Source: an uncultured Candidatus Binatia bacterium (lineage in GTDB: Bacteria; Desulfobacterota; Binatia; Bin18). Taken from it: DNA of 64,000 nucleotides. Of the stretch, positions 1 to 64,000 are shown in pieces; within the stretch, counting starts at the first letter, position 1; each line of letters opens with the position of its first letter. Where the stretch lies: contig OZ243961.1 of NCBI GenBank assembly GCA_965214605.1, positions 960,001 to 1,024,000 of the forward strand, read 5' to 3'. Under the pieces are notes generated by a model, which saw nothing but the letters and a program-made list of their open reading frames with translations, was not told the DNA's origin and did not search any database. Both the position numbers and the translations under genes were made by a program.

Positions 1-474
1 CAACAGGCCAAAGAACACACCGCCACGGCTGAATTATTGCTGCTGCTGCTCCACCTCAGCGATCGGGTGGCGGCGGCCACATTTCACAAAGCACTCCCGG
101 CCGCCCACGTCCAGACCGTACGTACGACGTTTATCTCGGCCGTAGTCGGGGCCGCCCTTCCGGCCTTCATCCAACTCGTCTGCGCCGAACAAGACTCGGC
201 CGAACAGGCCGAAACACAGGCCGACTTCGTCCACCTGTATAATGTCCGGGCGGTGCAGTACGGGCTGTTTGGACTCGAGGGCCAGGGAGCCGCCGACGAG
301 TACAGGGCCCTGATCAAGTTAGGCGCCATTCGGGTCTCAGAAGCCCTCGAATGTTTGGACAACGAGGCGATCCTCCGCCATAGCGTGGACGCGATCGTGC
401 TGAGCCGCCAGGCGCTCACCGCCGAAGTGCCGCTGCAACAAACAATTGCCCGGCTCCTCGTTGCAACACACTGA
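1..474 (+). CDS. hypothetical protein, 5'-truncated by window edge
   Basis: Frame open from position 1 to TGA at 472-474; protein-like composition; no family recognised. Confidence 0.6.
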   Translation, partial: QQAKEHTATAELLLLLLHLSDRVAAATFHKALPAAHVQTVRTTFISAVVGAALPAFIQLVCAEQDSAEQAETQADFVHLYNVRAVQYGLFGLEGQGAADEYRALIKLGAIRVSEALECLDNEAILRHSVDAIVLSRQALTAEVPLQQTIARLLVATH

Positions 475-478
475 AGAC

Positions 479-871
479 TTAGTCCCGTCCTCGCTGACGC
501 TCGACCAACAACCAGTGAGCCTGTCCAATACCGCGCAGACTACGATACTCCTCATCCGAGAAGGTCACGCCCGCCCGCCTGCGGACACCGTCAAGCGCCC
601 GGGCCAGACCTACCTCACACAACTCGAGCAGCAGGGGTAGGGCAACATTCAGGTCCTTGAGCGAGGCTTCGAGCAGAGCGTTGCGCGCCACCCCTAGAAT
701 GTGTTCCAGCTCTGACTCCGTCCCGGGCTCCCGCTGTGGCTGAGCCGCGAGATCGGGAGCCGGCCCGGTCTCGGTCTGGGTGAAGAAGGCAAAGTGGAGT
801 TGCTCGTTCGCTCCTGACTCAGGTCCGGGCGGGGCCTTTTTCGAGTGGTGTTGAGGATGGTTCGCTTTCAC
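479..871 (-). CDS. hypothetical protein (130 aa)
   Basis: GTG start overlaps holA stop (GTGA, 868-871), suggesting translational coupling; helical C-terminal half. Confidence 0.55.
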   Translation of the reverse strand: MKANHPQHHSKKAPPGPESGANEQLHFAFFTQTETGPAPDLAAQPQREPGTESELEHILGVARNALLEASLKDLNVALPLLLELCEVGLARALDGVRRRAGVTFSDEEYRSLRGIGQAHWLLVERQRGRD

Positions 872-1875
872 CTTGGCCGTGCACAGATGTCTAAAATAAG
901 GGCGTCAAACAGGACACCGGCCGGAGTCCGGGTCGACTTGAGCCGCCGATCAAGCGCGGCTGCCCGGTGCAGGACCCGGCGCAGGTCCGGGGTCGAGTAG
1001 AGGCGGCTCTGATTCCGCAGATTCCGCAGACGCGGCCCACGCAGGCCCAGCGTTCGCTCAATGTGAGCCTCTGGCAGCCCCTGGTGCTGCGCGTCGCGCA
1101 GCTGCCAGAGGCGACGAAAATGCCCCACCAAGGCGTGCAGGACCGGCACGGCGCGCCGCTCATCAGTCAAGACCTGGCGTATCAGCCCCAAGGCTTTTTT
1201 TCGATCGCGCAGGCCTAGCGCATTTGCTAACTCAAACGCGCTGTGTTGGTGCACCTCGCCGGTACACGTCGCCACTGCCTGGACATCGATGTCGGTGTTG
1301 GGAAAAACAAAGGTGGCCACCTTATCCAGCTCGGTGGACAACGCGAGCAGATCCGGACCGACCAAATCGGCCAGCAATTGTGCGGCCTCGTCACTCAGCC
1401 GCAGCCGCCGTTCACGGGCCAAACGCTGCGCCCAGCCCGACAGCTGGTTGGCAAAAGGCCGTCGAAATTCGGCGGTGAGGCCCGTTTTTGCACACCGCGA
1501 AAAAAATTTCCGGGTCAACTCTAGCCGACCGTGGGCACACACCACGAGGGGGTGGCTCGCATCCCGGAGTTCGGCTTCCTGGGCAAGTCGCCCGCGTTCT
1601 TTGTCTCCGAGTTGCTCGGCGCTGCGCAGGACCACCAGAGTCTGGGGAGCAAATAAGGACGGCGCGCCCCAGGCGTCCAAGACGGCCTCGACCGGGTCTT
1701 GGCCTGCGTAAAAGGTCTGGACTACCGTGTCCTTAGGCAGACGGCGGCGGACGTGATCAACCGCCCGATCAATCAGATACGACTCCTCACCATGAAACAG
1801 ATAGAGCGCGGCAACCGGCTCCTTGGTCAGGCGTGAGAAGATGTCTTCAGGACGGGGGAAACGATGGGCCGCCAT
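868..1875 (-). CDS. holA: DNA polymerase III subunit delta
   Basis: YLFHGEESYL N-terminal motif, SLFA, ELDKVATF, C-terminal DRRLKS; ATG 1875 chosen, TTG 1911 alternative. Confidence 0.9.
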   Translation of the reverse strand: MAAHRFPRPEDIFSRLTKEPVAALYLFHGEESYLIDRAVDHVRRRLPKDTVVQTFYAGQDPVEAVLDAWGAPSLFAPQTLVVLRSAEQLGDKERGRLAQEAELRDASHPLVVCAHGRLELTRKFFSRCAKTGLTAEFRRPFANQLSGWAQRLARERRLRLSDEAAQLLADLVGPDLLALSTELDKVATFVFPNTDIDVQAVATCTGEVHQHSAFELANALGLRDRKKALGLIRQVLTDERRAVPVLHALVGHFRRLWQLRDAQHQGLPEAHIERTLGLRGPRLRNLRNQSRLYSTPDLRRVLHRAAALDRRLKSTRTPAGVLFDALILDICARPR

Positions 1876-1929
1876 AGGAACATTCGTATCGGGCGGTGGT
1901 GGGAAAGACAAGGGCGGAGAGACATCTCC

Positions 1930-2598
1930 TCAAGCCGGGTGCGGCGGCAGGCGTTTAGTCCGACAGTCAATCAGCTGACTGTCGGTCATAATCCAATCGA
2001 TCCATTCGTCGTGCGGCCCACTGGGAATGCGTGCCAAGACTTGAAAGTCATAGGCCGCCGCGATCCGGAGGGCACCGGTCAACACGTGACCAAACGCCCG
2101 GTCATAGTAGCCTTTGCCGCGACCCAAGCGACGGCCCTCGACGTCGAAGCCTAGGCCGGGGGTGAGGACGACGGTATCCCCGTCCCGCCCGGGGGCGAAA
2201 CGCTCATTGCCGGGAGGGATGGGAATCCCAAACAGACCCTCAATAAGCTGATCGCTTGGATAGCGCCGAACAAACTCAAGAGAGATCCGGTCGGGGCTAA
2301 TACGCGGATAATACACGGCTTTGCGTTGAGCCACGGCCCACGACCAGAGCGCCTCGGTTTGGACCTCATTGTCGTCCGCAGCGTAGAGGACGATTGTCGT
2401 AGCAGTGTCAAACGACGCAAAAGTCCGAAGCCGCTCGCAAATAAGCCGGCTTTTTTCAGCCACGTCCCTCGACGTCAGCGCACGCCTGCGCTGACGGAGC
2501 AGGCGGCGGAGCCGTTTCTTGGTGTCGGCCAGAGCGCTGTGTTTAGCGCCGGACAGCGTCCTCGCCCTTCTCCGGCAGGGTGAACGTGGCCTCGCCAC
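1930..2598 (-). CDS. 5-formyltetrahydrofolate cyclo-ligase
   Basis: KKRLRR N-terminus, TPGLGFD..GRRLGRGKGYYDR signature; start codon uncertain. Confidence 0.9.
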   Translation of the reverse strand: MARPRSPCRRRARTLSGAKHSALADTKKRLRRLLRQRRRALTSRDVAEKSRLICERLRTFASFDTATTIVLYAADDNEVQTEALWSWAVAQRKAVYYPRISPDRISLEFVRRYPSDQLIEGLFGIPIPPGNERFAPGRDGDTVVLTPGLGFDVEGRRLGRGKGYYDRAFGHVLTGALRIAAAYDFQVLARIPSGPHDEWIDWIMTDSQLIDCRTKRLPPHPA

Positions 2599-3004
2599 TT
2601 AAAATCCGCTCACCGTTTTGATTGTCCTGCCAAATTTGACAATCGACCCGCGGCTCACCCTTCTCACTCCGGTAGGTCCGCGTTATGCTGCCTCTGCAGG
2701 TCAGCATATCATCGGGAAAAGCGTTCCCGGCAAAGCGGACCTTGGTCCGCCGGAGATCCCACGGGGCATGCAACCAGTCGGTCACAAAGCGGTACAAAAA
2801 GGTCTCGTTCAGCGGCCCTTGCTGAACCACATCGGGCAAGTCGCGCTCATGGGCATACACTCGGTCAAGGTGGAGCGGGTTGGCATCGCGTAGAATAAAC
2901 GCAATCGGAATATAGGCATGACGGTCCATCGGCCCATAGGTCACACTCGGGATGTCCATACCTTCAGTTACGTCTTCAAAATACACTTTTGGCCGATCGT
3001 CCAT
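2543..3004 (-). CDS. MaoC/PaaZ-type hot-dog dehydratase
   Basis: DANPLHLD..YA hydratase motif, VVQQG, RFAGNAFPDD. Confidence 0.85.
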   Translation of the reverse strand: MDDRPKVYFEDVTEGMDIPSVTYGPMDRHAYIPIAFILRDANPLHLDRVYAHERDLPDVVQQGPLNETFLYRFVTDWLHAPWDLRRTKVRFAGNAFPDDMLTCRGSITRTYRSEKGEPRVDCQIWQDNQNGERILSGEATFTLPEKGEDAVRR

Positions 3005-3016
3005 GTCCAGAGCTCC

Positions 3017-3475
3017 CTATTTAAAGACAAGATACGACTGTGCACCGCTGAATGCCGTTGCTCCGGATTCATCCGTAGCGGTAAACGACACCCAAATCAC
3101 GTCAAACGCGCGTTTGCCCTTTTTCTCGTACACGTCAGAGACCCGGCCCTGGACGGTAAAGGTCTCACCCACGTACAGCGGCCGCTGGTACTTCAGTTCC
3201 TGCTCGCCAAACATGGCGGTATCCTTTTTATAGTCCATGAAAAAATCTCTTTGCCAGTCGAACGAGCGCAGCATACTAATAACGGCCACATATGGTCCAA
3301 AAGACGGCGGAATCACCCAGCCCTCATAGCCGACCGCCCGCGAGTCCGCCTCGCTTTGGAAGGCCCGGTCGTCTTCACCGGCAACTGGCAGATAGTCCCG
3401 AATATCTTCTTCACGGATCGTGTAGCGTACCGGCGCAAAGACCTTTCCGATCAGCGTTTTCCGGTCAGGCGCCAT
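3017..3475 (-). CDS. MaoC N-terminal-type (FAS1-like) dehydratase subunit
   Basis: IPPSF, GEQELKYQRPLYVGE motifs; GGGAGG RBS before ATG 3475; paired with downstream MaoC. Confidence 0.8.
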   Translation of the reverse strand: MAPDRKTLIGKVFAPVRYTIREEDIRDYLPVAGEDDRAFQSEADSRAVGYEGWVIPPSFGPYVAVISMLRSFDWQRDFFMDYKKDTAMFGEQELKYQRPLYVGETFTVQGRVSDVYEKKGKRAFDVIWVSFTATDESGATAFSGAQSYLVFK

Positions 3476-3840
3476 AGGCGTAGTCCTCCCTTCGACCCCA
3501 ATGCGGCGTTCCATCAGCGTTCGTCCTTGGAGCGGATCCCTCCCCCTGGCACCACACCCCAATGAACGCCCGCAGTCTTCGATTCACAGGCCGGCCTTTT
3601 GGCGCAGTCCTAGCCTCGACCATGCCCGGCTTGCCTGAGTCCTGATCAGACCCGGCCGTCGGCCTCGTTCTTTTGGAAACTTTCCACGCAGCCCCTCTGC
3701 GACCACTGAGTCAACGGTCGAGGCGGTATTGTTCGTGGAGATGATGACGAGAGAAGACGTGACACAAGAGGTATGTTGTCGAGCCTCGCCATCCTTATGA
3801 GTGCCCACCCAGCTCGGTCTGATCTGCAGCTAGCGTCTGT

Positions 3841-3863
3841 CCTCTCCCACCGTGTGAGAGAGG
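3841..3863. repeat. small hairpin CCTCTCCCAC-CGT-GTGAGAGAGG
   Basis: 10-bp stem with one mismatch just 3' of the SnoaL gene; possible terminator or REP-like element. Confidence 0.4.
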
Positions 3864-3875
3864 GAGAAAACCTGT

Positions 3876-4274
3876 CTACTTGCCAAATGCCTCGGTCACC
3901 AGCTCGGTGTCCAAATACTCGGTCACCCGCTGCACTTTGCCATTGACGACCTGAAAGACCTGGCAGTAGGTGTTGTCGTACGGCTTCCCAGACTTCGTGG
4001 TCGATTTGCCCTTGGCCTGCATGGCCACAAAGTCGCCGTCGGCAATAAAGTTGCTCGGGGTGATGGCAATCCCGCTCTCAAGCTGGGCACCAAGGGGGCC
4101 GAGAAGCTTTTCGACCAACTCTTGTTTTCCACTGAATGTCCCTGACCATTTGGTTGAGCCAATAATGGTAAACTCGACATCATCAGCCATATTCCCCAGA
4201 AAGGCCTCGGGATTGCCCTTCGACAGCTCGGCAAACATGTCCTGGATGAGTTTTTTGTTCTCTACCGTGCCCAT
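3876..4274 (-). CDS. NTF2/SnoaL-like (ketosteroid isomerase-like) protein
   Basis: ENKKLIQ..F, FIADGDFVAM, YDNTYCQVF, VTEYLDT; AGGAGG RBS. Confidence 0.9.
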   Translation of the reverse strand: MGTVENKKLIQDMFAELSKGNPEAFLGNMADDVEFTIIGSTKWSGTFSGKQELVEKLLGPLGAQLESGIAITPSNFIADGDFVAMQAKGKSTTKSGKPYDNTYCQVFQVVNGKVQRVTEYLDTELVTEAFGK

Positions 4275-4359
4275 AATGTCTTCCTCCTGTATGGATTTTG
4301 TGTGAGCACCAGACTGATGCGACTCTAAGCTGTCTGGTCAGACAATGTCAAGCCGCCGC

Positions 4360-5640
4360 CTAGCGCTCCGGAAATCGCTCTTTGAGCCAGTCTGTAATGA
4401 TCTTGAGTGACGCGTCCCGACCACCCTCGTTGGGTTTCGACGGCAGGGGATAGCCAAAATGATCGGCCTCAACGTGATGCAGCTGCTTGTCGCTCGCAGC
4501 CGAGGCCTGATACATGGCGTCGGAATCGGCCGGGTAAATGGCATGGTCACCGCTATGGTTAATGACCAAGGTGGGAATGCTCACCTTACGGATATTGTCC
4601 AGCACCGCGGCGTTGGCCGACAGACCCGACCAATTGCTGAGCCATGCCCGGGGGGTTTGATATTTAGCAAAACCCGCCTCAGTATAGTTAAACAGATCCG
4701 GCCGGGGTGACCACAGTGAGCCATAGTCGCGTGACGAGGGCTGAATAGACGGATCGGTATACGTCAGATTGGCTTCGGTCCGGTGGATTGTCAGATAGCG
4801 GCCAACTAGCGCGTGGCGGCTGATAAAGGTGCGTGTGTCCAGCGTCAGGCTGTCAAAATCGTCCCGGCCCACGAGTCCCCGAAAATAGCGCTGTTCTTCG
4901 ATAAAGCCTCTGGCAATGGCGTCAATCCGCGCCACTCGGGCCGTCTGAGCGGCACGGTAGCGGTGGAGAAATTCCGGGCTATAGGAACTCGGTTGGGGCG
5001 GCTCACGAAAGCCGTTAGCCGGGTTGTACATATCTAGCTCGGGATCGCACGACAACGGGTCGTCTTCATCGGTCACCGACGGATCAATAGCCGTCTGCAT
5101 GAATTTTCCCTCGCCTAAGTGGGCAGCAAGAATAATCATGCCATCACCCGCTGGCAGTTCAAAGCGATTCAGATCGTAGGGATCGCCGGCTGGGGTCACC
5201 GTCAGTCGGCCGGGCGGCTGGGTCACCGCCTGAGCCTGATAGAAGGTGTACAGCGAACCACCACCGCTATTGCCGACGAACACGACATGCTGAAAGCCCC
5301 GTTCGTTTTTGAGATGCCTGATCCCGGCCGCAATATCCGGCAGCAGCATCTCATGCAAGCAGGCAATATCGTTATTGGGCCAGCGTCCCTCTTGACCAAA
5401 CGCGGCATAGCCCGCCTCAAGCAAATATGGAATCGCATAGTGGCGGCTCATATCGGCCCGCGGGTGCATCAGACACACCACCGTTTTTTCCCCGCCCCGC
5501 GTGTACAACACCCCTTTTGATTCACCTCGGTCAGCGGCTTTGAGCGGCACTACTTCGGCATTTACCCCTGAAGGCAGTGCGTCAAATGAAATGAGACTCA
5601 TCCCCATTGCCGCGTAGCGTGGAATCCGTGCCTGTGACAT
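4360..5640 (-). CDS. alpha/beta-hydrolase fold protein
   Basis: GNSGG nucleophile elbow, C-terminal GD and ADH acid/His motifs; AGGAGG RBS before ATG 5640. Confidence 0.8.
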   Translation of the reverse strand: MSQARIPRYAAMGMSLISFDALPSGVNAEVVPLKAADRGESKGVLYTRGGEKTVVCLMHPRADMSRHYAIPYLLEAGYAAFGQEGRWPNNDIACLHEMLLPDIAAGIRHLKNERGFQHVVFVGNSGGGSLYTFYQAQAVTQPPGRLTVTPAGDPYDLNRFELPAGDGMIILAAHLGEGKFMQTAIDPSVTDEDDPLSCDPELDMYNPANGFREPPQPSSYSPEFLHRYRAAQTARVARIDAIARGFIEEQRYFRGLVGRDDFDSLTLDTRTFISRHALVGRYLTIHRTEANLTYTDPSIQPSSRDYGSLWSPRPDLFNYTEAGFAKYQTPRAWLSNWSGLSANAAVLDNIRKVSIPTLVINHSGDHAIYPADSDAMYQASAASDKQLHHVEADHFGYPLPSKPNEGGRDASLKIITDWLKERFPER

Positions 5641-5776
5641 AGCGTCCTCCTGTGTTCGTACTGCTGTGTATCTGGAGCGGCGGGCAAGAACTGCTCCCCT
5701 CCTCTCTTGCACAGGGTACACCCAACGCAGTATACAGGAGAAAGACTCATCGCACAGCAGAAGAGAGAGACCTCCC

Positions 5777-6610
5777 ATGCCCTCACGCGCTCGAGAACGT
5801 TTCACCGAACTTGTTTCCGGTTCGGAAGAAGACCTGAACCTGGCCGAAGCGGCTTTGCTGATTGCCCAAGAGGAGCAGCCCGAGCTTGATGTCGCGGCCT
5901 ATCTCGGCCGTTTGGACGCGCTGGCCGCCAGCGTCCGCTCCCGTTTGTCCGAAGCCCCGAGCTTTGCCGACATCATCCAAGCCCTAAACACGATTCTGTT
6001 TCAGGAAGAGGGTCTCGCCGGCAATCAGACCGACTATCACGATCCCCGCAACAGTTTTCTCAACGAAGTCCTCGACCGCAAGCTCGGCATTCCGATCACC
6101 CTCTCACTGGTGTACATCGAGGTTGGCACCCGTCTTGGCGTGCCGCTCGTTGGGGTCGGCTTTCCCGGTCACTTTGTGGTCAAATACGAGGGACCGGAGG
6201 GCGAAACCATCCTCGATCCCTTCCAGGGCGGCAGCACGGTCAGCCAGGAACAAATGGAAGACAAACTGCGGAGCATGTACGGTCCCCAAAACCCGTTCAT
6301 TGGCCAGCTGCCCAGGCTCCTCGCCCCGGTCGGTAAAAAAGACATTCTGCTGCGCATGTTGCGCAACCTGAAACAGATCTACACCCAGAAAGAAGACTTC
6401 GAGCGGGCCCTAAGCGTCATGGAACGCATCCTGTTGTTGGCTCCCGACCATCCGGTCGAGGTCCGTGACCGGGGCGCCATCCACCACCGCATGGGTCGCC
6501 AGCAATTAGCGGTGCGCGACTTTCAGCGCTACCTACAGCTGGCGCCAAAAGCCGACGATGCCAAGGCGGTGCGGGCCATCATGGTCCGAACCATGGCGCA
6601 GCTCAATTAG
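5777..6610 (+). CDS. SirB1-family transglutaminase-like/TPR protein
   Basis: YHDPRNSFLNEVLDRKLGIPITLS, GVGFPGHF, RMLRNLK, RDRG motifs. Confidence 0.9.
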   Translation: MPSRARERFTELVSGSEEDLNLAEAALLIAQEEQPELDVAAYLGRLDALAASVRSRLSEAPSFADIIQALNTILFQEEGLAGNQTDYHDPRNSFLNEVLDRKLGIPITLSLVYIEVGTRLGVPLVGVGFPGHFVVKYEGPEGETILDPFQGGSTVSQEQMEDKLRSMYGPQNPFIGQLPRLLAPVGKKDILLRMLRNLKQIYTQKEDFERALSVMERILLLAPDHPVEVRDRGAIHHRMGRQQLAVRDFQRYLQLAPKADDAKAVRAIMVRTMAQLN

Positions 6611-6613
6611 GCC

Positions 6614-7045
6614 ATGGTCGGCGCCGCGACTCGTGTCTCTGTCGGGGTCCTAACCCGTGGCTCACAAATATTGATCTGCCAACGGAGAGCCGACGCTCAA
6701 CATGGGCTCAAATGGGAATTTCCCGGTGGCAAAGCCAAGGCCGACGAAAATGCCGCGGCCTGTCTGCGACGCGAGCTGCAAGAAGAACTCGGCATTACCG
6801 CCACAATAGGCGCCCTGATGCTGCGCAAACAGCACACCTATCCTCATGGACGCCGCGTCGCCCTGACCTTTTTTCATGTGCCCTCATACACCGGGGTCGC
6901 CCGTAACAGGGTCTTCGAAGCCATAGCCTGGGTCGCACCGCACCAGCTCCCTCGCTACGACTTTCTGGCCGGCGATCGGGATTTTATCACCGCCCTGGCC
7001 GGGGGGGCCTGGCAAGAGCTATTGACTCAGACCAGACGGGGTTGA
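6614..7045 (+). CDS. MutT/NudG-like NUDIX hydrolase
   Basis: WEFPGGK...RRELQEELG Nudix box, FLAGD C-terminal motif. Confidence 0.9.
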   Translation: MVGAATRVSVGVLTRGSQILICQRRADAQHGLKWEFPGGKAKADENAAACLRRELQEELGITATIGALMLRKQHTYPHGRRVALTFFHVPSYTGVARNRVFEAIAWVAPHQLPRYDFLAGDRDFITALAGGAWQELLTQTRRG

Positions 7046-7427
7046 TAAGCGCCCGCTTGTCCGCCGCGTCCCCATCTTCCGCGCCCGCAACACCAGCGGC
7101 CCGAGGCGGCCCAGAATCGCATTGCTCTCTGTCGTCAGCTCCGGAACGGCGCGCACACGAGCCGCCAGATGTCCTCGCTTGAGGCATTGGCTGTCACGAC
7201 TTCATCGGTACCGGTTCCGAGAGTGGGGAAGAGCGCAGCGTCACCGCAACGACAAACGGGCCACCGGCCATTGTCCGGATTGTCGCTTCTCACGAGGCGG
7301 TTACGCCGACAAGTTCGAGCGCTCTTCAGCCCAACTATGAGTTCTTCCTTCCGCTTTGCTTGGAGAGACACAGGGAGTCCCCGGCCCCACCCTTGCAACC
7401 GCTTCATAACTAGACGACAATTTTCAC

Positions 7428-8498
7428 GTGAATCGACAACAGCTGTTTGCCACGTTTTTCTTTGCCGCCTTTGTCTTTCTCCTGTTTCAGCTGTACGCCC
7501 TGTTTGCAATTTTCTTGGTCCCGCTCGTTTGGACGGTTATTCTGGTCCTGACCTTTTATCCCCTGTACAGCCTGGTTTTACGTTTGTGTCCGGGCCAACA
7601 AACGATGGCGGCGTTAAGCATGACACTCCTTGTGGTCATGCTGGTTGCGGCTCCGGTTGTGTTGTTTTCCGGCGTGCTGGCCCAAGAGGTCGCCGAGTTT
7701 TACCGCCAGGTCCGCCACGTCGTCCAGTCGGGCGAGTTGCAACACATGCTGTCGAGCTGGCAAGACACATATATGGGACGCCTGTGGCAAAGCTGGGGCC
7801 CACAGGTCGACGCCTTTGATATAGACCTGCCGGGACTGGCACTGGCGGGCGCCAATGCCTTGAGTCAGTATATTTTGGAACAGCTGAGAAACGCTGCCCA
7901 AAACGTGTTCCGCTTTATTTTCGGCTTTGTGGTGATGAGTTTTAGTCTGTTTTTTTTGTTCCGGGACGGCGAGGAGTTGTACTACACCATCAGCGACCTG
8001 CTGCCGATGGAGCCAGGCCATAAGGAGGTGATTTTCACCCGACTCTACGACACCGTATCAGCGGTAGTCCAAGGCATGGTCGCCACCGCCGCGGCCCAGG
8101 GCGTGCTGGCCGGGATTGGGTTTTGGGCGGTAGGTCTGTCGTTTAGCTTTTTTCTGGCCTGTTTATCGGCCTTTTTTGCCATGCTGCCAATAGGCGGGGC
8201 CGCCGCGGTGTGGTTGCCCTGTGTGGCCTATCTGGCTATCTCCGGCCTGTGGGGCCAGGCGGTCGGCCTGCTGCTGTATGGCACTTTCGTGATCAGCATG
8301 GTTGATAATTTCCTAAAGCCCCTCATCATCGGTGGGCGGGCCAAGCTGCCGACCGTGTTTTTATTCTTTGGGATTCTGGGCGGGCTCCAGGCGTATGGAT
8401 TTTTGGGGGTTTTCCTCGGGCCGGTCGTCCTTGGAACGATTATGGCGTTTGTCAAAATCTACAGACAAGAGTACGCCCAGCAGCCGGCTAGACCTTAA
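7428..8498 (+). CDS. AI-2E family transporter
   Basis: Multi-TM; FFLFRDG, DNFLKPLIIG, GGLQAYGFLGVFLGP motifs. Confidence 0.9.
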   Translation: MNRQQLFATFFFAAFVFLLFQLYALFAIFLVPLVWTVILVLTFYPLYSLVLRLCPGQQTMAALSMTLLVVMLVAAPVVLFSGVLAQEVAEFYRQVRHVVQSGELQHMLSSWQDTYMGRLWQSWGPQVDAFDIDLPGLALAGANALSQYILEQLRNAAQNVFRFIFGFVVMSFSLFFLFRDGEELYYTISDLLPMEPGHKEVIFTRLYDTVSAVVQGMVATAAAQGVLAGIGFWAVGLSFSFFLACLSAFFAMLPIGGAAAVWLPCVAYLAISGLWGQAVGLLLYGTFVISMVDNFLKPLIIGGRAKLPTVFLFFGILGGLQAYGFLGVFLGPVVLGTIMAFVKIYRQEYAQQPARP

Positions 8499-9534
8499 AC
8501 CGAAAGTGCACGACGTCCCCGTCGCGCACCACATAGTCCTTGCCTTCAAGGCGCATCTTGCCAGCCTCCCGACAGCCCATCTCGCCCTGGTGGGCAATAT
8601 AGTCGTCATAGGTGATGACCTCGGCCCGAATGAAGCCGCGTTCAATGTCTGAATGAATCTTCCCCGCCGCCCTGACCGCAGTCGTCCCCTGCGTGACGGT
8701 CCAAGCGTGGGCTTCGGGTGGTCCGACGGTGAAAAAGCTCATCAGATTGAGCGCGTCATAGGCAGACCGGATAAAGCGGTCGCGGGCCGACTGCTCAAGC
8801 CCGAGGTCGGCCAGAAACAGATCGCGCTCGTCTGCGTCAAGCTGCGCAATCTCCATCTCAAGCTTCCCGCAGATAGAAACGACGCACAGGCCGTTGTCTT
8901 CGGCATAGGCGGCAATATCCGCAGGGAGGGGGTCGTGCACCTCGTTCTCCTCGACATTATAGACTACTAACAGCGGCTTTTGGCTCAGCAAGGCAAAGCC
9001 GGCCAAGACAATCCGCTCTTCGGGCAGGAACGCCTCCCCGCGCAGCGGTTTTTCCTCTTCCAGAACGCGGTAGCACTTCTCTAACAGCGCCTGCTCGCGC
9101 TCCCTGCCCCTCTCTTTGCGCAGGCGTTCGAGCCGTTTCTCAATGACGCCCATATCGGCCAAAATCAGCTCAGCGTGAAAACCGCGCAAATCGCGCAGTG
9201 GGTCAGCCGGCGTGGTCGCCAGAGGATCGGTAAAGGCCCGCACAACCTGGGCCAAGGCGTCAAGCTCACGCATCTGGGTCAGCGAGCGCGTATCAAGCGC
9301 CGCTTTTCTTTCTGCCGAGGGCGGAAAATCGAGAAAGCCAACCTCGGCGTATTTTTTTTGATCTGGTTTCACGATGTCGGCCAGAGCATCAATCCGCGGA
9401 TCGGGGACTTTGACAACAGCGATAGCAGCCTCGGGTTTTGTATCAAAACCGCCAACATCGGCACTCAGCCCGGTGAGGGCGTTAAAAATGGTCGTTTTTC
9501 CACACCGGGCAAATCCAACAAGTCCGACTTTCAT
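8488..9534 (-). CDS. ychF: YchF/Obg-family ATPase with TGS (DUF933) domain
   Basis: P-loop GFARCGKTT, VPDPR, NVEE G4 variant, AAGKIHSDIERGFIRAEV, EGKDYVVRDGD. Confidence 0.88.
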   Translation of the reverse strand: MKVGLVGFARCGKTTIFNALTGLSADVGGFDTKPEAAIAVVKVPDPRIDALADIVKPDQKKYAEVGFLDFPPSAERKAALDTRSLTQMRELDALAQVVRAFTDPLATTPADPLRDLRGFHAELILADMGVIEKRLERLRKERGREREQALLEKCYRVLEEEKPLRGEAFLPEERIVLAGFALLSQKPLLVVYNVEENEVHDPLPADIAAYAEDNGLCVVSICGKLEMEIAQLDADERDLFLADLGLEQSARDRFIRSAYDALNLMSFFTVGPPEAHAWTVTQGTTAVRAAGKIHSDIERGFIRAEVITYDDYIAHQGEMGCREAGKMRLEGKDYVVRDGDVVHFRFKV

Positions 9535-9547
9535 GGTGCGGGAGGTC

Positions 9548-10630
9548 TTATTGTCTAAAATCCTGAATTGACTGGGCGGGCGTACCATCCTGGCGGGTAA
9601 TCGCTCGCGTCACCGAACGCGTCATGCTGCCAAAGGTCGGTATCCAGCACGAATGGCGGCCCGGACCACCAACAACGAGAATCATCAGGTGTTCCGGCCT
9701 GCGGATAAGGGGCAACGCCGCCTCGCCAGGGAACAGATCTTCCGGCACAAATCCCATACCGTACATCCCCCCGGCTTCCCACAGCTCGCGCGGCACCCGG
9801 GCGTGCTCAAAGACATAGACTCGAATATCGTCTTTATCAATGCCGTCCCGGGCCAAAATCTGGGCGTGCTCTGGTCCCAGGGCTAGAATCGGCTCGCCTA
9901 AGGCGTAGGCGTTGTTCGAGCCCATGCCGGCCATGGTACTGGCGATCGTCGTCAGGATGCCCGGCGCCGCACTACTAATGTGGTCGTTGATATTATGCGG
10001 GCCCTCAGCCCCGCACACCGTGACCGTACTGCAGTCCGTCCCAAAGCCGCGTTCGCGGTGCAGCGGGGTCCATGGATTTTCGGCTTCGTTCTCGGCAATG
10101 CAGTACGAGTATTTAGACGGCTGCCCCTGGGTCGAACGGTCTAGCAAGCCCGGTACCCCACCGCCGATATTCAGCAAGACGAGCCGGATAGCCCGGCCAA
10201 TCGTGGCGTTTGGACGCCAGCCCTGGCCAAAGGCGTTATAGCCGCCGTTGACGCCGAGTTCTTGAGCGATCGGACCGTTCAGGATCACCAGAGGCGCGCA
10301 CGGATGGGTCGTGCTCTGCACTCCGTAGAGGTTGAACGGACTCTCAAGTAGGGCTTCAAGCCCGGTCAGGACGACTGGAAAATACTCCGGGAGACAGCCG
10401 GCCAAGACCGCATTAATAGCCACTTTCTCAACTGTCGCAATACCGTATTTGGGCGGTACGGGCCCGAGTTCGTATTGTGGATCGCGATCGGTCCAGGCCA
10501 GCAATTTCTCAACCCGCTCAGCCGTCGGCGGAATAATCGGCAGACCGTCAGTCCACCCCTGATCGTAAAACCAGTCGTTGACGGCTTCGAGAGAATTGTC
10601 AAGGGAGATTTTCTCAGAATGGAGCGCCAT
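9548..10630 (-). CDS. conserved protein of unknown function, UGSC-selenoprotein partner
   Basis: GWTDGLPIIPPT, EKVAINAVLAGC, RPNATIGRA, AENE motifs; starts 3 nt after the UGSC stop. Confidence 0.8.
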   Translation of the reverse strand: MALHSEKISLDNSLEAVNDWFYDQGWTDGLPIIPPTAERVEKLLAWTDRDPQYELGPVPPKYGIATVEKVAINAVLAGCLPEYFPVVLTGLEALLESPFNLYGVQSTTHPCAPLVILNGPIAQELGVNGGYNAFGQGWRPNATIGRAIRLVLLNIGGGVPGLLDRSTQGQPSKYSYCIAENEAENPWTPLHRERGFGTDCSTVTVCGAEGPHNINDHISSAAPGILTTIASTMAGMGSNNAYALGEPILALGPEHAQILARDGIDKDDIRVYVFEHARVPRELWEAGGMYGMGFVPEDLFPGEAALPLIRRPEHLMILVVGGPGRHSCWIPTFGSMTRSVTRAITRQDGTPAQSIQDFRQ

Positions 10631-10633
10631 GTT

Positions 10634-11233
10634 TTACGCCGAGCGTCGTCCGAGCTGCTTTCCGATTGGCCTGAGGAAGCGGCCCCGATACTGCTCGACC
10701 AGTTTACCGGCCGGTTGGGTCAGAATTGCAATCACCTCCTCGGCCACAGCCGCCGCCTTGCGTTCGACTTCGTCGGGTTTATTGCCGGCCAGTGGGTGCG
10801 GAATCACCGCAATCGGAATATCGGCCATCCCCAAGGTCTGCGATTCCGCACGGCCTAAGGGCGCAAATTCGTCGCTGCAAATGACCGCTGTTGGCACCCC
10901 GCGTTTTTCTAACTCAATAGTGTCGTGGAGACCCCACGACGTGCACGAGCCTCAATCCCCAATAGCGACAATCACCGCATCACAGTGGGCGAGCCGGGTC
11001 AAGACCTCGTCCGGTGCTGGTAGAGACGCGTTTTTCTCGCCGCTGACACGGGAGAACGGTCCTAATCGGGTGCGTAAGAGCGCCTCGATTTTTTCGAGCA
11101 GCAAACCGGCATTGGCCTTACGATTGTTCAGAAATCCGATGGTTTTCTCTCTGAGATCCGCTGTCCGACGTGCCAGCGGAAGGTCCGTCGTCCGCGCCTC
11201 GGCTGTGGGATTGAGTACTTCCAGCTGTCCCAT
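10634..11233 (-). CDS. UGSC-family selenoprotein (199 aa, Sec94; U-G-S-C motif)
   Basis: ORFs 10952-11278 and 10634-10897 are in the same frame separated only by TGA 10952-10954; readthrough gives [33 protein letters not shown] RBS before ATG 11233; SECIS-like hairpin follows. Confidence 0.88.
10922..10940 (-). promoter_or_regulatory. bacterial SECIS element (candidate)
   Basis: mRNA GUCGUGG-GGUCU-CCACGAC: perfect 7-bp stem beginning 11 nt after the UGA. Confidence 0.8.
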
Positions 11234-11341
11234 ATCGGCCTCCTTGTCAGCTGATTGCTGACGGTCAGTGTAGAACACACCTCTTGCCGGTGCAACGCTT
11301 CAAGCGTTAGTGTGCGGGCGGTCAGCATGAGGAGTCTCCCA

Positions 11342-11947
11342 ATGCCCACGGTCATTATCCCCATCTATTACGACTTTGCGTCGTCCCTGTGTTATGTGGC
11401 CAAAAAGGTGATGGAGCAGCTCGACGGCCAGCTCGACATTGAACTGATGTGGAAAGGTGTACAGATCGCACGCCACCACGACGGCTGGAAGAATGGCGAA
11501 ATGCTCGGCGCTGAAGCCAGGGGCAAGATTGTTCGGGTTGCCCGTGAGACAGGGGTCACACTGCGGGTCCCGGACCGGTGGATCAATTCGGCCGCCGCCC
11601 TCGAAGGAGCGGAGTTTGCCAGGGCTCAGGGGAAGTTCGCCGCCTACCACCACAGCCTGTTCAGCGCGATATACGAGGCGGGCCGGGACATTGGCGATCG
11701 GGCAACCCTGCTCAAGTTGGTCGAAGATCTCGAACTGCCCGTCGCCGAATTTGAATACGCGCTGCAGGTCGGAACCTTTGCCCAACGCGTGAAAGAGACC
11801 GAAGCCGAGGCAAGCACCTTCGGCGTCGTCGGCTATCCAACTTTTATGCTTGGCGAGTTTCCTCTCATTGGCATTCAGCCGGCTGAGACAATGCGCATGA
11901 TGATTCAGCGCTATATCGATAAATCCCGTACCCAAGTGTCGCATTAA
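11342..11947 (+). CDS. DsbA/FrnE-family thioredoxin-fold protein
   Basis: [29 protein letters not shown]; GAGGAG RBS. Confidence 0.85.
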
Positions 11948-11978
11948 CCCTCAGTGGGGCTCACGCAACTCCATCCGC

Positions 11979-12099
11979 CTAGGATCCTTCGGCCTTGATG
12001 ACCTCGGTCCCGAGATCGTCCGAGACTTGCCACCCAAGGGACCGGCTCAGAGACAGCTTAAGAACCCGAAAACCTTCCGGCGCCCGAACCCGTCGCCAT
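11979..12099 (-). pseudogene. eroded 5' fragment of a CaiB/BaiF CoA-transferase
   Basis: Across frameshifts reads MATGSG / APEGFRVLKLS / AGPLGGK / DDLGTEVIKAEG, matching PLEGIRVLDLS..AGP..ADLGAEVIKVE. Confidence 0.6.
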
Positions 12100-12147
12100 G
12101 TCCGGTCTTGCGCTGCTCTGGCTCTGCAAACACCAATCTCGGCCGGC

Positions 12148-13302
12148 TTAGGACAGTCCGTACACGCGGGCGACGTTGGCCCCCAAGAAATTGGTGCGGC
12201 TCTCCTCAGACATCGGAGCCACCAGTTCGGCCAAGGCTTTAATATAGTCACAGGTGTGATCATCATGTGGAAAGTCGCTGGCCCAGAAAAACTTCTCCGA
12301 GCCGATGTACTCCATCATATAGCGGACCGATTTTTCATCCGGATCGGCCGAAATCCAGCACTGGCGCTGGAAATAAAAGCTTGGCAGTTCTTTGAGCGGG
12401 ACACTCTTGCCCAGGGCGGTCTTATACGCGGCGTCCATCCGGTCGAGCAAATGGCCGATCCAGCTGGCCCCGGACTCAAGGACGACAATGTTAAGCCGAG
12501 GAAAGCGGTCAAACAGCCCGTACTGGAACAAACCTAAGAACGCCTGCTGAGGGCCCTGGGCACCCAGCAGATCGACCCACCATTCGCCCCATTTGTACAT
12601 CTCTCGGAAACGTTGATAGACCCGCCGGTTGGGTGGCTCGGCAACGGGATGAAGGCCGACCGGCACGCCCAAGTCTTGAGCGACTGCCCAAAACAGATCG
12701 TGATCAGGGTGAGCGTGGGCTTTATCGCTTATCGTGTACGGCGCCACAAAAGCGCCCTTGGCCCCGGCCTTGACGGCCCGCTCCAACTCCTGGGCTGCGG
12801 CCCGGCCATCGGGGAGCGTAATATGGGCGATCGGAATCAGGCGGCCGTCCGAGTCCGCACAAAAATCCACCACCCAGCGGTTGTAGGCCCGGCAATAGGC
12901 CAGGGCTAGCTCGGGATCGGTGATTTCGGTTTCCCACTCAAGCGAGAGCGTCGGGTAGATCAGGGCCTTCGCTAGATTTTCGCGGTTGAGCAACTCAAGC
13001 CGTTCTTGGGGCTTGTTGCCGCCAAACGGCACACTGTCAGCGTAGGGCGTGTGTTTGACCTGGTCGCGCTCCTGTGCGTCATGGCCCATGGAGCGCCCAC
13101 GGGCCAGAATTTCGGCGTCAAAGTAGCGCGACCGCTGGCCGTTCAGCTCCAGATGGTCGAGTCCATCCGGGCCGGGCCGAACCCGAATGGCGCGATCTAG
13201 GAACTGAGACTCAAGATAATTCTCCCACAGATCGGCCGGCTCGTTGATATGGCCGTCGGCATCAATAGCCCCGTCGTAGGGCAGAGACGAAGTACGAAAC
13301 AT
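12148..13302 (-). CDS. amidohydrolase-2 family metal-dependent hydrolase/decarboxylase
   Basis: IDADGH..EP, YNRW, LESGASW, WASDFPHDD. Confidence 0.9.
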   Translation of the reverse strand: MFRTSSLPYDGAIDADGHINEPADLWENYLESQFLDRAIRVRPGPDGLDHLELNGQRSRYFDAEILARGRSMGHDAQERDQVKHTPYADSVPFGGNKPQERLELLNRENLAKALIYPTLSLEWETEITDPELALAYCRAYNRWVVDFCADSDGRLIPIAHITLPDGRAAAQELERAVKAGAKGAFVAPYTISDKAHAHPDHDLFWAVAQDLGVPVGLHPVAEPPNRRVYQRFREMYKWGEWWVDLLGAQGPQQAFLGLFQYGLFDRFPRLNIVVLESGASWIGHLLDRMDAAYKTALGKSVPLKELPSFYFQRQCWISADPDEKSVRYMMEYIGSEKFFWASDFPHDDHTCDYIKALAELVAPMSEESRTNFLGANVARVYGLS

Positions 13303-13390
13303 GTCTGCACTCCTTAAGATTGGTGTCTGTCATTCTGGAGCGTTCATATTTTAAACGGTTAGAACGATCAAGTGAGGTTCAACGAAGCGC

Positions 13391-13404
13391 TCAAAGCGCT
13401 TTGA
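13391..13404. promoter_or_regulatory. perfect palindrome TCAAAGCGCTTTGA, candidate operator
   Basis: 14-bp dyad in a divergent intergenic region, ending 1 nt before a putative -35. Confidence 0.5.
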
Positions 13405-13405
13405 C

Positions 13406-13434
13406 TAGACACGTCTGATCAAGGGCCGTAGACT
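13406..13434 (+). promoter_or_regulatory. putative sigma70 promoter TAGACA-N17-TAGACT
   Basis: Near-consensus hexamers with 17-bp spacing, 44 nt upstream of GTG 13479. Confidence 0.5.
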
Positions 13435-13478
13435 ACGCCAGACAGCTGAGGCGACGACCGCGTCAGAGGGAGGCACAC

Positions 13479-14753
13479 GTGAAATTCGGGATTTTTTACG
13501 AACTGCAAACTCCAGAACCGTGGCGCGAAGGGGCGGAACAGCGGATATTCCGTGAAGCCCTTGAACAGGCCGAGGTGGCCGACCGGCTGGGGATCGAGTA
13601 TTTCTGGGAGGTCGAACATCACTTTCTTGAAGAATACTCGCACTCCAGTGCGCCTGAGGTCTTCCTGGCCGCGGTGAGCCAACGTACCAAGCGCATGCGT
13701 ATTGGTCACGGTATTGTTGCCCTGCTCCACGCCTATAATCCGCCCGCCCGGGTGGCCGAACGCATCGCCACGCTCGATTTGGTTAGCGACGGACGGCTGG
13801 AGTTCGGCACCGGGGAAACTAGCTCGGCCATGGAGTTGGACGGCTTCCATATTCCGCGGGCAGAAAAACGCGCCATGTGGGAAGAGTCGCTCGAAGCGAT
13901 TACCCGCATGTTTGTGGAGGTTCCGTTCGCCGGACATGTTGGCCAGTATCTGAACATGCCGGCCCGGAATGTCGTGCCCAAACCGGCTCAGAAACCCCAC
14001 CCGCCGCTGTGGGTGGCGTGTTCACGGCGCGACACTATCTTGACTGCGGCGCGTAAAGGCATCGGGGCCTTGACCTTTGCCTTTGTTAGCCCCCAAGAGG
14101 CGCAGCGGTGGGTCGATGATTATTATCGGACGCTGGCCGAGGAATGCGTTCCGGTCGGCTTCAGCGTGAACCCCCATATCGCCACTGTGGCCGGCTTTAT
14201 GTGTGACCGCAACGGCGACCGTGCCCGCCAAAAAGGCACGGAGGGCGCCCTGTTCTTCGCTTACTCGCTGGCCCATTACTACTATTTGAGCCACCACCAG
14301 CACCACCCCGGTCGGACAAATGTGTACGCGTTGTTTGAGAAAGAGAAACATCTGATGGGCCGAGCCCCTGAGTCGGTCGACCGAGCCGGCTTTACGCCGG
14401 GCAGCAATGTCGTTGATCCGGGAGGCTTGGCTAGTCTGACCGCAGCGATCGGCTCGCCCGATGAACTCCGCACAAAGCTGCGCACGTATGAAGCGGCTGG
14501 CGTTGATCAGATGATCCTGATCGCCCAGGCCGGGAAAAATCGTCACGAGGATATCTGTGAATCGCTAGAGCTGTTTGCCAAAGAAGTCATGCCTGAATTT
14601 GCCGACCGCGACGCCCAGCATCAGCAAGAAAAGGCGGCGCGTCTAGAGCCGATGATGGACCGTCTCACGCCCCTGTTGGCGACCAGGCTAGAGGAGGCGC
14701 GGACGCGGGCGACGAGTGTGAGCGAGACGGTATCGGCAAGCGGGATGCACTAA
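13479..14753 (+). CDS. LLM-class (luciferase-like) flavin-dependent oxidoreductase
   Basis: MKFGIFYE, WEVEHHF, PARVAERIATLD, PKPAQKPHPPLW. Confidence 0.92.
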   Translation: MKFGIFYELQTPEPWREGAEQRIFREALEQAEVADRLGIEYFWEVEHHFLEEYSHSSAPEVFLAAVSQRTKRMRIGHGIVALLHAYNPPARVAERIATLDLVSDGRLEFGTGETSSAMELDGFHIPRAEKRAMWEESLEAITRMFVEVPFAGHVGQYLNMPARNVVPKPAQKPHPPLWVACSRRDTILTAARKGIGALTFAFVSPQEAQRWVDDYYRTLAEECVPVGFSVNPHIATVAGFMCDRNGDRARQKGTEGALFFAYSLAHYYYLSHHQHHPGRTNVYALFEKEKHLMGRAPESVDRAGFTPGSNVVDPGGLASLTAAIGSPDELRTKLRTYEAAGVDQMILIAQAGKNRHEDICESLELFAKEVMPEFADRDAQHQQEKAARLEPMMDRLTPLLATRLEEARTRATSVSETVSASGMH

Positions 14754-14799
14754 GAGCCGCCGGCCATGCCAACCAGGAAGGGGGTCTCCGCTCATCGCT

Positions 14800-16695
14800 A
14801 TGCTTCTCTCTGGCATCTCGGTCCTGATCTTTATCGCCCTCCTGTGGTTCTTGGGCTGGTACGCCAAGCGCTGGGTTACGACCGACTCCGACTATCTGTT
14901 GGCCGGCCGCCAGGTGAGTATCATTCCCGGGGTGGCGGGCATCTGTGGGGTGGCCTTTGCCGGCAGTGTAACCAGCATCATTCCTGGTCTGACGATTCAG
15001 TACGGTTTTGTGGGCTGGATTTGGGGCGTCACCCTGCCAATGCTGATTGGCTACAGCTTATACGGGCTGTTGGCCAGCCCCTATATCCGCCGCAGCGGGG
15101 CCTATACCTTACCCGAGTGGCTGGAAGTCCGCTTTGACGCCCGCACCCGGCTGGCCGTCAGCATTGCCTCACTGATCGGCTTGACCGGGGTCGTGGCCAT
15201 GAACATTGTGGCTATGGCCCTCATTCTGGTCGGCTTTCTGGACGCCCCCCTGTGGCTGATGATCAGCCTGGTGTTGATCGGTCATTTGATCTTTATCATC
15301 TTAGGCGGTCTGTGGGCCTTAACGCTGACCGATGTGATCCAGGTATTACTGGGCTTTATCTTGGTTCCAGCGCTGGTCGGATATTGTGCCTGGACCTTTG
15401 GCGGCTGGAACAGCATTCAGACCACGTTTGTGACCGATACACCGCTGAGCCAGGGGATACACGGGGCATTTCCGGTGTTCCAGCTCAGCTATCCGAGCAT
15501 GCTGACGGTCTTTTTCGTCCTCGGCATGTTTATCCAGTGGGGCGGCAATTACTACTGGCTGCGGGCGGCTTCGGCCCGAACCGAAGCGGTGGCCTGTTAC
15601 CAATATCTGGTTGGCGGTGTCTTAGTGGCCGTGGTCGTGCACGCCGCCCTAGGCATCCTCGGTCTCTACGCCGGCAGTCTGTATCGTGAGGCATTCCTGG
15701 CCCAGGCGAATCCGATGAGCGCTTACGGCATGTTGCTCCGGGATTTTCCGCCCGGCGTGACCGTCGTGGGCCTGGTGACCGCCTTTGCTGCCACTATCTC
15801 GACGACCAGCAATGCCCACATGGGGATCACCGCGACGCTGGTGCGTGACATCTATCAGCGCTTCCTACGGCCCGAGGCGTCAATCGCTGACGTTTTGCGT
15901 ATGGGCCGTATCTTAACCGTATTGACCGGAGTGGCTATTTGGGCCCTCAGCTTTTATCCTGGCGGCCCGTACCTCCTCCTAGGAATCAGCTGCGCGTTGT
16001 TGGGACCGGCGGCTCTGATCTTCTTTTTTGGCCGGAGCTGGTCCGGCATGACTGCGGCCAGCGCATTTTGGACGGCTCTGCTGGGCATGATCAGCATGCT
16101 CGTCTACGAGGGTCTCCGCCTGCTCGGCCTCATCCCGTGGTCGGCACACACGGTGATTATCGGCACCGCGCTGATGCTGCCGCTCATCGTAGGCATTTCC
16201 CTCGCGCAACCTCAGACCGCGCAACGGTCCGCAGCGACCGGGTTGAACGATTCGCACCGGCGGATACTTGAGCTCTTGGGGCATGGCTACACCCAAATGG
16301 CCGAGATCAGCGACTTCTTGACCATGGACAGTAGCCGGGTCAATGACCTGGTCGAGGATCTGATGGCGCACGGACTGGTCCGACGTCGGGCGCTGCGAGG
16401 GCCGGATTTTTTTAGCCTGGACCTCACCCCTGAGGGGCGGCACGGGCCGGAGGCGGCCGACGAAGATCCGCTCGGGCTTGACGTCCTGGAACACACCCTG
16501 GGTCAGGCCAAAACGCTCTCCGAGCTAGGCCGAACGCTAGGCATCCGGGGCACAACCCTAGGGGCGGCCGTCAGTCGCTTAGAGCGACTCGGCTACGTAC
16601 AGACCCGTGGTATCTGGCAGCGACGGGTCTCCGCGTCCGACACGGGGAGGGCAGTATTGAGCACCTGCGGCCGCGGGCCGGCGGCCGCCGATTGA
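14800..16695 (+). CDS. sodium:solute symporter family transporter with two C-terminal winged-helix domains
   Basis: DYLLAGR, YTLPEWLEVRF, GGLWALTLTDVIQ, AATISTTS..ATLVRDIYQR (SSS motifs); C-terminal ~150 aa hydrophilic with two MarR-like wHTH repeats. Confidence 0.85.
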   Translation: MLLSGISVLIFIALLWFLGWYAKRWVTTDSDYLLAGRQVSIIPGVAGICGVAFAGSVTSIIPGLTIQYGFVGWIWGVTLPMLIGYSLYGLLASPYIRRSGAYTLPEWLEVRFDARTRLAVSIASLIGLTGVVAMNIVAMALILVGFLDAPLWLMISLVLIGHLIFIILGGLWALTLTDVIQVLLGFILVPALVGYCAWTFGGWNSIQTTFVTDTPLSQGIHGAFPVFQLSYPSMLTVFFVLGMFIQWGGNYYWLRAASARTEAVACYQYLVGGVLVAVVVHAALGILGLYAGSLYREAFLAQANPMSAYGMLLRDFPPGVTVVGLVTAFAATISTTSNAHMGITATLVRDIYQRFLRPEASIADVLRMGRILTVLTGVAIWALSFYPGGPYLLLGISCALLGPAALIFFFGRSWSGMTAASAFWTALLGMISMLVYEGLRLLGLIPWSAHTVIIGTALMLPLIVGISLAQPQTAQRSAATGLNDSHRRILELLGHGYTQMAEISDFLTMDSSRVNDLVEDLMAHGLVRRRALRGPDFFSLDLTPEGRHGPEAADEDPLGLDVLEHTLGQAKTLSELGRTLGIRGTTLGAAVSRLERLGYVQTRGIWQRRVSASDTGRAVLSTCGRGPAAAD

Positions 16696-16725
16696 CAACA
16701 ATCCACACGCAAAAAGGAGACCTCT

Positions 16726-17604
16726 ATGCAATACGGTTTACATCTCGCCAACGGCGTTTCCGTCACCGATCCAGCCGTCCTCAAAGATGTCTGTCAGTTG
16801 GCAGAAGAACTGGGGTATGAGTCGATCTTGATCGGAGACCATGTCTTGCCGCCACGCAAAATCAACTCCAAGTTTCCGCTGCCGGTCGAAGATCCCCAAA
16901 TCCACAGGTATCAGGACCAGCACTGGCCGGACTGCTTTGCCATGCTCGGCTTTATGGCTTCAATCACCTCCACCGTCCGGCTCGGGACCAGCGTCTTTAT
17001 CGTCCCCTATCGACATCCGGCGGTAACGGCAAAAATGGTCGCCACCCTCGATAAGCTCTCAAACGGACGCGTTATTGCCGGGATTGGTACCGGCTGGATC
17101 GAAGAGGAGTTCAATTTTTTGAACGTCCCGTTTGCCGAGCGGGGACGTATGACCGACGAATATATTGAGACCATGAAAGCCCTGTGGACAGACGCCCATC
17201 CGCGGATTGAGGGCAGGTTCGTCACCATTGACCGGGACGTCAACTTTGGCCCCTCCCCCGTTCATAAACCCCACCCGCCGATTTGGGTAGGCGGCAATAG
17301 CATGGCCGCCCTGCGGCGTGTCGTCCGCTGTGCCGATGGCTGGCAACCGGCCGGCCTGATGCCGGACGTTGTCGGCCAAAAACTCGACCAGCTACGGTCT
17401 TTGATGGCAGAAGCAGGTCGTGATTTTAGCCAACTCGAAATCACCTGCCTGGTCGGCACAGACGCAACCGAGGCCGTGGCCGATATCTTTGACACGCTGG
17501 GTACCGACGTCCTGTACGGTCTGGTTTCGGCAACCGATGAAGAAACCCCTCAGCTGTTTGCCGAAATCAAACGCTATGCAGAAACCATGTCACAACGGGG
17601 CTGA
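16726..17604 (+). CDS. LLM-class probable F420-dependent oxidoreductase (Rv2161c-like)
   Basis: GDHVLPP, LGTSVFIVPYRHP..AKMVATLD, GIGTGW, PPIWVGG. Confidence 0.88.
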   Translation: MQYGLHLANGVSVTDPAVLKDVCQLAEELGYESILIGDHVLPPRKINSKFPLPVEDPQIHRYQDQHWPDCFAMLGFMASITSTVRLGTSVFIVPYRHPAVTAKMVATLDKLSNGRVIAGIGTGWIEEEFNFLNVPFAERGRMTDEYIETMKALWTDAHPRIEGRFVTIDRDVNFGPSPVHKPHPPIWVGGNSMAALRRVVRCADGWQPAGLMPDVVGQKLDQLRSLMAEAGRDFSQLEITCLVGTDATEAVADIFDTLGTDVLYGLVSATDEETPQLFAEIKRYAETMSQRG

Positions 17605-17682
17605 AATGCAGGCACGTCAAAGGTCAAATGGCAAGAAGGAGAAGACGGCCAGTTGTGATCTTTGGCTTCACCCTTATGACCT

Positions 17683-19374
17683 CTACCCTTCCCCACCGTT
17701 CGCCCGTAACACCTGGCCCGGCAGCTGGCCACGCTCTTGGCCATTGGCCAGGATCGGCACGCCATTCACCAGGACCGCGTGGATGCCTTTGGCGTGTTGG
17801 ACAAAGCGGCCTTCCCCGCCCGGCAGATCTTCAAGAAGCTCTTTCTCACCCGCGCCAACCGTGAGCGGATTAAACATCACCAGGTCGGCCGCTTTCCCAC
17901 GGGCAATCGTTCCCCGCTCGTGCAGGCCAAAGAACTTCGCCGGCTCGGACGTGAGACGCTGCACCGCACGCTCCCAACTCATGGTCTGTCGCTCGCGCAC
18001 CCAGGTTCCCAACAAATAGGTCGGATAGCCGGTGTTACACAGCATATCGACGTGGGCCCCGGCGTCAGACAGGCCGATCATGACCCGCGAGTCGGTCACC
18101 ACCTCTTGCAGGAGCGGTGGATCACAATTCAGGGCGGCCATGGAAAAGCCGGTGCCGAGGTTGTCGGCTAAGGCGCAGTCAAAGAAGGTATCCAGCGGAT
18201 CTTTGCCGCCGGGCCGGCTCAACTCGGCGATCGTCTTGCCCAGCCAATCTCGGTGCTCGGGATTTTTGACTATACACACCTCAATCCGCTGCCACTGGCC
18301 GCTAAATGCTTTGGGGCTGCTGGTGTAGGCCTGACGAAAAGCCGCCCGAAAGGTCGGATCGGCATAAATCCGGGCCTGCTCTTCAGCCGGGCGGTTGAAC
18401 AGCTGGTGACAGATTTCGTACGGCCCTAAGATAAATGGATTGCGGAGATTGAACTGAATCTCGGTCGGCTGGCAGCTGGCCTGGGGAATCGCCCCACGCC
18501 GGATGAGGGCGGAGGTCTTGTCCAGCAGCTCGCGATGGGCGGTAGGCTGATCGTTGCGGGTCTGGACCGACAACCAGGTGACCGGACGCTGGCTTTCGGT
18601 CAGCAGAAAGTCGACCATATCCAACTGCTCTTGGGGAATGAGGGATGAACCCGCTCCGCCTAGATTGACCTCAATAGCCCCGTAGCCGAGGTCCCGCAGG
18701 ACGTGGGCGTAGCTGGCCAGCTCCTCACGACTGGCCAGGCGGCAGGCCAGAGGGCGGCCTCGATAGCCCACGTGCTGAGTGGCCAGGGTGGTAGAGAACC
18801 CGAGCGCGCCAGCCCGCATCCCCTCCCGGAGGAGCGCGCTGATTTGGACCGTTTCATCAAGGGTCGCCGCACGCCCCTGGGCGTGTTCCCCGATCACGTA
18901 GGATCGCAGCGGGGTCAGGGCCATCAGAAAGCCCATATTAATCCCAATCCCGCTTTGGGTTGGCACCCGCATGTATTCGGCAAAACTCTCCCAGCCCCAG
19001 CCAACGCCTTTGGCCAGGACATCGTACGACATACCCTCAACATTGACTAAATCCCAGGCCAGAACCTCATGCTGCTGTGGGCGACAGGGGGCAAGGCCAA
19101 CGCCGCAGTTGCCCATCACGACACTAGTCACGCCGTGCCAGGCCGAACAGCTAATCCGGGGGTCCCAACAGATCTGGGCGTCGTAGTGGGTGTGGGGGTC
19201 AATAAAGCCGGGAGCAACCATCAGACCGTCGGCATCAATGGTCTGGTCTGCCCCGTCGAGATGTTCTCCAAGCTCAACAATCCGGCCGTCTGAGACGGCG
19301 ACGTCGGCCCGAAACTGTGGCGCGCCAGTGCCATCAATCACCGTGCCGTTTTGAATCACTAGATCGTATGTCAT
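17683..19374 (-). CDS. N-acyl-D-amino-acid deacylase family amidohydrolase
   Basis: DGTGAP, PGFIDPHTHYD, MGNCGVG, SDAGAHV. Confidence 0.9.
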   Translation of the reverse strand: MTYDLVIQNGTVIDGTGAPQFRADVAVSDGRIVELGEHLDGADQTIDADGLMVAPGFIDPHTHYDAQICWDPRISCSAWHGVTSVVMGNCGVGLAPCRPQQHEVLAWDLVNVEGMSYDVLAKGVGWGWESFAEYMRVPTQSGIGINMGFLMALTPLRSYVIGEHAQGRAATLDETVQISALLREGMRAGALGFSTTLATQHVGYRGRPLACRLASREELASYAHVLRDLGYGAIEVNLGGAGSSLIPQEQLDMVDFLLTESQRPVTWLSVQTRNDQPTAHRELLDKTSALIRRGAIPQASCQPTEIQFNLRNPFILGPYEICHQLFNRPAEEQARIYADPTFRAAFRQAYTSSPKAFSGQWQRIEVCIVKNPEHRDWLGKTIAELSRPGGKDPLDTFFDCALADNLGTGFSMAALNCDPPLLQEVVTDSRVMIGLSDAGAHVDMLCNTGYPTYLLGTWVRERQTMSWERAVQRLTSEPAKFFGLHERGTIARGKAADLVMFNPLTVGAGEKELLEDLPGGEGRFVQHAKGIHAVLVNGVPILANGQERGQLPGQVLRANGGEG

Positions 19375-19572
19375 GGCTGCCTCCGTGTCTTGTCAGCGTT
19401 TCATATGCAATAGAGAAGAACAGACCCTATTGTCAAGGAAAAGAACATCTCGGCCATGCAAGAAGCCCGCAGGCCGGACTCGGGGGCCGGCTTGGCTTTG
19501 TTGAGACCGGACCGCAGGATGTGCTATGGCAACGATCACATCAAGGGCCCACACACAGGAAAGGACACATCT

Positions 19573-20445
19573 ATGAGGTTTGGCATCCATTACTCGCTAG
19601 GCGTCGGTATGCGGCCAAACGCCGCCGATTATATCCGCATTGCCCAGAAGGCGGAAGCACTAGGCTATCACTCGGCCTGGCTTGGAGATCACATCGTTAT
19701 TCCGGAGAAAATCGAATCGGCCTACCCCTACACCCCGGACGGCTCGACTAGCTTTCCCCGTCGCTTGCCGTTTCCCGATCCGTTTGTGCTCTTAGCCGGC
19801 ATTGCCGCCAGCACCCGGACCATCCAGATCGGCACCAGCGTTATTGTCGTCCCCTACCGCAACCCGCTACACGTCGCCAAGGCTGTGGCTACCCTCGATA
19901 TGGTCGCCAACGGACGCTTTCAATTCGGCGTCGGAGTAGGCTGGCTGGCCGAAGAGTTTGCGGCCCTGGGGGAGCCGTTCTTCGATCGCGGCAGCCGGAC
20001 CCGCGAATATCTCGCGCTGATGAAAGCGGTCTGGAAAGACGGAGCAACGAGTTTCGAGGGCAAGTATTTCTCCTTTCCCGACCTGTACGCCCTACCGCTG
20101 CCCGTTCAAAAACCCCACCCGCCCATGATCTTTGGTGGTGAAAGCCTGCCAGCACTCAAGCGCGTGGCCGACCTTGGCGAGGGCTGGCAGCCCGGTCCAA
20201 TTCCGGTGGACATGCTACGAGAGCGGACCGACCGGCTCAAAGCCCTCATGGCCGAGCGCGGCAGAGATTTTTCTCAGCTCTCCTTCTCCATGCTGGGCGA
20301 CGGCCAAGACTTGAAGGATAATCCGGACAAGTTGGCCCGGCTGGAAGAGATCGGCGTGCAGGAAGTGGTCTTGTTTATGACCGATGCTGATACAGAGAAG
20401 ACGCTGACCAGGCTCGAAGACAACGCCCGAACCTTTCTAGCCTAG
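19573..20445 (+). CDS. LLM-class probable F420-dependent oxidoreductase (Rv2161c-like)
   Basis: GDHIVIPEKIESAYPY, GTSVIVVPYRNP, GVGVGWLAEEF. Confidence 0.9.
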   Translation: MRFGIHYSLGVGMRPNAADYIRIAQKAEALGYHSAWLGDHIVIPEKIESAYPYTPDGSTSFPRRLPFPDPFVLLAGIAASTRTIQIGTSVIVVPYRNPLHVAKAVATLDMVANGRFQFGVGVGWLAEEFAALGEPFFDRGSRTREYLALMKAVWKDGATSFEGKYFSFPDLYALPLPVQKPHPPMIFGGESLPALKRVADLGEGWQPGPIPVDMLRERTDRLKALMAERGRDFSQLSFSMLGDGQDLKDNPDKLARLEEIGVQEVVLFMTDADTEKTLTRLEDNARTFLA

Positions 20446-20470
20446 CTCGGGCGCTGTGTCGGCAGGCCGT

Positions 20471-21700
20471 CTACCACCTTTTCTGGCCGCGCGGCGCAAA
20501 GTGTCGAATCGCCCCGTTGGCAATCCGCGCCGCGCGGGAAGCCTGAGGTTGGGTAAACTGGCGCACGGTCAGAGCGCCCGGCTCAAAGCCACGCACCATT
20601 TTACGCGGAATCTCGGCGCCGAGGCCGCGCTCTATGGCTCGCACAAAGTTCAGCTCGTCCAAACAGGCCAGCGAAATCGCGTCACCGCTGGCGGTGGCAC
20701 GGGCGGTACGACCGATCCGATGGATGTAATCATCGGCGACCTGTGGCACATCGAAGTTGACGACGTGCGAGATACCCCGCACGTCCAAACCACGAGCTGC
20801 CACATCGGTGGCCACCAACACGTCAATCTGCCCGGTCCGAAAGCTGGTGAGCGCACGCGTCCGGAGTCGCTGGCTTTTGTCACCGTGCAGGGCTTCTACC
20901 CGGCGTCCGGTCTGGCTCAGCCGGCGAGCCAGCCAGTCGGCCCGGCTTTTCGTCCGAGTAAAGACGAGCACCTGCCGCATCCGTCCTCGCCGGAGCAAAT
21001 AGTGGAGCAGGGCGATCTTCTGTTCGGCTTCGACCAAATACAACACTTGGCGTACAGTCGGAACCGGCATAGCTCTGGGACCGACATCAATCACGACCGG
21101 AGACTGCATGACTTCGTAGGCCAGGCGTTCGATCTCGACGGGCATGGTGGCTGAGAACAGCAGCGTCTGGCGATCGGTCGGTAGGGCGTTGAGGATGCGG
21201 CGCACATCGGGCAAAAACCCCATATCGAGCATACGGTCGGCCTCGTCGAGCACCACCGAGGTGAGGGCATGAAGGGTCAGGTTCCCCCGCTGCATATGGT
21301 CGAGCAGCCGACCTGGGGTAGCAATCAAGAGATCGACGCCCCGTTCTAGCTGTTCGATCTGTGGTCCGAGCCCCACTCCACCGAACACCACCGCCGAACG
21401 AGTCTGGAGATATTTTCCATATGTCAGGGCACTCTTCCCGAGCTGAGCGGCCAGCTCACGGGTCGGGCTGAGGACCAGTGCTCGCAGCCGAGGGCCTTTG
21501 GTGTGGGCGAGTTCGTGTAGAATGGGCAGCAAAAACCCGGCGGTTTTTCCAGTCCCGGTTTGGGCACACGCCAACAAATCTTTGCCGTCCATAACAACCG
21601 GGATGGCCTGACTCTGGACCGGCGTTGGGACTGTGTAGCGGGCGTCATCAAGAGCGCGAAGTAATTCAGATCTGAGTCCGAGTTCGGGAAATGTCGTCAA
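20471..21700 (-). CDS. DEAD-box RNA helicase (RhlE-like)
   Basis: Q motif, AQTGTGKT, PTRELA, DEAD, SAT, HRIGRTAR; TTG start with AAGGAG RBS. Confidence 0.93.
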   Translation of the reverse strand: MTTFPELGLRSELLRALDDARYTVPTPVQSQAIPVVMDGKDLLACAQTGTGKTAGFLLPILHELAHTKGPRLRALVLSPTRELAAQLGKSALTYGKYLQTRSAVVFGGVGLGPQIEQLERGVDLLIATPGRLLDHMQRGNLTLHALTSVVLDEADRMLDMGFLPDVRRILNALPTDRQTLLFSATMPVEIERLAYEVMQSPVVIDVGPRAMPVPTVRQVLYLVEAEQKIALLHYLLRRGRMRQVLVFTRTKSRADWLARRLSQTGRRVEALHGDKSQRLRTRALTSFRTGQIDVLVATDVAARGLDVRGISHVVNFDVPQVADDYIHRIGRTARATASGDAISLACLDELNFVRAIERGLGAEIPRKMVRGFEPGALTVRQFTQPQASRAARIANGAIRHFAPRGQKRW

Positions 21701-21822
21701 ACACGTCTCTCCTTATTGGACCTATCTTATCTGACTAACCGAGCAGATGCCAGTCATGCGGACCTTGACCGAATAAGTCAGAGACAGGCATATTGTCCGT
21801 GTTCTTCTACAGGAGGAGAGGC

Positions 21823-23013
21823 GTGTACCAAGATTATAAATTTATTGACAGCGATGCACACATCCTTGAACCGGCCGACCTGTTTGAGAAGTATCTTGAA
21901 GTCCCGTTTCGTGCCGAAATGCCACGGGCGTGGGTTGATTATCGGGGCGAACCGCTCGGCTTCGGCATTTCGGTGACCATCCCCGCGGCCCACAGTGACC
22001 ACGACTATGTTATGCCGTTCGGCCGAGACCCGATGCCCGACGGCGAGCCGACCCTGGGCGACGCGGGCACCCGTATTGCCATGCCCGAACACAATGATGC
22101 CTACGCCGGCTTTGCCCGCAAAGGCTTTCCACCCGACCTGTATAAGCTGGTCCTGGAGCGCACTGGCATCGACTATATGGTCGTCTATCCCACCGTCGGC
22201 CTGTACGTGACCGCGGTCCCCCGGCTCAAAGCGGAAACCGCCGCCGCCTATCGTCGGGCCTACAATAACTGGCTGCACGATTTTTGTACCGATGCCGGCG
22301 ACCGGGTCGTTGGTGCGGCATCTATTGATCTGCGCGATCCCGACGAAGCGATTCGAGAGGTTCGTCGGTGTGTCAAAGACTTCGGTTTCAAAGCGGTGCA
22401 CATCAATCCGACCCCGGTTGGCGAACACCGGATGTACGATGCCGTGTACGATCCGCTGTGGAGCACGCTGGAAGATCTTGACGTCCCGCTGGCCATCCAT
22501 GTCGGAGCGGGCAATGCGGCCGACGAGATGCTCTACTACTACCTGCCTCGCCTGCGCTCCATCCAGGGCACCATGGCCTTCACTATGGGCAATATGATTG
22601 CCAGTGCGGCGCTCATTATGGGCGGGGTGCTCGAACGCCATCCAAAACTGCGCGTGGTCCACCTGGAATCTGGGGCGGGCTGGGCGGCGTTTTGGATCGA
22701 CCGCATGGATGCTGGCGTCCAGGGCGGTTTCCGCGACCTTGAGAATCCGGGCCTCAAGCTGCACCCTATCGATTACTTCCAGCGCCAGTGCTACATCGCG
22801 GCCGATCAGGATGACCCCGGGATCAAACAGGTCATTGCGGTAATGGGCGATGACAACATTGTGACCGCAACCGACTTCGGCCATCCCGAAGGGCGAAAAT
22901 ATGCCGGTGCGGCCCAAGAGCTGCTCGGCCTGCCAGGTGTTTCCCCAGACAGTAAACGCAAGATTATGTGGGATAACGCTCTGCGGCTGTACCCACTCGG
23001 GACCACCGCTTAG
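21823..23013 (+). CDS. amidohydrolase-2 family protein
   Basis: IDSDAHILEP, YNNW, LESGAGW, ATDFGHPE; GTG start after AGGAGG. Confidence 0.9.
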   Translation: MYQDYKFIDSDAHILEPADLFEKYLEVPFRAEMPRAWVDYRGEPLGFGISVTIPAAHSDHDYVMPFGRDPMPDGEPTLGDAGTRIAMPEHNDAYAGFARKGFPPDLYKLVLERTGIDYMVVYPTVGLYVTAVPRLKAETAAAYRRAYNNWLHDFCTDAGDRVVGAASIDLRDPDEAIREVRRCVKDFGFKAVHINPTPVGEHRMYDAVYDPLWSTLEDLDVPLAIHVGAGNAADEMLYYYLPRLRSIQGTMAFTMGNMIASAALIMGGVLERHPKLRVVHLESGAGWAAFWIDRMDAGVQGGFRDLENPGLKLHPIDYFQRQCYIAADQDDPGIKQVIAVMGDDNIVTATDFGHPEGRKYAGAAQELLGLPGVSPDSKRKIMWDNALRLYPLGTTA

Positions 23014-23180
23014 TCAACAATGTCGAACGAGAAAAAGGCCAACGCCACAACGTTCGGGACGTCAGCCAGAGCGCGGATCTGGCTGCCGCCCGCGGCAACC
23101 GAAATCGCGTCAGCCGGTCAGCAGCACCATTCCGCTACGCCGCCCGCGGCCAATTCGATTTCACAGCTGTTCAGGTGATC

Positions 23181-23502
23181 TCACAGTCCAAGGGTGAAGC
23201 CGAACGGCCGCGGCTCAATCTTCTTGGAGTGCCACCTCAAGAAAATCACCAGGCCCCGCTCATAGAGACCGGTCCGGTCAGCGGATGGACTAGATCCAGA
23301 TTGCTCTTCCCCACATCTCCAGCCTGGAAGTCGGCCTGCGGCTAGTCGCCAAACGCGTCCCGGGTTCCCAGACCGGCCGCCTTGGCCGATTTCAACGGCA
23401 GACGCCACCAGTGGGAATTCCTAGCGGTTACGGCCGGTGGGGGGTGATTGGCGGGCGGTTGGTTCGGCCAGGCGCAAGATAGACAGTGGCCGTTGAGACC
23501 AG
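23181..23502 (-). pseudogene. eroded acetamidase/formamidase (FmdA family) 5' fragment
   Basis: Frameshifted segments PTGRNR*, LGTRDAFGD*, NLDLVHPLTGPVSMSGA, PGDFLEVALQE, IEPRPFGFT match GHNRW..ETRDA..VHPLTGPV.VEGAEPGD.LEV....IEP..FGFT. Confidence 0.7.
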
Positions 23503-23618
23503 ACGCGCTCTCCTTATCGTTCTCTTGCCACCCACTTTGACGGCTCGTGGTAGACCGTTGTCGCTTGCTCTTCTGACTCCAATTGATATATCCAGCCCAT
23601 ACGCTGGCAGGAGGAAAT

Positions 23619-24845
23619 ATGAAGCCGTTGCAAGATCTGCTTGTCCTTGATCTGACCCGTTTCTTAGCCGGTCCGTACTGCACCTTGCTGCTGGGCGGCT
23701 TAGGTGCCGAGGTCATCAAAATCGAACCCCCAGGTAAAGGCGAAGGCCACCGCGACCGCCCCCCCTACGCTGGCCCCCAAGGCGCCAGTCTCACCAAGCA
23801 GACCGACGACGACATCGGCCTGATGGTTCTGCATCGGGCCCGCAATAAGAAAAGCGTGACGCTCAACCTGCGCTTGCCCCAAGGTATTGAGTTGTTCAAA
23901 CAGCTGTGCACCAAAGCTGATATCGTGGTCGAGAATTATTCGCCTGGCACCCTGGATAAGATGGGGCTGGGCTTTCCCGTCCTGCAGGAGATCAACCCGC
24001 GCCTCATTCTGTGCTCCATCTCGGGCTTTGGCCAGACCGGGCCGTACAGTGAATGGCGGGCCTACGATCCGATTATTCAGGCCATGGGTGGGATTAACAG
24101 CGTCACCGGCTTCCCCGACCGCCAACCGGTCCGCTGCGGGGCAGCCATCAGCGACACCACGGCCCCGCTGTTCGGGGTCATCGGCATTCTGTCCGCCCTC
24201 CAGCTGCGTGACAAAACCGGCAAAGGCGACTGGGTCGATATCTCAATGCAAGACGGGACCTTCTTTTTTCTGCCCGAGCTCGTCGAATACTTAAACGCTG
24301 GAGAAATTCCGGTTCGGCGCGGGAACGCGCATATCGGCGGAGCACCGTTTAATGTCTACGACGCCTTGGATGGCCACGTCTCGGTATGCGCCGTCACCTC
24401 CCGTGGCTGGGAAAATTGTCTGCGGGCGATTGGCCGGGAAGATCTCAAGGACGACCCGCGGTATGCCTACCTGTCGAACCGGGTCAAAAACCGCAAAGAC
24501 GTTGACCAACTCATGCAGGACTGGATGGCCCGACGCACGGTTGCCGAGGCGGTTGAGATCTTACAGGCACATGAGGTGCCCTCCAGCCCGGTCCTGAATC
24601 CCCAGCAGCTGTTAGAAGACGAACATCTGGTGGCCCGAAACATGGTCGTGCCCCTGTCTCATCCGACCCACGGCCCGATGCCGGACGTGAAAGGTTTTGG
24701 CATGCCAATCAAGTTTGTCCAAAATCCAGTTCAGTTCGATCAGCCGGCACCGGAGCTAGGCGCGCATAATGCAGAAGTGTACAGTCAAGTTTTAGGTCTG
24801 GCCGACGATCGGCTCCGGGCGCTGAAAGACCAAGGAGTGATTTGA
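23619..24845 (+). CDS. CaiB/BaiF family III CoA-transferase
   Basis: VLDLTRFLAGP, GAEVIKIEPP, RNKKS, SGFGQTGP, APELGAHN. Confidence 0.93.
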   Translation: MKPLQDLLVLDLTRFLAGPYCTLLLGGLGAEVIKIEPPGKGEGHRDRPPYAGPQGASLTKQTDDDIGLMVLHRARNKKSVTLNLRLPQGIELFKQLCTKADIVVENYSPGTLDKMGLGFPVLQEINPRLILCSISGFGQTGPYSEWRAYDPIIQAMGGINSVTGFPDRQPVRCGAAISDTTAPLFGVIGILSALQLRDKTGKGDWVDISMQDGTFFFLPELVEYLNAGEIPVRRGNAHIGGAPFNVYDALDGHVSVCAVTSRGWENCLRAIGREDLKDDPRYAYLSNRVKNRKDVDQLMQDWMARRTVAEAVEILQAHEVPSSPVLNPQQLLEDEHLVARNMVVPLSHPTHGPMPDVKGFGMPIKFVQNPVQFDQPAPELGAHNAEVYSQVLGLADDRLRALKDQGVI

Positions 24846-24860
24846 GGAAGGAGTATCACA

Positions 24861-25199
24861 ATGGGCTTGTTCCGACTCTACACTGGCGCTGACGGCCAGT
24901 CGCATTTTGAAGATCAGAGCCTAGCTTCGCACCCGGAGCTGACGAACGCGCAGAGCGCCTCTCGCATCTTTTTTGCCGAGATGGCCCCAGGCAGGTTTAT
25001 CGACTGGCACCCGGCTCCACGCCGCCAGTATGTGATTATTCTGTCCGGCGAGTTAGAGATAGGGCTGGGCGACGGCACCACGCGTCGCTTCGGTCCGGGC
25101 GATGCGCGCCTAGTTGAGGATACGACCGGGCAAGGCCACACAACACGCGCGGTGAGTGATGAGCCAGTAGTCACCGCGGTCGTGCCCCTGAATGATTAA
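24861..25199 (+). CDS. cupin-fold protein
   Basis: YTGADGQSHF, WHPAPRRQY, EDTTGQGH. Confidence 0.8.
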   Translation: MGLFRLYTGADGQSHFEDQSLASHPELTNAQSASRIFFAEMAPGRFIDWHPAPRRQYVIILSGELEIGLGDGTTRRFGPGDARLVEDTTGQGHTTRAVSDEPVVTAVVPLND

Positions 25200-25207
25200 G
25201 CCATCGA

Positions 25208-26167
25208 ATGGCTTCGATTCCCACACTGACCGACATTCGCGCTGCCGCCCACCGCATCCGCCCCCATATCCACCGGACACCGATTCTGAGCTGCGCCGGC
25301 ATCAATCGTATTGTTGGTGCCCAGCTGTTCTTTAAATGCGAGAATTTCCAGAAAATAGGGGCGTTTAAGATTCGCGGGGCGACCAACGCGGTTTTGTCCC
25401 TCGGCGCCCAAGACGCCGCTGCCGGAGTCGCCACGCACTCCTCCGGCAACCACGCGGCTGCCCTAGCCCTAGCCGCTCAACTGCGGAGGGTGAAAGCCTA
25501 TGTGGTGATGCCGGCCACTGCCCCACAGGTCAAAAAGGACGCGGTGGCCGCCTATGGGGCGCAGATCACGCTTTGTGCGCCAACCCTTGAAGCCCGGCAA
25601 GCCCGGCTGGACCAAATCGTGGCCGCAACCGGAGCGGCTTTTATTCCGCCGTATAACGATGAGCACATCATCGCCGGACAGGCCACTGTTGCCCTGGAAC
25701 TGATCGAAGATATCTCCGACCTAGACCTGATCATGACCCCGATCGGAGGGGGCGGCTTGACCAGCGGAACAGCGCTGGTCGTCCGTGCCCTATGCCCACG
25801 CACCCGCGTGATAGCCGCTGAGCCCAAGGGCGCGGATGACGCCTATCGGTCCTTCCGGGCCGGCTACATCATTCCGTCGGTCAATCCCCAAACGATTGCC
25901 GACGGGTTGTTGACCTCGCTGGGCGACAAGACCTTCGCCATCATTCGAGACTCCGTAGATGACATTGTGACAGTCGGGGAAGCGGACATCATCGAGGCCA
26001 TGCGGCTGATCTGGGAACGGATGAAAATTATTGTCGAGCCGTCGGCCGCCGTCCCCCTCGGTGCGCTGCTGGGTCGGTCGGTTGACGTGAAGGGGAAGCG
26101 GGTAGCGATCATAGTGTCAGGCGGCAATGTCGATCTTACTCGCCTCCCCTTCTCACCGGCAGCCTGA
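25208..26167 (+). CDS. PLP-dependent serine racemase / Ser-Thr dehydratase family
   Basis: KCENFQKIGAFKIRGA (PLP Lys), HSSGNH, PIGGGGL, SGGNVD. Confidence 0.92.
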   Translation: MASIPTLTDIRAAAHRIRPHIHRTPILSCAGINRIVGAQLFFKCENFQKIGAFKIRGATNAVLSLGAQDAAAGVATHSSGNHAAALALAAQLRRVKAYVVMPATAPQVKKDAVAAYGAQITLCAPTLEARQARLDQIVAATGAAFIPPYNDEHIIAGQATVALELIEDISDLDLIMTPIGGGGLTSGTALVVRALCPRTRVIAAEPKGADDAYRSFRAGYIIPSVNPQTIADGLLTSLGDKTFAIIRDSVDDIVTVGEADIIEAMRLIWERMKIIVEPSAAVPLGALLGRSVDVKGKRVAIIVSGGNVDLTRLPFSPAA

Positions 26168-26323
26168 CTGGAACATTGGCTGCCGATTGGCTATACTGCC
26201 GGTCCGGCTCCAGGGTCGGGCCGGAGAGACTTTGCCCTCGCCGTCACGGCGAGGGGTGGAAGAGAGAGGTGGGGGATGGGAAGGAAAGTCTTGACTCGTC
26301 CGGGCCGGATCGCGGAAGGACGG

Positions 26324-26767
26324 ATGGCCCGGCGCTTACAGCCGCTCGGCCGCTTCAGCCTCGTCGTTCTGCTGGCGGTGTTGTGCTCAACCGGCTGCGC
26401 CCATTATGTCGAGCGCCAGATGGTCGTCACAGCCTATTCGTCCGATAAGATCAGCACCAATTGGCGACGTGGGCGGATCTTGTTCTGGCGCGCCTATGTC
26501 GCTAGCGGTCCCAATAAGGGCAAGCGCAAATACGTGGGCGTCACCTCAAGCGGCACCAAAGCTCGCAAAGGGACAATTGCCGCCGATACCCGCTACTATC
26601 CCTACGGCACGGTGATGAAGGTCCCCGGTTATGGAAAAGGCGTGGTCGAAGATATCGGCAGCGCGATAAAAGGTCCGAACCGCATTGACGTGTATTTTTC
26701 GACCCGCAAAAAGGCACTCAAATGGGGACGCCAAAGACTGACTGTGAGTGTGTTGCAGGAGGACTGA
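26324..26767 (+). CDS. 3D-domain lipoprotein (peptidoglycan lytic family)
   Basis: Lipobox STGC; VTAY, IAAD..YPYGT, EDIGSAIKGPNRIDVYF; ATG 26276 alternative start. Confidence 0.85.
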   Translation: MARRLQPLGRFSLVVLLAVLCSTGCAHYVERQMVVTAYSSDKISTNWRRGRILFWRAYVASGPNKGKRKYVGVTSSGTKARKGTIAADTRYYPYGTVMKVPGYGKGVVEDIGSAIKGPNRIDVYFSTRKKALKWGRQRLTVSVLQED

Positions 26768-26806
26768 GGGGGCCGGGTCCGGCCAACCTGTCCCTCGCAA
26801 AGGGAT

Positions 26807-27079
26807 TCAGTCGCCCAACTCCGCCCGTATTTTCTCCATGTACGGTTTCACATAGGTGTCCATATACGGCTGCCCGTAGGCCAGGAGGACAAACGCGAAC
26901 ACCGCAGACAGGGCAGTGAGGACTATCGCCCTCAGGATGAACCCGAGCTTCCCCCTTGGGCGGTCACGATATGTCGCACGCCGAAGGACGCGGCCCGTCC
27001 TTTTCTTCCTCCATGGTGAATCGTCAGCCAGGTGCGGGTCGGGCTTGCTGACCAGCGGGGTGTCTTTCCACGTTGGCAT
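26807..27079 (-). CDS. small single-pass membrane protein, unknown function
   Basis: AGGAAGGA RBS, basic N-terminus then one hydrophobic helix. Confidence 0.6.
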   Translation of the reverse strand: MPTWKDTPLVSKPDPHLADDSPWRKKRTGRVLRRATYRDRPRGKLGFILRAIVLTALSAVFAFVLLAYGQPYMDTYVKPYMEKIRAELGD

Positions 27080-27097
27080 AGTCCTTCCTATGGCGGT

Positions 27098-27200
27098 TCA
27101 ACAGGCGCGGGGCGCTCGCGGGCGCTCTTGAGAGAGATCGAACATGAAGTGCTGGCTTGGGGCGTCCCTCCAGCATCAACAGGCGCGGGGCGCTCGCGGG
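27098..27200 (+). repeat. perfect 25-bp direct repeat TCAACAGGCGCGGGGCGCTCGCGGG x2
   Basis: Copies at 27098-27122 and 27176-27200, 53 bp apart. Confidence 0.9.
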
Positions 27201-27230
27201 GGAGAGAGGCCCGCGCCTCGCGGGGGCGGC

Positions 27231-28382
27231 TCATGATGCCGGTACGTCAAAGCAAAACAAGCTGACCGCGTTGTCATAGGTCAACTGCCGCCGCTCGTTG
27301 TCAGGCACCCCGACAAACATCGTGTCCAAAAACTCCATCGACTTGGGCCAGGTTGACTCTGAATGCGGAAAATCATTCCCCCACAGCATGTTGTCAAGAC
27401 CGATGCGGTGGCGGAGCTCAACGCCCACCTCGTCTTCCTGAAAGACGGCAAACATATTACGGAACCAGTAGTCGCTCGGCAGCAACCCCTCTTTGGACTT
27501 GTAGTTGGCGTAGACCGGCCGGTTGACAGAGGTAAAGTCCATCTGTTTCAGCCAGTGCGGCGCCCACGAAATCTCGTGCTCAACAGAGCCGATCTTAATC
27601 CGGGGGTAGCGCTCACACACCCCGGCAAAAATGATGTCGGTCAAGGCGTAGCGGACCCAGTAGTCTTGGGTCGGCCGGAGCCCGGCCGGGGTGAAGGTCG
27701 AAAAGCTAAACGAGATCTCACACCCCGGGACGTTGGCCCGCTGGGTGGCCAAGTGGAGGAGCAGCGGCATCTGGTACTCTTGGGCGGCCGCCCAGAGCGG
27801 CTCATACATCAGGTCTCGATACGGCCGGCCCGGCAGCGGCGTCACGGGGACAAAGGCCCCGGCCAGTCCTAGCTTGGCACACCGTTCGAGTTCGACACCG
27901 GCCGCCTGGGGATCATCGACATTGATCATCCCGATGCCCCGCAGCCGCTGGGGATTGGCCCGACAGAACTCGGCAATCCAGCTGTTGTAAGCGGAACAAA
28001 TCCCGGACAGCAGCTCGCTGTCTTCCAGATGATACCAAAACAAGCCCTGACTCGGCTGCACCACCGCCCCCCAAATCCCATCCAGCTCAAGCTCGGCCAG
28101 CATGGCTTCGGGCTGATAGGCGCCTTCTCTGACGTCTTCCCAAATGCTGACAAAATCCAGGCCCCTGGCGTCTTCAAACCGCCGTCCGGCCTGGGTGACA
28201 GCTCCGAGCGTGGCGACCTGCACATCGCCGAGGAACCACGCATCGGCCTCTTTGCCCTCCTGGGTTGTATACCGTTTGATGAGCGGCGCTCGGCCGAGCA
28301 GCTTGGAGGGCATGCGCTGGGTATACAGATCCGGCGGTTCAACAATATGCGAATCACTCGAAATAACGGGGCAGCGTGTCAT
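27231..28382 (-). CDS. amidohydrolase-2 family protein
   Basis: ISSDSHIVEPP, YNSW, WGNDFPHSESTWP; GAGGAGG RBS. Confidence 0.9.
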   Translation of the reverse strand: MTRCPVISSDSHIVEPPDLYTQRMPSKLLGRAPLIKRYTTQEGKEADAWFLGDVQVATLGAVTQAGRRFEDARGLDFVSIWEDVREGAYQPEAMLAELELDGIWGAVVQPSQGLFWYHLEDSELLSGICSAYNSWIAEFCRANPQRLRGIGMINVDDPQAAGVELERCAKLGLAGAFVPVTPLPGRPYRDLMYEPLWAAAQEYQMPLLLHLATQRANVPGCEISFSFSTFTPAGLRPTQDYWVRYALTDIIFAGVCERYPRIKIGSVEHEISWAPHWLKQMDFTSVNRPVYANYKSKEGLLPSDYWFRNMFAVFQEDEVGVELRHRIGLDNMLWGNDFPHSESTWPKSMEFLDTMFVGVPDNERRQLTYDNAVSLFCFDVPAS

Positions 28383-28515
28383 GTGTCCCTCCTCAGTCTG
28401 GAATTGCCCATACCATGCCCCTGACTGCAACACAAGAACAGGCTGGCCTCGCTTGCATTTCCGCCTGTTTTGGGACACATGAAGAGACGCCCACGCGTCG
28501 CACAGGGAGGCTCAC

Positions 28516-29124
28516 ATGCAGCTGTACGATCATCCCCTCTCGCCGAATTGCCGTAAGGTTCGTGTCTATTGTGCAGAAAAAGGCCTCTCGCTAGCCCTGC
28601 GTCCGGTCGACCTGTTAGGCGGTGAACAACGTGGCCCGGAGTTTCTGCAGCGCAATCCGTTTGGCGCTATTCCTATTCTCGAACTTGACGACGGCACGGT
28701 CATTCCAGAATCCTTAGCGATTATTGAATATCTGGAAGAACTCCACCCTTCCCCCCCACTGCTGGGCCGCGATCCCCTCAGCCGAGCCCTGGTTCGGGCC
28801 TGGGAACGACGGGCCGAACTGGGGGTGATTCTCCAAGGTACCCGACGTTTTCTGCACTCCAGCCCATATTTTGCTGCGCGCGGAGTTGAGCAGAACCCTA
28901 AGGTCGTGGAGGAGGCAGGCGGGGTGCTCATGGCTCGCCTCAGCCTGATCGACGAGCATCTCAAAGACGCCGAATGGTTGACGGCGGCCTTTTCCCTGGC
29001 AGACGTCACCTTAATGGTCGGCCTTGACTTTATTGCCCAGTCACACTTTCAACTCAACCCGGCCTGGACGCACTTGGCGCGTTGGCACGCCAAGATGAAA
29101 CAGCGACCGAGTGCTAAGGCCTGA
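28516..29124 (+). CDS. glutathione S-transferase family protein
   Basis: SPNCRKVR, NPFGAIPIL, ESLAIIEYL, FSLADV. Confidence 0.9.
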   Translation: MQLYDHPLSPNCRKVRVYCAEKGLSLALRPVDLLGGEQRGPEFLQRNPFGAIPILELDDGTVIPESLAIIEYLEELHPSPPLLGRDPLSRALVRAWERRAELGVILQGTRRFLHSSPYFAARGVEQNPKVVEEAGGVLMARLSLIDEHLKDAEWLTAAFSLADVTLMVGLDFIAQSHFQLNPAWTHLARWHAKMKQRPSAKA

Positions 29125-29219
29125 GAGCGATGGGCAAGGCACGCGATATTGCTCTTGCAGTCTCCTAGACGTAGAAAATTCATCTCACCGGCCGAAATTC
29201 TCGTATTTATGGAGGGGAC

Positions 29220-29263
29220 TTGACATATCTTATATTTTTATTATTTTGGAAATATGGAAAATA
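29220..29263 (+). promoter_or_regulatory. ars promoter and putative ArsR operator
   Basis: TTGACA(29220)-N16-TATTTT; inverted repeat TATTTT-N10-AAAATA (29242-29263) overlaps the -10 and the ATG; AT-rich island. Confidence 0.6.
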
Positions 29264-29574
29264 AAGACACCATCAGTATCCTGTCGGCTTTGGCCCAGGA
29301 AACACGTCTCGATATTTTCCGGTTGCTGGTTCGGGCTGGAAACAAGGGTTCGGCGGCAGGCGCGATCGGACAGGCCCTCGACATTCCGGCAGCGACCCTG
29401 TCATTCCATCTTAAGGAGCTCAAGCATGCGGGCATAGTCTCGTGTCGGCGCGAGGGTCGCTCTCTCATTTACAGCGCCAACTTTGAGACGATGGAGGCCT
29501 TGCTCGAGTTTTTAACCGAAAACTGCTGCCAGGGTGTTGAGGCCCAAGACCTCTCTCATCATCCGTGCTGCTAA
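29254..29574 (+). CDS. arsR: ArsR/SmtB arsenic-responsive repressor (C-terminal CC type)
   Basis: ALAQETRLDIFRLLV, TLSFHLKEL, REGRSLIY, ENCCQG. Confidence 0.92.
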   Translation: MENKDTISILSALAQETRLDIFRLLVRAGNKGSAAGAIGQALDIPAATLSFHLKELKHAGIVSCRREGRSLIYSANFETMEALLEFLTENCCQGVEAQDLSHHPCC

Positions 29575-29599
29575 GGCTACAGAGAGAAAGGAGTAGACT

Positions 29600-30025
29600 A
29601 TGCGATTCCAACTCGCCCTCAACGTACGCAATCTTGATGAGGCCATTCCGTATTACTCCAAGCTGCTAGGCGTACCGGTCAACAAACGGAAACCCGGCTA
29701 CGCCAATTTTGCGGTCGACTCGCCTCCGATCAAACTCGTCCTGCTTGAATCCCCAGACGCGGCCGAGCGGCTGAATCACGTCGGTTTTGAGATGGAGCTA
29801 GACGAAGTCGAAGAGACACTAGAGCGCCTTGAACCCCAGGGACTGGCTGATCAGGTCATTCGGGATGAGACCTGCTGTTATGCCAGAAAGAGTACGGTGT
29901 ACTCTACAGACCCCGAGGGCTTGCTGTGGGAGTTCTACAAGTTTCAGGGCGATAGTGAGATCTTCAGGACTTCCCAAGACACGCCAACGCCCAAACCACA
30001 ACCACCGGCTCAATGCTGCCGCTAG
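29600..30025 (+). CDS. arsI: ArsI/CadI-family VOC protein (C-As lyase-like)
   Basis: QLALNV, PGYANF, LNHVGF, ETCCYA vicinal Cys, DPEG..WEFY. Confidence 0.85.
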
Positions 30026-30038
30026 AGACACAAGCGCC

Positions 30039-31274
30039 ATGGCACCTTCGACCCCTGTCGGCCCTGCAACCCGTGACATGTCCATCTTTGAACGCTACCT
30101 CAGCCTGTGGGTCGGCCTGTGCATTCTCGGCGGCATTGTCCTGGGCCGGACTGTGCCCGGGCTGGCGACCGCCCTGGATGGCATGGCGCTATACGTCGGC
30201 GATGCTCCGGTTGTTTCGATTCCCATCGCCGTGTGTCTGTTTTTCATGATGTATCCGATCATGGTCAAAATTGACTTTGCCAAAGTCGCCACAGCCAGTC
30301 GCAATGCCAAGCCGGTCGGTCTGACGCTCTTTGTCAACTGGGCGATCAAACCCTTCAGCATGTACGCCATTGCAGCCGTGTGTCTGGGGGGGCTGTTTCG
30401 GGGCTTCATCGGTCCGGAAGCGATTGACTATGTGAAGCTGCCACTCGGCTTGTCCCTGCCGGTCGGCAGTCTCTACGGGGCCGGCGAAGTGGTGCTCGTC
30501 GATGGTGTCAAGATGCTGGCTGTGCCGCTGTGGCGGAGCTATTTGGCCGGCTGTATTCTGTTAGGCGTTGCGCCGTGTACAGCGATGGTCCTGGTCTGGG
30601 GCTACCTGGCACAGGGCAATAATGGCCTGACCCTGGTCATGGTAGCCCTGAACTCGCTCACCATGCTGGTGTTGTACGGCGTGCTGGGCGGGTTTCTGCT
30701 GGGGGTCGGCCAGCTGCCGGTGCCCTGGCAGGCTCTGATGCTGTCCATCGGCGTGTATGTCGTCCTGCCGCTGCTGGCCGGGTATTGGTCGCGGCGCTGG
30801 ATTCTACAGACCAAGGGAGAAGCCTGGTTCAGCGAGCGGTTTCTGCCCCTGCTCACGCCTGTTACTATTCTGGCTCTGCTCTTGACACTGGTGGTGTTGT
30901 TCTCCCTCAAGGGTGACATGATTGGAGCCAATCCGCTGACCATTGTGTGGATTGCCATCCCGCTGTTCGTTCAGACCGTACTGATTTTCAGCCTCACCTA
31001 CGGCTTGGCCAAGTTTTTGAGACTTTCTTACCAGGACGCCGCTCCGGCGGCCCTGATTGGAGCCTCAAACCACTTTGAGGTGGCCATCGCCACGGCGACC
31101 ATGCTGTTCGGACTGTCCTCTGCCGCGGCCCTGGCCACCGTCGTTGGCGTCCTCATTGAAGTGCCGGTCATGCTGTTGCTCGTTCGCATCTGCCAGCGTA
31201 CCCAGGGCTGGTTTGCCCTGCCGGTTGCCACCCCGGCCGCCGCCCAACCCGCCGGGTATGATCTGTCGGACTGA
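30039..31274 (+). CDS. acr3: Acr3 arsenite efflux transporter
   Basis: [51 protein letters not shown]. Confidence 0.95.
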
Positions 31275-31593
31275 GAGTTGTCCGCAGCCCTATGCGCCCG
31301 CCAACGCCAGTAGAGTTGTTGAGCTCGGGCCGCTTACCGCTGTCACTCCCAGGCCAAATCACAGGCAGCTTGCAAACCTAGTCATCGGCATTGCTCCAGT
31401 CGAGACGTGCTGAGGCCGGCGCATTTCGGTGGCGCAATGCCACTACAACCGCTCATGAGGGCGTCTCGCACGACTATTCAGACGCTTCGCCCACGCCGCT
31501 GCCGTCCGGTCCACAGCTTTCATACTCCCGCGTATGCTCTCCCGAGGATGCGGGGGCCTGTCCGGTGCCATTCGCTTATAGGACAAGCCAGGC

Positions 31594-32277
31594 TCAATCA
31601 AAGCCACACACCTTAGCCCCACGGACAGAGGCTGGCCTCTCGGCGCAACGCTTGTGCCAGGCCGTTACTTGGGGAAAATCGGCGTCAAGTTGTAAGGCTT
31701 CGCGTGCGCCATAGCCCCAATCCAGACAGCCGACCCAAGGGAAGGTGCAGATATCGGCGATGGTGTATTCTTCGCCAACCACATAAGACCGGCCGGCAAG
31801 CCGGGTTTCCAACACGCCAAGCAATCGCCGGACCTCAGCGGTATAGCGTTCGGTCGGGTATGGGATACGCTCTTTGGCAAACTTGTAGAAGTGGCCAAAC
31901 TGGCCGAACATTGGTCCCACCCCGGCCATCTGAAAAAACAGCCATTGCAGGCAGGCGCTGCGTCGGCGTGGATCGCTCGGCAGCAGCCGGCCCGTTTTCT
32001 CGGCCAAGTGGAGCAGGATCGCCCCAGACTCAAAGATGGCCAGCGGTTCACCGTCCGGGCCGTCGGGGTCAACAATGGCCGGAATCTTCGAGTTGGGGCA
32101 TACCTCCTTGAACTCGTCGCTGAACTGCTCGCCCTCCAGGATATTCACCTTATGCGGCTCATAGGCGAGGCCGAGCTCTTCCAGGGCGATGCTGACCTTC
32201 TGGCCATTCGGAGTCGCCAACGAGTACAGTTGGATGCGGTCGGGGTGCTGAATCGGCCATTTGGGCTCTTCGTTCAT
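31594..32277 (-). CDS. Nu-class GST / GSH-dependent disulfide oxidoreductase (YfcG/YghU-like)
   Basis: LYSLATPNGQKV, PNSKIPAI, FESGAIL, QMAGVGPMFGQ. Confidence 0.92.
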   Translation of the reverse strand: MNEEPKWPIQHPDRIQLYSLATPNGQKVSIALEELGLAYEPHKVNILEGEQFSDEFKEVCPNSKIPAIVDPDGPDGEPLAIFESGAILLHLAEKTGRLLPSDPRRRSACLQWLFFQMAGVGPMFGQFGHFYKFAKERIPYPTERYTAEVRRLLGVLETRLAGRSYVVGEEYTIADICTFPWVGCLDWGYGAREALQLDADFPQVTAWHKRCAERPASVRGAKVCGFD

Positions 32278-32497
32278 ACGGTTTTCCTCTCAGGGAGAAA
32301 GGTGTTCCAATTATCAAGCCTCCGGCTCTTGATGTCTATGACCGGGCGGCACGCTGAATGGCTCATCTTTTACAAGATCCTGCGCTCCAAGGTCTGTGCC
32401 TACAGTCTCGCCCACGGACGGGCTCAGGTCTGAAGACATCTTATCTTAGGCCGGCGCATAGGATACAACACGGCCAACACTACTTGAGGAGGACCCT

Positions 32498-33532
32498 ATG
32501 AGCAATCCAGTGAATCCCCAACTCCGCTTCGGTCTCTGGTACGACTTCCGTAATCCGCCGTCCTGGAAACGGCCGTATGATCAGGTCTATAACGAAATTC
32601 TGGACCAGATCATGTGGGGTGAGGAGAATGGCTTTGACGACGTCTGGCTGTCTGAGCACCATTTTATTGAAGACGGCTACTCCCCGGCCCTGATGCCGAT
32701 CGCCGCCGCGATTGCGGCTCGAACCACAAAGATTCGGATCGGCACCAGCGTCATGCTGCTGCCCTTTCATAACCCGGTCCGTTTGGCCGAGGACGCGGCC
32801 ACGGTTGACGTGATCTCCGGTGGACGCTTGGAACTCGGGGCGGGGGTAGGCTACAAGGTCGAAGAATTCGAGGGCTTTGCCGTATCAAGCAAGGAACGCG
32901 GGAGGCGGACCAACGAGTGTCTAGAGATCTTGGCTCGCCTGTGGCAGGGCGAAACCCTCACCTTCACAGGCAAGTACTACGAAGTGAACAACGTCAGGCT
33001 GACACCCGAACCGATTCAAAAACCGCGCCCGCCGCTGTGGGTCGGCGGTTTTACTCCACCCGCTCTACGCCGGGCGGCAAAATATGGCGACGGCTATATC
33101 GGCGTAGGATCGCTCACCGAGCACTACGAGCGCTATGTGGCGGCCCTGGAAGAGCAGGGCAAACCAAGCAGCAATCTGCGCCTGGCCGGCGGCTTCTTCT
33201 GGTTGATCGCGTCCGAAGACCCGGACAAGACCTGGCATGAAGCCGCCGATCATGTGATCTATCAGGTCAACGCCTATGCCGAGTGGTCGGCCAAGGCCGG
33301 CATGCCCCTGTTTGAAACCATTCGAGATCGGGACCACCTACGCGAGCTCGGTTTGCTGCAAGTCGTTGAAGTCGACACCTGTATCAAAATGATCTGTGAC
33401 TATGCGTCTGAAACGCCCCTGACGCACTACTACTCCTGGACGCTACCGCCGGGCTTACCGGCTAGTTGGATCCAGCCCCATTTGGAGTTGTTTGCCAAAA
33501 AGGTCATTCCCGGCGTACGTTCCGGTCGGTAA
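32498..33532 (+). CDS. LLM-class flavin-dependent oxidoreductase
   Basis: FGLWYDFRNP, WLSEHHF..DGY, NPVRLAEDAATVD. Confidence 0.92.
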   Translation: MSNPVNPQLRFGLWYDFRNPPSWKRPYDQVYNEILDQIMWGEENGFDDVWLSEHHFIEDGYSPALMPIAAAIAARTTKIRIGTSVMLLPFHNPVRLAEDAATVDVISGGRLELGAGVGYKVEEFEGFAVSSKERGRRTNECLEILARLWQGETLTFTGKYYEVNNVRLTPEPIQKPRPPLWVGGFTPPALRRAAKYGDGYIGVGSLTEHYERYVAALEEQGKPSSNLRLAGGFFWLIASEDPDKTWHEAADHVIYQVNAYAEWSAKAGMPLFETIRDRDHLRELGLLQVVEVDTCIKMICDYASETPLTHYYSWTLPPGLPASWIQPHLELFAKKVIPGVRSGR

Positions 33533-33560
33533 AATCCACGGATAAGATAAGGAGGGGTCC

Positions 33561-34172
33561 ATGTCCCGTCTGTTGGTGTCGTCCGTTTATGCGCTGGCCG
33601 TTTTTCTCTCACCCTCGCTTGCCCACGGCTCAGAATGGGCGATTGACGGTTCCCATTCCAGCGCCCAGTTTGCGGTCCGCCACTTCATGGTCTCAACCGT
33701 TCGTGGGACGTTTGGGGCGCTGAACGGTTCTGTCTCCCTGAACGAACAGGAGATCACGCAGTCCTCGGTCAGGGCCGAGATTGATGTCGCCTCAATCGAT
33801 ACCCATGAGGCGAAACGGGATGAGCATCTGAGAGGAGCGGATTTCTTTGACGTTGAGAAGCACCCCACGATGCGCTTTGTGTCCAGCAAAATAGAGCAGC
33901 TTGACGACACCCGCTATACCCTGACTGGTGATCTGACCATGAAGGGGATAACAAAACAGGTGGTGTTTGCGGTCGAAGGATCAGCCACACCGATCACCGA
34001 CCCGTGGGGGAATCAACGGCTAGGTGGCGTGGCAACGACAACCATCGACCGGACGGACTTCGGATTGAGCTATAACTCGGTGCTCGAGGCCGGTGGCGTC
34101 ACTATAGGCAATGAAGTAAAGATCACCATTGACTTTGAACTCGTCCCCAGAAAAGACGGCGTCGGGCCCTAG
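33561..34172 (+). CDS. YceI family lipid/polyisoprenoid-binding protein
   Basis: Signal peptide; IDGSHS, VRHFMVS, RDEHLRGADFF, GDLTMKG. Confidence 0.92.
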   Translation: MSRLLVSSVYALAVFLSPSLAHGSEWAIDGSHSSAQFAVRHFMVSTVRGTFGALNGSVSLNEQEITQSSVRAEIDVASIDTHEAKRDEHLRGADFFDVEKHPTMRFVSSKIEQLDDTRYTLTGDLTMKGITKQVVFAVEGSATPITDPWGNQRLGGVATTTIDRTDFGLSYNSVLEAGGVTIGNEVKITIDFELVPRKDGVGP

Positions 34173-35707
34173 CCACCTTCCTCTGACTGCCCCATCAGAT
34201 GGAGGCCGACTAAGAACACGGCAGTCAAGCCGTACATCACGCCAAAGCTCGAGGCAGCCGCGAGGCCAAACACGTTCTGGACCCCGGCCGGCGTGAGGGT
34301 GTAGGCATGAATCACGCCGCTCAGCGATAACACCGCCGCGACGGCGGTCCAGATCGCCGCGCGTAAAAACTCGCGTTCGATGACGAACACCAGAATCGCC
34401 GCCAAGACCATCGAACTCAACAAAAAGCCCTGGCTAAGGGCGATGACACCGTGGATATACAGATCGGCCCCAAATGTCGGCGCGACCTCATAGAGACTTG
34501 AGCCGGCCTTGCGGACGCTGGTCTCAACGACTTGCAGAGCCCAGGCGGCCAGGGCCGGTATGAGTCCCAAAGTCACCGCCAAAGCGTGGCGGGGCGGAAC
34601 GGTTTGAAAAGCCTGGGCGGTTATCATAATCCCAATCCACACCAGGATCCCCAGCGTCACCTCCACAGGCACGATCCGCAGGACGAGCGTCATTCCACCG
34701 GTCAGACACAGCACGGCCACCACGATCCCGTTGATCATTGAGTAGGCCGACCGAGCGCCCATCGCTTTCCAGGCCGGATGACCGATATAAATGGTGGTCG
34801 GAAAGGCGCTCCCGAACAGGGCTGCGATCAGGGTTCCAATTCCGTTGGCCAGCAGACACGGTCGCGTCTCATAGCGGTCCCCTGCCGCCTCAGCGCTCTC
34901 TAAATTTTGCAGCGAGCCAATCACGTTGAACAAGCCCATGGGGACGATGACCGACAGGTACTGCCAGCCTTCCCCACTGCTCAGGAGAGCAAACAGATCG
35001 GCCGGAACGGGCTGCGGGAGATGCACGCCGAAGGTATAGGTGTCTGGCGGTGGTTCGAACACAGACCAGCCAAAGGCGCGCAATATCCAGGCCAATCCGA
35101 CACCGGTCAGGACAGCCACGAGTCCGCCCGGCAGGCCGAGGGGCAGGGTCTTGCGAGAGGCATAGCTGACCAAAATGATCAACATCGGCAGCAGTGCGAT
35201 GGCTGGGGAGGCGAAGATCTGAAAAACAAATCCCATCGCAATAAAGGTGATGGCAATACCGGCCAGCGCGGCCAGCAAAGCCGCCCGGGGGGTATGGCGG
35301 CGCAGCCAATCGCCGACAAAAGCGCCCCCTATTTCCAGAATCCCGCTCAGAAAACACGCAAAGAGTCCGGCCTGCCAGGCCAAGACGGGATTCTTGGTGT
35401 GCTGGTAGATTGGTCCCATAATCAGAAAAAAATAGGCAAACACACTCGGGGTATTAATCCCGTAGGGCAGCGCCGTGACATCGTCCCGCCCGGTGCGTTG
35501 CATCACCTGTCGGGCTTGCCAAGCGTAAAAGGCATTGCCAAACAAGACCGACAAAGCCGCCCCGGGCAAGATCTGGCCGGTGACCAGTCCAGACGGAAAG
35601 CCACACACTGCGACTCCCAGCACGACGATCAGCATGAGCTGGATCAGGTTATCAATAAACAATCCAAAGAAGCCGTCGATATCACCACGCACAATCCGCA
35701 TAGGCAT
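34169..35707 (-). CDS. NCS2/AzgA-like purine permease
   Basis: GDIDGFFGL, TALPYGINTPS, NLESAEAAGD, PTTIYIGHP. Confidence 0.85.
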   Translation of the reverse strand: MPMRIVRGDIDGFFGLFIDNLIQLMLIVVLGVAVCGFPSGLVTGQILPGAALSVLFGNAFYAWQARQVMQRTGRDDVTALPYGINTPSVFAYFFLIMGPIYQHTKNPVLAWQAGLFACFLSGILEIGGAFVGDWLRRHTPRAALLAALAGIAITFIAMGFVFQIFASPAIALLPMLIILVSYASRKTLPLGLPGGLVAVLTGVGLAWILRAFGWSVFEPPPDTYTFGVHLPQPVPADLFALLSSGEGWQYLSVIVPMGLFNVIGSLQNLESAEAAGDRYETRPCLLANGIGTLIAALFGSAFPTTIYIGHPAWKAMGARSAYSMINGIVVAVLCLTGGMTLVLRIVPVEVTLGILVWIGIMITAQAFQTVPPRHALAVTLGLIPALAAWALQVVETSVRKAGSSLYEVAPTFGADLYIHGVIALSQGFLLSSMVLAAILVFVIEREFLRAAIWTAVAAVLSLSGVIHAYTLTPAGVQNVFGLAAASSFGVMYGLTAVFLVGLHLMGQSEEGG

Positions 35708-35740
35708 GAGCCTAGTTGTAAGGACATTCGCATACTTTTT

Positions 35741-37492
35741 CTAGCGTGAGGCCGGGGGACGCTCCGCATCTGGACGGTAGCGGAGCAAGACAAAAGCCCA
35801 CGGCCGACCTAATTTCTCGATAGGCTCTTCCTGCCAGTGGCCGTGCCGATAGCCCAGGATTTCGGTCTTCCGCTGGATTGGGACGAGATAACAGCCCGCA
35901 GCCACAGTTGCAGGCGGCCGATAGGGTGGCCACCAGAGGTCACGGACCCGAACGGCTTGCTGGATATGAAAAAGCGCTGCCACATCCGGGTCTTGGGCGG
36001 TCGTCAGCGGCTGGATCACATACACGAGACCGTGCCCGTGGACGTGCCGTACGACCTGGTCGACCACGGCCTGGGGAAATCGTGCTCGGCTCTCAACCAT
36101 CAGCCAGGAGGGCTGTATGAATCCATGAAAGATGACTAGGCCAGCGACGGCAAAGCCGAAAGCCTGGGCTAGCCACGCCCGCTGGAGCGTCAACAAGACT
36201 CCGCCGACTGCCAACCCAAACGCCGTCCAGACGCTTAGCCCGAGCCCGAGCTGGCCGTTCAGCCACTGACAGTACTGGAGCGGCTGGACAGCGGTCCGGT
36301 GGGAAAACACGGCCAAAGCTAGACGGCAGGCGGTTTGGTCATCAGACTGGCTGGAGAACAGAATAGACAGGCCGAGGCCCATGACTATCAGCTGTGCCAC
36401 ACCGACCAGCTGTATCAGAGGACGCCACCACGACCAGTCTCGGCACCGGGCCGCAAGCTTGGCCGTGGAGGTCGAGAACCACCAGGCGACTAACAGGGCT
36501 GCCGGCGGAAACATCGGAAGGAGGTAGCGGGCCCGTTTATAGGCGGCGAGATGAAAAAAAACGGCAAGCGTTGTCCACCACAGTGCCACAAAAACTGGTC
36601 CGTCTTGCCGGGATCGAAACGCCTGCCATAGCGCAATAGGTAAGAACACACTCCACGGTGCGAAACGCAAAAAGATCACATCCAGGTAGTAGAACGGGGA
36701 CATGACATCAATGCTGCCAAAAAAGCGCCCCAGATTCTCTTCTGTAATCTGGGTAGACCAAAAGTGGTGGGGCTGCCACCAGACCGCCCCGGCGTACCAA
36801 CCAAGGCCTAAAACCAGCACGAGCAGGACTGGTCCGGCTGTGCACAGCAACCGAAAAGGGGTGAGTTCACGCCGCCATACGGCAAAGGCGAGGAGCGGCA
36901 TTCCGACCAGGATCGCCCCGAGGGGTCCTTTGCTGAACACGGCTCCAAGGAGGCTAAGGGCAAAGCCGTACGGGACAAGCGGGAGCCAGACGGCCGACCG
37001 ATCTTGGCGCGGCGCGGTGTAGGTATGGGCCAGAAAAAACAGGCCGAGACTCAGGCTGACAAAAAAACAGAAGGCCATGTCAGGCCGAGCCATACGCGCG
37101 TATTCAACGTACAGAGGAGCGGTGAGCAGCATGAACGCTGCCAGCCACCCTGTCGTAGGGCTGGCCATCAGCCGCCCCACCCAGACAAGCGTGAACACTC
37201 CGCAGCCAGCCAACAGAGCCGATGGCAGGCGCACGGATAGCGCGTCCACTCCCCCATCCCGCAGCCAGACCACGGTTGATCCAAGCCAGTAGAAGAGCGG
37301 AGGTTTGCGAACGCTGGGAAAAAGCCAGTGCCCCACTCCCCGGTCGTCTGCCGAAACAAAAGCGGACAGCCGCAGACCGTCCTGGGCCTCGTTGAATCCG
37401 ACGATGTCAAAAAAACACAGCGGCACGATAAAGAGGCCGATGCTTAGCAACACGAGGGCAACAGGATAAGTGATGGGCGTGAGACGTGGCAT
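35741..37492 (-). CDS. ArnT/PMT-family membrane glycosyltransferase
   Basis: KPPLFYW, RLPSA, ARMARPD, SKGP, YKRARYLLP; multi-TM; start 37492 or 37525. Confidence 0.85.
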   Translation of the reverse strand: MPRLTPITYPVALVLLSIGLFIVPLCFFDIVGFNEAQDGLRLSAFVSADDRGVGHWLFPSVRKPPLFYWLGSTVVWLRDGGVDALSVRLPSALLAGCGVFTLVWVGRLMASPTTGWLAAFMLLTAPLYVEYARMARPDMAFCFFVSLSLGLFFLAHTYTAPRQDRSAVWLPLVPYGFALSLLGAVFSKGPLGAILVGMPLLAFAVWRRELTPFRLLCTAGPVLLVLVLGLGWYAGAVWWQPHHFWSTQITEENLGRFFGSIDVMSPFYYLDVIFLRFAPWSVFLPIALWQAFRSRQDGPVFVALWWTTLAVFFHLAAYKRARYLLPMFPPAALLVAWWFSTSTAKLAARCRDWSWWRPLIQLVGVAQLIVMGLGLSILFSSQSDDQTACRLALAVFSHRTAVQPLQYCQWLNGQLGLGLSVWTAFGLAVGGVLLTLQRAWLAQAFGFAVAGLVIFHGFIQPSWLMVESRARFPQAVVDQVVRHVHGHGLVYVIQPLTTAQDPDVAALFHIQQAVRVRDLWWPPYRPPATVAAGCYLVPIQRKTEILGYRHGHWQEEPIEKLGRPWAFVLLRYRPDAERPPASR

Positions 37493-37582
37493 AGCGTTGG
37501 GCTGACCGGCGGGGCACTGGCCCATGGACGGTCCTAGCCTATCTGTCTCCCTCGTTCCAAATCAATTGCCCGTGTCTTGTTG

Positions 37583-37616
37583 ACCCCTTGGTCTAACCAT
37601 AGTTATACCAAGGGGT
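37583..37616. promoter_or_regulatory. toxin-antitoxin operator palindrome / promoter
   Basis: ACCCCTTGGTcTAAC-cata-GTTAtACCAAGGGGT (15-bp arms, 1 mismatch) abutting ATG 37617; overlaps TTGACC-N18-TATACC. Confidence 0.7.
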
Positions 37617-37898
37617 ATGAACACGGCGATTTCGATTTCCGACGACATTTTTTGGCGGGTGAACAGCGGGCCAAACGCCTTAGCCCTTCTCGTAGGGAAC
37701 TGCCGCCGCTTCGACCAGGGTGGTGACCGCCGTGCAGGCCTTCTCTCGTAGGGAGCTACCGCCAACAGCTATATTGCCGTGTCTCGTAAAGATCACCACA
37801 ACCAGGGCGCTCCCGAGCGCTTCAACGCGGTCTATGCACGGGCAGAAGAGCCGTCTGATCTCGGCTCACGAGCTCTCTTTGTCACGGGAAGACTAGTA
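37617..37898 (+). pseudogene. decayed RHH antitoxin (MazE/ChpI-like)
   Basis: MNTAISISDDIF, frameshift in T6 run, then AGEQRAKRLSPSRREL; later ERFNAVY..EEPSDL and SLSRED*. Confidence 0.7.
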
Positions 37899-38172
37899 GT
37901 GCGACGAGGCGAGATTTGGTTGGCCTCTCTTCCCAAGCCAAGCAGCCCTCTACCCGGCTCCCACCGATCCGTTGTGTTTATCCGATTCGACGTTTTCACC
38001 GCCGGTTGCATTCGGACGGTACTCGCCGCCGTGCCGACCTCATATTTGATGCCTGACCAGGCTCCCGGCAATGTCGTGCTCCCCAAAGAACAGACCGGAC
38101 TCAAGAAGGATTCGGTTCTGAATGTGTCTCACCACACTTGACACGGCATTACTCACCGAACGGAGAGGCAAG
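37899..38172 (+). pseudogene. decayed MazF/PemK toxin
   Basis: [40 protein letters not shown], frameshift then [10 protein letters not shown]; C-terminus missing. Confidence 0.8.
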
Positions 38173-38184
38173 AGGAGAAACCGT

Positions 38185-39360
38185 ATGCCGAAAAAGTCCA
38201 TCCGTGACCTTGATCTTGATGGCAAACGCGTCCTAGTTCGGGTCGATTTTAATGTCCCCTTAGAGCAGGACACTGTCAGCGACGACAGCCGTATCCGGGC
38301 GGCCATGCCGACCCTGGAGTATCTCATCGAACGACGCGCTAAGTTGATCCTGTGTTCCCATTTGGGCCGACCAAAAGGTCGGCCCACCCCCGCCTATAGC
38401 CTGAAACCCACGGCTGAGCGGCTGAGCCAATTGCTCAAGCAGCCGGTCCGGATGGCACCCGACTGCGTCGGTCCGGCGGTGAAAGCTCAGGCTGCGGCCG
38501 TGCAGCCAGGCCAACTGCTCCTGCTCGAAAACCTACGTTTCCATCCAGAGGAAGAGGCCAACGAGGTCACCTTTTGCCAAGAACTCGCCACCCTAGCAGA
38601 CGTGTACGTCAATGACGCCTTTGGCTCGGCCCACCGGACCCACGCGTCAACCGTTGGGGTGACGGCCTTATTGCCGGCGGTCGCCGGATTGCTCATGGAA
38701 CGTGAGCTGAATTTCCTCGGCAAAGCGCTCACCGATCCCAACCGCCCCTTTGTCGCAATTCTCGGTGGTGCAAAGGTGTCGGACAAGATCCGAGTGATCA
38801 AGCGGCTGCTCGACATGGTTGACTGTCTCATCATCGGCGGTGGGATGGCGAACACCTTCCTCAAAGCCCAGGGCAAAGCAGTTGGTCAATCACTGCTTGA
38901 AGCCGATAGGGTCGAGCTTGCCCGGAATCTGCTGCGGCAAGGTGGCAACAAACTGATACTGCCCGAGGACGTTTGTATTGCCGATCGGTTTGACGCTGAG
39001 GCGCAAAAACAGACCGTCAGTGTTGACGCTGTTCCTGATGAGTGGCGGATTCTGGATATTGGTCCCCGCACTCTCATGCGCTTCACGGCGAGCCTGCAAA
39101 ACGCCCGGACTGTGATCTGGAACGGGCCCATGGGCGTATTTGAAATGCCGCCTTTTGCGGTTGGCACGTTTGCCATTGCCCGAGCCCTAGCCAAACTGTC
39201 GCAGGCGACCACGATTATTGGCGGCGGCGATTCCGCGGCCGCAGTCGAGCAGGCCGGTCTTGCCGACCAGATGACGCATATCTCAACCGGCGGCGGAGCA
39301 TCGCTGGAATTCTTGGAGGGCAAACAGCTGCCTGGGGTAGCCGCTCTACAAGATATCTAA
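38185..39360 (+). CDS. pgk: phosphoglycerate kinase
   Basis: [51 protein letters not shown]. Confidence 0.97.
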
Positions 39361-39384
39361 TACAAGGGTCAGATGCAGGGCGGC

Positions 39385-41115
39385 TCAACCTTGCAGCGGA
39401 GAGGACTTCCCTTGGGAGGAGGGCATCAGACGCAAAGTGCGTAAGCGGTTGAGGGCGGCGGCAATCTCAAAACGTCGCGCTCGAGCTCGGTCGCCGAAGC
39501 CGGGTTGGGTCAGGGCTTCCAAGCCCTCGTGGTCAATACGCGTATCAATCAGGTCAAGGATTTCGGCTAGGCTGCGCCGCCCGTCACACAACCCTCGGGC
39601 GCATTCCAACAAAACATCTGCAATCATCCTACACTGGGCCGGATCAACAAGCTGAAACAGCAGCGAAACCTCAACCTCCTGACTGCCGAACTCAATCGTT
39701 CGGGTCTTTATGCTGCGCACCCGCTCTGTGGTCCTCCCCCGACTGGCGTCCAGACTACGCGGGTCGGGTAGGCGGGCGGCGGCGGGCGGCCACTCTCCGG
39801 GCGGCCGAGGCCCGGCTTGGGGCAGCGCCAGGGCAATCTCCTTGGCCCGGGCCGTGACGTCACGGGGCCGGTACTCGTCCATATGAATCACCCAATCCGC
39901 CACGTCGAGATAGTCACCCGCTCCGCCTACGACCAGAATTGAAGACACCCCACGTTCGGTCCACAGTTGCCGAACGCGGTCGAGATAAGGCGTAATCGGC
40001 TCTTTGTTGCCCGGCACCAAGCGCCGCATCCGAGCGTCTCGAATCATAAAATTGGTTGCGGCCGTATCTTCATCGATCAATAGCGCACTCGCTCCAGCCT
40101 CAAGGGCTTCGACAATGGCCGCCGCCTGCGAGGTACTGCCCGAGGCATCATCGGTGTCAAAGCGGTCTGTTCGGCGACCGAGTGGCAGCACGGTGATAAA
40201 CGGCCGCAGATCGACCCCCCGGACAGAGCGGCCGTCCTCAGCCCGAATATGGACCGCCCCCGCGGTCGTCACACACCGCTCTCGGCCGTCACCCGGAATG
40301 TGGTCATATACCCCATGGGCTAAGGCCGCCAGCAGAGTAGATTTGCCGTGATACCCGCCGCCGGCAATCAGCGTCACCCCGGCCCGAATACCTAGTCCGC
40401 GCAGGAGGCCAGCGTGGGGGGCTTGGAGCTCACAGGCCAAGCCGGGCGGAACCTCAAGCGGCAGTGCTCTGTCGAGCGGTCGATCGTCCGCTCCGCTGTG
40501 CCGTGGCAGGATGCTGCCCTCGGCGACAAAGGCGACCAAGCCGGGCGCCCTGAGCTGTTGCCGTAAGGCCAGCTGATCTTCAACCGTCCGTACGTGGTGA
40601 GCGAGCTCGAGGTGATCCAGACGTGCCAGGACACGATCAAGCGTCTGCGGCAGCCGGCCGGTCAGCAGGGTCGCAGCCTCACGTCCGAGAATCCGGCGCC
40701 CGGCCGCTGGCAGCCCAACATTGAGGCGTAGCCGTAGGCCACCGTCTTGGCCTAGTTTCACCGCCGTTCGCTCCAGGACGTGTTGGCCAACGGGCAGAAT
40801 TTCAAGCAAACCGCTTTTTCCACTCCCCGTTTTGCGGCGCGCGCCTGCGAGTCCCCGCATGATGGCCCGATGCACAAAATCGGCCGCCGCCCGTCGAGTC
40901 TCGACGTCGCGGTAGGCCCATTCGGGGAGAGCAGGGGCCGGGATATCGATACGAATACGGCTCGGCGCAGCAAATGGGTCGCCCTGCACGTGCTCGAACC
41001 TCAGCTGCTGCGATCCCAGCCTATACGTCCGTCCCCGCAAATCCCTGTAAAAGCCATACGGTCGCCCGTCCAGGCGGCTCAATGCAGATGCGAAATCAGC
41101 CCCCAAATTCGCCAT
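39385..41115 (-). CDS. predicted ABC-class ATPase (COG3044-like, P-loop)
   Basis: HVQGDPFAAPSR, GGGYHGKST, HIPGDGRE, ASGSTSQAA, LIDEDTAATNFMIRD. Confidence 0.88.
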   Translation of the reverse strand: MANLGADFASALSRLDGRPYGFYRDLRGRTYRLGSQQLRFEHVQGDPFAAPSRIRIDIPAPALPEWAYRDVETRRAAADFVHRAIMRGLAGARRKTGSGKSGLLEILPVGQHVLERTAVKLGQDGGLRLRLNVGLPAAGRRILGREAATLLTGRLPQTLDRVLARLDHLELAHHVRTVEDQLALRQQLRAPGLVAFVAEGSILPRHSGADDRPLDRALPLEVPPGLACELQAPHAGLLRGLGIRAGVTLIAGGGYHGKSTLLAALAHGVYDHIPGDGRERCVTTAGAVHIRAEDGRSVRGVDLRPFITVLPLGRRTDRFDTDDASGSTSQAAAIVEALEAGASALLIDEDTAATNFMIRDARMRRLVPGNKEPITPYLDRVRQLWTERGVSSILVVGGAGDYLDVADWVIHMDEYRPRDVTARAKEIALALPQAGPRPPGEWPPAAARLPDPRSLDASRGRTTERVRSIKTRTIEFGSQEVEVSLLFQLVDPAQCRMIADVLLECARGLCDGRRSLAEILDLIDTRIDHEGLEALTQPGFGDRARARRFEIAAALNRLRTLRLMPSSQGKSSPLQG

Positions 41116-41143
41116 GTCCAGCTTCCGCCTCACCCTTGTTGTC

Positions 41144-41830
41144 TCATTCTTTGCGGACACCCATCGAGTGGGCAACGTGCAGGCCAACGAGTCGGGCGAC
41201 CAGGCCAGCAATATACAGCTGACCAACTACTGCCTCCAGAGCGGCTAAATTGCTAGCTGGACGCGAGATGGGGATGATATCACCGTATCCCAGCGTTGTC
41301 AGAGTCACCAGACTAAAATACAGAAACTGCGACAGACGCTGCGCGTCAAGCTGAGCCGTGCTCTCTTGGCCAGCAACAATTTCCGGAAGGCGAAAAGAAC
41401 CAGGCAGGAAAAATTCCAACAAGGAAAAGAGCCAGGTCCAGGTCACCCCGAGCATCAAGTACACGCAGAGTGCGCCGTTGAGGGTATCAGCAGTGACCCT
41501 TTGATCACGCAACACCCGATCGAGAACCGTCGCAGTAGTAAAAGCCAGGAAGAGAAACCCGCACACATGGCCGACACCAAACAGCGCTGGGTTCTGCACC
41601 GCATAGGAGGCCCATCTGCCCATCACCGCCGGCAGGACAAGCACGGCGCCGAGCAGCAGTAAACGCTTTCGGTGGTGCAGCGCATAGACGGCGGCTAGGA
41701 GCATGGCCGACACCAGCACGTCAAGCAGAATCAGGGAGACACGTCCGATAAAGAAGAACGGGGCAAATGGGCTCAGCACATACAGGGCGAGGAGGGTAAT
41801 CAACAGGGTCGTATATTGGCCAAGCAGCAT
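41144..41830 (-). CDS. potassium channel family (Ion_trans_2) membrane protein
   Basis: YFSLVTLTTLGYGDI selectivity filter, EAVVGQLY..LVARLV. Confidence 0.88.
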   Translation of the reverse strand: MLLGQYTTLLITLLALYVLSPFAPFFFIGRVSLILLDVLVSAMLLAAVYALHHRKRLLLLGAVLVLPAVMGRWASYAVQNPALFGVGHVCGFLFLAFTTATVLDRVLRDQRVTADTLNGALCVYLMLGVTWTWLFSLLEFFLPGSFRLPEIVAGQESTAQLDAQRLSQFLYFSLVTLTTLGYGDIIPISRPASNLAALEAVVGQLYIAGLVARLVGLHVAHSMGVRKE

Positions 41831-41864
41831 AACCACACCACACAGAAAGTATACAGACCTGCGC

Positions 41865-41892
41865 TTGCACTTTGCAACAAAATTCTTACAAT
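41865..41892 (+). promoter_or_regulatory. putative sigma70 promoter TTGCAC-N16-TACAAT
   Basis: Near-consensus hexamers; overlapping dyad TTGCA-CTT-TGCAA (41865-41877). Confidence 0.45.
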
Positions 41893-41920
41893 AGAGTCTT
41901 TCCCTAAGAGGGGAGTTGCG

Positions 41921-42091
41921 ATGCCCGAATCCGACCAACCGCACTCTAGACAGGAAGAACCGGACGACCCGGCCGAGACGCCCCCGTTGACGTCACGCAC
42001 CGTCTTCAGGCTCCAATGGATGACTGTTAGCCGGGCCTTGCTCGGGTCGAGCGTGTTCGTTCCCAAACCGATCGTTCTCACCCGCCTCTGA
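41921..42091 (+). CDS. small hypothetical protein (56 aa)
   Basis: GAGGGGAG RBS, downstream of putative promoter. Confidence 0.45.
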   Translation: MPESDQPHSRQEEPDDPAETPPLTSRTVFRLQWMTVSRALLGSSVFVPKPIVLTRL

Positions 42092-42155
42092 GATAAGGCC
42101 GACTCGGACTTCCTTCCCCGAGGCCGTATCAGCGGCAAGAGCGTGGAGGGAGTTT

Positions 42156-42395
42156 ATGGCCAAACCCGATTCAAGCTTCAAATATCGTGTTGGGCAGCGC
42201 GTGATCCACGTGCCGCCAGGTGACCAGCCGCAGCGTTTCGAGGTCGTCTCACAGGTACTGCAGGCTACCCCAAGCGGCCCGCAACGTCTCTATTACCTAC
42301 GACGCGCCGAACAATCAGCTCAAGGGTCATCCACTGCAAACCAAACCCTCTGTCTGTTCGAAGACAATGTCGCACCGCTTGATGACGGCCGCTAA
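42156..42395 (+). CDS. small hypothetical protein (79 aa), possibly SH3-like barrel
   Basis: GGAGGGAG RBS; FKYRVGQRVIH beta-rich start. Confidence 0.6.
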   Translation: MAKPDSSFKYRVGQRVIHVPPGDQPQRFEVVSQVLQATPSGPQRLYYLRRAEQSAQGSSTANQTLCLFEDNVAPLDDGR

Positions 42396-42420
42396 GTCGG
42401 CCCTGGGCAAGACCTCTTGT

Positions 42421-43080
42421 CTATAGGTCAGCCCGAGGCTTCATCCGCAGGCTCCAGCACAGCGTCGACACCACAGCCAGCAGACTTAGTGCCATCCACA
42501 CCCCTCCCCACACCACAGTTGCACCGCCAAACTCTTCGGCCAGCAAGCGTGCATCTGAACGCAGCCCGGCGCGCACGATGGTATCGCTATAGATATCCAA
42601 CGGCGCGTACAGCATGCTGGTAAGCCCGATCACGCGGAGCAAAAAATCGTTGATCTCTCGGTTGAGCAACCACCCCATTCCCATCATACCGAGCCCGACA
42701 AGGCCACAGAAGACCAACCCAAACAGGCTACGGATATACATCCCAGCGATACCGGCCACAGCGAGGCCGAGCAAAATCATGATCGTCTTCTGCCACCGGG
42801 TCCTTGCTGTCAGCAGGTAGATGGCCAATCCCCACGCCAAGGAGCCGAGGTAGCCTGCATTCAGACTGAGAAAACGGTTGCCGCCAAGAGCAATGACCTG
42901 CCCGCCCTGTTGGGGGTCAATTTCCATGGCCTGGACCGTCCCACCGGTCAACACGGTGACAAGGGCATGGGACGCCTCGTGAAAAAAGACCACCAGCAGC
43001 TTGAGCGGATACAGGACGGCATGATTCCACAGCACAAAGATCAGCCCCAATAAGCCGGCCAGATAGACCGCCTGTTTCAT
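42421..43080 (-). CDS. M50B family membrane metallopeptidase
   Basis: FFHEASHAL zinc motif, AGYLGS, SDA; hydrophobic. Confidence 0.88.
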   Translation of the reverse strand: MKQAVYLAGLLGLIFVLWNHAVLYPLKLLVVFFHEASHALVTVLTGGTVQAMEIDPQQGGQVIALGGNRFLSLNAGYLGSLAWGLAIYLLTARTRWQKTIMILLGLAVAGIAGMYIRSLFGLVFCGLVGLGMMGMGWLLNREINDFLLRVIGLTSMLYAPLDIYSDTIVRAGLRSDARLLAEEFGGATVVWGGVWMALSLLAVVSTLCWSLRMKPRADL

Positions 43081-43087
43081 ATCCGGC

Positions 43088-43480
43088 TTAGGCCGCGAGT
43101 CGGGCAATCACTTTGATCTCGACCAAGGCTCCTGGAAAACCCAACTCCGTAATGCCGATCGCCGTCCAGGCTGGGTAGGGCTCTTTCATATAGCGATCTT
43201 TGACCTTCATGAACGTCCCGAGGTGCTTCTGTAAGCCGACATGAAATGTCGTCATTTCGACCACACTGTCAAACGAGGCACCGGCCGTTTCCAGCACGGT
43301 TTTGACGTTCTCAAACGCCTGGGCGAACTGCGTTTCAGGATCATCCGCAATGGCGTTATCGGCGGCGTTACCGAGCTGGCCAGAGCAGAATAAGCGATCG
43401 CCGTCTTTAATCGCTGGGGCAAAATGGAAGTCCGTATAGAAGCGTTCCATACCTGCGGGAGTCACAACATCTTTGCTCAT
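43088..43480 (-). CDS. RidA/YjgF family protein
   Basis: LFCSGQLG, QAFEN, PYPAWTAIG, LVEIKV. Confidence 0.9.
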   Translation of the reverse strand: MSKDVVTPAGMERFYTDFHFAPAIKDGDRLFCSGQLGNAADNAIADDPETQFAQAFENVKTVLETAGASFDSVVEMTTFHVGLQKHLGTFMKVKDRYMKEPYPAWTAIGITELGFPGALVEIKVIARLAA

Positions 43481-45915
43481 AGGAGCTCCTTTCTCTTGGC
43501 GGCAGTGGGCCGCCAGTTTCTATTGTCACCTTGGTCGCCGCTGAACTCGGACCGACTACTGCTGCTCAGGGTTGAACGCAGCTGGCAGGAGCGGGGCACG
43601 CCGGCGGTCAGTTGCACGTCCTGACCCTGATGAGAAATCGTCAGCTCACTCCCCTGACGCAGGAGATAGGTCACGGTCTTGGGCTGAATATCGACGACTA
43701 GGCTCATGTCCCGTATCATCAGCGGAAATTTCAGCCGCTCCCAGGGAACGGGCAGCTTCGGGTCAAACGACAGGTGGCCGCCATAGTCGCGCATGCCGCC
43801 AAAGCCGTACACCAGAGCCATCCAGGTGCCGCCCATCGAAGCCAGGTGCATGCCGTCCTGGACATTGCCCCTGACGTTGGCCAAGTCCATGAACGCCGCA
43901 TAACGGAAGTATTCGTAGGCTTTCTCGGCATAGCCGACTTCTGAGGCAGCAATGCTCTGGATGGAGGCCGACAGCGAGGAGTCGCCGGTCGTCAAGGGGT
44001 CGTAATAGTCAAAGTTCCGCTTTTTCTGTTCCAGGCTAAATTTGTCGCCAAGCAGAAACATGGCCAGCACCACATCGGCCTGCTTAATGATCTGGCGACG
44101 GTAGACCATCAACGGATGGTAGTGCAGCAAGAGAGGGTATTGCTCGGTCGGGGTGTTGGAGAAGTCCCACGGCTCCTGTTCAAGAAAGTGATCGTCCTGA
44201 GGGTGGATGCCAAGCTCCTTATCGTAGGGCACGTACATTCGGTCGGCTACCGCCCTCCACTCTTCGATCTCTTCAAAAGCCAGGCCGGTCTTGTTGACCA
44301 GGGCCGCATACAAGCCGGGTTTCTCTGCCCGTAGGGCGGCTACTGTCTGGGCCGCGTACTGGAGGTTTTCACGGGCCATGAGATTGGTAAAGGCGTTATT
44401 ATTCACCACCGCGGTATATTCGTCCGGCCCGGTTACGCTGTGGATGCAGAAGTGCCCACCCGCCCGTTCAGAGTAAAAACCTAGCTCACACCACATCCGG
44501 GAGGTCTCGACCAACATCTCTGCGCCGGCGTTCTGCAAGAACTCGGCGTCGCCAGTGGCGTCAATATACTTGCGCAGGGTGTAGATAATATCGGCGTCAA
44601 TATGGTACTGAGCCGTGCCTGCCGCATAATAGGCTGAGGCTTCCTCACCGTTAATCGTCCGCCACGGAAAGAGGGCTCCACGCAGATTAAGTTCCCAGGC
44701 TCGCTGCCGGGCCTGGGGCAGCTTATCGTGACGAAACTTGAGCAGGTTACGGGCAATACGGGGCGTGGTGTAGATCAGAAACGGGACAACGTAGATTTCT
44801 CCGTCCCAGAAATAGTGGCCTTCATATCCCTGGCCGGTCAGCCCCTTGGCCGGCACGCCGGTCCCCTCGGCTCTGGCGGTTGCCTGACACAGCTGAAACA
44901 GATTGAACCGCACGGCCTGCTGGATCGTCGGCTGGCCCCCGACCTCCACATCGCTGCGCTGCCAGAAGTCGTACAGGTGCAGCTGCTGGCTCTCCAACAG
45001 CTCGGAGAAACCGTGCTCGACGGCTCGGTCAAGGGTACGCTCGGCCCGCGTACACAGCTCATCGTCCGGAGCCGAGCCCGAGGTATGATAGGTCATATAC
45101 TTGGTCAGAGTGATTGGCTCGCCCGGCAGGGCTTCAATGCTGAAGACAATTTTGCCGGAATCTGGCCCGACCTCGCTGATGGGGGAGCAGGCGCAGGCGG
45201 TCTTGAGGCGGTGATCAATACCGCATGCAATCCTCATCCGGCTGCGACGGGTGGCATGACTCAAGATCGCCCGCATATTTTTCCCGGCCGGGGCGTAATG
45301 GCGTCCGGGGAGGAGCGGACGCTCTGGAAAATCACGCGCTTTGCGCGGATCATTGCTGGTTGTATCCGGAACAGGGTGCTGATAGACTACCTCGGAGGAA
45401 ATGACAACCGGGGCCGGGGCGTTCAGGACCGTCACTCTGTAGCGGACCGCCGCCAGATGGCGGTGGCCGAAGGACACCAGACGACGTGATTTAATCAGCA
45501 CGCGCTTGCCGGTCGGCGTCTCCCACAGCACCTCACGGTCAAGCGTGCCGGCCCGCATGTCGAGCGTGCGGTTGTAATTCAACAGGCTGGCGTAGCGCAG
45601 AGAGAGCGGTTCGTCATCAACGTACAGCTTGATGATCTTGCTGTTCGGAACGTTGATAATCGTCTGACCGGTCCGGGCAAAACCGTAGGCTTCTTCGCCG
45701 TAGACAATCGGCCACGACTCGTAAAAGGCGTTGACAAACGTGCCGTCTTGGACGTCTTCCTCAAAGCAACCACGCATGCCTAGATAGCCGTTACTTAGAG
45801 CAAACAGCGTTTCGGTTCTGTCTAGGAACTGCGGATAGTAGCGGTTCTCAATAATTTTCCATTCGTCCACCGGATAGACGCTGTGAGGCAGACTTGGGGT
45901 CTGATAACTAGCCAT
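43477..45915 (-). CDS. glycoside hydrolase family 65 disaccharide phosphorylase
   Basis: ETLFALSNGYLG, AKGLTGQGYEGHYFWD, GPDEY, KQAD, DSSLS. Confidence 0.95.
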   Translation of the reverse strand: MASYQTPSLPHSVYPVDEWKIIENRYYPQFLDRTETLFALSNGYLGMRGCFEEDVQDGTFVNAFYESWPIVYGEEAYGFARTGQTIINVPNSKIIKLYVDDEPLSLRYASLLNYNRTLDMRAGTLDREVLWETPTGKRVLIKSRRLVSFGHRHLAAVRYRVTVLNAPAPVVISSEVVYQHPVPDTTSNDPRKARDFPERPLLPGRHYAPAGKNMRAILSHATRRSRMRIACGIDHRLKTACACSPISEVGPDSGKIVFSIEALPGEPITLTKYMTYHTSGSAPDDELCTRAERTLDRAVEHGFSELLESQQLHLYDFWQRSDVEVGGQPTIQQAVRFNLFQLCQATARAEGTGVPAKGLTGQGYEGHYFWDGEIYVVPFLIYTTPRIARNLLKFRHDKLPQARQRAWELNLRGALFPWRTINGEEASAYYAAGTAQYHIDADIIYTLRKYIDATGDAEFLQNAGAEMLVETSRMWCELGFYSERAGGHFCIHSVTGPDEYTAVVNNNAFTNLMARENLQYAAQTVAALRAEKPGLYAALVNKTGLAFEEIEEWRAVADRMYVPYDKELGIHPQDDHFLEQEPWDFSNTPTEQYPLLLHYHPLMVYRRQIIKQADVVLAMFLLGDKFSLEQKKRNFDYYDPLTTGDSSLSASIQSIAASEVGYAEKAYEYFRYAAFMDLANVRGNVQDGMHLASMGGTWMALVYGFGGMRDYGGHLSFDPKLPVPWERLKFPLMIRDMSLVVDIQPKTVTYLLRQGSELTISHQGQDVQLTAGVPRSCQLRSTLSSSSRSEFSGDQGDNRNWRPTAAKRKELL

Positions 45916-46660
45916 GGGCGATCAGGTCCTTCAGGTCGCTGACAACAATATCGGCTCCACGCTCTCGTAGGGCATCAGCGTGGCCGGTCTGACGGCCACG
46001 CATTACGCCAACAACCAGACCAAAGCCACCAGCGCGGCCAGCCTCAACGCCGACAAGCGCGTCTTCAATCACTACCGCCCGGGGCGGCTGAACGGCGAGT
46101 TGGCACGCTGCAGCCAGAAAAGTGTCGGGCGCGGGTTTGCCCTTCAGCTTCAGTTCGGCGGCGAGCTGGCCGTCGAACCGCACCTCAAATAGGTCGGCGA
46201 TGCCGGCCGCCTCTAGGATCATCGGGCAGTTGCGACTTGACGACACCACCGAGGTCTTCAGACCGCGGGCACGCACGGCCCGCAGCAAGCTCAACGCGTC
46301 CGGATAGGTCTCGACCCCCTCCGAGGCAATGACCATCTGGATCAGGGCATTTTTACGGTTACCAAGTCCGCACACTGTCTGGCGGTCGGGGGGGTCGTCT
46401 GGCGCGCCATAGGGCAGAGACAGACCGCGAGCGGTAAGGAAACTCTGGGCACCCTCATAGCGTGCCTTACCGTCAACATAGCGGAGGTAGTCGGCGATCG
46501 GATCAAAAGGCACAAAGGCGGCTGCCTGATGGCGGAGAAATTCGTCAAAAGTTCGCTTCCAACACGCGGTGTGAACTTTTGCGGTCGCCGTGACGACCCC
46601 ATCAAGGTCAAACAGGACAGCGTCAAACCATTCCGGCGTAATCGAACGGGACGGGTTCAT
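45908..46660 (-). CDS. beta-phosphoglucomutase family HAD hydrolase
   Basis: FDLDGV, SSSRN, KPAPD, EDA..GVEAG; overlaps GH65 start. Confidence 0.9.
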   Translation of the reverse strand: MNPSRSITPEWFDAVLFDLDGVVTATAKVHTACWKRTFDEFLRHQAAAFVPFDPIADYLRYVDGKARYEGAQSFLTARGLSLPYGAPDDPPDRQTVCGLGNRKNALIQMVIASEGVETYPDALSLLRAVRARGLKTSVVSSSRNCPMILEAAGIADLFEVRFDGQLAAELKLKGKPAPDTFLAAACQLAVQPPRAVVIEDALVGVEAGRAGGFGLVVGVMRGRQTGHADALRERGADIVVSDLKDLIAHG

Positions 46661-46770
46661 GCGATCCCCTCAGCCGTCTACTGCTCCCCCTCTGAAGCCA
46701 GCGTCCAGGGCGTCACGATCAAGTTCGCACGGCCACACGGAAACTGTCGGGGGTCAAGGGCCTCACGGCC

Positions 46771-48663
46771 TTATTCACGTGAGCCAGGGATGATGCTGAG
46801 GACCAAGCGGCGGCCGCGCCGTTGAACAATAATCTCGGCCGCAGTATTGGCCCGCAGGTCGCCCAGCGCATAGGTATAATCATAGATATTCTCAATGCTC
46901 TTCCCAGCCAGCTGCACAATGATATCCCCGCCTTGGAGGCCAGCACGGGCCGCCGGCCCATCTTTGACCACCCCGGATAGCTTAACGCCTACCACCTCCG
47001 ACCGGGTGTAATCTGGAATCGTGCCCAGATAGGCGCGCAGCCCTACGCGTCTCAGCTGAGGGGCCGGGGCATCCATTTCCCGGTAATCGGGCACGTCCTG
47101 GCGGGTGGCTAAATTGACGGACAGGGCAGCCATCAGCCGGGTAATTTCTTCCGCTCCCGAAAACTGAATCTTATCCGCGGTGTCGCGCGGTGTGTGATAG
47201 TCCTCATGGGCGCCGGTAAAAGCGCTCAGCACCGGAATCCGCTTAAGATAGAATGATGTGGCATCGGTCGCTAGATAGCTGTCGTCTTGCAGGGTTAGCG
47301 GCAGCCCGATCGAGGCATTAGCCTGCTCAATCAGGCCGGTCCAGCTCGAACTAGAACCAACCCCCTGGAGAATCAGGCTGTTTTGCAGGCGTCCAATCAT
47401 GTCCATATTCAGATAGGCCATCGGTCTCAGCGAAGCCGACTGATCAGCTTGGCTGTCAAACGTCCGAGTAAAATAGCTCGACCCCAGCAGACCCATCTCT
47501 TCTCCGGACCAAGCGGCAAACACCACATCCCGGTGCAGCGCGAGCTGACCTCGAGCTTTTTGGTTGGCCAGATACTGGGCGATTTCAAGCAGGCCGGCAA
47601 CACCAGAGGCGTTATCGTCGGCCCCATAATGAATGGCTCCCCTTTCGTCGTCGCGTGCCAGCGAGTCAGACCCGTGTCCGGTGCCGAGATGATCAATATG
47701 CGCCCCAATTATCAGCGCGCGACGCCCGTCCGGTCTACCCGCCGACAGCCGGGCCAGAACATTGCGGCCGGTCTTTTTCTCGTGGCGAATATCAATACCG
47801 GCGACCAGCCGCAAGCCCTCCAGCTCAAAACCCCCCATCAGCTGGCCCGTATCCGCAGCGTCCTGGAGCGTCTTGAGGTCTTTTCCCTCGGCCCGCAACC
47901 AGGCGGCCGCGACCGCATCGGTAACAGACAAGGTGCCAATGCTCGTCCCGGCCAGCGAGGCGTCAAAAGACAGGCCGACGAGCTGATTGTTGACCATGGC
48001 GTTCGGCCCGCTGACAATGATCAGGCCCCGTGCCCCACGGTCACGAGCCAGCATCGCTTTGCGGCGCAAGCTAGCATAGCGGCCGAGATGGTCTCGCCAC
48101 TGTTGAGCGACTCCCTCCGGCATATAGCGAAAGACCAGGACCCACTTGTTGTTGACATTGAGATGGCTGTACGAGTCATAGACCGGCTGACCGTCAGCCG
48201 CCGGAGCGACAATGCCATAGCCCGCAAAGACCACTCCTGCGGGGGTGAATTCACCAATTTTGGAAAAGGCTACAGGACGCCAGTCCCGGTCAAGCTCATA
48301 GGACTGCCCAGACCGCGCCGGCGTCTGACCGTCTCGGGCTAGACGCTCTGCCATCAAGGTATTGTCCGGTCCCAGCGAAACCCCGGCCGTAAAAGGAAAA
48401 GGCTGAAAATAGCTTTCCCCATCACCCGCCGGCACCAAGCCAAACTCTTCAAACAGGGCGGCCGCATACGCCGTTGCTGCATGCTCACCGACCGTGCCGG
48501 TCAGCCGCCCAGCCATCTGTTCAGAGGCTAAAATCTCAATGTGACGCTGGAGGTCGGCCGCCTGGATTTCCGGCGCCGTCATGCTCGGGCCGGCACCAGT
48601 ATTAGCCGGCCCAATGACAAGCGTGAGGAGTCCGACAAGAAAAAGTTTCAGGGTCCGCTGCAT
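46771..48663 (-). CDS. secreted M28 peptidase with PA and PDZ domains
   Basis: Signal peptide; GAHIDHLG, GADDNASG, GEEMG, NMDMIG, HEDYH; C-terminal YLGTIPD/GPA PDZ. Confidence 0.92.
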   Translation of the reverse strand: MQRTLKLFLVGLLTLVIGPANTGAGPSMTAPEIQAADLQRHIEILASEQMAGRLTGTVGEHAATAYAAALFEEFGLVPAGDGESYFQPFPFTAGVSLGPDNTLMAERLARDGQTPARSGQSYELDRDWRPVAFSKIGEFTPAGVVFAGYGIVAPAADGQPVYDSYSHLNVNNKWVLVFRYMPEGVAQQWRDHLGRYASLRRKAMLARDRGARGLIIVSGPNAMVNNQLVGLSFDASLAGTSIGTLSVTDAVAAAWLRAEGKDLKTLQDAADTGQLMGGFELEGLRLVAGIDIRHEKKTGRNVLARLSAGRPDGRRALIIGAHIDHLGTGHGSDSLARDDERGAIHYGADDNASGVAGLLEIAQYLANQKARGQLALHRDVVFAAWSGEEMGLLGSSYFTRTFDSQADQSASLRPMAYLNMDMIGRLQNSLILQGVGSSSSWTGLIEQANASIGLPLTLQDDSYLATDATSFYLKRIPVLSAFTGAHEDYHTPRDTADKIQFSGAEEITRLMAALSVNLATRQDVPDYREMDAPAPQLRRVGLRAYLGTIPDYTRSEVVGVKLSGVVKDGPAARAGLQGGDIIVQLAGKSIENIYDYTYALGDLRANTAAEIIVQRRGRRLVLSIIPGSRE

Positions 48664-49025
48664 AGCGACAGATCATACCGCCGGTGGCCACGATACACCA
48701 AGGGCCGGTTTGATTTACCGGAGAACTCAGCGAGAGAGGGCGAAAAGGGCTGACGAATGCACCTTCTGCGTCCTGAAAAACAGATATCTTTTCGACGGAA
48801 TAGGCCGAAAAGATCAGGGCTCAACATGAATCCTCTGGCGAGAGTGTTTTTTGGCTGGACATTGCCGCTCTCGGCTTTCTCATGTCCTGGACAGAAGTGG
48901 AAAAGCGTCTGGCGGGCGGTCTGCGATCACCCCCTCAGTCTCCCGACATCGCCTCACACAGCTTGACGCTCTCTTCCTGCTTGGCTAGTGTCAACCTTAT
49001 CACTGCATGTAAGGGGGAAAGCACT

Positions 49026-49328
49026 ATGGCGTATCTATTCGCTCATATCAAGCTGCGGCCGGGCAAGGTCCAAAAGTTTACCGAGGTGCTCGGACAGCTG
49101 GCGCCGCTCCTGGAGAAGCACGGCGGCTGGAAGCTGCACGGGAGTTACTTTAACGTTATCGGGCGTTTGCACACTGTTGTTGACGTCTGGGAGTTGCCCG
49201 ATGCTAACGCTGTCCAAACGACCTTGGAAAAGGCGTCACAAGACCCCGAGTTTCAGAAATGGGCGCCGGGGATTGAAGAATGTATCGAAGATGAAACCCT
49301 ACAGGTGATGACCAAACTACCGGTCTAA
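49026..49328 (+). CDS. NIPSNAP family protein
   Basis: IKLRPGK, GWKLHGSY..IGRLHTVVDVW; GGGGA RBS; TTGACG-N17-TAGTGT upstream (48963-48991). Confidence 0.8.
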   Translation: MAYLFAHIKLRPGKVQKFTEVLGQLAPLLEKHGGWKLHGSYFNVIGRLHTVVDVWELPDANAVQTTLEKASQDPEFQKWAPGIEECIEDETLQVMTKLPV

Positions 49329-49355
49329 GCCGTCCGTCATCCAGACAAAGATTTT

Positions 49356-50753
49356 TTAGCCCTTGGGTCCGATCATATCTTCCGGTCGGACCCACCGGTC
49401 ATACTCCTCGGCCGTCACATGGGCTAGCGCCAACGCCGCCTCTCTGAGGCTTGATCCATCCCGGTGCGCCTTCTTGGCGATCTCTGCCGCTTTCTCATAG
49501 CCGATATGGGGATTGAGGGCGGTTACCACCATCAGCGACTCCTGCAAATGCTTGTCAATCCGTTCTCTGTTCGGCTCAATACCGACCGCGCAGTGGTCAT
49601 TGAAGGCCTGACAGGCGTCGGCAATGAGCCGGATCGACTCAAGCAGGTTGTGTACCATCACCGGTTTGAACACGTTGAGTTGGAAATTGCCCTGCGAGCC
49701 GCCAAAAGCCACAGCCGCATCGTTGCCGAACACCTGAACAGCGACCATCGTCAGAGCCTCTGACTGAGTCGGGTTGACCTTACCGGGCATAATGGAAGAA
49801 CCCGGCTCGTTCTCGGGAATGAAGATCTCGCCAATACCGGCTCGCGGGCCGCAGGCCAGCCAGCGTACATCGTTGGCGATCTTCATCAACGCCCCGGCCA
49901 GGGTCCGCAGTGAAGCACTGGCGGTGACCATGGCATCATGGGCCGACAGGGAGGCAAACTTATTTGGCGCCGAGACAAACGGGCGTCCGGTCTCGGTTGC
50001 CATCTTGGCCGCTGCCAGATCACCAAACTGGGGATGGGCGTTGAGACCGGTGCCGACCGCGGTCCCGCCAATCGCCAGCTCACAGAGTCCAGGAATAGTC
50101 CGGCGGATGTCGTTAAGAGCGGCGTTGAGCTGGGCCGCCCAGCCACCAATCTCCTGTCCCAAGGTGATCGGTGTTGCATCCTGCAGATGCGTACGGCCGA
50201 CCTTCACCACGTCGGCAAACTGCTTGGACTTGGCGTGCAGCGTGGTGGCGAGCTGACTAACGGCTGGAATCAGTACGTCTTCGAGTTGCTCGACAGCGGC
50301 AATGTGCATCGCGGTCGGAAAGGTATCGTTGGAGCTCTGGCCGCGATTCACATCGTCATTGGGGTGGATCGGTTTCTTTGAGCCCATCTCACCACCGGCC
50401 AATTCAATGGCCCGGTTTGAGATCACCTCGTTGGTGTTCATGTTGGTCTGCGTGCCCGAGCCGGTCTGGAAGACAACCAACGGGAAGTGATCGTCAAGGG
50501 CACCGGAGATCACCTCGTCGGCCGCCCGAACGATCAGGTCCACCTTCTCCTGAGACAGCTGCCCCAGCTCGCCGTTGGCTAAGGCCGCGCCCTTCTTAAG
50601 GACACCCATCGCCCGGATGATAGGCCGGGTAAAACGGAAACGCTCAACGCCAATGGGGAAGTTGGTGCGCGAACGCTCGGTCTGGGCACCCCAGTATCGG
50701 TCAGCAGCAACCTCGACCGCTCCCATGCTATCCGTCTCGGTTCTCGTCTTCAT
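49356..50753 (-). CDS. fumC: class II fumarate hydratase
   Basis: [33 protein letters not shown]. Confidence 0.97.
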
Positions 50754-50767
50754 ATACAATCCTTCGC

Positions 50768-51103
50768 TCAAATCGACAGCAGAACAAAAACGGTCACCAC
50801 CGTACCAAGGATGGCCCCGCCATAGCAGATGACCGCAATAGGCATCTGATAGCCTCGCAGACCCGTATCGTACAAGGTATGGCGGATGCGGTGCACGCAG
50901 TGGAAAAAAGTCAGGGAGAAGAGGACCAACAGGTAGAGTTTGGTCAGCGGATGGGAGGCCAAGTCGCTCAGAGCATCAGCCGATACCCAACCCAGGGGAG
51001 CCATGATGCCGCCCAGCACGACGTGAATCGGCACCAGGAGGGCCGCAACCATCCCCCCGGCCGAAAACAGAGACCACCAAAACGCTTCGCCCGACTTGGC
51101 CAT
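50768..51103 (-). CDS. frdD: fumarate reductase membrane anchor D
   Basis: [20 protein letters not shown]; operon position. Confidence 0.9.
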
Positions 51104-51107
51104 ATCT

Positions 51108-51497
51108 TCAACTCCTCAGGACAATCCACATGATCACGACCGACACCACCAGCCACGCGAGGTAGTGAGAGCCGGCGATAACAACCGGGGGGACGCGGTC
51201 TTCTCCCCGGCGCACGATAATGACTTGGGGGGTTAGGTTGAACCAGGTGATGCTGTGGTAGAGGGCGGCAATCAACACCAGGAGGTGAAAAACAATCCAG
51301 CCCGGTGAGGCGAGTTGCTCGACCGTTCTCGCATATGCCTCGGCTCCTCGAGCAAGGTCGGCCAGTTGAATGAGGGAGACAACCAGGAAGGCGACGATTA
51401 ACACGCTGGTCAACTCACGCAGCATAAAGAGCACGTAGTTGCGCTTGCTCAGCCACCAGGTGCTCGCCGATATCGGGCGGTAGTAGGGCTCACTCAT
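51108..51497 (-). CDS. frdC: fumarate reductase membrane anchor C
   Basis: PYYR...TWW...[16 protein letters not shown]; ATGA overlap with frdB. Confidence 0.9.
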
Positions 51498-52234
51498 TGC
51501 GATCCCCTCGGCAGCAACATGGACTTGAACCAATCAATCGCTCCGGACGCCTTAGCCTGCTGGATCGCCCCGGCGGGGTCGACATGCTTAGGGCAGACCA
51601 CAGAACACTCGCTCACAAAGGTACACTCCCACACGCCTTCGTGGCTGGAGATGACCTCTCGCCGAGCGTCCTGACCCTGATCGCGGGAGTCGAGGTTGTA
51701 GCGCTGGGCCAGGGCGATGGCTGCCGGACCAACAAAAGACGAGTCGAGGCCGTATACCGGGCAGGCGGCGTAACATAGCATGCAGTTGATGCACATGCTG
51801 AACTGTTTATAGCTGGCCAACTCGGCCGGAGTCTGCAAATATTCCCCCTCAGCAACCGGCTTCTCCTGCTCACGGATAAGCCATGGCTGGACATCCTTGA
51901 GCTTGGCCATGAAGTCGTCCATGTTAACGACCAGGTCGCGTTCGACCGGAAAATTGGCCAGCGGTTCGACTCGGATCGGTTCCGGATAGTAGTCTCTGAG
52001 AAAGGCCGCGCAGCTGAGCTTGGGCTCGTTATTGATCATCATGCCGCAACTGCCGCACACGCCCATATGACACGACCAACGGTAGGACAGACTACCGTCT
52101 ACCTCATCCTTGAGATAGTTGAGCGCGTCTAGGATAACCCAGTCGTCGCGGTACGGCACAGAGTACGTCTGGAAAGTCGGTTCTTGGGAGACCTCCGGTC
52201 GGTAGCGGAAGACCTCCAGCGTGATGTCAGCCAT
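51494..52234 (-). CDS. frdB: fumarate reductase iron-sulfur subunit
   Basis: [37 protein letters not shown]. Confidence 0.93.
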
Positions 52235-52236
52235 CG

Positions 52237-53991
52237 TTAATCTCCATATTTCCGTTCAGCGGGCGGCCAACGAGTAATGACCACATCCCGATACTCTATA
52301 CGTGGCGCGCCGTCGGTTTGGTATGCCATGGAGTGGGCCAGGAAGTTGTCATCGTCGCGTTGGGGATAATCGGTGCGCTGGTGAGAGCCACGCGACTCTT
52401 GCCGAGCAACCGCTGAATAGGCGACGGCTTCGGCCACATCCAGCATACATTCCAACTCCAGGGCTGCGGTAAGCTCGGTATTGAAGGTCAGGCTGCGGTC
52501 GTCCAAGGTGATGTTGGCAAACCGCTCCTTGAGCTCGGATACCTTATCACAGGTGGCTTGCAGCGAGTCCTGGGTTCGATAAATGCCGGCCCCGGTCTCC
52601 ATCGTCGCCGTCATCTCGGTGCGTAGGCTGGCAAGCCGTTCGGTGCCGTCGGTCTTGGCGATGAACCGCTGCTGGATGCGCGTTTGCTCGTCTTTGGCTT
52701 GGGCTTCAAGGGCCTGCGCATCACAGGCCGGCTGTTCTTGGGCAAAGGTCGCAGCCGCACGGCCCGCCCGGGCGCCAAAGACCAACAGCTCGGTGAGCGA
52801 GTTTGAGCCGAGTCGGTTGGCTCCGTTGATGCTCACACACGCACACTCGCCAGCCGCGAATAGGCCCGGCAACGGGGTCGCCGCCTCAATATCAGTATCG
52901 ATCCCACCCATCATGTAGTGCACCACCGGCCGGACCGGAATCGGCTCGTAGACCGGATCAATACCCGCATAGTTCTTTGCCAACTCGCGCACAAAGGGGA
53001 TCTTTCTGTCAATCTTTTCCTCGCCGAGGTGGCGAACGTCGAGGTGGACCACGTCACCGTAGGGGCCCGGCAGAGTGTTGCCCTTGTCGTGCTCTTTGAC
53101 AAAGCACTGCGAGAGCTTGTCGCGCGGCCCGAGTTCCATCGTCCGTTTTTGGGGGTGTGCCGGGTCATTCACATCAAGCGGTTTCCCGAGCTCGTAGTCC
53201 TGGAGATAACGGTAGCCGTTTTTATTGACCAGAACCCCGCCCTCACCACGGGCGGCCTCGGTAATTAGGATGCCTGTGCCTGGCAGGCCAGTCGGATGAT
53301 ACTGGACGAACTCCATGTCTTTGAGCGGTACTCCGGCCCGGTAGGCCAACGCCATGCCGTCGCCAGTCTTGATAGCTCCGTTGGTTGTAAACGGGAAGAT
53401 CCGGCCAGCCCCACCCGTACACATAATAACCGCCTTGGCCAGCACCGGCTGGACCATGCCAGTGCGCAACTCAAGCGCGGTCACGCCCTGACAGCGGCCG
53501 TTCTCGACCAACAGCTTAGTGGCAAAAGACTCATCATAACGCGTGATCGAGGTGTACTGCAGCGAAGTCTGAAACAGCGCGTGCAGCAGGTGGAAACCGG
53601 TCTTATCCGCGGCAAACCAGGTCCGCTCAATCCGCATCCCACCAAATGGCCGTACCGCGACCCGACCGTCGGGCTCCCGACTCCAGGGACAGCCCCAGTG
53701 CTCCAACTGGATAAGCTCGGCCGGCGCTTCCTTGACAAAGAGCTCAACCGCATCCTGGTCGGCCATCCAGTCGGAACCGGTGATCGTATCGTGAATATGA
53801 TCTTCCAGACTGTCGTTTTCTTTGATGACCGCAGCCGTTCCGCCCTCGGCCGCAACCGTATGACTGCGCATCGGGTAGACTTTAGAGACGAGGGCGATAT
53901 CAAGCTGGGGATTGATTTCGGCCACGGCGATAGCAGCGCGGAGCCCCGCCCCGCCACCCCCAACAATAAGTATGTCATGCACAGGTGCCAT
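52237..53991 (-). CDS. frdA: fumarate reductase flavoprotein subunit
   Basis: [16 protein letters not shown] (covalent FAD His), [29 protein letters not shown]. Confidence 0.93.
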
Positions 53992-54006
53992 ACATTCCCT
54001 TTGTGT

Positions 54007-54954
54007 CTAAGCGTTCTGCGCCAGCACCGTGTCCATGGCGGCGACCAATTCTTGCACATGGCTGACCGACACCTGCATCTCCTGCTTCTCCTTATCGCTC
54101 AACGCAATATCCACAACCCGTTCAACCCCTCCAGCGCCAATGCTCACCGGCACACCAAAATACACCCCCTCAATCCCATACTCGCCTTCAAGGTAAGCGG
54201 CGCAGGGCAGGATGTGCTTCTTGTCGTACAGGTACGCTTCGGTCATCTGAACCGCCGCCGAAGCCGGAGAATAGAAAGCCGAGCCGGTCTTGAGCAAGGC
54301 CACAATTTCGCCGCCAGCCTGACGTACCCGCTTCTCGATCTCTTCGAGCCGCTCAGCCGAGATCAGCCGCTCAATTGGGATACCGCCTACCTGGCAGTAG
54401 CTCCGTACCGGCACCATATCATCGCCGTGACCGCCTAAGACCATGGCGGTCACATTTTTGACCGACACGTTCAACTCCTGGGCAATAAAAGTCCGGTAGC
54501 GCGACGAGTCAAGCACCCCGGCCTGGCCAACGACCCGATTTTTGGGGAAGCCGGTGACCCGTTTGGCCAGGGTCACCATAGCGTCGAGCGGGTTGGTGAT
54601 GACAATCAGAAAGCTCTGCGGCGCATATCTGGCGATGTTCTCCGAGACTTCACGCATGATCTTGCAGTTGATGCCCAGCAGATCATCCCGGCTCATACCC
54701 GGCTTACGGGCCACGCCGGCGGTCACGATGCACACATCGGCATCCTGAATGTCGGTATAACTGGTGGTCCCAATCAGATTAACGTCGTAGCCCTCGATCG
54801 GTCCGGCTTCGAGCAGATCAAGAGCCTTGCCCTGGGGCAAGCCGTCAATCACATCGTACAGAACCACATCGCCAAGCCCCTTGAGGGCGCACAAGTGGGC
54901 CAGCGTTCCCCCAATATTCCCAGCACCGATCAGCGCAATTTTTTTCCGTGCCAT
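54007..54954 (-). CDS. mdh: malate dehydrogenase (LDH-like)
   Basis: [31 protein letters not shown]. Confidence 0.96.
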
Positions 54955-55006
54955 AGCCTTCTACTCCAAAGCCTTCCCGCTCATCCAAGATTAGAATAGG
55001 GGGTAA

Positions 55007-55034
55007 GATGCCAAAATTTGCCAATGCTGTCTAG
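55007..55034 (-). promoter_or_regulatory. putative mdh-operon promoter, motif shared with lysR upstream
   Basis: + strand GATGCCAAAATT-N8-CTGTCTAG; on - strand TAGACA-N17-CATCTT with extended -10 TG. Confidence 0.55.
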
Positions 55035-55115
55035 CCCGACAGCTCCCGAACAGAGGGAGGAAAACGCGGCAGATAGCCTAAGCTCAAGCCGAGTTTAGGG
55101 CATGGTCCGAAGCGC

Positions 55116-56018
55116 CTAGTCTGGGCTTGACACAGGTCGGGACTCCTCCCTTAAGAAGTTCACAAATTCCTGGACCGCAGGGGTAAAACGGCGCCCTCGC
55201 TTAGAGATAATCCCCAAGGGGCGCACCACCACCTCATCGGCCAAAGGAATCACCTTCAGGGTTACGTTCTGCACCTCCTGAGCAATACTCGGCTCAGGCA
55301 CGATGGCCAGGTGTGAGCCGAGTTCAACGATCCGCTTGACCGTTTCGATATTGTCCACTTCTGTTGTGTACTGGACCCGGACATGGTGCTGGCGGAAAAT
55401 CCGGTCGAGCGCCCGGCGGGTTGGAATGTCGCGCTCGAACCCGACAAACTTTTCCCGGTCAAGCTGTTGCATCGATAGGCTGCGGAACTTGGCAAACGGG
55501 TGCTGGGGAGCGCAGACTAGGACTAGCTGGTCTTCGCGAAACGGCGTAACCACAATCTGGGGCCGTTTGCTGGGGTAGGCCACGATGCCCAGATCAATAT
55601 CCCCACGGCTCACGTCTTCATAGATCTTATTGACGCGGGTGTACTCCAGGTGGACCTCGACCTCGGGGAAGGTCTGAAGATAACGCTTGAGCGGGGACGA
55701 CAACTCGTACAACCCGACACTGTAGACCGTAGTCACCCGCACGCTGCCGGCTACCGAATGCGACAGTGCCTGGAGCCCTTCTTCAATCTGGCGGTATTTC
55801 TGGGAGATCTGCTTGCCGACTTGGTATAGGGCTTCCCCCGCCTGAGTGAGCCGAATGCGGCCCCGAGAACGCTCGACTAACTGTCGTTCGTAGTGGGCTT
55901 CGAGACTACGGATCTGCTGGCTGACGGCAGACTGAGTCAGCAGGTTCTTGGCCGCAGCGCGGGAAAAACTGCCCGTCTCAACCACGTCACAAAAGACCTT
56001 GAAGATTTCCAGGTGCAT
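55116..56018 (-). CDS. LysR-family transcriptional regulator
   Basis: GSFSRAA...TQSAVSQQIRSLE HTH, LTQAG, substrate-binding domain. Confidence 0.93.
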   Translation of the reverse strand: MHLEIFKVFCDVVETGSFSRAAAKNLLTQSAVSQQIRSLEAHYERQLVERSRGRIRLTQAGEALYQVGKQISQKYRQIEEGLQALSHSVAGSVRVTTVYSVGLYELSSPLKRYLQTFPEVEVHLEYTRVNKIYEDVSRGDIDLGIVAYPSKRPQIVVTPFREDQLVLVCAPQHPFAKFRSLSMQQLDREKFVGFERDIPTRRALDRIFRQHHVRVQYTTEVDNIETVKRIVELGSHLAIVPEPSIAQEVQNVTLKVIPLADEVVVRPLGIISKRGRRFTPAVQEFVNFLREESRPVSSPD

Positions 56019-56043
56019 ATGGACAACAACAGATGCAGAGCAG

Positions 56044-56071
56044 GATGCCAAAATTCAGCCTACCTGTCTAG
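56044..56071 (-). promoter_or_regulatory. putative lysR promoter, motif shared with mdh upstream
   Basis: + strand GATGCCAAAATT-N8-CTGTCTAG, identical arms and spacing to 55007-55034. Confidence 0.55.
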
Positions 56072-56140
56072 GATCTGTTTCCCTCAGCGGTTGACTCCCT
56101 AGCCGCTGTCCAGCATGTTCTCGGGAGAGGAGGAGTTGCT

Positions 56141-57718
56141 ATGGCGACCGAACATACTGGCACTCAAACGAGCATCGAAATGACCGGGGCAGAGGCGGTC
56201 ATTCGGACCGCAGCCGCGGCCGGCATCGACGTCTGCTTTGCCAATCCGGGGACAACCGAACTCTACCTGGTGGCGGCACTCGATCGCTGTCCTCAAATCC
56301 GGTCTGTCCTGTCCGTCTTCGAAGGGGTCTGTACTGGTGCGGCGGACGGCTATACCCGGATTAGCGGGCGACCCGCCCTGGCCCTCCTCCACCTCGGCCC
56401 AGGCTTGGCCAACGGTCTGGCCAATCTTCACAACGCCCGCAAAGCCAACTCGCCCGTCGTGTCGGTCGTTGGAGAACACGCCACGTGGCATATCGCGGCC
56501 GACGCGCCGTTGACGTCCGACATCGCTACCCTGGCCCACCCTATGGCCCACTTTGTCAAAACGCCGGCCAGGGTGGAGGATGTCGCCACTGACATGGCGG
56601 AGGTCATTGCCGGAGCCACCAAGCGGCCGAGCGGTCCGGGCACCCTGATCCTGCCCGCTGATATGCAGTGGGCCAAGGTCACCTCTCCCCTCCCCCACCC
56701 CATACTCTCGCAAGCGACCCCGCCCCACTCTGAGGCGGTGGAACGCGCGGCGCGGGCCCTGAGTCGGTCCCAAGCGGCGTTGGTACTAGGTGGCAGCGCA
56801 CTACGCGCGGCGGGCTTACGGGCGGCCGACCGGATCGCCCGAGCCACCGGCTGTAAGGTCTTGGCCCCGACCTTCCCACCGGTCCAAGACCGGGGGCGCG
56901 GCCTGATATGTCCAGACAAGATTCCCTACGCCCCAGAGGCTGCTCGCCAGGTCCTGGAGCCCTATCAAACCCTGGTGCTGGCCGGGGCCGCGAAACCGGT
57001 GGCCTTTTTTGGTTATCCCAACAACCGCAGCGGTTTGTACGCCGAAGACGCCGAGTTGGTCGAGGTGTGTGGCACCGAGGGCGATCCGGCGACTGCCGTG
57101 ATCGCGCTGGCCGAGGCGCTTGACGCTCCGCCCGACCGCCAGGTCCCCACCTCCGACCGGCCAGCGCCACCGACCGGCCCATTGACACCGCGGCATATGT
57201 GTCAGGCGGTGGCGGCCCTTCAGCCCGAGAATGCCATTGTGATGGACGAAGGGGCGACCGCCGGCTTTGGCTACTATCCGCTGGCGGCCGGAGCTCCACC
57301 ATTTACTTATATGGCCTTGACTGGTGGTTCGATCGGCCAGGGCCTGCCGTGTGCGACGGGTGCTGCGACCGCCGCCCCGGACCGGCCAGTGGTGTGTCTG
57401 GAAGGCGACGGCTCATCTCTGTATACCATCCAGGCTCTGTGGACGATGGCCCGCGAGAAACAGCATGTGACCGCCGTTATTTGTAAAAATCGGGCCTACT
57501 CCATTTTGCGCTGGGAGCTGGAACGGGCCAAGATAACTCCAGGTGAAGCGAGTCTCTCCTTAACCGGTTTAGACTCCCCCGTGTTTGACTTTGTCAAACT
57601 GGCCGAAGGCTTTGGGGTCGAGGCACGGGCGGTGTGGACGGCTGAGGAGTTAAATGAGGCTCTGCTCTATGGGTTTCAAACCTCGGGACCGATGCTGATC
57701 GAAGCCAACCTGGAATAA
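56141..57718 (+). CDS. ThDP-dependent enzyme, acetolactate-synthase-large-subunit-like
   Basis: ANPGTTEL, ADGY, LHLGPGLAN, EGDGS...N ThDP motif; GAGGAGG RBS. Confidence 0.9.
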   Translation: MATEHTGTQTSIEMTGAEAVIRTAAAAGIDVCFANPGTTELYLVAALDRCPQIRSVLSVFEGVCTGAADGYTRISGRPALALLHLGPGLANGLANLHNARKANSPVVSVVGEHATWHIAADAPLTSDIATLAHPMAHFVKTPARVEDVATDMAEVIAGATKRPSGPGTLILPADMQWAKVTSPLPHPILSQATPPHSEAVERAARALSRSQAALVLGGSALRAAGLRAADRIARATGCKVLAPTFPPVQDRGRGLICPDKIPYAPEAARQVLEPYQTLVLAGAAKPVAFFGYPNNRSGLYAEDAELVEVCGTEGDPATAVIALAEALDAPPDRQVPTSDRPAPPTGPLTPRHMCQAVAALQPENAIVMDEGATAGFGYYPLAAGAPPFTYMALTGGSIGQGLPCATGAATAAPDRPVVCLEGDGSSLYTIQALWTMAREKQHVTAVICKNRAYSILRWELERAKITPGEASLSLTGLDSPVFDFVKLAEGFGVEARAVWTAEELNEALLYGFQTSGPMLIEANLE

Positions 57719-57808
57719 GCCGGGCGTCAGTCTTGGCCATGTCTGGACGCCAGCCACAAAGCGTGTCATAGCTGGCAGTCGGGAGCACCGAGACATAAGG
57801 AGGGAGGC

Positions 57809-58276
57809 ATGAAAATTAGAGCTACGTCGCACATCGCCATTGGCGTTAGCAACATGGCTGAGTCGCTACAATTCTATCGAGATCTGCTGGGCCTGCGCGT
57901 CACCCTGGACGATCCCAATGAAAACCCGGGAGGCATGCTGCGGACGGTCACCGGCGCGGAACAGCCCGGCCGTCACGGGGTCTATCTGCGCTGGGAGGAC
58001 GGCCCAGACGCCACTTTCATCGTCCTGTCCCAGAACCGTCCCACCTCGGGAGAGGCAATTAATCTGAACCAGATCGGTATCCATCACTTCGCCTTCTGGG
58101 TGGACGATCTGGAGGAGACCTTTGAGCAGGTCAAGGCCGCAGGCGTCCCAATCGTCCTGGCCCCAAAGGTCTTCGACAGCGTCGCCTACGGGGAAGCGCC
58201 GGGTGGCAAAGTCATGACCACCCTGTTCAAAGACCCCGATGGGATCGTCATCCAGCTCGATCAGCGGGTCTCTTAA
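57809..58276 (+). CDS. VOC/glyoxalase family protein
   Basis: SHIAIGVSNM..SLQFY, HHFAFWVDD, KDPDG. Confidence 0.88.
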   Translation: MKIRATSHIAIGVSNMAESLQFYRDLLGLRVTLDDPNENPGGMLRTVTGAEQPGRHGVYLRWEDGPDATFIVLSQNRPTSGEAINLNQIGIHHFAFWVDDLEETFEQVKAAGVPIVLAPKVFDSVAYGEAPGGKVMTTLFKDPDGIVIQLDQRVS

Positions 58277-58292
58277 TGAGGGAGGAAGTCGC

Positions 58293-59279
58293 ATGGCATT
58301 TGGCGCGAATAACGTGGAATACGAAGTGATCGAAGGCTGGGAGCACCTGCCTGAAGGATGGTCGTTTGTTGAGGTGGCGGGCGTGGCCACCGACTCCCAA
58401 GACCGGGTGTATGCTTTTAACCGAGGCGAACACCCGATGATCGTCTTTGACCGTGACGGTAAATTTCTCGACGCCTGGGGAGAAGACGTGTTTACCAATG
58501 CTCACGGCATCTTTATCGGCCCGGACGATACCATCTACTGCGCCGACAATTTCGATCACACGGTCCGTTTGTTCAAGCCCGACGGGACGCTGCTCAAAAC
58601 CCTGGGCGAGAAAGACAAACCCACCGACACCGGCTTCAAAGCCTGGTCAACTCCGGTTCAAAAGTCGGCCGGCCCGTTCAATATGGTGACCAATGTCGCC
58701 CTGGATCCAGACGGTGCGATGTATATTGCCGACGGCTACGGTAACGCCCGGGTGCATAAGTTCTCGGCCGCCGGTGAGCTGCTGTTCTCCTGGGGGGAAC
58801 CCGGCAGCGGCCCGGGGCAGTTTAAAATCCCGCACTCAATTGCGGTTGACCGCCGCGGCACGGTGTACGTTGCCGACCGGGAGAACTCCCGCATTCAGGT
58901 GTTCAGCGGCGACGGTGAATACCGCACCGAATGGACCCATGTGAACCGGCCCGACGACCTGTATATTGATGCTGATGAAAACTTGTTTGTTGCCGAGCTC
59001 GGCTTCAAGGTCGCCAGTATGCCGAACGGCTTGGGCGCGGAAGTGCCCCCCCACGAGCCGCCGTCGTGCGTCAGCGTGTTGACCCTGGACGGCGAAGTCC
59101 AACATCGCTTTGGCGAGCACGGCTTAGAGCCGGGAAATTTCTATGCTCCGCACGGCATCTGGGCCGACTCGCGGGGCGATTTATACGTCAGTGAGGTGAA
59201 CTATAGCGCGGGCGGGCGGCAGGGGTTGATCCCGCTCGACGGCCATGTCCTGCAAAAGTTCATACGCCTCAACAAATAA
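58293..59279 (+). CDS. NHL-repeat protein (peptidyl-alpha-hydroxyglycine lyase-like)
   Basis: NRGEHP, ADGYGNARVHKF, PGQFKIPH, ADRENSRIQ, APHGIWAD. Confidence 0.9.
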   Translation: MAFGANNVEYEVIEGWEHLPEGWSFVEVAGVATDSQDRVYAFNRGEHPMIVFDRDGKFLDAWGEDVFTNAHGIFIGPDDTIYCADNFDHTVRLFKPDGTLLKTLGEKDKPTDTGFKAWSTPVQKSAGPFNMVTNVALDPDGAMYIADGYGNARVHKFSAAGELLFSWGEPGSGPGQFKIPHSIAVDRRGTVYVADRENSRIQVFSGDGEYRTEWTHVNRPDDLYIDADENLFVAELGFKVASMPNGLGAEVPPHEPPSCVSVLTLDGEVQHRFGEHGLEPGNFYAPHGIWADSRGDLYVSEVNYSAGGRQGLIPLDGHVLQKFIRLNK

Positions 59280-59717
59280 GCCGCAGCCCTTCTCCCCCTC
59301 TCTGCCGGCCTTACAGCCGCGCAGGAAGAGCCGGGAGAACCCTCCTCGGTCCGCTGACTTCACTCGGCAACCGCCCGACAATGACCGGCATTTTCGCCGT
59401 ACAAATGGCCTCTCACGGTGAGAGGTTCTCATATCCTAAATATAGTCTGGAATCTGGGCGCTAGCCTACTCTTCGCCGTATGCGACGCGTCGGCAGAGGC
59501 AGATGCTCTGGGGAACACCAAAAGAAGCCCATGCACTTAACATCGTCGTCGCCGGACGAAATCCCGGGTTCATGCCGGCTGGAAACCTCGCAGGTTTACC
59601 CCGCATGAATTGACCTGGAAGCCTGACCGGCGGCGGCGCCTCGGTCCGCCGGAGCTTGGGCGGCACGAGGAACGATTTTCTCGTGCCGAGATGCCGCAGC
59701 TCCTCTTGTTTAGCGAG

Positions 59718-59798
59718 TCACGGTATCTCGAAAGGGCGAACCTCGGCCTCGACAATGGTCCGCCGGGTCTGGCGGAGTGTAGCATGCTCCCTACTAAA
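59718..59798 (-). pseudogene. possible acyl-CoA dehydrogenase N-terminal remnant
   Basis: FSREHATLRQTRRTIVEAEVRPF* resembles FTEEH..LR.TVR.FVE.EV.P; short, in a 1.1-kb gap. Confidence 0.3.
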
Positions 59799-60375
59799 GG
59801 GTGGTCTAACGTATGGACCATATTCGCTGGTCTTTCGATAATCGGCGCTGACCATCAAGGTCTGCACCAACACATGGATTTTCGGGCTTGTCGGGGATTG
59901 CTAATCTCAGAGGCGCTGCGCCGAGAGGTCTGCTGAAAACGCTTCGGCCCGCAGCTCAGCTTCCTCCCCGCCCGAGAACACCGAATGGTCCTGGGCATAA
60001 ACCGGGGGCGGATGTCCTAGCGGTCGTGCTCGGCCATGTCTTTTGACAGACCGCCTGCGTATTCAACCCCAATTCAGGAGCCTAGCCGAGAGACACGCCC
60101 ACGCTGTCTCCGCGCTCACGCCGCGGACGATCTTGCGCGGCCAGGTGATGGGGCGGGGGCGGGAAGGCCGCTGATAGTCAGCTCCAATTCGATCAAGGGT
60201 GTGTAGGGGAATCCGATTGGTGGCCACTTGGACCATTGTCTTGCTCTCTTCTTCAATGCTGCAGGTCCGTTTCACGAGCGAGGCTGGGCAAGATCAAGCT
60301 CTCACACCCTCAAATAATATTCCCGGTTCGCTTATCGGCAAAGGGCCTGATCATGTGCGCGAATGGAGCCACGTC

Positions 60376-61227
60376 TCATCTCAGGCGGTGGGCGATCTCA
60401 GCATATTTATCGAGAAACGGCAGCACCTCCTCACGGCCGGCGCTTGGCGCTCGGACAACAGTGCGGATCGCCCCAAGCGCTCTGTAGCGTTCGAGTCGGC
60501 CCATGCCCGGGGCATGAACCAGGAAGAACGAAATTGGAATGGACTCGGGAGCGCGGCCAGCGGCCCTGGCTCTGTCGTGCAGGTCGGCAATCGCGGCCGG
60601 CATATCGGCAATCGCCGTCTCAACCGGAATCCAACCGTCACACAGGTCGACCACCCGCTGGCGGCCTAGCCGAGAACTCAGACTGCCCATCAAAATAGGT
60701 GGGTGGGGTGTGGTCAGCGGCTTGGGGTAGGACCAGATCCGATCAAAATTCACAAACTCGCCGTGATAGCTTGATTCGTCTTGGGTCCACAGCACTTTCA
60801 TGGCCTGAACGCGCTCGGTCAAGACCTTCCAGCGTTTGTTGGGCGGTGTGCCGTGGTTGGCCATCTCCTCTTTATTCCAGCCCGCGCCAATGCCGAAAAT
60901 AAACCGTCCATTTGAAATCCGATCAAGCGAGGCGACCTGCTTGGCCTGGACAATCGGGTCGTGCTCGGTCACTAGCGAGATACCGGTGCCGAGTTTGAGC
61001 TTGGTAGTCACTGCCGCGGCTGCGGCCAGACCGATAAAGGGGTCGGACATGTGGGCGTATTCCTGAGGCAGTTCGCCGCCACCTGGGAAAGGGGATTCAC
61101 GGCTGGCCGGAATATGGGTGTGCTCGGGCAGCCACAGCGACTCAAACCCCCGCGCCTCACACTCCCTGGCCAGTTCATCGGCCGGCAGCGTGTATTCGGT
61201 GTTGAAGCTGAAAACGCCAAGATCCAT
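60376..61227 (-). CDS. LLM-class probable F420-dependent oxidoreductase (Rv2161c-like)
   Basis: WLPEHTHIPASR, DPFIGLAAAA, AKQVASLD, GAGWNKEEMANHG. Confidence 0.92.
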   Translation of the reverse strand: MDLGVFSFNTEYTLPADELARECEARGFESLWLPEHTHIPASRESPFPGGGELPQEYAHMSDPFIGLAAAAAVTTKLKLGTGISLVTEHDPIVQAKQVASLDRISNGRFIFGIGAGWNKEEMANHGTPPNKRWKVLTERVQAMKVLWTQDESSYHGEFVNFDRIWSYPKPLTTPHPPILMGSLSSRLGRQRVVDLCDGWIPVETAIADMPAAIADLHDRARAAGRAPESIPISFFLVHAPGMGRLERYRALGAIRTVVRAPSAGREEVLPFLDKYAEIAHRLR

Positions 61228-61247
61228 ACACATGTCTCCTGTCCGAT

Positions 61248-61655
61248 TTACACAAACTCAAGCGCGGCCCCGCTGTGCGTGATCCGACGGTAATAGCAGC
61301 GCGGCCTGGCCTGTCCATCCTGATCTTTGGTATGACACACCCCACCCCGGCGGGGAATCACGCGATACAGGAGAGAATTCTGCTCGCAGTTGAGACGCAC
61401 CTCGACCAGATCAAGGACGTCGCCCGAGGTCGCTCCCTTGTGCCACAGCTCGTTGCGTGAGGTTGACCACAACACTGCCTGACGGCGGTCTAGCGTCTCC
61501 CGCAGAGCCAACTCGTTGGCATAGCCGATAAACAACACGTCGCCCGTCTGAGCATGTTGCAAGACGACCGGAACCACGTCCAGTCCTTTGTCTGCGATGC
61601 TGGCTAACTTCTTGAAATCAAGCTTGATTTCAGTCCCCTCTTCCAAGACATTCAT
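61248..61655 (-). CDS. hisI: phosphoribosyl-AMP cyclohydrolase
   Basis: WSTSRNELWHKGATSG, NCEQNSLL, CHT, CYYR. Confidence 0.92.
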   Translation of the reverse strand: MNVLEEGTEIKLDFKKLASIADKGLDVVPVVLQHAQTGDVLFIGYANELALRETLDRRQAVLWSTSRNELWHKGATSGDVLDLVEVRLNCEQNSLLYRVIPRRGGVCHTKDQDGQARPRCYYRRITHSGAALEFV

Positions 61656-61670
61656 GCTACGTCTTCCCTG

Positions 61671-62339
61671 TCAGTCTATGTCAGGCGTCGAGTTTTTCGG
61701 CCTGGGGCCATGATCCGCTGAGAGCGGCGGCAGAAGGTTCACCCAACGGCCCGTGCTGCGTTGAATCAGCTCAGACCATATGTGTTCCGCGGGTTTGCGG
61801 AACACCGTGTCAGTATCGGCCGGGACGATGTACCAGTCGCCCCTGGCAACCTCGTTGTCTAGCTGACCTGGAGCCCAGCCAGCATGGCCGGCATATATCC
61901 GAAACGTGCTGCCCTGGGCGATCTTATCCTCCGTCAGGGTCTGACTGTCGCTCAGGTAAACATCGGCAAAAACATGCTCGGTCTCGGCAAGCTGCCGTTC
62001 AGCACGGAACAGCAGCAGCATAACGGTGGGGGCGACCGGTCCACCCCTGTACACCACCCCAGCTAGCGGTGTGGTGCGGAAAGAGTCCGGCAAAATCTCG
62101 GACAGCCGGACCGTGGTAGGATGGTTAATAATCACACCAAGTGCTCCCAGCCGCCCATAGCCGAGCAACAGGACGACCGATTGAGCAAAATGGGGGTCGG
62201 CGAGCTCGCGGGCGGCCACCAGCAACTTTCCCTTGCCCAACTCAGCCGGAGCAGCAGAGGGTATGGCCACAGACAGTCCAGCGGCAAGAGTCGGGCTGCT
62301 CGGCATCAGGCTGAGGCACACCACCAGCCAGCCCAACAC
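61671..62339 (-). CDS. YqgE/AlgH (DUF179) family protein with predicted signal peptide
   Basis: LLVA..L.DPHFAQSV, GGPV, AGHAGWAPGQLDNEVARGDW; GTG 62339 after GGAGG (start inferred). Confidence 0.82.
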   Translation of the reverse strand: MLGWLVVCLSLMPSSPTLAAGLSVAIPSAAPAELGKGKLLVAARELADPHFAQSVVLLLGYGRLGALGVIINHPTTVRLSEILPDSFRTTPLAGVVYRGGPVAPTVMLLLFRAERQLAETEHVFADVYLSDSQTLTEDKIAQGSTFRIYAGHAGWAPGQLDNEVARGDWYIVPADTDTVFRKPAEHIWSELIQRSTGRWVNLLPPLSADHGPRPKNSTPDID

Positions 62340-62415
62340 GACACACCTCCCTGCTTGGGCTGGACGACGTCCAACACGGCTTCCTGCTCTATAGATATGC
62401 AGTCCGATAGTTTCT

Positions 62416-63999
62416 TCAATGCTGTGAGTCGCTGAGCACCTCCGGCACTGACTCGGCTGGCGCGCCTTTATCCGTCTTGTCAGCCGTCCGAGGCTTATAC
62501 CGGAACACCAAACCATCTTCGCCAAGATCGATCTCGACCGTGCCGCCGTTCTGGAGCTGGCCGAACAGAATCTCATCGGCTAAGACCTGTTTGACCTCAC
62601 TCTGAATCAGGCGGGCCATGGGACGTGCGCCATAGGTTTTGTCATAGCCTTTTTCGGCCAGATAACGACGGGAGTCGTTGGTCAAAAAGATGGTCACGGT
62701 CTTCTCGGCCAGCTGATCGGCCAGCTCTTTGATGAACTTGTCAACCACCCGCTCGACCGCCTCGGGCGGCAGAGGCCGGAAGTGGACAGTACTGTCTAAA
62801 CGGTTGCGGAACTCGGGGCTAAACAGCTTTTCAATCGCCTGTTGGTCCTTACCTTCGTTGGACTGCTCGCCAAAACCAATCGCCGTAGCAGCCATTTCAC
62901 GGGCCCCGGCATTGCTGGTCATAATGAGGATGACGTGTCGAAAATCGGCTTTTTTGCCGTTGTTGTCGGTCAGCGTGGCGTGGTCCATGACCTGGAGCAG
63001 GATGTTGAACAGATCAGGATGGGCTTTCTCAATCTCGTCCAGCAGCAGGACCGAATGGGGGTTTCGCGTAATTGCTTCGGTCAGCAGCCCGCCTTGGTCA
63101 AAGCCGACATAGCCCGGCGGGGCACCGATCAGCCGCGAGACCGTATGTTTCTCCATGTATTCACTCATGTCGAAGCGCAGAAACTGCAAGCCCAGGGTTT
63201 GGGCCAGCTGCTTGGCTACCTCGGTTTTCCCCACCCCGGTCGGTCCGGAGAACAAAAACGAACCGACTGGCTTTTCCGGCTGACCTAAGCCCGCCCGGGC
63301 CAGACGAATGGCGCGGACAATCACTTCAATGGCGGGATCCTGGCCAAAGACCACCTTTTTGAGGTCGTCGTCGAGTCTGTGGAGACGATCCTTGTCGGAA
63401 ATCGATACGCTGCGGGGCGGAATCCGAGCAATCTTTGCCACCACTGCCTCGATATCGGTTTCGCTAATAATCTTGGCCTCATCGGTGTTTGGTTTGATCT
63501 TGAAGGCGGCTCCGACCTCATCGATGACGTCAATCGCTTTGTCGGGTAGGAAACGATCGTTGATGTATTTTGCCGACAGTTCAGCCGCGGCCTTGAGCGC
63601 GTCCGGGGTGTAGGACACGCCGTGGTGGTCTTCGTAGTACGATTTTAAGCCCTCCAGAATCTTGACCGCGTCTTCGATACTAGGTTCGTGGATCTCAATC
63701 TTCTGAAAGCGCCGCGCCAGAGCACGGTCGCGCTCAAAATAACTGCGGTATTCATGGTAGGTCGTCGCGCCAATGCAGCGCAGTTTTCCGGACGCCAAGG
63801 CGGGTTTGAGAATATTCGAGGCGTCCATCGAGCCCCCGCTCGTCGCCCCAGCGCCAACGATGGTATGAATCTCGTCAATAAACAAAATGGCGTTTGGATC
63901 TTTTCGAAGCGCGTTCAGCACGGCTTTCAGTCGTTCCTCGAACTGACCGCGGAACTTTGTGCCAGCCAAAACCGTGCCCATATCCAGCGAGTAGATTCG
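62416..63999 (-). CDS. clpA: ATP-dependent Clp protease ATPase subunit, 5'-truncated by window edge
   Basis: AGTKFRGQFEERL, LPDKAID with no middle coiled coil, GPTGVGKTE, DMSEYME, IGF ClpP loop, GARPM. Confidence 0.93.
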   Translation of the reverse strand, partial: RIYSLDMGTVLAGTKFRGQFEERLKAVLNALRKDPNAILFIDEIHTIVGAGATSGGSMDASNILKPALASGKLRCIGATTYHEYRSYFERDRALARRFQKIEIHEPSIEDAVKILEGLKSYYEDHHGVSYTPDALKAAAELSAKYINDRFLPDKAIDVIDEVGAAFKIKPNTDEAKIISETDIEAVVAKIARIPPRSVSISDKDRLHRLDDDLKKVVFGQDPAIEVIVRAIRLARAGLGQPEKPVGSFLFSGPTGVGKTEVAKQLAQTLGLQFLRFDMSEYMEKHTVSRLIGAPPGYVGFDQGGLLTEAITRNPHSVLLLDEIEKAHPDLFNILLQVMDHATLTDNNGKKADFRHVILIMTSNAGAREMAATAIGFGEQSNEGKDQQAIEKLFSPEFRNRLDSTVHFRPLPPEAVERVVDKFIKELADQLAEKTVTIFLTNDSRRYLAEKGYDKTYGARPMARLIQSEVKQVLADEILFGQLQNGGTVEIDLGEDGLVFRYKPRTADKTDKGAPAESVPEVLSDSQH

Positions 64000-64000
64000 C

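Follow-up and report, generated by a model that had tools for sequence, protein, structure and literature searches.

In the MalK-MalT and PtsG-Mlc pairs, a direct contact at the membrane couples transport activity to transcription, and the well-studied bacterial transporter-sensors depend either on a kinase (CbrA, CrbS) or on a second membrane protein that acts as the regulator (LysP-CadC). FeoC, a small single winged helix-turn-helix (wHTH) protein that is genetically and physically tied to the G-protein-coupled iron transporter FeoB, was reportedly first taken for a regulator, and we know of no demonstration that it binds DNA. In the published accounts of CbrA and CrbS, an SLC5 transporter domain is described as covalently joined to a cytoplasmic signalling module (PMC7096432, PMC5715377, PMC13022988, PMC7918813). 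A census of 2023 gives 273 membrane proteins with the MarR_2 domain, and in the supplement text searched 'SSF' is entered as a domain just once, in a LysR-SSF protein (PMC10269533). We found no description in print of a sodium:solute symporter (SSS) fused to DNA-binding domains, in agreement with the preliminary description of the locus considered here, according to which no characterised fusion of this kind was known.

The window analysed here is a 64,000-nucleotide stretch of DNA of an uncultured Candidatus Binatia bacterium (contig OZ243961.1, positions 960,001 to 1,024,000 of the forward strand). A symporter and a tandem winged-helix tail are encoded in it by a single open reading frame on the plus strand (14800..16695, ATG start, 631 aa), which is recognised by Pfam matches to SSF and, twice, to MarR_2 and by homologues of full length. 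The reading that we prefer, with a probability of roughly 0.4, is that this protein is a membrane-tethered, transport-coupled one-component regulator, in which the membrane-proximal winged helix (wH1) docks on the symporter core and the second one (wH2) binds DNA.

The gene and its neighbours

The symporter gene lies between two genes for luciferase-like monooxygenases (LLM), all three on the plus strand. The upstream LLM gene (13479..14753; ORF and Pfam) ends 46 nt before the symporter gene, and the two probably form one operon. The downstream one (16726..17604; ORF, Pfam and relatives) begins 30 nt after it and occupies the same position in the close relatives L002, L003 and L045 (81-93% identity). 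On the other side is a divergent Amidohydro_2 gene (12148..13302, minus strand; Pfam and the loci of relatives); within the closer Binatia clade, most loci have a homologue of it (55-87% identity) in the vicinity of the symporter gene. The earlier suggestion that these flanking LLM and amidohydrolase genes are the regulated set is weakened, since such neighbours are kept only among close Binatia relatives.

Conservation and distribution of the fusion

Among the matches listed, 106 of 120 homologues are of full length (at least 95% query coverage, 631-749 aa), and the tail is present in all 73 full-length loci from genomes of Binatia, Bacillota and Spirochaetota, where the continuous frame is found in complete chromosomes and cultured strains as well. 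Relatives in GTDB species genomes number 170. Measured against L002, the tail has a dN/dS of 0.31 and the core one of 0.09 (dS 0.41-0.53), and the tail is therefore under purifying selection. Nothing was found in favour of an artefact, whether a chimera of the assembly or the loss of a stop codon between a symporter gene and a regulator gene, although unfused arrangements do occur in other lineages; the same frame in so many listed homologues and in every one of the loci from three phyla, together with the selection on the tail, rules it out, and we regard its probability as negligible. The fusion is genuine, as the preliminary description supposed.

As judged from these relatives, the protein belongs to a conserved, undescribed SSS subfamily that is spread across phyla, for which the tandem winged-helix module is an obligate partner in the cytoplasm, and whose members carry only the names 'sodium:solute symporter' or 'hypothetical' in databases. 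The invariant residues of the tail are identical in clades with wholly different neighbouring genes, a pattern more readily explained by a conserved contact with protein than by a set of varied operators. The prevalence of the module is low in sampled genomes: it occurs in 9 of the 401 sampled from the phylum that holds genome G001 and in 2 of the 201 sampled from the window's own phylum, genome G000 included, where the remaining genomes are to be read as those searched in which it was not found rather than as lacking it.

The symporter core

The core (residues 1-470; 14800..16209, plus strand) is, by sequence family, a sodium:solute symporter (SSS, PF00474, TC 2.A.21) of a divergent subfamily. 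Residues 32-429 match SSF with an E-value of 9.8e-20 (71.2 bits against the Pfam cutoff of 22.8), and the score with the NCBIfam sss superfamily model, 95.4 bits, stays under its cutoff of 184, which is why we call the subfamily divergent. The NCBIfam PutP model matches with an E-value of 1e-10, far under its cutoff, and PutP-like cores are only distant relatives. In the hydropathy profile, 13 peaks lie in the span from residue 8 to residue 469, and the loops of the core carry 16 lysine and arginine residues on the side assigned as inside against 2 outside, a distribution that places the N-terminus outside and the C-terminus, with the tail, in the cytoplasm. Thirteen transmembrane (TM) helices, an N-terminus outside and a C-terminus inside make up the PutP-type topology as well.

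Foldseek matched the core, which has the LeuT fold, to SGLT2, SiaT (5nva, TMt 0.78), CHT1, NIS and vSGLT, and the profile match to vSGLT has an E-value of 4e-24. The family-invariant residues A330, S334 and T335 lie within the segment that HMMER aligns to AALAAAIVSS of vSGLT, with the register one residue off; S364 and S365 of vSGLT we take to be the Na2-site hydroxyl pair of the TM8-equivalent helix. Na+-coupled solute uptake is the putative function. The complete multi-TM SSS domain of ~470 aa that had been described as running in frame into two repeats is borne out in each respect: the core ends at residue 470, the reading frame is the same, and the repeats quoted at that time were matched exactly.

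The tandem winged-helix tail

Pfam recognises MarR_2 (PF12802) in two stretches of the whole protein, best at residues 481-531, and HTH_27 at residues 568-604; with the tail by itself, MarR_2 is again matched in two stretches, with an E-value of 1.7e-13 (50.9 bits against a cutoff of 27). Both units were modelled as winged helices, with pLDDT 88.4 and pTM 0.79 for the tail alone and pLDDT 89.0 and pTM 0.88 for the whole protein. A short linker of ~12 residues between TM13 and wH1 (residues 471-483; 16210..16248), delimited by pLDDT and by alignment A2, is variable in length and sequence and of low confidence (pLDDT 61 for the block of residues 471-480). The acidic wH1 (residues 484-548; 16249..16443), delimited by secondary structure, conservation and net charge, is predicted to consist of three helices and a two-stranded wing only. 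It is joined by an inter-domain linker (residues 549-556; 16444..16467; tail alignments), of 14 aligned residues here against ~25 in most relatives, to the basic, MarR-like wH2 (residues 557-622; 16468..16665; conservation, VIA-align to 5h3r and net charge), for which three helices, a two-stranded wing and one short C-terminal helix are predicted. All these parts are on the plus strand, and the preliminary description had placed both repeats to within a few bases of these positions.

The same description had called both repeats MarR-like, which agrees with the MarR_2 matches and with the fold, which is of the MarR/ArsR type. When aligned to the E. coli MarR-DNA complex 5h3r with VIA-align, wH2 gives a Z-score of 12.2 and an rmsd of 2.1 over 71 residues, and ~50 further MarR, PadR and ArsR regulators give Z-scores of 10-12; each of the two units superposes on MarR, SlyA, PcaV, HlyU and NolR with an rmsd of 1.4-2.1 over ~70 residues. 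The arrangement of the two domains has no good match among solved tandems (SelB WH2-4, ScpB and AlkX/YcaQ, rmsd 8-16). When the tail profile was run against PDB sequences, it returned marginal MarR matches only (best E 8e-5), besides weak ones to CheF-C, SNF8 and AcrIIA7 (E > 0.009), and the ESM Atlas returned generic wHTH clusters only (top score 0.93, wHTH-PRTase-associated), nothing beyond Pfam.

The two units are not equivalent. In wH1, D505, L521, R529 and G534 are invariant and E502 is found in 97% of tails, D505 and E502 being located in the HTH; its net charge is negative in 60 of 74 tails (mean about -2.9), and its wing motif, GPDFF or GxGFY, has Asp or Gly at the position that in MarR proteins is presumably held by the minor-groove arginine. 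In wH2, the conserved basic residues are located on helix 3 and the wing: R593 is basic in 96% of tails and R617 in 77%, G604 and R608 are invariant, W606 is found in 93%, and the net charge is positive in 65 of 74. The more positive unit is wH2 in 69 of 74 fused proteins and in 26 of 31 free-standing ones (see below); the asymmetry of charge is thus a property of the module itself, and it agrees with an output role for wH2. The predicted structures have no counterpart, in either unit, of the N- and C-terminal dimerisation helices that flank the wHTH of MarR. Because the two units differ in charge, the intramolecular pseudo-dimer proposed earlier is unlikely if taken as a symmetric MarR-like one sitting on a palindrome, and at most one of the units looks competent for DNA binding, given the acidity of wH1 and the Asp or Gly in its wing.

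Predicted docking of the tail and an allosteric alternative

Prediction of the complex of the core (residues 1-470) with the tail gave a median score of 0.60 (0.59, 0.60 and 0.77 in the three runs), with at least 67% of contacts in common between the runs and a partner pLDDT of at least 74, against 0.00 for the best of 3 controls. Of the 157 solved complexes used for calibration, 116 reach the mark applied here, and of the 215 mismatched pairs 2 do so; scores of 0.60 or lower that reach it come from only 18 of the 157 solved complexes and from both passing mismatches, and these calibration counts are only rough since custom alignments were used. The prior for docking is high because the core and the tail are tethered by so few residues. 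Taken together, the models weakly support the docking of the tail on the core.

A tail that docks in this way may have nothing to do with DNA. According to the main alternative, it would be an allosteric regulatory domain on the cytoplasmic face which gates or tunes transport, for example through feedback inhibition by a cytoplasmic metabolite bound between the two units or through autoinhibition; it would be modelled on FeoC with FeoB and on the regulatory domains that other secondary transporters have at their C-terminus. The acidity of wH1 with its invariant acidic residues, the shortness of the linker, the high pTM of the whole protein, the docking score (weakly) and the sameness of the invariant residues across clades with unrelated neighbours all agree with such a role, as does a weak match of FeoC (PF09012, E 0.072) on wH1. 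The match to MarR_2 lies above the Pfam cutoff and this family is overwhelmingly DNA-binding, while wH2 retains conserved basic residues on helix 3 and the wing, and we consider the allosteric role less probable than our preferred reading.

Free-standing modules and split pairs

The tandem module also occurs as a separate protein of ~160 aa. A search with the tail profile among 1.84 billion representatives gave 207 matches at E <= 1e-3, and ~40 of the 150 listed among them are proteins of ~145-190 aa that cover the whole module. In all four contexts examined, the free-standing gene is in an operon with an SSF gene that lacks the tail, and in three of them the two genes overlap, with both gene orders represented: the free module is upstream of the tail-less SSF gene in L099, where the symporter has 480 aa, and downstream of it in L102 and L103, and in L098 it is one gene away. 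Both L098 and L102 share a Cyclase gene with the fused Bacillota loci, and L102 additionally has the FAA-hydrolase and MBL genes found there; in L103, whose contig stops within the SSF gene, the Cyclase gene common to the fused Bacillota loci was not found. A scan for contexts of free modules in metagenome contigs gave 2 loci with protein P0165 and no relative with the single protein P0148, and the sequences of alignments A3 and A4 proved too varied to be scanned as patterns. The split forms are found in some Bacillota and in Bathyarchaeota-type contigs, and in a quick tree the fused clade (support 100) has as its sister group (support 99) the two tail-less cores that accompany free modules, which are set apart from other SSS proteins. 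Free-standing modules linked in an operon to tail-less symporters are what is new here.

The linkage of the module with the symporter, both fused and split, means that the two are an old functional pair, and the module is very probably coupled functionally to the symporter. The pairing appears ancient: it is a fusion in Binatia, Bacillota and Spirochaetota, whereas other Bacillota and contigs of the Bathyarchaeota type have two genes that overlap. Overlap of the genes is more typical of subunits than of regulators, and the split pairs, resembling subunits that are made in a fixed ratio, agree in this respect with the allosteric role. A protein with a PAS domain and a tandem wHTH (P0251, E 2.8e-7) speaks against that role, having the layout of a sensor-output regulator.

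Free-standing homologues would also be expected if the tail were the precursor of a soluble transcription factor, either cut off from the symporter or made from an internal start, and the poor conservation and low confidence of the linker would suit a cleavage or a start at this place. The start of the tail has no conserved Met or start-like residue (position 482 is Leu in 69%), the first conserved Met, at position 500, is within helix 2, and the recurrent neighbours include no protease gene, all of which makes a soluble precursor very improbable.

Regulator genes at other loci

The 31 ORFs called between positions 871 and 31271 of the window, i.e., within ~14 kb of the gene, include no regulator that Pfam can recognise, and neither the window nor the Binatia loci have a recurrent regulator neighbour. 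The unnamed recurrent neighbour clusters of the Binatia paralogue loci (8, 15, 22, 32, 35, 41, 46 and 47) have no Pfam match at E 0.1; cluster 8 resembles a small membrane protein, not a regulator. The preliminary statement that there is no other regulator nearby is accordingly correct for this window, where it agrees with an output role of the tail, but it does not extend to the relatives: of the 31 loci from outside Binatia, which belong to Bacillota, Spirochaetes and Halanaerobia, 25 have a dedicated regulator gene within five genes of the symporter gene, and this gene belongs to the TrmB family in 12 cases, to the sigma-54 activators in 6 and to the MalT/LuxR family in 7. Five of these 7 MalT/LuxR genes overlap, by the ORF calls, the end of the symporter gene: the shared stretch is 4 nt long in L056, L058, L064 and L065 and 85 nt long in L050. 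Gaps of 37-46 nt separate the two genes in the Halanaerobia loci L059 and L063.

These regulators count against our preferred reading and in favour of the allosteric role. They also suggest that the tail could be a docking platform which, depending on transport activity, holds or releases a soluble regulator (TrmB-family, sigma-54 activator or MalT-like), and the overlapping MalT/LuxR genes fit this. The candidate partners come from three unrelated families, yet the tail is conserved, and the window and the Binatia loci offer no recurrent partner; a platform of this kind is improbable.

Upstream regions

If the tail binds the promoter of its own operon, an operator could be expected there. Direct or inverted repeats of at least 10 nt are absent from the window at 13290-13490 and 14740-14810 and from the upstream region of L002, and this too counts against the preferred reading of a DNA-binding tail; among the searched regions, only that of L003 has a palindrome, one of 11 nt. 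Alignment of the intergenic regions of the window and L003 gave two identical blocks, GTTCATATTTTAAAC (13342-13356) and GCCGTAGACTAC (13425-13436, 12 nt). Both overlap promoter-like hexamers, and we therefore read them as promoter elements and not as operator evidence. The second block contains the -10 hexamer of a promoter-like site (TAGACA, a 17-nt spacer and TAGACT; 13406..13434, plus strand) that lies 5' of the string of genes LLM/symporter/LLM. Promoter-like sites are no more numerous than chance would give (2 found, 1.4 expected), and the site is proposed because of its conservation with L003. The upstream regions of the Binatia paralogues could be aligned in 9 of 11 cases and have a common block, CAC.GCGTA; the other 2, artefacts of overlapping ORF calls, were left out.

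A possible mechanism and its significance

A membrane-tethered regulator could work as follows. The 13-TM core would import a catabolic substrate, possibly an aromatic or heterocyclic acid, as the neighbouring genes (Cyclase, FAH, cupin, BKACE and HpaB) suggest. The acidic wH1 near the membrane (E502, D505, R529) would rest against the core from the cytoplasmic side and read the conformational state of the core, and the basic wH2 (R593, W606, R608, R617) would be the output that binds nucleic acid, most likely DNA and, specifically, the promoter of its own operon. The protein would then be a transceptor without a kinase. We propose, tentatively, that the secondary transporter is itself the transcription factor, its conformational cycle being read by the docked wH1 and passed to the promoter-binding wH2, so that substrate flux would set the expression of the operon without a kinase, a second messenger or a separate regulator. 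With at most one DNA-competent unit per chain, binding would have to make do with a single half-site or else require that the symporter dimerises, and the very short linker after TM13 means that the DNA would have to come close to the membrane surface.

Some transporters double as sensors, and no flux sensor could be simpler than a whole symporter with a winged-helix module wired straight to it. Should the tail bind DNA, the family would be a class of transmembrane regulators not described before and would offer a compact design for biosensors. If it does not, this would be a FeoC-like case of a MarR-type fold turned into a regulatory subunit of a transporter and a warning against annotating such tails as transcription factors. 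The family is tractable, since its hosts include the cultured Virgibacillus, Brevibacillus, Mesobacillus, Sporosarcina and Bhargavaea, and the natural split versions, with a soluble module of just ~160 aa, let the parts be studied separately.

Comparison with known systems

As in the FeoB-FeoC pair, a winged-helix unit is tied here to a transporter, the relation in sequence being limited to the weak PF09012 match (E 0.072). Like the MarR and ArsR-SmtB regulators, each unit matches MarR_2 and superposes on structures of these families; unlike them, it has no dimerisation helices, and a chain contains two non-equivalent units, of which wH1 is acidic. The MalK-MalT and PtsG-Mlc systems consist of separate, unrelated proteins and have no wHTH fused to the transporter, although a parallel to MalK-MalT is seen in Spirochaete loci, where a MalT-like gene overlaps the symporter gene at its end.

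With a TM region and a cytoplasmic domain of a DNA-binding type in one chain, the protein has the architecture of the transmembrane transcription regulators ToxR, TcpP, CadC and the multi-TM BcrR, and regulation from the membrane is putative. Those proteins differ in that their OmpR-, XRE- or AraC-type domain is N-terminal and is joined to 1-4 TM sensor helices, whereas a complete 13-TM transporter is present here. CbrA and CrbS are similar in that transport and a signalling module, putative in our case, share one polypeptide. They differ in their signalling parts: STAC, PAS, HisKA and HATPase domains are absent from the protein described here, for which Pfam gives only SSF and wHTH-type families at E <= 1, and its output would be direct, through the wHTH, with no phosphorelay or response regulator in between.

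The Fused Gene and Its Conservation

The fused symporter/winged-helix gene (14800..16695, plus strand) is a single ORF with an ATG start that encodes 631 amino acids, and the two hydrophilic repeats quoted in the preliminary description are present in it exactly. GC content is even across the symporter/tail junction. Pfam places the sodium:solute symporter (SSS) domain, SSF, at residues 32-429 (E = 9.8e-20), a first winged-helix match at about 481-531 (MarR_2, TrmB, HTH_24) and a second, separate one at about 568-604 (HTH_27, Fe_dep_repress); scanned by itself, the tail scores 50.9 bits for MarR_2, in two stretches, where the curated cutoff is 27. Since NCBIfam assigns the product only to the generic sss superfamily, with a score below the cutoff, and similarity to PutP and PanF is distant, the core (residues 1-470) represents a divergent SSS subfamily. 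The Kyte-Doolittle profile shows 13 peaks of hydrophobicity from residue 8 to residue 469; with the N-terminus placed outside, the cytoplasmic loops hold 16 Lys/Arg residues and the external ones 2, which puts the tail in the cytoplasm.

Among the matches listed, 106 of 120 homologues cover at least 95% of the query and are 631-749 aa long. Scanning GTDB with a single genome for each species returned 170 relatives, and the 79 loci kept form three groups. The window falls in a Binatia clade of 63-87% identity; another Binatia paralogue has 55-58%; and the third group, at 34-38%, spans Bacillota, Spirochaetota and Halanaerobiaceae, with cultured Virgibacillus, Brevibacillus, Mesobacillus, Sporosarcina, Bhargavaea and others. 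The tail is present in all 73 loci with a full-length gene, which excludes an assembly artefact. D505, L521, R529, G534, G604 and R608 of the tail are invariant, and E502, W606 and G616 nearly so. The tail is under constraint, though weaker than that on the core, because dN/dS against the closest relative, L002, is 0.31 for the tail versus 0.09 for the core with dS unsaturated (more distant comparisons are saturated). The family is patchy, being found in 9 of 401 sampled genomes of a Bacillota-type phylum and in 2 of 201 from the window's own phylum, counting the window's genome, which has one copy.

A Free-Standing Form of the Tail

Searching 1.84 billion representative proteins with a profile built from 74 tails yielded 207 matches at E <= 1e-3, of which 112 reach E <= 1e-10. 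Of the 150 matches listed, about 40 are proteins of roughly 145-190 aa in which the whole tandem module is matched, the rest including fused proteins and fragments. The majority of 35 such free modules inspected have a Met start and no hydrophobic segment; one is a Bathyarchaeota protein by its NCBI name, and several are named 'SSS family solute:Na+ symporter' by JGI. A further protein, P0251 (342 aa), has a PAS domain followed by the tandem module (profile positions 22-170, E = 2.8e-7), a soluble sensor-output layout using the same module.

In all four genomic contexts examined, an SSF gene lies in the same gene string as the free-module gene. The latter is upstream of, and overlaps, a 480-aa tail-less SSF gene at locus L099, and heads a string with a 519-aa SSF gene and a Cyclase gene at L098; it overlaps the 3' end of the SSF gene at L102, next to Cyclase, FAA-hydrolase and metallo-beta-lactamase (MBL) genes, and at L103, where a cupin gene is also present. 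The Cyclase, FAA-hydrolase and MBL families recur around the fused genes of Bacillota: in the third group, 23 of 31 loci have Cyclase, and BKACE and thiolase occur along with FAA hydrolase and MBL. A quick FastTree was made from 46 cores: that of the window, 35 from the 73 fused loci, 2 that lack a tail, 5 from other SSS and 3 proteins of about 500 aa. In it, the two tail-less symporters accompanied by free modules are sister (support 99) to the fused-core clade (support 100), and both stand apart from other SSS; this placement of the tail-less cores is provisional because of long branches. The three proteins of about 500 aa, which end where the tail would start, nest within the fused clade. 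The occurrence of fused and split forms, in both gene orders, is classic evidence that module and symporter work together. The architecture given in the preliminary description is confirmed, and the fused gene belongs to an old, cross-domain pairing of one symporter subfamily with a tandem winged-helix module.

Predicted Structure and Possible Mechanism

AlphaFold2 models were built with family alignments. The tail does model as winged helices: alone, it folds confidently (pLDDT 88.4, pTM 0.79) into two helix-helix-helix-wing units, wH1 (residues 484-548) and wH2 (557-622), both of which superpose on MarR and ArsR/SmtB regulators (rmsd 1.4-2.1 over about 70 residues), wH2 matching the E. coli MarR-DNA complex 5h3r with Z 12.2. 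No solved tandem winged helix shares the arrangement of the two domains; SelB WH2-4, ScpB and AlkX/YcaQ were rejected as counterparts because they align no better than rmsd 8-16. In the whole-protein model (pLDDT 89.0, pTM 0.88), the linker 471-480 has low confidence. The core resembles SGLT2, SiaT (TMt 0.78), CHT1, NIS, SMCT1 and vSGLT.

By sequence, the two units are not equivalent. Net charge is negative for wH1 in 60 of the 74 fused proteins and in 25 of the 31 free ones; for wH2 it is positive in 65 and 23 of them, respectively. wH1 carries E502 and D505 in helix 2 and a wing without basic residues; in wH2, basic residues occupy position 593 in 96% of tails, 596 in 68% and 617 in 77%, besides the invariant Arg608 and the conserved W606. 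Since the MarR dimerisation helices are absent from the AlphaFold2 tail model and the units are unequal, a symmetric form of the pseudo-dimer proposed earlier, bound to a palindromic operator, is unlikely. A division of labour fits better, in which wH1 would be the coupling unit beside the membrane and wH2 the nucleic-acid-binding unit.

Core and tail were also folded as separate chains alongside three controls. The median docking score was 0.60 (runs 0.59, 0.60 and 0.77; best control 0.00), graded as weak support, and the runs shared at least 67% of contacts, with partner pLDDT of at least 74. Among solved complexes, 116 of 157 pass the docking mark, as do 2 of 215 mismatched pairs; just 18 of the 157, but both of the mismatches, pass it with scores of 0.60 or less. 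These counts are only a rough guide here, since custom alignments were supplied, and a tether of about 12 residues between the parts makes contact likely a priori. The result gives no more than modest support for docking of the tail on the core. Release of the tail as a soluble factor seems very improbable. The best reading, to which we give a probability of roughly 0.4, is a membrane-tethered, transport-coupled regulator with wH2 binding DNA. Close behind it in likelihood is a tail that acts as a regulatory domain with no contact to DNA at all.

Genomic Neighbourhood and Regulation

In the window, the fused gene lies between two luciferase-like monooxygenase (LLM) genes, with gaps of 46 and 30 nt, and this string is divergent from an Amidohydro_2 gene. 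A promoter-like site (13406-13434) has its -10 hexamer within a 12-nt block identical in the related locus L003. A 15-nt AT-rich block, GTTCATATTTTAAAC (13342-13356), also identical in L003 and lying amid 60% GC DNA upstream of the Amidohydro_2 gene, is probably the minus-strand -10 region of that gene's promoter. No operator-like repeat was found in the upstream regions searched.

LLM and amidohydrolase neighbours are common only to the close Binatia relatives; the second Binatia paralogue has HpaB, a MetE-like gene, an aminotransferase and a dienelactone hydrolase. In all, a 17-kb stretch of the window contains three Amidohydro_2 paralogues (12148-13302, 21793-23010, 27234-28478), three LLM paralogues (13479-14753, 16726-17604, 19456-20445), a cupin, a GST and a family III CoA-transferase, and is a dense catabolic neighbourhood. 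In 16 loci of the Binatia paralogue, the fused gene is directly preceded on its own strand by an ORF of 166 aa (cluster 8; e.g., L022:4418-4915, plus strand) that has about four hydrophobic segments and matches nothing in Pfam; its product may be a small membrane subunit. At L100 (G248:C47:1-12000), two fused symporter paralogues of 634 aa each flank Cyclase and SDR genes. Adjoining this set are genes for a sigma-54 activator and for a glycyl-radical enzyme with its activase, an arrangement suggestive of an anaerobic catabolic island.

The claim that no other regulator is nearby holds for the window, where the 31 ORFs called from 871 to 31271 include no Pfam match to a regulator family, but not elsewhere: 25 of 31 loci of the third group have a dedicated regulator at most five genes away (TrmB-family in 12, sigma-54 activator in 6, MalT/LuxR in 7), and in four the MalT/LuxR and symporter genes overlap by 4 nt. 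That the tail serves as a docking site for such separate regulators is improbable.

Comparison with Known SSS Fusions

Another SSS subfamily, from Methanolobus and relatives (P0115, P0116 and P0119; 628-655 aa), has a soluble C-terminal domain of about 170 aa that, by eye, is not a winged helix. What is attached to the C-terminus of SSS cores may thus vary more than the kinase fusions on record would suggest.

According to the preliminary description, no characterised SSS is known to be fused directly to DNA-binding domains, and the literature searched, papers on CbrA and CrbS among it (subscription journals being outside its scope), contains no description of SSS joined to winged-helix domains. 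A 2021 SSS review discusses only kinase fusions (PMC7918813). A 2023 census covers transmembrane transcription regulators; in its supplementary material, as far as searched, 273 membrane regulators have MarR_2 and SSF appears as a domain once, in a 634-aa protein with HTH_1, LysR_substrate and SSF and 6 predicted TM segments (PMC10269533), which would link SSS and DNA-binding domains in another manner.
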